A stretch of DNA of 17,687 bases from Candidatus Woesearchaeota archaeon (GCA_018302915.1 JAGVZB010000002.1:1-17687); one strand, 5' to 3'. Positions 1 through 17,687 are shown, counted from the first letter of the stretch. Program-made: numbers and translations. Notes: generated from the letters alone by a model not told the origin.

Positions 1-135
1 TCCAAAATAAGATGTTGCAGCACCAGTTATTGAATTGTCATAAACACCTGTACTAGCAAATAATAAAAATCCCAAGAACATAAAAGCCAAGAAATAAACA
101 AATCCTTTATTCACTCTTTTTTCTTCTTTTTTCAT
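1..135 (-). CDS. 5' part of a membrane/secreted protein gene, truncated by the left window edge
   Basis: Manual minus-strand translation from ATG (135-133) gives MKKEEKRVNKGFVYFLAFMFLGFLLFASTGVYDNSITGAATSYFG. This is a charged head followed by a hydrophobic stretch, and the frame is open to the edge. The ORF is not in the ORF track because it is short and truncated. Confidence 0.4.
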   Translation of the reverse strand, partial: MKKEEKRVNKGFVYFLAFMFLGFLLFASTGVYDNSITGAATSYFG

Positions 136-157
136 AATATTATTAAAACCAAAATTA

Positions 158-166
158 ATATATAAA
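158..166. promoter_or_regulatory. Near-palindromic TATA element (atatataaa) in the centre of the 50-bp divergent spacer; candidate shared or bidirectional archaeal promoter
   Basis: The element centre lies ~24 nt upstream of the Trm5-like ATG (186) and ~27 nt upstream of the minus-strand ATG (135). The same spacing is seen at other operon heads in this window. Confidence 0.35.
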
Positions 167-185
167 CCTTTTCTTTAGAATAAGT

Positions 186-917
186 ATGCCTTCATTTGAC
201 CAGATAGGAAACATAGTAGTTTTTAATGAAAAAATAAGCAAAGATAAAGCTAAATCCTTCTTGAACAACAGGATAAAGACAGTTGCATATAAATCTAAAA
301 AATACTCAGGAAAATTAAGACTGCCAAAGATAACTTTGCTGGCAGGAATAAAAACCAAGGAAACAACTCATAAAGAAAGTGGTTGCTCATTCAAGTTAAA
401 CATAGAAAAATGCTATTTCTCTGTAAGATCTTCAAATGAAAGGTTAAGAATAGCTAAACAGGTAAAAAATAATGAATCAATATTGTGTTTATTCAGCGGA
501 ATTGCTCCATTCCCTATTGTCATAGAAAAGCATTCAAACCCTAAGGAAATTTATGCAATAGAATTAAATAAGGAATGCCATAAATATGCAAAGGAAAATT
601 TAATCTTGAACAAATCCGGAAAAATTAAATTGTTTCAGGGGGATGTGAAGAAAGTCCTTCCAAAAATAAAAAAGAAGTTTAACAGGATATTGATGCCTCA
701 TCCTTCAGATTCTTTCTCTTATTTATTGTTTGCTTTAAATTATGTTCAAAGGAAAGGAATAATTCATTTTTACACTTTCGGGCAGGAAAAAGATATCAAA
801 GATATAAGGAATAAAATATTATCTTATTCTAAAAAGATAAAAATAAAAAAGGTTGTTAAGTGCGGTAATTATGCCCCTTACACTTACAGGTTATGTTTTG
901 ACTTGCAGATAATATAA
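186..917 (+). CDS. trm5: Trm5/Taw2 (Met-10+) family SAM-dependent tRNA methyltransferase
   Basis: The 243-aa ORF has the family layout: KCYFSVRSSNERLRIAKQV, then a SAM-binding LFSGIAPFPI, then EIYAIELNKECHKYAKENLILNK, then FNRILMPHP and IIHFYTF. Whether it is Trm5 or Taw2 cannot be decided from sequence reading alone. Confidence 0.7.
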   Translation: MPSFDQIGNIVVFNEKISKDKAKSFLNNRIKTVAYKSKKYSGKLRLPKITLLAGIKTKETTHKESGCSFKLNIEKCYFSVRSSNERLRIAKQVKNNESILCLFSGIAPFPIVIEKHSNPKEIYAIELNKECHKYAKENLILNKSGKIKLFQGDVKKVLPKIKKKFNRILMPHPSDSFSYLLFALNYVQRKGIIHFYTFGQEKDIKDIRNKILSYSKKIKIKKVVKCGNYAPYTYRLCFDLQII

Positions 918-1438
918 ATTTCCTTGCTTCTTTTCTTGCTTACTCTTGGCTTGAATATTTTGACATAGGAAAAATTCTTCTTGACTTCATTAATATATTC
1001 ATTTAATCTGCTGTTGTCAAAGATTTTTACTAAAAAACTTCCTTTTGGTTTTAAAACTTTTTTTGCAATCTCTAAGGCTCTATAGCATAAATCCAGGCTT
1101 CTTTCCTGATCCAAATCCCTTATTCCAGTTGTGTTTGGAGCAAGATCAGAAACAACAGCATCAAAATTATTATCCAAATCATCAAAGATTGAATCATCGT
1201 AAACATCTTTTTTTATGAATTTGAAGTTTAAGCCTTTGACATCTTTGACATCGATCCCATAAACATTGCATTTGATTGTCAGCAGGTACTGGACCCATGA
1301 GCCGGGATAACATCCCAAATCAAGGACTTTGTCACCTTTCTTGATTATGTTGTGTTTATTGTTTATTTCACTTAATTTGTAAATTGCCCTTCCAAGAAAA
1401 CCTTCCCTGTGTGCCCTTAAAGTATGTTTGTCTCTCAT
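884..1438 (-). CDS. rlmE: rRNA large-subunit 2'-O-ribose methyltransferase RlmE/FtsJ/RrmJ
   Basis: The 184-aa ORF carries R-A-YKL-EI, VLDLGCYPGSWVQ (SAM motif I), VVSDLAPNTTG, and KGSFLVKIF...KPRVSKKRSKEIYIICKSK. This is typical FtsJ fold motif order. Confidence 0.85.
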   Translation of the reverse strand: MRDKHTLRAHREGFLGRAIYKLSEINNKHNIIKKGDKVLDLGCYPGSWVQYLLTIKCNVYGIDVKDVKGLNFKFIKKDVYDDSIFDDLDNNFDAVVSDLAPNTTGIRDLDQERSLDLCYRALEIAKKVLKPKGSFLVKIFDNSRLNEYINEVKKNFSYVKIFKPRVSKKRSKEIYIICKSKHNL

Positions 1439-2733
1439 AATCCTATGTCTAATATTTTCTTCTTTACTTTTACAGCACTAGGAGCATCTCCTCCGTGCCA
1501 GCTTAGTTTAGGTCTCGTCTTGAATGGATAAATTCTTTCAGAGTTATCATCCAATATTATCCCGGCGCCTTTTATATCAGGCAGGCTGTTCAGGTATCCC
1601 AAGATGTCTGATGTAAGGTAAGTCTGCATTATAGAATTCAAAGCTTCAATGTCAACTTTGGCAGTTAGCCTGAAACTGATCACGATGTCAGATTGTGTTA
1701 GTACATCCTTATGAATTTCTCCTGGTTGTTGAGTGGCTAATACCATCGATATTCCGGGCTGTCTTCCTTCTCTTAATATTTGTACCAGTGCATCTGTTGC
1801 AGGAGTGTTTCCTTTTTTTGGTAATAATTCATGTGCTTCATCCAGAAGTATCCACACCATTGGAAAATCCTGCTCTTCTTTAACTAAGAAGTGTTCTCCT
1901 GCTTGTATTCTTGACATTTCCTCTTTTTTTCTTTCAGTCATTCTTTCCTGCAGTAATTTCTTGGAAAGAATTCCAGTGACTAATGCCTTGATATTGAAAT
2001 CATCATAGCAGCTTGTATCTAGTATGGAAACTTGTCCTCCTTTTACTATATCCTTTATTTCGCTTGCTTTCTTGTCAAATATCCCCCATGATTCAGCAGC
2101 TTTGAACCTGTTTTCAGCGGCATTCTTTATCTCTTGGTTTGATTTTTTTTCTTTTTGAATTTTTTTTATTATGTCTTCAATGTCATAATTCCCGCTTAAA
2201 TCAGAAATGATCCTCTCAATTAATACTCCGATAGGTTCTGTAATCTCAAGATTAAAAACATTAATCCAGTCATTTGCGCTTAACTCGCTTGGCCTTATTG
2301 AAAATGAAAAGTCTGTTGGAATTCCTTTTTCCTTGTATTCCTTGAATTTTCCCAGAGGAGTGTAAACTTTGACACCCAATCCTTGTGGTTTCATTCCCCA
2401 CAGTCTTAATTCGTCTTCCTGTTTTGTATTGGGATATTTCATGCTCCAGAATATTCCCATTGTGTCCATTATTAATATTGACAGATTATTCTTAATTTCC
2501 TGAGGTAAGTGAGACATTTCCTCAGCTATAACAGATAACGCGTAGGATTTTCCGCTGCCACGTTTGCCACTTATAAGAATTATATGACTGGTATTAACAT
2601 CCAACATAATTTTATTACTCAAAGAACTAAACTGCCCCATCTTTACATATTGTTTTCCGAGAAAGATTAATCCTTTATTTTCTAATTCCTTGATCTGATC
2701 TTCATCTCTTCCAATGATTATATCATAGCTCAT
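1435..2733 (-). CDS. HerA/DUF87-family (FtsK-HerA superfamily) P-loop ATPase
   Basis: The 432-aa ORF has Walker A GKRGSGKSY, Walker B VWILLDEAHELLP, and GISMVLATQQPGEIHKDVLTQSDIVISFRL, which matches the HerA-type TQRP...iifrl block. Its stop overlaps the rlmE start in ATGA (1435-1438). Confidence 0.75.
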   Translation of the reverse strand: MSYDIIIGRDEDQIKELENKGLIFLGKQYVKMGQFSSLSNKIMLDVNTSHIILISGKRGSGKSYALSVIAEEMSHLPQEIKNNLSILIMDTMGIFWSMKYPNTKQEDELRLWGMKPQGLGVKVYTPLGKFKEYKEKGIPTDFSFSIRPSELSANDWINVFNLEITEPIGVLIERIISDLSGNYDIEDIIKKIQKEKKSNQEIKNAAENRFKAAESWGIFDKKASEIKDIVKGGQVSILDTSCYDDFNIKALVTGILSKKLLQERMTERKKEEMSRIQAGEHFLVKEEQDFPMVWILLDEAHELLPKKGNTPATDALVQILREGRQPGISMVLATQQPGEIHKDVLTQSDIVISFRLTAKVDIEALNSIMQTYLTSDILGYLNSLPDIKGAGIILDDNSERIYPFKTRPKLSWHGGDAPSAVKVKKKILDIGL

Positions 2734-2747
2734 CGCTTAACAAAAGC

Positions 2748-2764
2748 TTTTTAAACATATAAAG
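2748..2764. promoter_or_regulatory. Two abutting TATA-like boxes (tttttaaa / catataaag) in the 43-bp herA-like/lemA divergent spacer
   Basis: tttttaaa (2748-2755) is centred ~25 nt upstream of the lemA ATG (2777). The reverse complement of 2756-2764 (ctttatatg) is centred ~27 nt upstream of the herA-like ATG (2733). Confidence 0.3.
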
Positions 2765-2776
2765 GTTTTTCTCATT

Positions 2777-3325
2777 ATGGATTTGGTATATTGGATATTG
2801 ATTATTTTTGGGGTAATTGTTCTTTACATTATTGTGGCATATAACTCCTTGATTGTTCTGAGGACAAGGATAAACAATGCTTGGTCGCAGATTGATGTTC
2901 AGCTGAAAAGAAGATATGATTTGATTCCAAACCTGATAAAAACAGTTCAGGGCTATGTAAAGCATGAAAAAACTGTCCTTACTGAAGTAACAAAGGCAAG
3001 AGCCAATCTGATGTCTGGAAATATGAATCAAAAGGCAAAAGCTTCTGATCAGTTGACAAATGCATTAAAATCTTTGTTTGCTGTTGCAGAAAATTATCCT
3101 CAGTTGAAAGCCAATGAAAATTTCAAGATGCTGCAGGAGGAATTGTCAGGAACAGAATCCAAGATTGCATATTCAAGGCAGTTCTACAATGACAGTGTAA
3201 TGTCCTTTAACATCAAGATACAGAGGTTTCCCGCAAGTATAATTGCTAATGCCTTCAGGTTCACTAAGAGGGAATTCTTCAAGGCAGAAGGAAAAGAAAA
3301 GGAAAATATAAAAGTAGAATTTTAA
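2777..3325 (+). CDS. lemA: LemA family membrane protein
   Basis: The 182-aa ORF has an N-terminal TM helix. It then carries [33 protein letters not shown]...[29 protein letters not shown], the characteristic LemA signature. Confidence 0.85.
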
Positions 3326-3327
3326 AG

Positions 3328-4212
3328 ATGTATTCTCAAATATCAAAAAATAAGTGGAATTCATTATTTTTGTTTATACTATTTTTTATCCTAATAGGAG
3401 CAGTCGCATATGTTATTAATTTGTTGTTCTTTCAAGGATATTTGTTTATTATAGTTGCAGCAATAATTGCAATAATATTCTCTTTAATTAGTTATTATTC
3501 TGGAGACAAAATAGTTCTTTCAATGGTTAAAGCAAGAGAGGCAAACAAGAAAGATTATGCTCATTTGATCAATAGCGTTGAAGGTTTGTCAATAGCAGCA
3601 GGAATTCCTAGTCCAAAGGTTTATGTTATTCCAGGAATGCAAATCAATGCGTTTGCTTGTGGAGTTTCACCGAAGAAAGCATCAGTAGCTTTTACAGAAG
3701 GTTCATTGCAAAAATTAAACAGACAGGAATTGGAAGGAGTAATTGCACATGAACTTTCTCACATTAAAAATTATGATATAAGAGTGATGGTCCTTGCTTC
3801 TGTCTTGGTTGGAATAATAGTTTTTGCTAGTGAAATAATGCTGAGGAGTTTTATTTTTGGCGGTGTAAGGTCAAATGAGAATAAAGGGGGGAGTGCCCAG
3901 ATAATCCTGATTGCTGTTGGTGTTGTTTTGTTGATTCTTGCCCCGATAGTCGCACAGATAATTAAGTTTGCAATATCAAGGAAGCGTGAGTATCTTGCAG
4001 ATGCTTCTGGTGCTTTGTTGACGAGATATCCAAAAGGATTGGCAGATGCTTTGAGGAAAATAAAGGCAGACCACGAAGAATTAAGGACAGCTTCAAATGC
4101 AACAGCGCATATGTTTATTTCAAATCCTTTTAAGAAAAAACAATGGTTGGCGAGCATGTTTGCTAGTCATCCCGATATAAATGATAGAATTCAGAAACTA
4201 GATTCTATGTAA
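3328..4212 (+). CDS. htpX: HtpX-like M48 zinc metalloprotease (membrane)
   Basis: The 294-aa ORF has two N-terminal TM segments, HELSHIKNYD (HExxH), two further TM segments, REYLADASGA (third zinc-ligand Glu region) and a C-terminal SHPDINDRI. It starts 2 nt after the lemA stop, and lemA-htpX is a recurrent gene pair. Confidence 0.85.
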   Translation: MYSQISKNKWNSLFLFILFFILIGAVAYVINLLFFQGYLFIIVAAIIAIIFSLISYYSGDKIVLSMVKAREANKKDYAHLINSVEGLSIAAGIPSPKVYVIPGMQINAFACGVSPKKASVAFTEGSLQKLNRQELEGVIAHELSHIKNYDIRVMVLASVLVGIIVFASEIMLRSFIFGGVRSNENKGGSAQIILIAVGVVLLILAPIVAQIIKFAISRKREYLADASGALLTRYPKGLADALRKIKADHEELRTASNATAHMFISNPFKKKQWLASMFASHPDINDRIQKLDSM

Positions 4213-4272
4213 AAATTTCATGTAACTAAACTCTTTCATAAATTCATTTTGGATATATGTAATTCTTTTTTC
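4208..4272. repeat. Degenerate, non-coding duplicate of the rfcL 3' end; left direct repeat flanking cassette 1
   Basis: 4208-4244 is 37/37 identical to 5433-5469. The match continues to 4259/5485 with 2 mismatches and a 1-nt indel. After a 24-nt gap in this copy, 4260-4272 is 13/13 identical to 5510-5522. On the minus strand the indel breaks the rfcL reading frame. Confidence 0.85.
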
Positions 4273-4281
4273 AGAATATAA

Positions 4282-4773
4282 TTAATCACTTCTATTCCCT
4301 CTCAAGATTAGATTAATGTTCTTGAAAAAAGTTTCTGCATTTTCCAGACTTTCCTTTGCGGGAAGAAGATTTGCTTGGGGAAGTTTTTGATATGTAAATT
4401 CTCCTCTTTTTGATTTTTCTTTCTTGAAAATCCCAAGTAATTCCTCTGCCTTGATAAACATAGTCTTGTAAATATAAAGAAGTTCCACATCAATATGACC
4501 AGAATCTACAAACTTCTTAAACTCTTCATATGTCTTTTTGTGTTCTTCTGGAGGTTCAGTTACAATTCCATTCTTATATAAAAATGCCTTGGCAGAATAA
4601 AAGATGCAATAATAAGAGCTACTTATTACATTGCTGAAGAAAGTGGAATCATCTTTTAGTCCAAACTCTAATTTCAAATCAGATTCATTTGATAGCTTGA
4701 ATATTGCTTTTGCCAAGTCAAATTCATTCTTTGCCCTGTTTAGATAAAGTTGCTCTTTAAGGTCTGAATCCAT
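4282..4773 (-). CDS. HEPN-domain protein, partner of the upstream nucleotidyltransferase (cassette 1)
   Basis: The 163-aa all-helical ORF carries LNRAKNEFDLAKAIF, VISSSYYCIFYSAKAFLYKNGI, a conserved His (EEHKKTY) and KSKRGEFTYQ. It is collinear with the second copy at 16580-17164. It overlaps the NTase gene end by 17 nt. Confidence 0.6.
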   Translation of the reverse strand: MDSDLKEQLYLNRAKNEFDLAKAIFKLSNESDLKLEFGLKDDSTFFSNVISSSYYCIFYSAKAFLYKNGIVTEPPEEHKKTYEEFKKFVDSGHIDVELLYIYKTMFIKAEELLGIFKKEKSKRGEFTYQKLPQANLLPAKESLENAETFFKNINLILRGNRSD

Positions 4774-5374
4774 TTTTGTAAGCCTCTTTTATAAGATTGT
4801 AATAAATATCTGAATTATAGAATATTTTATGTTTTCTAAATATCTGCTTTCCAAGATTTTCTTCACTTCTTGTCAGCATCTCAATGAATTCATTAAACAA
4901 GATATAATGATCATCTACCTTTATTTTATAATTTAGCTTAATGTCATTTAAATAGGGTTTTATCTTTTTTTCATCTTCTTTATTGTTTATAAGAATAGAA
5001 ATGTCTATGTCTGAATCTTTTTTCTGCTTATTCTCAGCATAACTGCCAAAAACAATAAGGCAATATCCTTTTACAGGAATTTTATTTATTATATCAGAAA
5101 TAAGGTCCAGTCTTTCAAAATTTATGGATTCCTTAATTTCTAAAAAATCAAGAATTTTTAATGAAATGGGATTGGACAAGTTTAATGAATAAATATCTAA
5201 ATTGGATTTTCTATTTGAATTTAATATTTTATTTTTTACAAGATGTTTTAATGTATTAAATATCCATGTTTTTGTTTTTTTGTTTAAACTCTTCATTATC
5301 TCCATTCTGCTTAAATTGCTGAACGGATTTTTTCTCCAGACTTCCAAAACCCTTATTTTTTCATCAGTTCTCAT
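4757..5374 (-). CDS. Winged-helix (wHTH) plus minimal nucleotidyltransferase (Pol-beta/MNT fold) protein (cassette 1)
   Basis: The 205-aa ORF has an N-terminal ~70 aa HTH-like region (SRMEIMKSLNKKTKTWIFNTLKHLVKNKIL). The NTase signature follows: LIVFGSYAENKQKKDSDIDISILI (G-S ... D-x-D) with a downstream acidic VDDH. Confidence 0.75.
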   Translation of the reverse strand: MRTDEKIRVLEVWRKNPFSNLSRMEIMKSLNKKTKTWIFNTLKHLVKNKILNSNRKSNLDIYSLNLSNPISLKILDFLEIKESINFERLDLISDIINKIPVKGYCLIVFGSYAENKQKKDSDIDISILINNKEDEKKIKPYLNDIKLNYKIKVDDHYILFNEFIEMLTRSEENLGKQIFRKHKIFYNSDIYYNLIKEAYKNGFRP

Positions 5375-5388
5375 AAATGTTATAACTA

Positions 5389-5425
5389 TTACTTATTTAA
5401 ATACCTTTCGTTACTTATTTAAATA
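5389..5425 (-). promoter_or_regulatory. Tandem 15-nt direct repeat (ttacttatttaaata x2, 22-bp period) containing the TATA box of the cassette-1 operon; candidate promoter/operator
   Basis: The two copies at 5389-5403 and 5411-5425 are perfect. On the minus strand each reads tatttaaataagtaa. The proximal copy lies at about -15 to -29 relative to the NTase ATG (5374). Confidence 0.5.
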
Positions 5426-5428
5426 ATT

Positions 5429-6499
5429 TTAGTGTAAAAATTTCATGTAACTAAACTCTTTCATAAATTTATTTTTGGACATATGCAGCTCTTTTGATAA
5501 TTTTTCAGATAATTCTTTTTTCCTGTCTTCTTTCCTGTTATTTATCCAGATTTTTAGAATTCTTGAGTTTCTTTTGTAGCTGACAAACTTATTGTCCTCT
5601 TTATCCTTGGAAAAAGCCACGCCAAGATTCATTAGTATGTTCTCATAAACCAGAAATCTCCAGTATTGCCATCTTCTTATCCTTCCCCTGAAGACATCAG
5701 CCTTGCTCAGATAATCATAAGCATGTTTAACGTTGTTGTATTCATAAGGGATATTTTCTTCCAACCATAAAAATACTTCATCAAGGTCTTCATCAAGCAA
5801 TTCAATTGATTTTAATATTTCTTTCTGATTTTTTGTTTTGAATATATTTTTTAATGCATTAAGGATTGTTTCTTTTTTTTCCCTTGTGTCAATATCATCC
5901 TTGCTTATCATCAGCAGTTCAAGGTCATTGATGGCGCTTCTTACATCCCCTTTGGAATTAATGGCTATTTTTCTTAGATGTTCTTCATCAACATTCTTAT
6001 CTTCCCTGTAAATAATGCTCTTTAAAATCTTTAAAACATCAAGATAATTCAGCTTGTCAAACTGAATCAATTCACAGTTTTTTCTTAGCTCCTTGAACTT
6101 TGAATCCCAGATATCATTGCCTATAATAATCACAGAATGTCCTGTTTCTTTTAATATGTCTACAATTTCTGTTATTGCTCCTTTATCCTTGCTGTTTAGC
6201 CCGTCAATTTCGTCTATTAATATTATTTTACCTTTTGAGAATAAGCTTGCCTGTCTTGCAGATCCCCCAACTTTTTCATCAATTTGTTCCTTGTTCCTGT
6301 AATCGCTGGCATTTATCTCCAGAATTTCATAATCTAAATCCCTTGCTAGTGCATGAACAGAAGAACTTTTTCCAATGCCAGGAATTCCATAAATTAATGC
6401 TGCTTTTTTATCGTTGACAGATTTTTTTAATTTAGATATAGCATTATCTTGGCCTATAATTTCCTTTAAACTCTTTGGCTTGTATTTATTTAACAGCAT
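5429..6499 (-). CDS. rfcL: Replication factor C large subunit (clamp loader)
   Basis: The protein begins MLLNKYKPKSLKEIIGQ (the RFC box II-like start), then has Walker A YGIPGIGKSS, ILEINASDYRNK, Walker B IILIDEIDGL, VIIIGND and GDVRSAINDLE. The start is placed at the internal ATG at 6499, giving 356 aa. The ORF track's 6577 start would add 26 non-conserved residues. Confidence 0.85.
   Translation of the reverse strand: MLLNKYKPKSLKEIIGQDNAISKLKKSVNDKKAALIYGIPGIGKSSSVHALARDLDYEILEINASDYRNKEQIDEKVGGSARQASLFSKGKIILIDEIDGLNSKDKGAITEIVDILKETGHSVIIIGNDIWDSKFKELRKNCELIQFDKLNYLDVLKILKSIIYREDKNVDEEHLRKIAINSKGDVRSAINDLELLMISKDDIDTREKKETILNALKNIFKTKNQKEILKSIELLDEDLDEVFLWLEENIPYEYNNVKHAYDYLSKADVFRGRIRRWQYWRFLVYENILMNLGVAFSKDKEDNKFVSYKRNSRILKIWINNRKEDRKKELSEKLSKELHMSKNKFMKEFSYMKFLH
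5433..5522. repeat. Right direct repeat flanking cassette 1; this is the functional 3' end of rfcL
   Basis: This is the partner of 4208-4272. Here the sequence is in frame and encodes the RFC large-subunit C-terminus ...HMSKNKFMKEFSYMKFLH*. Confidence 0.85.
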
Positions 6500-7055
6500 T
6501 TTGTAAAAAATTAACAATTCCTTTTTCAAATTTTGGATAATATTGATTAACTCTATCCCATTCATATCCAAGTTCATCTATATCTCTTTCTTGCTGTAAT
6601 ACTTTCTTGAAATATTCTTTGCCATATAAATTCTCAGTAACCCTTCTTTGAATCAATAAGACAGGAAAATGAACTTTAAAGTCATAATCTTCATATCCAA
6701 ATTTCTTTCTTATTAGTTCAAGAACTTTTTTATTATCTTTTAACAAAACATGAATTAATTCATGAATCAAGATTCCAGTTATAACATCAGAATTCTTATT
6801 GTATTTTAAAGTGAAAGGAAAACTTATTGCATTGAAATCCATATCCTTAACAGTAAAACATCTTACTTTGTAACTAAACTTCAATCCAGAAATCTTTTCT
6901 ATTTCATTTTTTATTTTCTTTCCCTCTTTTTCCCAGAAAGATTGTAAAGAAGCAGTAAATCTTTCCATGTCAACATATTGTTTTCCAGAATATTTTTTCT
7001 TCTTCATTGAAGTAAATAGTTCATCATACACCGAGGAATAAACAAAGTCAATCAT
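6486..7055 (-). CDS. Hypothetical protein with HExxH motif (possible zincin-like metallopeptidase), embedded in the RFC operon
   Basis: The 189-aa ORF has ATGA overlap with the rfcS stop (7052-7055) and a 14-nt overlap with the rfcL start. The only recognisable motif is GILIHELIHVLL, followed by candidate ligands (E/H within ~15-30 aa). No family assignment is possible by eye. Confidence 0.5.
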   Translation of the reverse strand: MIDFVYSSVYDELFTSMKKKKYSGKQYVDMERFTASLQSFWEKEGKKIKNEIEKISGLKFSYKVRCFTVKDMDFNAISFPFTLKYNKNSDVITGILIHELIHVLLKDNKKVLELIRKKFGYEDYDFKVHFPVLLIQRRVTENLYGKEYFKKVLQQERDIDELGYEWDRVNQYYPKFEKGIVNFLQNAVK

Positions 7056-7993
7056 TTTAGGTAGAATCCTGCCAATAAAGCTTGTAATTGTATGAATTCA
7101 TCCGAGCCTTCAACCATCCTGAATTCTATTTCACCGCATTTCTCAATCAATTTTAACTTGTCTTTCTCATCAATTTCTAATTCAAGAACCTCTTTTTGTA
7201 TTTGTTTGATAATATCTAATCCGCTTAATCCATTTTTTAGCATTATATCCAATAACATATTTTTGGATTTTAAAAAATCACCTTTTATTGCACACTCTAT
7301 AATTTTTCTTATTTCTTTGGGATGCACACTAGCAACAACATCATAAATTAATTTGTCATCAATCTTGTTTGAGATGGAAGCACAGCTTTGTAATATGTTT
7401 AATAACCTCCTCAAATCCCCATTTGAATTTTCATATAATATTTCCTTGGCTTCTTTTGAAATCTTTAGTTCTTCTTGCTTGGCAATTTTGTCCATGTATT
7501 CAAAAACACCTTCTTTTTCTATTCCTCTGAACCTGAAAATTGTGCATCTTGATTGTATGGGGTCAATTATTTTAGAGGAATAGTTGCAGCTTAAAACAAA
7601 TCTTGTTACAGCAGCATAATTTTCCATAGTTCTTCTTAGTGCCTGCTGCGCTTCTTTTGTTAGTGAATCACACTCATCCAGATAAATAATTTTGAATGGA
7701 ACATCCCCGATTGATTTTGTTCTTGCAAAATCTTTTATTGTATTCCTTACTACATCAATCCCACGATCATCACTAGCATTTAACTCGAGAAAATTCTCTC
7801 TCCAAGAATTTCCATATAATTGTTTTGCTATCACTAAAGACAAACTAGTTTTTCCAGAACCTGCAGGACCTGTAAATAAAAGGTGAGGAATACTTTTTTG
7901 TTCAACCATAGCTTTGACCCTTCTTACAATTGCTTCTTGCCCTATTATATCCTCAAAATTCTTTGGGCGCCATTTCTCAATCCATATTTCCAT
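7052..7993 (-). CDS. rfcS: Replication factor C small subunit (clamp loader)
   Basis: The 313-aa ORF has WIEKWRPKNFEDIIGQ, Walker A GPAGSGKTS, LELNASDDRGID, Walker B IIYLDECDSLT, the SRC motif (PIQSRCTIFRF) and GDLRRLLNILQ. There is no intein. Confidence 0.93.
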   Translation of the reverse strand: MEIWIEKWRPKNFEDIIGQEAIVRRVKAMVEQKSIPHLLFTGPAGSGKTSLSLVIAKQLYGNSWRENFLELNASDDRGIDVVRNTIKDFARTKSIGDVPFKIIYLDECDSLTKEAQQALRRTMENYAAVTRFVLSCNYSSKIIDPIQSRCTIFRFRGIEKEGVFEYMDKIAKQEELKISKEAKEILYENSNGDLRRLLNILQSCASISNKIDDKLIYDVVASVHPKEIRKIIECAIKGDFLKSKNMLLDIMLKNGLSGLDIIKQIQKEVLELEIDEKDKLKLIEKCGEIEFRMVEGSDEFIQLQALLAGFYLK

Positions 7994-8014
7994 ATATATT
8001 TAATTCTGAAAAAC

Positions 8015-8022
8015 ATTATAAA
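8015..8022 (-). promoter_or_regulatory. TATA box (tttataat on minus strand) of the rfcS operon
   Basis: The element is centred ~25 nt upstream of the rfcS ATG (7993), consistent with a leaderless transcript. Confidence 0.4.
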
Positions 8023-8038
8023 CCTTATTCTGTTAAAA

Positions 8039-8050
8039 GATATATTTTTA
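8039..8050 (+). promoter_or_regulatory. TATA box (gatatattttta) of ileS, preceded by a purine-rich BRE-like aaaag
   Basis: The element is centred ~30 nt upstream of the ileS ATG (8075). Confidence 0.35.
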
Positions 8051-8074
8051 AAACAGTAAATAGGAACTAATATT

Positions 8075-10867
8075 ATGTATAACTTCAATGAAATTGAAGA
8101 AAATGTATTAAAATTCTGGAAAGATAAGCAGATTTATCAAAAATTAAAGAAGCGAAACTCAAGAGGAAAAAAATTCTACTTCTTACAGGGTCCACCATAT
8201 ACTTCTGGAAAAATTCATATTGGGACGGCATGGAATAACTGCCTGAAAGACCAGATTATGAGATACAAGAGGATGCAGGGTTTTGATGTATGGGACAGAA
8301 ATGGTTATGATATGCATGGCTTGCCGATAGAAAATAAAGTCCAGAAATTGCTTAAAATAGAGGACAAAAAACAAATTGAAGACTATGGTGTTGAAAAATT
8401 TGTAAAGGAATGCAAGAAGTTTTCCTTGGAAATGGCGAATGTTATGACAGAAGGCATGAAGAAATTGGGGATTTGGTTTGAATTTGATGATCCTTATATG
8501 CCTGTTAAAAATGAATTCATGGAAAATGAATGGTTGTTAATAAAAAAAGCTCACGAGCAAAAAAGGCTTTATCTTGGTGAAAAAACTATGACGTGGTGCC
8601 AATCATGTGAGACGGCATTGGCTAAGCATGAATTGGAATATGAGAATGTAAAAGACACTTCAATCTTTGTTAAATTTAAAATTAAGGGAAAAGAAAATGA
8701 ATATCTTTGCATCTGGTCCACTACTCCATGGACTATCGCGTTTAACTTGGGTGTTATGGTTAATCCAAGGTTGGATTATGTCAAGACAAAAGTGAATAAT
8801 GAAGTGTGGATTTTGGCAAAGCAATTGGCAGCTCCAGTAATTCAAAATTTCACAAAACATAAATTGGACATAAAAGAAACTTTCAAAGGAACTAAATTGA
8901 AAGGATTGAGGTATGAGCATCCATTCTATGATACTTTAAAAAGTAAGTATGATGAAATAAAAAAAGAATCTCCAAATGCTTTTACAGTTGTTCTCTCGGA
9001 AAGGTATGTTGATACTTCTGCAGGTACAGGTCTTGTTCACATGGCGCCGGGTTGCGGTCCGGAAGATTATGAAGTGGGCCAGGAAAATGGTATTAAACCT
9101 TTCAATTCCCTTGACGAAAAGGGAAATTATTCGAGTGATATGGGTGAATTCTCGGGATTGAATGCTAAGAAAGACAATCAGTTATTTATAGAGGCATTAG
9201 ATAATAGAAATGCATTGATAGCAACTTCTGAAGTTGAGCATGATTATCCTCATTGCTGGCGTTGTAAAAATCCTGTTATTTTCAGGACAACAACCCAATG
9301 GTTTTTTAAGATAGAAGATTTGATTCCAAAATTTTTATCTCAGGCTAAAAAAGTGGAGTGGATTCCAAAGAATTATGAGGATTCTTACCTGAAATGGATT
9401 GAAAATTTAAAGGATAATGTTGTGACAAGGCAGAGATATTGGGGAACTCCAATGCCTTTGTGGCAGTGTGATAAATGCAATGAAAAAATAATCATTGGTT
9501 CAATTGATGAGTTGAAAAAATATGCTAAAAATATTCCCCAGGATTTGCATAAGCCATGGATAGACAATGTTGATTTCAAATGCAGGAAATGCAACGGCTT
9601 GATGAAAAGGATTCCGGATGTTCTTGATGTATGGCTTGATTCAGGGACTGTCTCTTGGAATTGTTTGTATAATGATCCCAAATTATTGAAAAAATATTAC
9701 CCTGCTAACTTGATTCTTGAGGCTACAGAGCAGACGAGATTATGGTTTTACATGTTGCAGTTATGCTCTAATATTGTAATCGGCAAGCCTTCTTATGAAA
9801 ATGTTTACCTGCATGGGATGGTTAGGGATGTAGAAGGGGTAAAGATGTCAAAATCCCTCGGCAATATAATCTCTCCTGATGAAGTTGTAGGAAAATATGG
9901 AGTAGATACATTCAGGTTTTATTTCAATTCATTGAATGCAGGAAAGGATGTTAATTTTTCATGGGATGAAATAAAAATAAAGTTAAGGAACTTGGATGTA
10001 TTGTATAACACTTCAAAGTATTTGCTTAATTATTTGGATTCAGGTAAACAATCTAAGCTGCAGGTAGAAGACAAATGGATATTGTCGAGGTTGAATTCAG
10101 ATATAAAAAGGGCAACTGAATTGATGAATGAATATAAGATAGATGAAATAGCAATTCTTATGGAAAACTTGTTTTTGGACTTGAGCAGGAATTATATACA
10201 GTTTGTGAGGGACAGGATTGAGGAAAAAATAGTTGTCAAGACGATAGAGAAAGTTTTGCTTGAGACATTAAAGATGCTTTCAGTAATTTCTCCATTCATA
10301 ACGGAGCATATTTATCAGGAATTAAAAAAGCCATTGAAACTGAAGGAGGAGTCTATACATCTTGAGAGATGGCCAAGGTATGATCCTAAACTGATAAACA
10401 AAAAATTAGAGGATGAAATGATAAATGTCCAGAGAATTATACAGGAAGCTATTGCTCAAAGAGAAAAAATACAGTTAGGGATAAGATGGCCTTTGTTAGA
10501 GGTTGAAATTCACACAAAATATAAATTAAAATCATTTGAAAAATTGATTAAAAAACAGGTTAATGTAAAAAAAGTAGCAATAAAACAATCAAAGGAGGAA
10601 AAAGTTGAATTAAACAAGCAGTTAACTCCTGAATTGTTAAAGGAAGGTTATACCAGGGAAGTTATTAGAAGGATAAATGATTTAAGAAAAAAAGCAAACT
10701 TAAAAAAACACAACAAGATTGAGATAAGCATTAAATCTTCTCAGGAATTGGATTTGAAATTGATTGAGAAACAGGTAAATGCTTTCATAAAAGAAGTAAA
10801 GAATCCAAAGGTAAAAGAGAATTTTAAGATTAAAGAAAAGGAATTTTACATAAAGTTTAACCATTAA
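8075..10867 (+). CDS. ileS: Isoleucyl-tRNA synthetase (class I, with CP1 editing domain)
   Basis: The 930-aa ORF has GPPYTSGKIHIGTAWN (HIGH region), YDMHGLPIE, the zinc knuckle TWCQSCETALA, the editing-domain WSTTPWTIAFN and GTGLVHMAPGCGPEDY, HCWRCKNPVIFRTTTQWF, and KMSKS (VKMSKSLGN). Confidence 0.9.
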   Translation: MYNFNEIEENVLKFWKDKQIYQKLKKRNSRGKKFYFLQGPPYTSGKIHIGTAWNNCLKDQIMRYKRMQGFDVWDRNGYDMHGLPIENKVQKLLKIEDKKQIEDYGVEKFVKECKKFSLEMANVMTEGMKKLGIWFEFDDPYMPVKNEFMENEWLLIKKAHEQKRLYLGEKTMTWCQSCETALAKHELEYENVKDTSIFVKFKIKGKENEYLCIWSTTPWTIAFNLGVMVNPRLDYVKTKVNNEVWILAKQLAAPVIQNFTKHKLDIKETFKGTKLKGLRYEHPFYDTLKSKYDEIKKESPNAFTVVLSERYVDTSAGTGLVHMAPGCGPEDYEVGQENGIKPFNSLDEKGNYSSDMGEFSGLNAKKDNQLFIEALDNRNALIATSEVEHDYPHCWRCKNPVIFRTTTQWFFKIEDLIPKFLSQAKKVEWIPKNYEDSYLKWIENLKDNVVTRQRYWGTPMPLWQCDKCNEKIIIGSIDELKKYAKNIPQDLHKPWIDNVDFKCRKCNGLMKRIPDVLDVWLDSGTVSWNCLYNDPKLLKKYYPANLILEATEQTRLWFYMLQLCSNIVIGKPSYENVYLHGMVRDVEGVKMSKSLGNIISPDEVVGKYGVDTFRFYFNSLNAGKDVNFSWDEIKIKLRNLDVLYNTSKYLLNYLDSGKQSKLQVEDKWILSRLNSDIKRATELMNEYKIDEIAILMENLFLDLSRNYIQFVRDRIEEKIVVKTIEKVLLETLKMLSVISPFITEHIYQELKKPLKLKEESIHLERWPRYDPKLINKKLEDEMINVQRIIQEAIAQREKIQLGIRWPLLEVEIHTKYKLKSFEKLIKKQVNVKKVAIKQSKEEKVELNKQLTPELLKEGYTREVIRRINDLRKKANLKKHNKIEISIKSSQELDLKLIEKQVNAFIKEVKNPKVKENFKIKEKEFYIKFNH

Positions 10868-10914
10868 GTAACAACTCTTTCTTTATAAAATACATTTATA
10901 TATCTTTCTATCGG

Positions 10915-10923
10915 TTTATAAAT
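10915..10923 (+). promoter_or_regulatory. TATA box (tttataaat) of the tbp-mcm transcription unit
   Basis: The element is centred ~28 nt upstream of the tbp ATG (10947). A G7 run (10932-10938) lies between the box and the ATG. Confidence 0.4.
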
Positions 10924-10946
10924 AAAAAAGCGGGGGGGTTACCTAA

Positions 10947-11516
10947 ATGAGTAAGAATTCATCAAAACCAGAAATAAAAATACAAAATATAGTTGTTTCT
11001 ACTTCTCTTGAACATGACATACCATTGATAAAGCTTGCAGAAACTTTGCCAAATACAGAATATAATCCTGAGCAGTTTCCGGGATTGGTTATGAGGATAA
11101 AAGATCCGAAAACATCGGCATTGATATTCAGCTCTGGAAAAGTGGTGTGTACAGGAGCGAAATCTTTAACTAAAGTGAAGGAATCATTACAGAAAATAAT
11201 CAAGAATCTTGCTAAGATAAAAATAAGAATAAAAGTTAAGCCGAAGATAAATGTCCAGAATATGGTGGCTTCAGGGGACATCAAGATGGACTTGAATTTA
11301 AACTTCCTTGCTTTAAAGCTGCCAAATACGGAATATGAGCCTGAGCAATTCCCGGGTTTGGTATTCAAGCTTCAAGGGACAAGGGCAACTTTTTTGCTTT
11401 TTAGCAATGGAAAGATAGTATGCACTGGTACAAGGTCGGAAGTTGCATTGAAAGAGTCTGTTGATAAGTTGGTCATTGTGTTGAAAAAAATAAAGAAAGA
11501 TGCAAAACATAAATGA
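10947..11516 (+). CDS. tbp: TATA-box-binding protein (two TBP repeats)
   Basis: The 189-aa ORF contains two direct TBP repeats. The first reads IQNIVVSTSLEHDIPL..LPNTEYNPEQFPGLVMRIKDPKTSALIFSSGKVVCTGAKS. The second reads VQNMVASGDIKMDLNL..LPNTEYEPEQFPGLVFKL...TFLLFSNGKIVCTGTRS. Confidence 0.95.
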   Translation: MSKNSSKPEIKIQNIVVSTSLEHDIPLIKLAETLPNTEYNPEQFPGLVMRIKDPKTSALIFSSGKVVCTGAKSLTKVKESLQKIIKNLAKIKIRIKVKPKINVQNMVASGDIKMDLNLNFLALKLPNTEYEPEQFPGLVFKLQGTRATFLLFSNGKIVCTGTRSEVALKESVDKLVIVLKKIKKDAKHK

Positions 11517-14500
11517 GCAGATAGAGAATTTTAAGGGCTTTATTGAGCAATATTATGAAAAAAAACTGCATGAGCTTGATTCAAAGGGAGTTCATTCCGT
11601 TTACATTGATTTCTTTGAGATAGCAGAGTATTCTCCTGAGCTGGCTGAGTTTATTTTGGAAAATCCGGAAGATGCTGTAAAATCTTTTGAACTGGCAATT
11701 TCTGAGTTTGAAATAAATTTGAAGCCAAGAATATTTAATTTGCCAAAATCACAGTTCCTTAATATAAGGGACATAAGATCTCAGCATCTTGGAAAATTTA
11801 TTTACATAGAGGGTATTGTAAGGCAGGCTTCAGATGTAAGGCCTCAGGTTACTTCTGCTAAATTTGAATGCCCCACATGCGGAAATACTCTTTCAATATT
11901 GCAGCTTGATACAAAATTCAAGGAGCCAAGCAGATGCTCTTGCGGCAATAAAACGAGGTTCAGGTTGTTGTCAAAGGATTTGATTGATGCACAAAGGCTA
12001 GTTATAGAAGAATCTCCTGAAAATCTTGAAGGGGGGGAGCAGTCAAAGAGGCTTCCGGTTTATTTGAAGGAGGATTTGGTTGAGCCTAAGATGGAGAAGA
12101 AAACAACTCCTGGTTCTAAGGTAAGGGTGAATGGTATAATAAAAGAGATTTCTATTTTACTAAGTGCAGGTGCTAAATCTATAAATTATGATTTAAGCAT
12201 GGATGCTAATTCTATAATACCAATTGAAGAAACATTTGAGGAAATAGAGATATCAAAAGAGGATGAAGAGAAAATAAAGGAGCTTTCCAGGGATCCTTTG
12301 GTTTATGAAAAATTAATAGGTTCTATTGCTCCGTCAATTTATGGTCATGAGAAAATAAAGGAGGCAATTATTCTTCAGTTAATGTCTGGTGTAAGAAAGG
12401 TAAAGGATGATGGCACAATAATAAGGGGGGATATGCACATTCTTTTGGTTGGTGATCCTGGAGCGGCTAAATCCTCATTATTGCAGTTTGTTTCAAAATC
12501 AGCTCCTAAGGCAAGGTTTGTTTCAGGTAAGGGAAGCAGCGGAGCTGGTTTGACCGCCAGTGTAATAAAAGATGAATTCATCAGGGGTTGGGCATTGGAA
12601 GCGGGAGCATTGGTTTTGGCAAATGGAGGATTAGCAGCAATAGATGAATTGGATAAGATGTCCCCTGAAGACAGAAGTGCAATCCATGAAGCGTTGGAGC
12701 AGCAGCAGGTTAGCATTGCAAAAGCAAATATACAGGCATGTTATTCTTCAGATACAGAAGTATTAACAAATTATGGATGGAAAAAATATTGGGAAATTAA
12801 AGATGAAAAATTAGCCCAATATAATCTTACCCAGAAAATTATTGAATTTTTACAACATGATGGATTGTTTGTGTATAACTATGTAGGTAAGATGTATCAT
12901 TTTAAGAATAAAAGAATAGATATATTCGTTACACCAAATCATAAAATGTTAACGAAAGAACTAAGGCAAAAAGAGTACAGAGCTATTGAAGCAGAAAAAA
13001 TAAGATATAATCGTATAAAATTTCTTAATTCAGGAAACTTTTTAGGTAAAGAAGAAAGATATTTTATTTTACCTCCTATAAAACACAAACAAAATAGAAT
13101 TCATATTAAATATGTACATCAACACAAACCTAAAAAGATTCCTATGAACTTATGGTTAGAATTCTTGGGTTACTATTTAACTGAAGGGGGGATACAAAGA
13201 AAGCCAACAATAGGAATTCCCCAAAAAGATAAAAAAAATATAATTAAAATAAAAAAATGTCTTTTTAAATTATCAAAATATGTTGGATTTACTTTAAGTG
13301 AGACAAAAGATAAGCAATATATTAGGTTTCAAATTACAAACACCCAATTATTTGAATTCTTGGAAAAAAATTGTGGCAAAAAATGTATTGAAAAAAAATA
13401 TCCATTAGATTTGTCTAATCTATCTAAAAAACAATTAAAAATTTTATATGATGCAATGATGCTCGGAGATGGTTCTTCAGATGGAAAAAGCTTTAGTTCT
13501 ACGTCTATTGAACTAATAAACTTATTTCAATCAATAGCCTTACTTATTGGTAAATCTACAAGCAAAAATATACAATATTTAGAAAAATCTAGAAGGAATA
13601 GGGTAACTTTGTATAGGGTAACTTTATCCAACAAAACAGAACCCTCTATAAAAAAGAATAAAATAAAAAATATATATTATGATGGAAAGGTATTTTGCTT
13701 TTCAACGAAAACTGGTTTTTTTGTTACAAGACGAAACGGAAAAGTGACTATACAAGGTAACACATTAAGAGCTCAGACAAGTGTTTTGGCGGCGGCAAAT
13801 CCAAAGCTTGGAAGATTTGATCCTTATTCTCCAATAGCTAGCCAGATAGATTTGCCTCCAACTTTAATTAACAGGTTTGATTTGATATTTCCTGTTAGGG
13901 ATATTCCAAATAGGGAAAAGGATGAGAAGATAGCATCTCATGTTCTTGAACTGCAGAAGAGATCTGGAAAAATAGAATCAGAAATAAGTACAAAATTATT
14001 GAGAAAATATATTGCATATGCAAAGCAGCATGTAAAACCTATTCTTACAGATGGCGCTGTTGATGAAATAAAAAAGTTTTATGTCAATCTAAGAAATAAG
14101 GGGCAGTCCTCTGAGGAGGAAATAAAGCCGATCCCAATAAGTGCAAGGCAGCTTGAAGCTTTAGTAAGGCTGTCAGAAGCATCAGCAAAAGTGAGGTTAT
14201 CCAAGGAAGTAAAAAGAAAGGATGCAAAGAGGGCAATTGATATATTGACGTATTGCCTGATGCAGGTAGGAATAGATCCAGAAACTGGAAAAATAGACAT
14301 AGACAGGATTTCAACAGGGATAACTGCAACCCAAAGATCAAGGATAGTTGTTATAAGAGAGATAATAAGGGAGCTTGAATCAAAGCATGGAAAGTCAATT
14401 CCTATGGAGGCAATATTCGAGGAAGCATCCAAGAAAGGTTATAATGAAGACCATGTGGAAGAGGCGATAGAAAAACTGAAAAGAGAGGCTGAAGTATACA

Positions 14501-14532
14501 ATCCAAAGCAGAATTTTGTTTCAAGGCTTTAG
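11500..14532 (+). CDS. mcm: MCM replicative helicase interrupted by one intein (669-aa extein plus 341-aa intein)
   Basis: The protein has an N-terminal C4 zinc finger (CPTCGN...CSCGN), Walker A GDPGAAKSS and Walker B AAIDELDKM. The extein junction reads SIAKANIQA|...|TLRAQTSVLAAANP (sensor 1), followed by the arginine-finger region SRFDLIF-like NRFDLIFPV, sensor 2 PISARQLEALVRLSEA and a C-terminal wH. The start overlaps the tbp end by 17 nt. Confidence 0.95.
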   Translation: MQNINEQIENFKGFIEQYYEKKLHELDSKGVHSVYIDFFEIAEYSPELAEFILENPEDAVKSFELAISEFEINLKPRIFNLPKSQFLNIRDIRSQHLGKFIYIEGIVRQASDVRPQVTSAKFECPTCGNTLSILQLDTKFKEPSRCSCGNKTRFRLLSKDLIDAQRLVIEESPENLEGGEQSKRLPVYLKEDLVEPKMEKKTTPGSKVRVNGIIKEISILLSAGAKSINYDLSMDANSIIPIEETFEEIEISKEDEEKIKELSRDPLVYEKLIGSIAPSIYGHEKIKEAIILQLMSGVRKVKDDGTIIRGDMHILLVGDPGAAKSSLLQFVSKSAPKARFVSGKGSSGAGLTASVIKDEFIRGWALEAGALVLANGGLAAIDELDKMSPEDRSAIHEALEQQQVSIAKANIQACYSSDTEVLTNYGWKKYWEIKDEKLAQYNLTQKIIEFLQHDGLFVYNYVGKMYHFKNKRIDIFVTPNHKMLTKELRQKEYRAIEAEKIRYNRIKFLNSGNFLGKEERYFILPPIKHKQNRIHIKYVHQHKPKKIPMNLWLEFLGYYLTEGGIQRKPTIGIPQKDKKNIIKIKKCLFKLSKYVGFTLSETKDKQYIRFQITNTQLFEFLEKNCGKKCIEKKYPLDLSNLSKKQLKILYDAMMLGDGSSDGKSFSSTSIELINLFQSIALLIGKSTSKNIQYLEKSRRNRVTLYRVTLSNKTEPSIKKNKIKNIYYDGKVFCFSTKTGFFVTRRNGKVTIQGNTLRAQTSVLAAANPKLGRFDPYSPIASQIDLPPTLINRFDLIFPVRDIPNREKDEKIASHVLELQKRSGKIESEISTKLLRKYIAYAKQHVKPILTDGAVDEIKKFYVNLRNKGQSSEEEIKPIPISARQLEALVRLSEASAKVRLSKEVKRKDAKRAIDILTYCLMQVGIDPETGKIDIDRISTGITATQRSRIVVIREIIRELESKHGKSIPMEAIFEEASKKGYNEDHVEEAIEKLKREAEVYNPKQNFVSRL
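12739..13761 (+). mobile_element. Intein with LAGLIDADG homing-endonuclease domain inside the MCM ATPase core
   Basis: Cys1 (tgt, 12739) opens block A, CYSSDTEVLT. Block B is VTPNHKML (T-x-x-H). The two LAGLIDADG motifs are LEFLGYYLTEGG and LYDAMMLGDGSS. The C-terminal FFVTRRNGKVTIQGN is followed by the +1 Thr (13762). Removing these 341 aa restores the canonical MCM sequence IAKA.I.A-TL.A..SVLAAANP. Confidence 0.9.
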
Positions 14533-14541
14533 TTTTAAATA
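14533..14541 (+). promoter_or_regulatory. TATA box (ttttaaata) upstream of the RPA32-like gene
   Basis: The element is centred ~26 nt upstream of the ATG at 14563, in the 30-bp spacer after mcm. Confidence 0.35.
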
Positions 14542-14562
14542 CATTTCTGTTTTATCCTTATT

Positions 14563-15210
14563 ATGATTTCAAGAAACACAGCATATAGGCTATGGATATC
14601 TGACATTAATAATTCCAGTTATGTTAAGTCTCCCGGAGAATTTGAGTCAAATTATATTGAATTCAAGGATAAAAGAGTATCAAGGGTTAATTTAATAGTT
14701 ATAATAATAAGTAAGTATGGGGCAGACAATTATTCTTCAATGCTTGTTGATGATGGCTCCTCTCAGATTTCAGTGAAAGCATGGAATGAAGACAAGAAAA
14801 TAATTGATAAGTTCAGTATTGGTGATGTGATACTTCTTGTTGGAAAAATAAGGCAGAATAACATGGGAAATTCCCTGTTTATACAGCCGGAAATAATAAA
14901 GAAATTAGATGAAAAATGGCTTTTGGCGAGGAAAAAAGAGCTTGAGAGGGAGTATGGAAAACCTTCAGTTACAGAATCAAAGCATAATATTTACGAGGAT
15001 GAATTTAAAATAGAGCAGGTTAATGTGTCAAATGAATCCTTGAGGACAAAAATTCTTAATTTAATAGACAAGTTGGACAAGGATGATGGTGTCTCAGGGG
15101 ATGAAATAATGAGTAATATAAATTCTAAAAGAACCAGAGAGACAATTGATGAATTGCTGAAGGAGGGGGAAATATTTGAGATGAATAACAGGTACAAGCT
15201 TCTGAAATAA
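14563..15210 (+). CDS. RPA32/Stn1-like single OB-fold protein with C-terminal winged helix (putative ssDNA-binding replication protein A subunit)
   Basis: The 215-aa ORF has the OB-fold pattern RVNLIVIIISKY....YSSMLVDDGSSQISVKAW......FSIGDVILLVGKIR.....LFIQPEII. It then has EKWLLARKKEL and a C-terminal wH-like GVSGDEIMSNI...TIDELLKEGEIFE. It lies immediately downstream of mcm. Confidence 0.55.
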   Translation: MISRNTAYRLWISDINNSSYVKSPGEFESNYIEFKDKRVSRVNLIVIIISKYGADNYSSMLVDDGSSQISVKAWNEDKKIIDKFSIGDVILLVGKIRQNNMGNSLFIQPEIIKKLDEKWLLARKKELEREYGKPSVTESKHNIYEDEFKIEQVNVSNESLRTKILNLIDKLDKDDGVSGDEIMSNINSKRTRETIDELLKEGEIFEMNNRYKLLK

Positions 15211-15219
15211 ATTTATAAA
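15211..15219 (+). promoter_or_regulatory. TATA box (atttataaa) upstream of aIF2-beta
   Basis: The element is centred ~26 nt upstream of the ATG at 15241. Confidence 0.4.
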
Positions 15220-15240
15220 CTCATTTCTTATGGGCTTCTT

Positions 15241-15648
15241 ATGGAATATGAAAAACTGCTGGAAAATGCATACAAGAACCTACCTAAGGTTAAGACAGAT
15301 GATTCCAGGTTTGAAATTCCAAAGGCTCAGGGCCATGTGCAGGGAAGCAAGACAATAATAGTGAATTTTGTTAAGATAGCCCAGATTTTGAGGAGGGATG
15401 TTTCGCATCTGCAGAAATATCTGCTTAGGGAGCTGGCATCGCCGGGAAATCTTGATGGTCCAAGGCTGATACTGAACAGGAAAATATCCTCAGTTTTGAT
15501 AAACCAGAAAGTAGAGCAGTATGCCAAGGATTTTGTCATATGTAAGGAATGTGGAAAGCCAGACACCACATTGAAGAAGGAAGAAAGGTTTACATATGTC
15601 AAATGCCAGGCTTGCGGGGCAAAGCATTACATCAAGTCCAAAATATGA
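15241..15648 (+). CDS. eif2b: Translation initiation factor aIF2 beta subunit
   Basis: The 135-aa ORF has YEKLLENAY..LP, RFEIPKAQGHVQGSKTIIVNF..IA..L.RD..HL.KYL..ELAS.G and a C-terminal C4 zinc ribbon (CKECGKPDT...CQACGA). Confidence 0.9.
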   Translation: MEYEKLLENAYKNLPKVKTDDSRFEIPKAQGHVQGSKTIIVNFVKIAQILRRDVSHLQKYLLRELASPGNLDGPRLILNRKISSVLINQKVEQYAKDFVICKECGKPDTTLKKEERFTYVKCQACGAKHYIKSKI

Positions 15649-15932
15649 TATTCGTGAAAGAGCATATTCATAACAATAGGAAATTATTGGCCATTTGTGA
15701 TGGTAATTTGATAGGAAAAATTTTTGAGGAAGGGGATAAAATCCTTAATGTTTCCAAGAATTTTTATCATGGAGAGCCTATGTTTGAGAAAGATATTTTA
15801 AAATTGATTGAAGACAATATTTTATTGAACATAGTTGGGGATGAATCCATAAAATTTGCATTGAAGAATGAATTAATAGACAAAAAAGGGATAATAAGGA
15901 TTAAGAACATACCACATGCTATGTTATTATAA
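15645..15932 (+). CDS. DUF424-family small protein (commonly found next to aIF2-beta in archaea)
   Basis: The start is set at the ATG in the ATGA overlap with the eif2b stop (15645-15648). The 95-aa protein reads MIFVKEHIHNNRKLLAICDGNLIGKIFEEGDKILNVSKNFYHGEP...NIVGDESIKFALKNELIDKKGIIRIKNIPHAMLL, which matches my recollection of the DUF424 pattern. The ORF-track start at 15549 lies inside eif2b. Confidence 0.65.
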   Translation: MIFVKEHIHNNRKLLAICDGNLIGKIFEEGDKILNVSKNFYHGEPMFEKDILKLIEDNILLNIVGDESIKFALKNELIDKKGIIRIKNIPHAMLL

Positions 15933-15949
15933 TATTATATTCAAAAGAT
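15924..15949. repeat. Left imperfect direct repeat flanking cassette 2 (DUF424 stop plus a decayed copy of the next gene's first 6 codons)
   Basis: ttattataatattatattcaaaagat matches 17170-17195 (ttattataatgctatactcaaatgat) at 22/26 positions. Read in frame, ATA TTA TAT TCA AAA GAT corresponds to ATG CTA TAC TCA AAT GAT. Confidence 0.55.
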
Positions 15950-15996
15950 TTAAATATAACTAAAAAGGTATACTTCTATATCAAAAAAGTGATAAA

Positions 15997-16590
15997 ATGT
16001 TAACAAAAACTCAATTTAAAATAATGCAAATTTTTGTATCTAAGATAAATGAAAAATTTAGCATTAAAAGAGTATCAGAAAATCTAAAAAAACCTTACCC
16101 ATTAGTCCATAGATCTATTAAGGCATTAATTGATAATAAATTTATATCAAAGGACAGACAAAATTTTTTATCTTTAAATCACAAACAAAATCATTCAGAA
16201 CTTGCTTACATAGAATCTTTAAGAAAAAAAGAATTCCTTGAAAGCAATAAAACAATTACTTTGTTTATAAATGATGTTATGGAAAAAATTAATTTAGATT
16301 TATTTATTTTCTTAATTTTTGGTTCTCATATTAAAAAGCAAAAATCAAGAGATATAGATATTTTAGTTATTATTGAAGACAAAAAAAAAGTTAATATTAT
16401 AGAAAAAATCTTAAATAATATAGCATCTAATTTTACTGTCAAATTTGATGTTAATATTATCTCAGTTGAAAGTGCCTATGAAATGCTTGCTAAAAGGGAT
16501 AAAATCAACATTGTAAATGAAACTCTTGATAATCATCTTTTAATTTTTGGTGCTGAAAATTATTATAGGTTATTAAAAAATGCTAGATGA
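15997..16590 (+). CDS. Winged-helix (wHTH) plus minimal nucleotidyltransferase protein (cassette 2; diverged paralogue of 4757-5374)
   Basis: The 197-aa ORF has an N-terminal HTH-like region (FSIKRVSENLKKPYPLVHRSIKALIDNKFI). The NTase signature is FLIFGSHIKKQKSRDIDILVII (G-S ... D-x-D) with a downstream FDVN. It has the same length class and domain order as the cassette-1 protein. Confidence 0.75.
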   Translation: MLTKTQFKIMQIFVSKINEKFSIKRVSENLKKPYPLVHRSIKALIDNKFISKDRQNFLSLNHKQNHSELAYIESLRKKEFLESNKTITLFINDVMEKINLDLFIFLIFGSHIKKQKSRDIDILVIIEDKKKVNIIEKILNNIASNFTVKFDVNIISVESAYEMLAKRDKINIVNETLDNHLLIFGAENYYRLLKNAR

Positions 16591-17164
16591 AAAAAGGATT
16601 GCTGAAATAAAAAGAAGAGTAACTAATTTTATAAAAGAGGGTATAATCAAAAAAGAGAAGGAGAGCAAATTTGTAGATTTTTTTCTAAATAACGCAAAAA
16701 ACTCGCTCGATTCTGCTAAATTATTATTTGAAGTTTCAACTAAGAATAATCTTAAAAATTTAACAGGTTTTCCTAATTTTAATGGATTTTTATGGGTTAT
16801 AAATTCAAGTTATTATTCAATGTTTTATATGGTAAGGACATTGCTTGAAAATGAAGGAATCAGGATAAAAGCTGATTTATCAATTCATGCTGTTACTTTT
16901 GATGCATTAGTTCATTATTTTTATATCACAGGAAAATTACAAAAGAGATTAATAGAAGATTTTAATGAAGCGAAAGAGGAAGCATCAGAAATGCTTGGAA
17001 AGGAAAAAGCTAAAGAACTTATTGAAGATTATTTTTATGAAAAAAATAAAAGAGGCACTTTTACCTATGAAATGGGGGCAATTGCAATGCAAAATAAAGC
17101 CCAAACTTCGCTGGAAAGAGCAAAAAGATTTAATGAAGAAATAAGAAAAATAATTGAAATTTAA
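16580..17164 (+). CDS. HEPN-domain protein (cassette 2; diverged paralogue of 4282-4773)
   Basis: The 194-aa ORF has LNNAKNSLDSAKLLF, VINSSYYSMFYMVRTLLENEGI, a conserved His (LSIHAVTF) and KNKRGTFTYE. It overlaps the NTase gene by 11 nt. Confidence 0.6.
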   Translation: MLDEKRIAEIKRRVTNFIKEGIIKKEKESKFVDFFLNNAKNSLDSAKLLFEVSTKNNLKNLTGFPNFNGFLWVINSSYYSMFYMVRTLLENEGIRIKADLSIHAVTFDALVHYFYITGKLQKRLIEDFNEAKEEASEMLGKEKAKELIEDYFYEKNKRGTFTYEMGAIAMQNKAQTSLERAKRFNEEIRKIIEI

Positions 17165-17169
17165 AAAAT

Positions 17170-17195
17170 TTATTATAATGCTATACTCAAATGAT
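17170..17195. repeat. Right imperfect direct repeat flanking cassette 2 (relic of the DUF424 end tta tta taa fused to the ATG of the next gene)
   Basis: This is the partner of 15924-15949 (22/26). It contains a TAATG stop/start overlap (17176-17180), which would be the pre-insertion DUF424/NMD3-like junction. Confidence 0.55.
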
Positions 17196-17480
17196 GATTA
17201 TTATGAGGCCAAGCTGCAGTTAAGGCCTTATGACAGGGAATTGATCGATTATACGAAAAGATTGATAGATGAAAACAAGAACATATTGATCGCAAAGGAG
17301 ATGGAATTCAAGTATGGAGTTGATTTCCTGACAAATTCGCAGAAGGAAACACAGAAGATAGCAAAGCAGCTGAAGAAAAAGTTCAAGGGAGTTATAACAT
17401 TGTCAAGAAAGCTGTTTGGAGTTCATAGGATGACTTCAAAAAGGGTTTGGAGAGTGACAGTTTGCTTCAGGAAAGAATGA
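17178..17480 (+). CDS. Small protein, tentatively NMD3-like (COG1499-type) domain without zinc fingers
   Basis: The 100-aa protein runs from the ATG at 17178: MLYSNDDYYEAKLQLRPYD...KYGVDFLTNSQKETQKIAKQLKKKF..VITLSRKLFGVHRMTSKRVWRVTVCFR. It resembles the YEA.(I/L)QLR ... G(I/V)DF ... S.KL.G.D ... R core of NMD3-family proteins as I recall it. The ORF-track start at 17154 would overlap the HEPN gene. Confidence 0.35.
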   Translation: MLYSNDDYYEAKLQLRPYDRELIDYTKRLIDENKNILIAKEMEFKYGVDFLTNSQKETQKIAKQLKKKFKGVITLSRKLFGVHRMTSKRVWRVTVCFRKE

Positions 17481-17687
17481 TTATTTTTTATTTTTACGGC
17501 GGACTATAAGATTGAATTCCTTGTTCAGATACCACATTGCAATTGTCAGGCAGATTATGAACAATGCTCCCGGGATTGCCCTGTAATAAGTTGCATCTAT
17601 AACATTGGAATAGTCCAGTATTCTTATTAATTTCCCCAAAATAAAAAAAATATAAGACCATAGGAATAATCTTCCAGCAAAATACAG
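17481..17687 (-). CDS. 3' part of a membrane protein gene entering from the right edge
   Basis: Manual minus-strand translation is open from the window edge: LYFAGRLFLWSYIFFILGKLIRILDYSNVIDATYYRAIPGALFIICLTIAMWYLNKEFNLIVRRKNKK*. It contains two hydrophobic helices. The stop (tta, 17481-17483) abuts the plus-strand stop at 17478-17480. Confidence 0.45.
   Translation of the reverse strand: MYFAGRLFLWSYIFFILGKLIRILDYSNVIDATYYRAIPGALFIICLTIAMWYLNKEFNLIVRRKNKK

Follow-up and report, generated by a model that had tools for sequence, protein, structure and literature searches.

A nucleotidyltransferase/HEPN cassette inserted into the rfcL/htpX overlap of a Woesearchaeota archaeon with duplication of the rfcL 3' end

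How do small gene pairs reach a chromosomal site when they carry no mobility genes? The entry of small selfish gene pairs of this kind into chromosomes is poorly understood, and the rfcL/htpX locus of a Candidatus Woesearchaeota archaeon poses the question in a concrete form: the 3' end of rfcL occurs twice, once on each side of a two-gene cassette (cassette 1). We analysed the 17,687-nt stretch of DNA containing this locus (the window) together with related contigs. The host is a tiny groundwater archaeon with a gene-dense genome (Rifle metagenomes).

The locus starts with htpX (3328..4212, plus strand), encoding a 294-aa M48 peptidase (Pfam Peptidase_M48, 7e-30); its TAA stop (4210-4212) sits within the left repeat copy. 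The next features lie on the minus strand. A HEPN-like gene (4282..4773, 163 aa) scored 18.9 bits with Pfam HEPN (cut-off 22), and its product is 33% identical to HEPN2. A wHTH plus minimal nucleotidyltransferase (NTase) gene (4757..5374, 205 aa) matched Pfam Polbeta and NTP_transf_2 and contains a GS-x10-DID motif. A putative promoter/operator (5375..5428) holds two TTACTTATTTAAATA units (5389-5403 and 5411-5425), each a half-palindrome around a TATA-like box; this promoter region is kept in every cassette-bearing relative, and a related form lies upstream of distant homologues elsewhere (L055 and L059). The last gene is rfcL (5429..6499), the RFC large subunit, with 356 aa counted from MLLNKYKPK and Pfam AAA and RFC lid domains; its homologues carry the source annotation RFC large subunit. 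Annotation of the interval between the repeat copies thus confirmed the single promoter-NTase-HEPN unit proposed by the first-pass annotation. The same promoter, NTase and HEPN recur at other loci in other DPANN genomes (the gatC/gatA interval and one island), indicating that the cassette is a discrete unit. The GC content of the unit was 27.0% (NTase 24.6%, HEPN 31.9%), against 34.6% for htpX, 31.6% for rfcL, 26.0% for the conserved orf189 and 32.0% for the whole window. The contrast in the earlier figures (~20-23% in sampled lines of the unit, ~42% in htpX) was overstated, and the argument from base composition is weak.

The NTase exceeded the Pfam cut-offs for both Polbeta (35.5 bits; cut-off 26.9) and NTP_transf_2 (35.4 bits; cut-off 21), and its translation shows the GS-x(9-13)-DxD motif, GSYAENKQKKDSDID. 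Its family has many homologues at 57-68% identity. As in type VII HepT/MntA modules, a nucleotidyltransferase gene is followed by a HEPN gene. Unlike in those modules, the NTase has an N-terminal wHTH and scored 35.5 bits with NCBIfam MntA, under the equivalog cut-off of 60; the HEPN-like protein is under its Pfam cut-off, had no NCBIfam match and by eye showed no Rx4-6H motif, KRGEFTYQ occupying the expected place. MNT/HEPN genes are conserved across DPANN in a housekeeping context, and cassette 1 shares with them both this neighbourhood and membership of an unusually conserved family (Makarova et al. 2019, PMC6393860). Cassette 1 is described here as a toxin-antitoxin-like two-gene unit.

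The repeat flanking cassette 1 is in direct orientation. Its core (4208-4244 and 5433-5469) is identical at 37/37 positions and occurs only twice in the window, and a 37-nt match was expected 0 times across 200 shuffles. Ungapped extension gave 42/43 identities (4208-4250 versus 5433-5475); with one 1-nt gap allowed, the match extended to 4259/5485 with two substitutions, and the score of this gapped alignment was reached by 0/2000 flank shuffles. A second block (4260-4272 and 5510-5522, 13/13) follows past a 24-nt gap in the right copy. This block is weak alone (two or more matches at one mismatch or fewer in 27/200 shuffles) and is 12/13 in most sister contigs. All these coordinates agree with those of the first-pass annotation. 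The three small differences between the copies fall within the last 15 of the 52 nt (p about 0.02). The size of the duplication in the window is 52 nt, 65 nt with the second block, or about 89 nt with the 24 nt restored.

Translations confirmed that the right copy is the in-frame end of rfcL, and that the left copy is non-coding and frame-broken. The right copy (5433..5485, second block 5510-5522) is the live 3' end and codes for the C-terminus ...HMSKNKFMKEFSYMKFLH*. The left copy (4208..4259) is a dead, displaced rfcL 3' end overlapping the htpX stop; its minus strand reads ...NEFMKEFSYMKFLHRI* beyond the 1-nt frame break and terminates in ...FLHRI*. It is the same in every sister contig except L014 (A>C at 4212). 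The second block of the left copy (4260..4272) may represent rfcL codons KKEL after a 24-nt deletion or, alternatively, old htpX-HEPN spacer; its origin is ambiguous, because it also resembles the AAGA(A)TTACAT adjoining the htpX stop in L036, L030 and L053. A 7-nt direct repeat read from the sequence, TATGTAA (4206..4212 and 4256-4262), bounds a 50-nt unit, and this pair is a possible microhomology for deletion or insertion of the left copy. Among the 19 contigs whose NTase is identical, all 10 places listed have the repeat-cassette structure, and they come from separate assemblies at ENA and JGI. One JGI contig (L003) terminates within the repeat.

We compared the junction in relatives, as the first-pass annotation had proposed. 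Four related Woesearchaeota lineages (L015/L033, L047, L049/L050 and L051/L052) have an empty site with single-copy sequence, at which rfcL and htpX overlap directly. The tail overlap is 9 nt in L015/L033 and L051/L052 (rfcL end ...FLH*) and 15 nt in L047 and L049/L050 (rfcL end ...FLHSI*); the predicted overlap was present, and the predicted ancestral end ...MKFLHRI* was nearly right. Both copies in the window align to one rfcL-end/htpX-stop sequence in L015 and L047. Since the empty sites are single-copy with rfcL and htpX overlapping, cassette 1 is an insertion with a duplicated target, placed in the tail-to-tail overlap of these convergent genes. As the insertion duplicated its target, the rfcL 3' end is complete on one side and the htpX end on the other. 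The repeat was confined to orthologous positions among the fetched loci and was absent from the viral contigs searched; the suspicion of a dispersed repeat thus fell away, and so did that of cassette-free relatives carrying both copies. All 19 contigs with the identical NTase protein have the cassette at the rfcL/htpX locus. The same cassette also occupies this site in L036, L048, L037/L053 and L054, with the left copy absent or reduced to a 19-nt vestige. Relative to the rfcL end, the left copy joins the insert at about -21 in L054, between -52 and -89 in the window and at or beyond -179 in L031; L036, L048 and L053 have no such junction.

The scar is not restricted to cassette 1; four independent insertions carry it (cassette 1, cassette 2, L031/L032 and L049). 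Cassette 2 (15997..17164, plus strand) consists of a wHTH-NTase gene (15997-16590) and a HEPN gene (16580-17164), both with weak Pfam matches, and its proteins are 27% (NTase) and 33% (HEPN) identical to those of cassette 1. The left copy of its duplication (15924..15949) contains the live DUF424 end (TAA 15930-15932) and a dead NMD3 start (ATG to ATA), and the right copy (17170..17195) contains a dead DUF424 end and the live NMD3-like start (ATG 17178). These copies match at 22/26 positions, a score reached by 13/2000 flank shuffles. The corresponding empty sites (L062-L070) have one copy and a 4-nt gene overlap, and this target shares no sequence similarity with that of cassette 1. In L031/L032, an unrelated cassette (an 88-aa gene and an HTH gene) has a left copy that covers at least 179 nt, has lost 89 nt internally and matches in two blocks, at 43/54 and 21/22 positions. 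In L049, a lone FAD-oxidoreductase gene lies between perfect 18-nt repeats over the orf189/rfcL overlap (4/2000 shuffles). The duplications are therefore 18 (L049), 26 (cassette 2), 52-89 and at least 179 nt long, the two shortest being under the 30-bp screen of the published class considered below. Because the lengths vary, the cargo is unrelated and the left copy is lacking elsewhere, the duplication reflects general DNA uptake at gene overlaps; the earlier idea of a mobility mode special to MNT/HEPN is not supported, since the same scar surrounds other cargo, including the FAD-oxidoreductase gene.

Comparison of L031 with the empty-site L047 separated native from incoming sequence, the flanks being near-identical up to the breakpoint. 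Their rfcL genes differ at 0/780 of the first nucleotides and at 24/120 of the last (Fisher p = 5e-19), and the L031 left copy differs from the L047 rfcL end at 4/57 positions. The clustering of the differences in the rfcL end, with a left copy close to L047, indicates a foreign origin for the live end and a native one for the displaced copy. This sister event supports the proposal that a replacement 3' end displaces the original, which then decays; the foreign rfcL end of L031 could also stem from a later recombination patch rather than from the insertion itself. Homologous recombination is frequent at the rfcL/htpX locus, and mosaics are abundant. SNP patches occur in htpX of L007, L012 and L014; between about 5792 and 7055 the identity of L048 to the window is 100%, beyond which it falls to 72-93%; and the cassette body is 93-98% identical to that of L053, against about 77% for the flanks.

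Signs of self-mobility were sought as well. Pfam and NCBIfam searches of the unit matched the NTase and HEPN alone, with no transposase or integrase. Neither the unit nor the rest of the window showed an integrase or recombinase gene, and none was found in the longer contigs, including one of 46 kb, within the sequence retrieved to either side of the query gene (up to 10 kb each way). The cassette ends have no terminal inverted repeats, and there were no tRNA or Rfam matches. Profile and repeat searches thus agreed with the first-pass annotation on the lack of these features in the unit. A transposon, IS or MITE was rejected, given the lack of terminal inverted repeats, a duplication of at least 52 nt and the single locus of all 19 contigs with the identical NTase. 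An att-type element, the reading first proposed, is not supported either: no recombinase was found in the sequence covered, there is no constant core, the junctions differ and are lacking in L036, L048 and L053, and four lineages have the cassette with at most a 19-nt vestige of the left copy.

We consider it probable that cassette 1 arose by insertion with long target duplication through the recombination or repair functions of the recipient, not by self-transposition or att integration. A 1.16-kb promoter-NTase-HEPN unit would have entered the short rfcL/htpX overlap of a Woesearchaeota-type (DPANN) archaeon, duplicating at least the final 52 nt of rfcL and probably about 89 nt. The htpX-side copy would be a dead remnant, decaying by a 24-nt deletion, a 1-nt deletion and two substitutions. 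As to the molecular route, we infer either that homology in rfcL anchored the incoming DNA, with an illegitimate join upstream of where the anchor ends, or that a replicative template switch copied the target again; we also infer that the long left copy is as old as the original insertion. Homologous recombination between lineages would later have exchanged the cassette or its body. Only overlap-duplicating insertions keep both neighbours intact, so these would survive in genomes with overlapping genes.

The long duplication may instead post-date the arrival of the cassette, because L036, L048, L037/L053 and L054 lack a long left copy. The cassette would then have come first with a remnant of at most 20-30 nt (as in L054 and L036), and 50 nt of the rfcL end would have been added later, in the window lineage only, by two template switches or gene-conversion-like repair at TGTAA and TATG microhomologies, leaving the 52-nt duplication unconnected with cassette arrival. 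The 50-nt unit bounded by the 7-nt TATGTAA, together with a spacer like that of the relatives, is also compatible with templated insertion at a later stage: in L036, L048, L030 and L053 the htpX end and its spacer (AAGA(A)TTACAT) align with the inner ATGTAA and the spacer next to it. In addition, the long copy occurs in one near-clonal clade and the cassette without it across four lineages, the 37/37 identity suggests a recent event, and the HEPN tail GATTRATTATAT is common to the window, L036 and L054. However, the 13/13 block exactly 24 nt past the 52-nt match would then be due to chance, and the L031 left copy likewise has two blocks with an internal deletion. Roughly 3 differences per 52 nt fit the age of the window-L053 cassette split, and the states of L036/L048, L037/L053 and L054, read by eye from the sequences, could each have come from an ancestor like the window through one deletion between TTACAT or TTATAT repeats, with small extra indels. 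We regard a secondary origin of the left copy as unlikely.

More doubtful is a small integrative cassette that a site-specific recombinase encoded elsewhere would mobilise in trans, with an attP mimicking the rfcL 3' end, the 37-nt core as the crossover and the diverged part as the arm. The identical core with differences clustered at one end would be expected from an att-like core and arm, and also from a gene-conversion tract. Other observations that suit this reading are the post-insertion rfcL end, exactly ...FLH* as at empty sites, the foreign live 3' end in L031, the ATG>ATA change in HMS codons common to the left copies of the window and L031, and a cassette body far more alike between lineages than its flanks. 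Against it, searches of the unit, the window and the flanks retrieved from the 46-kb contig gave no integrase, and no copy was found in the viral contigs searched; events at one site differ in junction and in duplication length (about 21 nt, 52-89 nt or at least 179 nt), and attL is lacking in most cassette-bearing lineages. The scar also recurs at the dissimilar cassette-2 target and around a lone FAD-oxidoreductase gene, and the L031 left-copy block upstream of the crossover is 21/22 identical to the host, which is unexpected (p about 0.05) from an 80%-identical arm. A dedicated insertion pathway in these DPANN archaea, encoded by the host or by an element acting in trans, that places promoter-bearing cassettes at gene junctions with long variable duplications is improbable to a similar degree; if true, it would be what drives insertion with long target duplication. 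In a minor variant of this reading, the perfect 37-nt copy, now in the htpX 3' UTR, would have been kept for antisense pairing with rfcL mRNA after the genes were separated. Chance similarity or an assembly artefact, to which AT-rich low-complexity sequence and the contig end within the repeat might point, can be dismissed: the shuffles contained no 37-mer match, many independent assemblies show the identical structure, and the repeat is single-copy sequence at orthologous empty sites.

Insertion through the recipient's own recombination or repair can be set beside known systems. Some integrative elements insert at the 3' ends of genes, whether for tRNAs or for proteins, and bring with them a substitute for the end that they displace. 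Cassette 1 resembles them in the repeats of the target 3' end, the intact target and the displaced copy at the far end, but it has no integrase or fixed att core, its junctions are variable, its insert is tiny and its scar recurs at unrelated targets and cargo. A duplicated gene end beside a cassette is therefore not always an att site. In bacterial transformation and conjugation experiments, homology-facilitated illegitimate recombination is usually reported to give deletion of recipient DNA rather than the duplication seen here. In that process, described for naturally transformable bacteria, one end of the incoming DNA recombines through homology and the other is joined illegitimately (PMC3240628), which would explain the foreign end and native displaced copy of L031.

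The closest likeness is to bacterial restriction-modification units, which insert with long variable target duplications and have no mobility genes (Nobusato et al. 2000, Gene 259:99; Furuta, Abe & Kobayashi 2010, NAR, PMC2853133); this kind of insertion, described in 2000, is still without a mechanism. Duplications in that class exceed about 30 bp and vary in length, and no archaeal case passed the screen (PMC2853133); we found no earlier report in the literature of such insertion for archaea or toxin-antitoxin-like cargo. As with cassette 1, a small unit is missing from an otherwise collinear relative, the flanking repeats (tens to hundreds of nt, variable) are single-copy at the empty site and in many cases take in the end of an adjacent gene, as with the rfcL 3' end here, and the insert lacks a transposase, integrase and terminal inverted repeats. 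The cargo of the class is a selfish "addiction" module, a further likeness to cassette 1. Unlike in that class, the DPANN targets are gene-gene overlaps, and the cargo comprises two-gene units, of the MNT/HEPN type and one other, as well as a single metabolic gene; the idea that DNA cleavage by the cargo itself drives insertion is inapplicable to the FAD-oxidoreductase gene. In one archaeal population, the window and its relatives provide four or more independent events with three kinds of cargo, and every event has its matching empty site. These results suggest that the phenomenon reaches archaea and both toxin-antitoxin-like and ordinary cargo, that it is independent of cargo, and that overlap duplication makes insertion survivable where neighbouring genes overlap. 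The several natural before-and-after pairs of this population would suit dissection of any such dedicated insertion pathway. With an empty site, a single-copy target, a non-dispersed repeat of variable length above 30 bp and no mobility features, cassette 1 matches the known class of insertion with long target duplication rather than a new self-mobile element.

Cassette 1, which consists of a promoter, a wHTH-nucleotidyltransferase (NTase) gene and a HEPN-like gene, lies between htpX and rfcL in a gene-dense, AT-rich window (32% GC). LemA (2777-3325) and the M48 peptidase gene htpX (3328-4212) are read rightward on the + strand. The HEPN-like gene (4282-4773), the NTase gene (4757-5374), rfcL (5429-6499), orf189 (6486-7055), a conserved 189-aa ORF, and rfcS (7052-7993) are read leftward on the - strand. 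The promoter region (5375-5428) contains TTACTTATTTAAATA twice, and the HEPN tail ends ...GATTAATTATATTCTG. Orf189 carries an HExxH motif (IHELIH) and overlaps both rfcS and rfcL in all relatives; it matched no Pfam family, and its NCBIfam match to Cas6 was only at chance level (E = 0.007).

The first-pass annotation had described a duplicated rfcL 3' end around this unit, and our analysis bore this out. A 37/37 match (4208-4244 = 5433-5469) occurred at two places in the window, with none expected in 200 shuffles. Ungapped, the repeat was 42/43; with one 1-nt gap it extended to 4259/5485 with two substitutions. A 13/13 block (4260-4272 = 5510-5522), not significant alone, lay beyond a 24-nt gap. 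The right copy encodes the rfcL C-terminus (...HMSKNKFMKEFSYMKFLH*). The left copy is frame-broken, overlaps the htpX stop and forms an exact 50-nt unit between TATGTAA repeats (4206-4212, 4256-4262). The repeat structure was present in every listed place among 19 contigs with an identical NTase, which came from separate assemblies. The strong GC contrast claimed for the unit was overstated: GC was 27.0% in the unit, 34.6% in htpX and 26.0% in orf189. Foreign composition was dropped as evidence, because the contrast (27% versus 32-35%) is weak and the conserved orf189 itself is at 26%.

Related loci (L-numbers) were collected by an rfcL homologue search and look-up of the contigs encoding the matches; record titles and names placed the source population among Woesearchaeota-type DPANN archaea from aquifer metagenomes. 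Seven states of the rfcL/htpX junction were found. Two were the predicted empty sites: a 9-nt overlap in L015/L033 and L051/L052, where rfcL ends ...FLH* with its TGA within the htpX ...SM* codons, and a 15-nt overlap in L047 and L049/L050, where rfcL ends ...FLHSI*. The rfcL end foreseen from the left copy, ...FLHRI*, fits the 15-nt type. The third state was the window arrangement, cassette 1 with a long left copy. In L054, cassette 1 was accompanied by a 19-nt vestige, TTATATAAAATTTTTACAT, which adjoins htpX and matches that locus's own rfcL end at 17/19 positions. Cassette 1 had no recognisable left copy in L036, L048, L037 and L053 (NTase 87-96% identical), where the HEPN and htpX stops are only 6-12 nt apart. 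L031/L032 contained a different two-gene cassette, an 88-aa gene (no family match) and a 112-aa gene (weak HTH match), with its own left copy. L030 contained a 3.3-kb insert of radical-SAM/B12, 53-aa and AsnC/Lrp genes. The earlier annotation had named a dispersed repeat as an outcome that would refute its reading, and the repeat was not a dispersed element. Cassette 1 has therefore been inserted at this site, and the sequence present in two copies is its target.

We searched cassette 1 and its surroundings for signs of mobility. Neither the unit nor its vicinity contained an integrase, a transposase, a terminal inverted repeat or a tRNA, and the cassette ends carried no terminal inverted repeats. 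The junction between left copy and insert preceded the rfcL end by about 21 nt in L054, by 52 nt in the window (65 with the 13-nt block, 89 with the 24 nt restored) and by at least 179 nt in L031. The long left copy was missing from most cassette 1-bearing lineages. The geometry of the proposed insertion scar was right, but a recombinase-less integrative element was not supported; the varying junctions and the unrelated cargo described below argue against an att-type element. A viral or plasmid carrier was rejected, since neither the NTase protein nor the promoter motif nor the 37-mer had a match in the viral contigs searched; a known RNA or tRNA as target was likewise rejected (no Rfam match, no tRNA). 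A sigma-70 promoter/terminator scan was uninformative, the host being an archaeon.

The same scar surrounded other cargo. Cassette 2 (15997-17164), a second such gene pair whose proteins are 27% and 33% identical to their cassette 1 counterparts, lies between the two copies of a 22/26 direct repeat (15924-15949 and 17170-17195), a score reached in 13/2000 flank shuffles. The left copy holds the live DUF424 end and a dead NMD3 start (ATG to ATA), and the right copy a dead DUF424 end and the live NMD3 start. L062-L070 represent the empty site of cassette 2: there DUF424 and NMD3 share a 4-nt overlap, and only one copy of the sequence is present. In L049, a 347-aa FAD-oxidoreductase gene is inserted between orf189 and rfcL, with one copy of a perfect 18-nt repeat on either side (AAAATGTTATTGAATAAA; L049:3953-3970 and 4998-5015; 4/2000 shuffles); the repeat includes the 14-nt overlap of the orf189 stop and rfcL start. 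Since cassette 2 and the FAD-oxidoreductase gene carry the same scar, target duplication appears to be independent of cargo and located at overlaps of neighbouring genes. A mobility mode specific to MNT/HEPN modules, as once suggested, was not supported, the scar being found around unrelated insertions. As gene-called, the L049 FAD protein begins with rfcL's own MLLNK.

Many homologues of 57-68% identity occurred at other loci, for example between gatC and gatA in L055, with a promoter/operator related to that of cassette 1; this fits the unusual conservation of DPANN MNT/HEPN genes in housekeeping contexts (Makarova et al., PMC6393860). No significant flanking duplication was detected in L055 (gatC|gatA), L051 (LemA|HerA) or the immediate flanks in L059; either not every such insertion bears the scar, or it has decayed at these distant cassettes. 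The L051 pair (L051:3855-4818; 178 + 141 aa) is a different MNT/HEPN pair without a detected flanking repeat; LemA and HerA are adjacent in the window, and the rfcL/htpX site of L051 is empty. In L059, the distant homologue lies between two diverged copies of a ~400-nt segment (3366-3765, 5531-6004; 74-97% identical, ~2.17 kb apart) containing the start of a MazE-like gene. These copies may represent another, older long duplication.

The origin of the live rfcL end was examined by comparing L031 (insert) with L047 (empty). Their rfcL genes were identical over the first 780 nt and differed at 6 positions within the first 960 nt, but at 24 within the last 120 nt (Fisher p = 5e-19). The L031 left copy differed from the L047 rfcL end at 4/57 positions, including three G-to-A changes. 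The live rfcL 3' end of L031 is therefore foreign, and the native copy is the one decaying at htpX. The L031 event fits the replacement geometry proposed at first, with a foreign live end and a native displaced copy. The foreign end might also stem from a later recombination patch. The L031 left copy comprises block 1 (6045-6098 = 5309-5362, 80%) and block 2 (6009-6030 = 5184-5205, 21/22), separated by an 89-nt internal deletion; the last codons and stop of the HTH gene in this cassette (L031:5362-6098) lie inside the decayed copy. The left-copy block upstream of the crossover matched the host at 21/22 positions; with support of only p about 0.05, this speaks for a left copy made entirely of host sequence and against a Campbell-type circle carrying a donor arm. 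One-ended homologous recombination with an illegitimate joint upstream would yield such an all-host copy. For the window, sliding identity could not point to a donor of the rfcL end in so mosaic a region, nor did a close relative of the window lineage with an empty site turn up.

We then considered the age of the long left copy. It is rather probably ancestral, or the product of independent re-insertion. The original copy would have been ~89 nt long, and a deletion between two KEL codon repeats would have removed 24 nt of it; deletion between TTACAT repeats would account for its loss in L036/L048 and L037/L053, and deletion between TTATAT repeats for its loss in L054. This accounts for the 13/13 block, and the two-block form common to the window and L031 was counted in its favour. 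Alternatively, cassette 1 came first with a short remnant; in the window lineage, template switches at TGTAA and TATG would later have placed a 50-nt copy of the rfcL end beside the htpX stop. We consider this history unlikely; it would explain the 37/37 identity, the confinement of the long copy to a single clade, and the agreement of the inner ATGTAA and its spacer with the htpX end and spacer in L036, L030 and L053. As to polarity, microhomology events suffice both ways between long copy and none (HEPN-tail/htpX-end comparison of the window, L036, L048, L037, L053, L054 and L030). Under either history, insertions at the rfcL/htpX site bring a duplicated rfcL end, a point illustrated by the L054 vestige and by L031.

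Recombination was also evident within the window clade. L007, L012 and L014 carried imported htpX SNP patches, clustered at 3768-3841, 3913-4110 and 4151-4212 in otherwise near-identical strains; these clusters point to frequent short imports into htpX by recombination. In L014 (L014:3029-3982; window equivalent 4151-4281), the 3' patch ends at 4212 and changes the stop from TAA to TAC. Its htpX product reaches 317 aa by readthrough of the dead rfcL fragment, ending against the HEPN stop. L048 was 100% identical to the window over ~5792-7055 and 72-93% toward the cassette, where it was L036-like (95%). The window cassette body (~4302-5380) was 93-98% identical to L053/L037, with rfcL and htpX at ~77%, and its HEPN tail was of the L036/L054 type, unlike the body. 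Cassettes or their parts are thus exchanged between lineages by homologous recombination, which blurs the insertion history. Elsewhere, rfcS is intact in the window and split by a ~1.8-kb insertion in L030, L032, L038 and L053; this is an intein presence/absence polymorphism, because the 898-aa L053 product matches Intein_splicing and LAGLIDADG_3. The window MCM (11500-14532, 1010 aa) exceeds that of L063 and L064 (669 aa) by ~340 aa, with an additional segment that resembles an intein or a homing-endonuclease insert.

Cassette 1 encodes a putative toxin-antitoxin pair in which the NTase has an intact motif. Its HEPN protein scored below threshold, and no Rx4-6H motif was seen. Both HEPN-like proteins of the window (4282-4773; 16580-17164) fall below the Pfam cut-off with KRGxFTY at the expected Rx4-6H place; they may for these reasons not be active HEPN toxins.

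Direct repeats flanking toxin-antitoxin pairs in mycoplasmas have been mentioned in passing as recombination scars (PMC8562856). Among described phenomena, insertion with long target duplication comes closest: restriction-modification gene units lacking mobility genes are flanked by variable duplications of tens to ~400 bp, and the empty site is single-copy in a sister genome (PMC2853133). Its reports are bacterial only, with no archaeal case having come through the screen of that study, and its mechanism is not known (PMC2853133). Cassette 1 shows all four defining features. The cargo there is bacterial restriction-modification genes, whereas here it is archaeal, toxin-antitoxin-like and other, and sits at gene overlaps. 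Our finding is an archaeal addition, with toxin-antitoxin-like and other cargo, to a known, mechanistically unexplained kind of insertion; what makes it valuable is the series of filled sites with matching empty ones.

Follow-up and report, generated by a model that had tools for sequence, protein, structure and literature searches.

Probable target duplication at the insertion site of an NTase/HEPN module between the DUF424 and NMD3-like genes of a Woesearchaeota archaeon

How a two-gene module can come to lie inside a string of tightly packed housekeeping genes and leave both of its neighbours intact is the question raised by one locus in a 17,687-nt stretch of DNA from Candidatus Woesearchaeota archaeon (GCA_018302915.1, JAGVZB010000002.1:1-17687), hereafter called the window. 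The gene of aIF2-beta (15241-15648, plus strand; Pfam eIF-5_eIF-2B, E=2e-34) is the first of a conserved aIF2beta-DUF424-NMD3-like string and overlaps by ATGA with DUF424 (15645-15932, plus strand; 95 aa; Pfam DUF424, E=4e-18). The NMD3-like small gene (17178-17480, plus strand; 100 aa; Pfam NMD3, E=1.5e-10) begins 13 nt past the stop codon of a HEPN-like gene which, together with a nucleotidyltransferase (NTase) gene, forms the module named here cassette 2. The original prediction was that cassette 2 is a mobile cassette that split a TAATG-coupled junction and duplicated about 26 bp of it. Our analysis indicates that, with high probability, the DUF424/NMD3-like junction received a 1.2-kb NTase/HEPN module exactly at the stop/start overlap and with duplication of the target; the same signature surrounds a second cassette of the same window (cassette 1) and about one fifth of the family.

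Two direct repeat copies bracket the NTase2 and HEPN2 genes on the plus strand, the left one at 15924-15949 (TTATTATAATATTATATTCAAAAGAT) and the right one at 17170-17195 (TTATTATAATGCTATACTCAAATGAT), which starts 5 nt past the HEPN2 stop. As had been claimed, they match at 22 of 26 positions with a start-to-start distance of 1246 bp, and the spacing of 1225 bp given for cassette 1 was also reproduced; no third copy of the cassette-2 repeat was found within the window. The reading proposed for the two copies agrees with the Pfam-identified genes. The left copy holds the true DUF424 stop (TAA, 15930-15932), and the C-terminus that it closes, ...IPHAMLL*, aligns with the ...IPHALLL* and ...IPHAIIL* ends of relatives. 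This functional DUF424 end (TTATTATAA) is followed by a copy of the NMD3-like start, ATA TTA TAT TCA AAA GAT, that reads as decayed and non-coding. In the right copy a non-functional DUF424 end, TTA TTA TAA, overlaps as TAATG with the functional NMD3-like start, whose ATG lies at 17178. The GC contrast invoked for the insertion is real, as cassette 2 has a GC fraction of 0.236 and its neighbours are higher (aIF2-beta, 0.414; DUF424, 0.278; NMD3-like gene, 0.373), but it had been overstated, because the 55% ascribed to aIF2-beta is a peak value, reached in one 60-nt line.

The extent of the duplication depends on where the module begins. Upstream of the NTase gene, positions 15942-15994 (plus strand) form a putative promoter/operator that is conserved in about 37 independent cassettes. 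It comprises a BRE-like CAAAAGA (15942-15948), followed by a TATA box (TTTAAATATAA, 15949-15959) and, at 15960-15994, by operator-like palindromic sequence (CTAAAAAGGTATA...TATATCAAAAAAGTGATA). The BRE conserved in the family occupies the same positions as the final 8 nt of the left copy (CAAAAGAT), so that part of the match may come from the cassette and the duplication is put at 18-26 nt; of the roughly 26 bp predicted, about 18 nt are secure and 26 nt are the upper limit, and the 5' junction of cassette 2 is possibly microhomologous.

The module itself consists of two small genes sharing 11 nt (16580-16590). NTase2 (15997-16590, plus strand; 197 aa; Pfam Polbeta, E=1e-4) joins an N-terminal wHTH to a minimal Pol-beta-type nucleotidyltransferase, and HEPN2 (16580-17164, plus strand; 194 aa) is a HEPN-like partner with a weak Pfam HEPN match (E=2e-3). 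NTase2 has 408 homologs at E<1e-5, mostly in DPANN archaea; the MNT catalytic motif GSx(9-10)DxD is present in the family, and the residues G109-S110...D119-x-D121 are invariant among 38 homologs. The pairing with a HEPN gene is kept in 54 of the 84 NTase matches listed in the survey, the rest being mostly at contig ends or with no partner ORF found. Alignment of 46 HEPN partners revealed a conserved C-terminal motif, K157-R158-x-x-F161-T162-Y163 (KRxxFTY), and no histidine at the spacing expected for the HEPN RNase motif Rx4-6H (RX4HXY in HepT). The Pfam HEPN scores lie under the gathering threshold, the NCBIfam MntA scores (17.6 and 35.5 bits) are under the cut-off of 60, neither HEPN partner matched an NCBIfam family, HepT included, and the PADLOC candidate system PDC-M05 gave weak matches only.

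The comparison with empty sites, which had been suggested as a check, supports an ancestral coupled operon. In 11 related lineages DUF424 is coupled directly to the NMD3-like gene, with no insert, by ATGA, TAATG or a 1-4 nt spacer. Nine are species-level relatives with conserved TBP-MCM-RPA-aIF2beta-DUF424-NMD3 synteny (L016, L036, L044, L052-L055, L072 and L094), in which the junction is ATGA in L016, L036 and L044, TAATG in L094 and a 1-4 nt spacer in the rest; two much closer lineages from the same aquifer samples (L196-L199 and L201-L204, ~80-85% aa identity) show a 4-nt ATGA overlap. Both repeat copies of the window align with the single-copy junction of relatives, which in L196 reads TTATTATTATGATATATTCAAATGA. 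Given that in relatives these genes share bases or are all but contiguous, one of the two would have been disrupted by an insertion that duplicated nothing, and both would have survived because about 18-26 bases of the junction were duplicated. In addition, the closest homologs of the cassette, in L097 and L098, are without TTATTATAA past the HEPN stop, so that the right copy is not cassette-borne. The target-duplication interpretation is largely supported. Within the species, no filled/empty polymorphism was seen, since all of the 20 or more contigs with exact DUF424, NMD3-like and M48 proteins carry both cassettes; an apparent HEPN deletion in L003 was rejected as a scaffold gap of Ns, and look-ups of contigs with exact proteins identified no donor of the cassette. 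Other gene-content differences among the relatives (extra genes at IleRS/TBP, RPA/aIF2beta and aIF2beta/DUF424) had no repeats above background. These extra genes of the relatives may be ancestral.

A second insertion in the same window has the same architecture. The coding part of cassette 1 (4282-5374, minus strand) comprises NTase1 (5374-4757; Pfam NTP_transf_2/Polbeta, E=1e-8) and HEPN1 (4773-4282; Pfam HEPN, E=2e-3), whose ORFs overlap at 4757-4773; the two cassettes are distant paralogs, their NTases being 27% identical in amino acids. On one side lies a pseudo-copy of the RFC-large 3' end (4202-4269, core 4208-4250) that matches 5433-5475 at 42 of 43 positions, and the M48 peptidase gene (3328-4212, plus strand) ends within its first bases. 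On the other side lies the functional copy of the duplicated target (5426-5495), the true 3' end of RFC-large (5429-6577, minus strand). Between NTase1 and this copy, the upstream region of the cassette (5375-5432, minus strand) contains a 22-nt tandem duplication with a TATA-like TTTAAATA in each unit, and it gives RFC-large a new last codon and stop (CAC TAA). The 42/43 match between the two copies is the top repeat of the window, reaching about 68 nt when gaps are allowed. In L036 and L072 the M48 and RFC-large genes lie next to each other in convergent orientation with nothing inserted; the 1.3-kb gap between them in L052 was considered as a possible cassette and proved to be metK.

The survey of other NTase/HEPN pairs, extended to homologous cassettes in metagenomes, revealed flanking direct repeats (score >=14) around 9 of 41 independent cassettes versus 2 of 147 shifted controls, and both control outliers were themselves repeat-flanked insertions of other small genes. 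The repeats measure 17-92 nt, are unrelated in sequence, and several cover gene ends. The youngest events are those of L097 (65/66 repeat), L173 (36/36) and cassette 1 (42/43). About 80% of the family members are without a detectable repeat, which could reflect decay or a different insertion mode. Signs of a self-moving element were not encountered: the nine repeat-delimited cassettes have no terminal inverted repeats (all p>0.15), no transposase or integrase gene occurs in the inserts, which contain the NTase and HEPN genes only, or in the window, and the exact NTase variants P0109 (20 contigs) and P0060 (7 contigs) occupy one genomic context each. Recent multi-copy transposition was rejected, as each exact variant looked up was in a single context. 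From the predicted mobile-cassette model, then, the recurrent target duplications remain, and an autonomous element is not supported.

The same junction has been filled by a different gene in a close relative, and this observation bears on the first alternative to be weighed. In L200 the junction is duplicated around an AAA_14/DUF4143 ATPase gene, this cargo is present in L205 too, and in both L200 and L205 the right copy and the repeat boundaries are those of the window. At 23 of 26 positions the right copy of L200 (TTATTATAATGCTATACTCAAAAGAT) agrees with the left copy of the window, the left copy of L200 (TTTTTATAATGCTCATTCAAAGG) keeps the TAATG intact (TAATGCT), and its left flank is homologous to that of the window through the repeat into TTTAAAT; beyond the TATA box, the alignment with a possible remnant of the NTase cassette was not significant (p=0.06). 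The window, L200, L196 and L201 are roughly equidistant (74-87% aa identity), and the order, with one insertion or two, is not fixed by these distances. Different cargo at the same boundaries is not predicted by random one-off capture, and because of it the duplication may predate the present cargo. The reuse of the site would be expected if a circular cassette carrying an attP-like copy of the junction had been integrated in the manner of Campbell, or site-specifically, by an integrase acting in trans or by host homologous recombination; the repeats would then be attL and attR, and the junction a reusable docking site. The homology of the L200 left flank and the cassettes of L130, L145 and L154, which adjoin tRNA-Leu or tRNA-Leu-3'-like fragments resembling att sites, agree with this proposal, as do the repeat lengths of 26-92 nt, which fall within the range of archaeal att sites. 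Against it, the repeats around different cassettes have no common core, each one matching its local target, and the 5' and 3' boundaries of the cassettes vary relative to promoter and stop codon. An integrase is missing from the inserts and from the window, the closest homologous cassettes do not carry the junction sequence, and vectors of viral origin were rejected, given that no NTase relative was found in IMG/VR contigs. We regard integration of this kind as improbable.

A chance resemblance is still less credible. It would mean that the cassette was inserted exactly between stop and start with no duplication, and that AT-rich composition together with the BRE gives the 22/26 match. In a window-wide diagonal scan the match scores 14 (+1/-2), level with about 10 others, and is not an outlier by itself; moreover, CAAAAGAT fits the BRE consensus of the family, and the NMD3-side match, when the BRE part is left out, is 7 of 10 in the anchored test and not significant on its own. 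The restricted tests speak against chance, in agreement with the permutation check that had been suggested. With flanks of 100-200 nt, none of 500 and none of 1000 shuffles were as good; mismatched flank pairs of other cassettes reached the score in about 0.3% of cases after removal of tandem-cassette matches, and 145 of 147 same-locus shifted controls scored 12 or less. When the comparison was anchored on the DUF424 stop and the NMD3 start (9 registers, 20000 shuffles), the 23 of 27 matches found were reached by no shuffle, and the 16 of 19 left after exclusion of the 8 nt that overlap the BRE were reached by two. The DUF424-end copy alone matches at 9 of 9 positions in the exact TAATG-overlap register (79 of 20000 shuffles as good). 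Chance also fails to account for a gene pair that overlaps or nearly abuts in relatives, for the TAATGCT kept independently in the left copy of L200, and for the strong duplications around cassette 1 and other family members; we consider it very unlikely. A two-step origin, in which slippage first made a small tandem duplication of the junction as a neutral spacer that later captured the cassette or the ATPase gene of L200/L205, would account for different cargos at identical boundaries, and tandem duplication followed by insertion or recombination has been discussed as an alternative to a one-step event (PMC3457768), but it is equally hard to credit, as all 11 empty sites are unduplicated, no duplicated junction without cargo was found, and two rare events would be needed at each of at least nine repeat-flanked cassettes.

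Returning to insertion with target duplication, we propose that in the ancestor of this Woesearchaeota lineage a module of about 1.22 kb, from promoter to stop, would have entered the DUF424/NMD3-like junction, whose stop and start overlapped as TAATG, bringing its own BRE, TATA box and operator together with the wHTH-NTase and HEPN-like genes. Along with the insertion, 18-26 nt of target sequence would have been copied as a direct repeat; the left copy would have retained the end and stop of DUF424 and the right copy the NMD3-like start, and the redundant halves would have decayed later. Cassette 1 would have entered the convergent junction of M48 and RFC-large in the same way, duplicating about 43-68 nt. 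Because the cassette has neither a recombinase nor defined ends, we infer that the joining was done by host break-repair or replication and not by the cassette. One route would be that captured DNA was enclosed between widely staggered breaks, which were then filled in. The other would be a template switch that left the chromosome and re-entered it 18-90 nt upstream, with microhomology, for instance CAAA(A/T)GAT at the 5' junction of cassette 2, as the probable guide. In these very compact genomes, an insertion would presumably survive only if its duplication included a gene boundary, retention may be helped by a putatively addictive, toxin-antitoxin (TA)-like cargo, and since the insertion the cassette and the NMD3-like gene probably share a transcript. 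More speculatively, and with rather low confidence, DPANN archaea may install promoter-to-stop cassettes at gene boundaries, with duplications of 17-92 nt, by a pathway that needs neither transposase nor integrase and does not depend on the cargo. Junctions of the DUF424/NMD3-like type would then be reusable docking sites, at which cargos such as NTase/HEPN here and the AAA_14/DUF4143 ATPase in L200/L205 replace one another inside unchanged repeat boundaries.

Chromosomal TA-like modules have long been called "mobile cassettes" with no mechanism given for their movement, and the reproducible scar described here for a large DPANN family consists of long, event-specific duplications without mobility genes. 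It also suggests how ultra-compact genomes with overlapping genes can take up new genes while essential neighbours stay unbroken. The duplication regenerates both gene ends, and through it either a neighbour or the cargo can even acquire new C-terminal codons. Dozens of dated events are available in the family, with repeat identities of 80-100%, in which junction microhomology and duplication lengths can be measured. If true, the docking-site pathway would give a concrete account of the movement of TA-like modules and would be comparable to a cassette platform that works without a recombinase. In the literature searched, the coverage of which was incomplete, no earlier report of long target duplication for TA or MNT/HEPN cassettes, or in archaea, was found.

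Among known systems, the cargo resembles the HepT-MntA (type VII) TA system in its two adjacent, overlapping small genes, in the combination of a minimal Pol-beta NTase bearing GS...DxD with a HEPN-fold partner, and in its patchy, mobile distribution. It differs in the N-terminal wHTH of the NTase, in KRxxFTY in place of Rx4-6H, in the MntA score below cut-off and in the lack of a HepT match, and any toxicity of HEPN, neutralised by AMPylation through the NTase as in that system, is putative here. Recent insertions of MNT/HEPN genes into operons have been described in Thermus and Deinococcus (PMC2701414), and MNT/HEPN genes occur in housekeeping contexts in DPANN (PMC6393860). As for the mode of insertion, integron cassettes and att integration share with our case the compact unit of one or two genes between host genes and the possible reuse of a site by different cargos (L200). 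TA cassettes are common in chromosomal integrons. The differences are the absence of attC, as the repeat follows the HEPN2 stop after only 5 nt and no 3' end is conserved across the family, the absence of an integrase nearby, and target-specific repeats without a shared core; Rfam gave no match in the window, including attC-like or other RNA families, and the motif GACATCAC, present past several cassettes, is absent from the window. The elements IS1634, IS1549 and IS1630 of the IS4 family generate target duplications of variable length that greatly exceed the customary 2-14 bp (PMC2266710, PMC2853133). Elements of the IS1634 type are alike in having long, event-variable duplications, but they possess a DDE transposase, terminal inverted repeats and many near-identical copies, none of which is found in the cassettes here.

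By this comparison, cassette 2 appears closest to the known "insertion with long target duplication" of bacterial restriction-modification (RM) genes (Nobusato, 2000, Gene 259:99; Furuta, Abe and Kobayashi, 2010, NAR 38:2428, PMC2853133), in which the repeats are unique, measure tens of bp and overlap with gene 3' ends, and mobility genes are lacking (PMC2853133). In both cases a small, self-contained and potentially addictive module has no counterpart at the syntenic position in relatives, its GC content is often below that of the host, and the direct repeats are event-specific, tens of bp long and alignable with a single-copy target; they often overlap the ends of flanking genes, and transposase, integrase and inverted repeats are missing. 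Furuta et al. used a repeat-length cut-off of >30 bp (PMC2853133), with which cassette 1 (43-68 nt) and family members with repeats of 27-92 nt agree, whereas the 18-26 nt of cassette 2 are below it and above the duplications typical of IS elements. Our case also differs in its host, a DPANN archaeon, in its target, a translationally coupled overlapping stop/start, and in its cargo, an NTase/HEPN (TA-like) pair. Since the present cargo is without a DNA endonuclease, the role proposed for RM-made double-strand breaks cannot apply here, and the scar is not attributable to breaks made by the cargo. The occurrence of the same scar as that of bacterial RM genes suggests that host repair or replication, by a pathway common to bacteria and archaea, is involved.

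The second NTase/HEPN cassette is part of a groundwater Woesearchaeota (DPANN) genome fragment with 32% GC, and contigs identical to the window are found in metagenomes of Rifle and other aquifers. Pfam matches place aIF2-beta (15241-15648) and DUF424 (15645-15932, with an ATGA overlap) upstream of NTase2 (15997-16590, a wHTH plus a Pol-beta-type NTase) and its HEPN-like partner HEPN2 (16580-17164), followed by a small NMD3-like gene (17178-17480). The GC content is 0.236 in the cassette, 0.373 in the NMD3-like gene and 0.414 in aIF2-beta; the low GC originally ascribed to the cassette relative to its neighbours was therefore observed, but the figure of 55% for aIF2-beta was the maximum of one line only. 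Relatives were found by scanning GTDB species genomes with the window IleRS, followed by tblastn of all window proteins. Nine of them keep the string TBP-MCM-RPA-aIF2beta-DUF424-NMD3-like, and in 9/9 the NMD3-like gene directly follows DUF424, through an ATGA overlap (loci L016, L036 and L044), TAATG (L094) or, otherwise, spacers of 1-4 nt. Much closer relatives, reached via NMD3-like homologs, constitute two lineages present in the same aquifer samples (L196-L199 and L201-L204, ~80-85% amino acid identity), both with a DUF424 of 95 aa and a 4-nt overlap with the NMD3-like gene (...GCATTATTATTATGATATATTCAAATGAAGATTATTATGAGGC). The empty site expected in the original prediction, DUF424 coupled directly to the NMD3-like gene with no insert, is thus found in the nine relatives and in the two closer lineages. 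Since these junctions are uninterrupted and overlapping or near-abutting, the NTase/HEPN pair is an insertion specific to this lineage, placed in a translationally coupled junction, where an insertion cannot spare both genes unless the junction is duplicated. Within the same gene string, MCM (11500-14532) carries a ~324-aa insert (window 12769-13740, residues ~424-747) of low GC (0.24-0.27), with intein-like, homing-endonuclease-like sequence; the MCM of eight relatives is without the window's insert, and in L055 that position is taken by another insert.

The 26-nt repeat described in the original observation is present around the cassette, with 15924-15949 (TTATTATAATATTATATTCAAAAGAT) matching 17170-17195 (TTATTATAATGCTATACTCAAATGAT) at 22/26 and a spacing of 1246 bp. 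The left copy contains the true DUF424 stop, and the right copy TTA TTA TAATG with the true NMD3-like start. In the related locus L200 (83% identity in NMD3-like), another insert, an AAA_14/DUF4143 ATPase gene of 417 aa within 1.35 kb, splits the junction, which is duplicated at L200:1636-1660 and 3009-3035; the ATPase/NMD3 junction also occurs in L205 (1762-1790). The left flank of L200 (...CACGCTTTATTTTTATAATGCTCATTCAAAGGTTTAAAT...) retains the TAATG overlap together with the stop of DUF424 and a still recognisable start of NMD3, so that the ancestral junction of the clade was TAATG, as predicted, while the right flank reads ...GGAGATGGTTATTATAATGCTATACTCAAAAGATGATTAT... and the ATPase ORF terminates (W-L-L-stop) within the duplicated TTA TTA TAA. 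Because G and C stand in the L200 left copy at positions that read A and T in that of the window, the left pseudo-copy of the window is a genuine, decayed copy of the NMD3 start. The A/T mismatch in TCAAA(A/T)GAT probably arose by a change from Lys to Asn in the functional copy of the window, since TCAAAAGA is read in the L200 right copy and in L201; for the same reason the window left copy matches the L200 right copy at 23/26. Inside the left copy, CAAAAGA (15942-15948) occupies the BRE position of the cassette family, and the last 8 nt of this copy could be cassette-borne. As the target sequence likewise reads CAAA(A/T)GAT, the simplest reading is that the cassette-2 junction formed at an 8/9 microhomology, and as those 8 nt may be the cassette's own, the duplication measures 18 nt at minimum and 26 nt at maximum. 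The repeat boundaries are identical in the window and L200, with TTTAAAT after the left copy in both; past the TATA box the two show no significant similarity (p=0.06). Two histories would fit: a single ancestral duplication whose cargo was later replaced, or two separate hits at this site. The window, L200 and the two empty-site lineages are about equidistant, and the phylogeny favours neither reading.

The reservation that such a match might be fortuitous held only window-wide. Taken alone in a diagonal scan of the 17.7 kb (+1/-2 scoring), the cassette-2 match is not remarkable, scoring 14, level with ~10 others. Among its flanks, by contrast, this score was reached by 0/500 shuffles (200-nt flanks) and 0/1000 shuffles (100-nt flanks); mismatched upstream/downstream flank pairs of other cassettes equalled it in ~0.3%, excluding matches due to the tandem cassette of L158, which exposes the family's conserved promoter, and shifted pseudo-cassettes at the same loci scored <=12 in 145/147. 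An alignment anchored on the DUF424 stop and the NMD3 start, with nine registers taken as plausible, gave 23/27 matches for the whole (equalled by 0/20000 shuffles), 16/19 (2/20000) without the part overlapping the cassette BRE and 9/9 (79/20000) for the DUF424-end copy alone.

In DPANN, the family to which these NTases belong is very large (408 matches, E<1e-5), and identity to NTase2 among the best matches listed is mostly 55-78%. Scanning metagenomes with a 38-sequence alignment gave 80 loci. The flanks were usable in 51 cassettes, for which the 200 nt preceding the NTase ATG were compared with the 200 nt following the HEPN stop. Long direct repeats, unrelated in sequence between loci, were found in L097 (65/66 ungapped; gapped extent 69 nt), L104 (61/67; ~92 nt), L101 (50/53; 53 nt), window cassette 1 (42/43; ~68 nt), L173 (36/36; 36 nt), L145 (39/42; 42 nt), L161 (24/27; 27 nt), L108 (17/17; ~57 nt) and window cassette 2 (22/26; 26 nt). 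Flanking duplications are thus recurrent among the metagenome homologs, with repeats scoring at least 14 in 9/41 non-redundant cassettes vs 2/147 shifted controls. The downstream copy usually begins 0-12 nt past the HEPN stop, the upstream copy ends 0-25 nt ahead of the cassette promoter, and the repeat-delimited units, of 1156-1451 nt, contained no terminal inverted repeats. Both control outliers are repeat-flanked insertions of other small genes: RHH/RelE-like and RHH/PIN-like (RelE/VapC-like) pairs in L124 (2144-2197 and 3613-3666; 54 nt, ~80% identity) and a lone 376-aa Cys-rich ORF in L108 (4783-4817 and 6181-6215; 29/35 nt). Therefore, the duplication scar may not be specific to NTase/HEPN cargo. 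Tandem cassettes occur at L104:4001-6489, L158:2714-5165 and L100:5172-5233; in L104 a cassette with an NTase2-like NTase has inserted into a resident NTase1-like one, at the TATA box of the latter, with ~92 nt duplicated, so that each cassette now has a BRE/TATA copy.

Cassette 1 (NTase1, 5374-4757, and HEPN1, 4773-4282, minus strand) lies between convergent M48 peptidase and RFC-large genes, which adjoin in L036 and L072, and its repeat (4208-4250 vs 5433-5475) is the strongest of the window. The upstream copy is the true RFC-large 3' end, whereas the displaced pseudo-copy reads ...FLHRI* and overlaps the M48 stop. Since RFC-large takes its new final codon and stop (CAC TAA) from cassette-1 DNA (5429-5434 vs 4202-4212), the insertion remodelled the C-terminus of this essential gene. 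Upstream of NTase1, a 22-nt tandem duplication (TTACTTATTTAAATACCTTTCG / TTACTTATTTAAATAATTTTAG, 5389-5432) gives the cassette-1 promoter two TATA-like boxes. The third-best repeat in the window (21/23, 124-146 vs 4263-4285; TTCTTTTTTCATAATATTATTAA / TTCTTTTTTCAGAATATAATTAA) joins the region upstream of a Trm5-like gene to the 3' edge of cassette 1, and may be due to chance or to a T-rich terminator-like element.

Cassettes with NTase2-like NTases have in common a highly conserved 5' promoter/operator block (15942-15994 in the window, and in L097-L174 the 60 nt preceding the NTase ATG) formed by a BRE-like CNAAARR, a TATA box TTTAWATATAA and a palindromic operator-like CTAAAWAGRTATA-N-TATATCWAAAWAGTTATA, to which the wHTH of the NTase itself presumably binds, in a putative autoregulation. 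The NTase motif GS...DxD is invariant in the 38-sequence alignment, and the weakly HEPN-like partner conserves KRxxFTY instead of Rx4-6H. The NCBIfam MntA scores lie under the cut-off, and PADLOC gives weak matches to the candidate system PDC-M05A/B; the cassette would work like an MNT-HEPN two-gene module but is not an established HepT/MntA member.

How the cassettes move may be considered from their borders. No transposase, integrase, TIR, attC or known RNA family was found for the cassette, nor were NTase relatives in the viral contigs searched, and every exact protein variant that was looked up had a single genomic context. Integration of the att type, or driven by homology, at reusable sites would agree with the boundaries shared by L200 and the window and with the tRNA-Leu-like sequence adjoining cassettes in L130, L145 and L154; the flanking repeats, judged by their sequences, derive from the target and differ at each locus, and we regard this explanation as improbable. 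The cassettes in question adjoin tRNA-Leu or fragments like it (L130:3826-3911 and 5308-5352; L145:1098-1139 and 2389-2433; L154:5178-5225), the fragments GACATCAC...CCTCCCGCA resembling the tRNA-Leu 3' part and beginning directly past the HEPN stop, which hints at a second, att-like integration mode. For insertion with target duplication, selection in a compact genome would let persist only the events whose duplication restores both gene ends. Recent MNT-HEPN insertions (PMC2701414) and MNT/HEPN genes in DPANN housekeeping contexts (PMC6393860) were noted earlier without repeats or mechanism, and no report in the literature searched describes this duplication signature in archaea or for TA-like cassettes. 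In bacterial restriction-modification (RM) genes inserted with long target duplication, the repeats measure tens of bp and overlap the flanking gene ends (PMC2853133; cited also in PMC3457768), mobility genes are lacking, and RM-made double-strand breaks were suggested as the cause (PMC2853133). Because the NTase/HEPN cargo, in contrast to those RM insertions, is without a DNA nuclease, we infer a host process, which could be either the filling-in of widely staggered breaks around captured DNA or a microhomology-guided replicative template switching.
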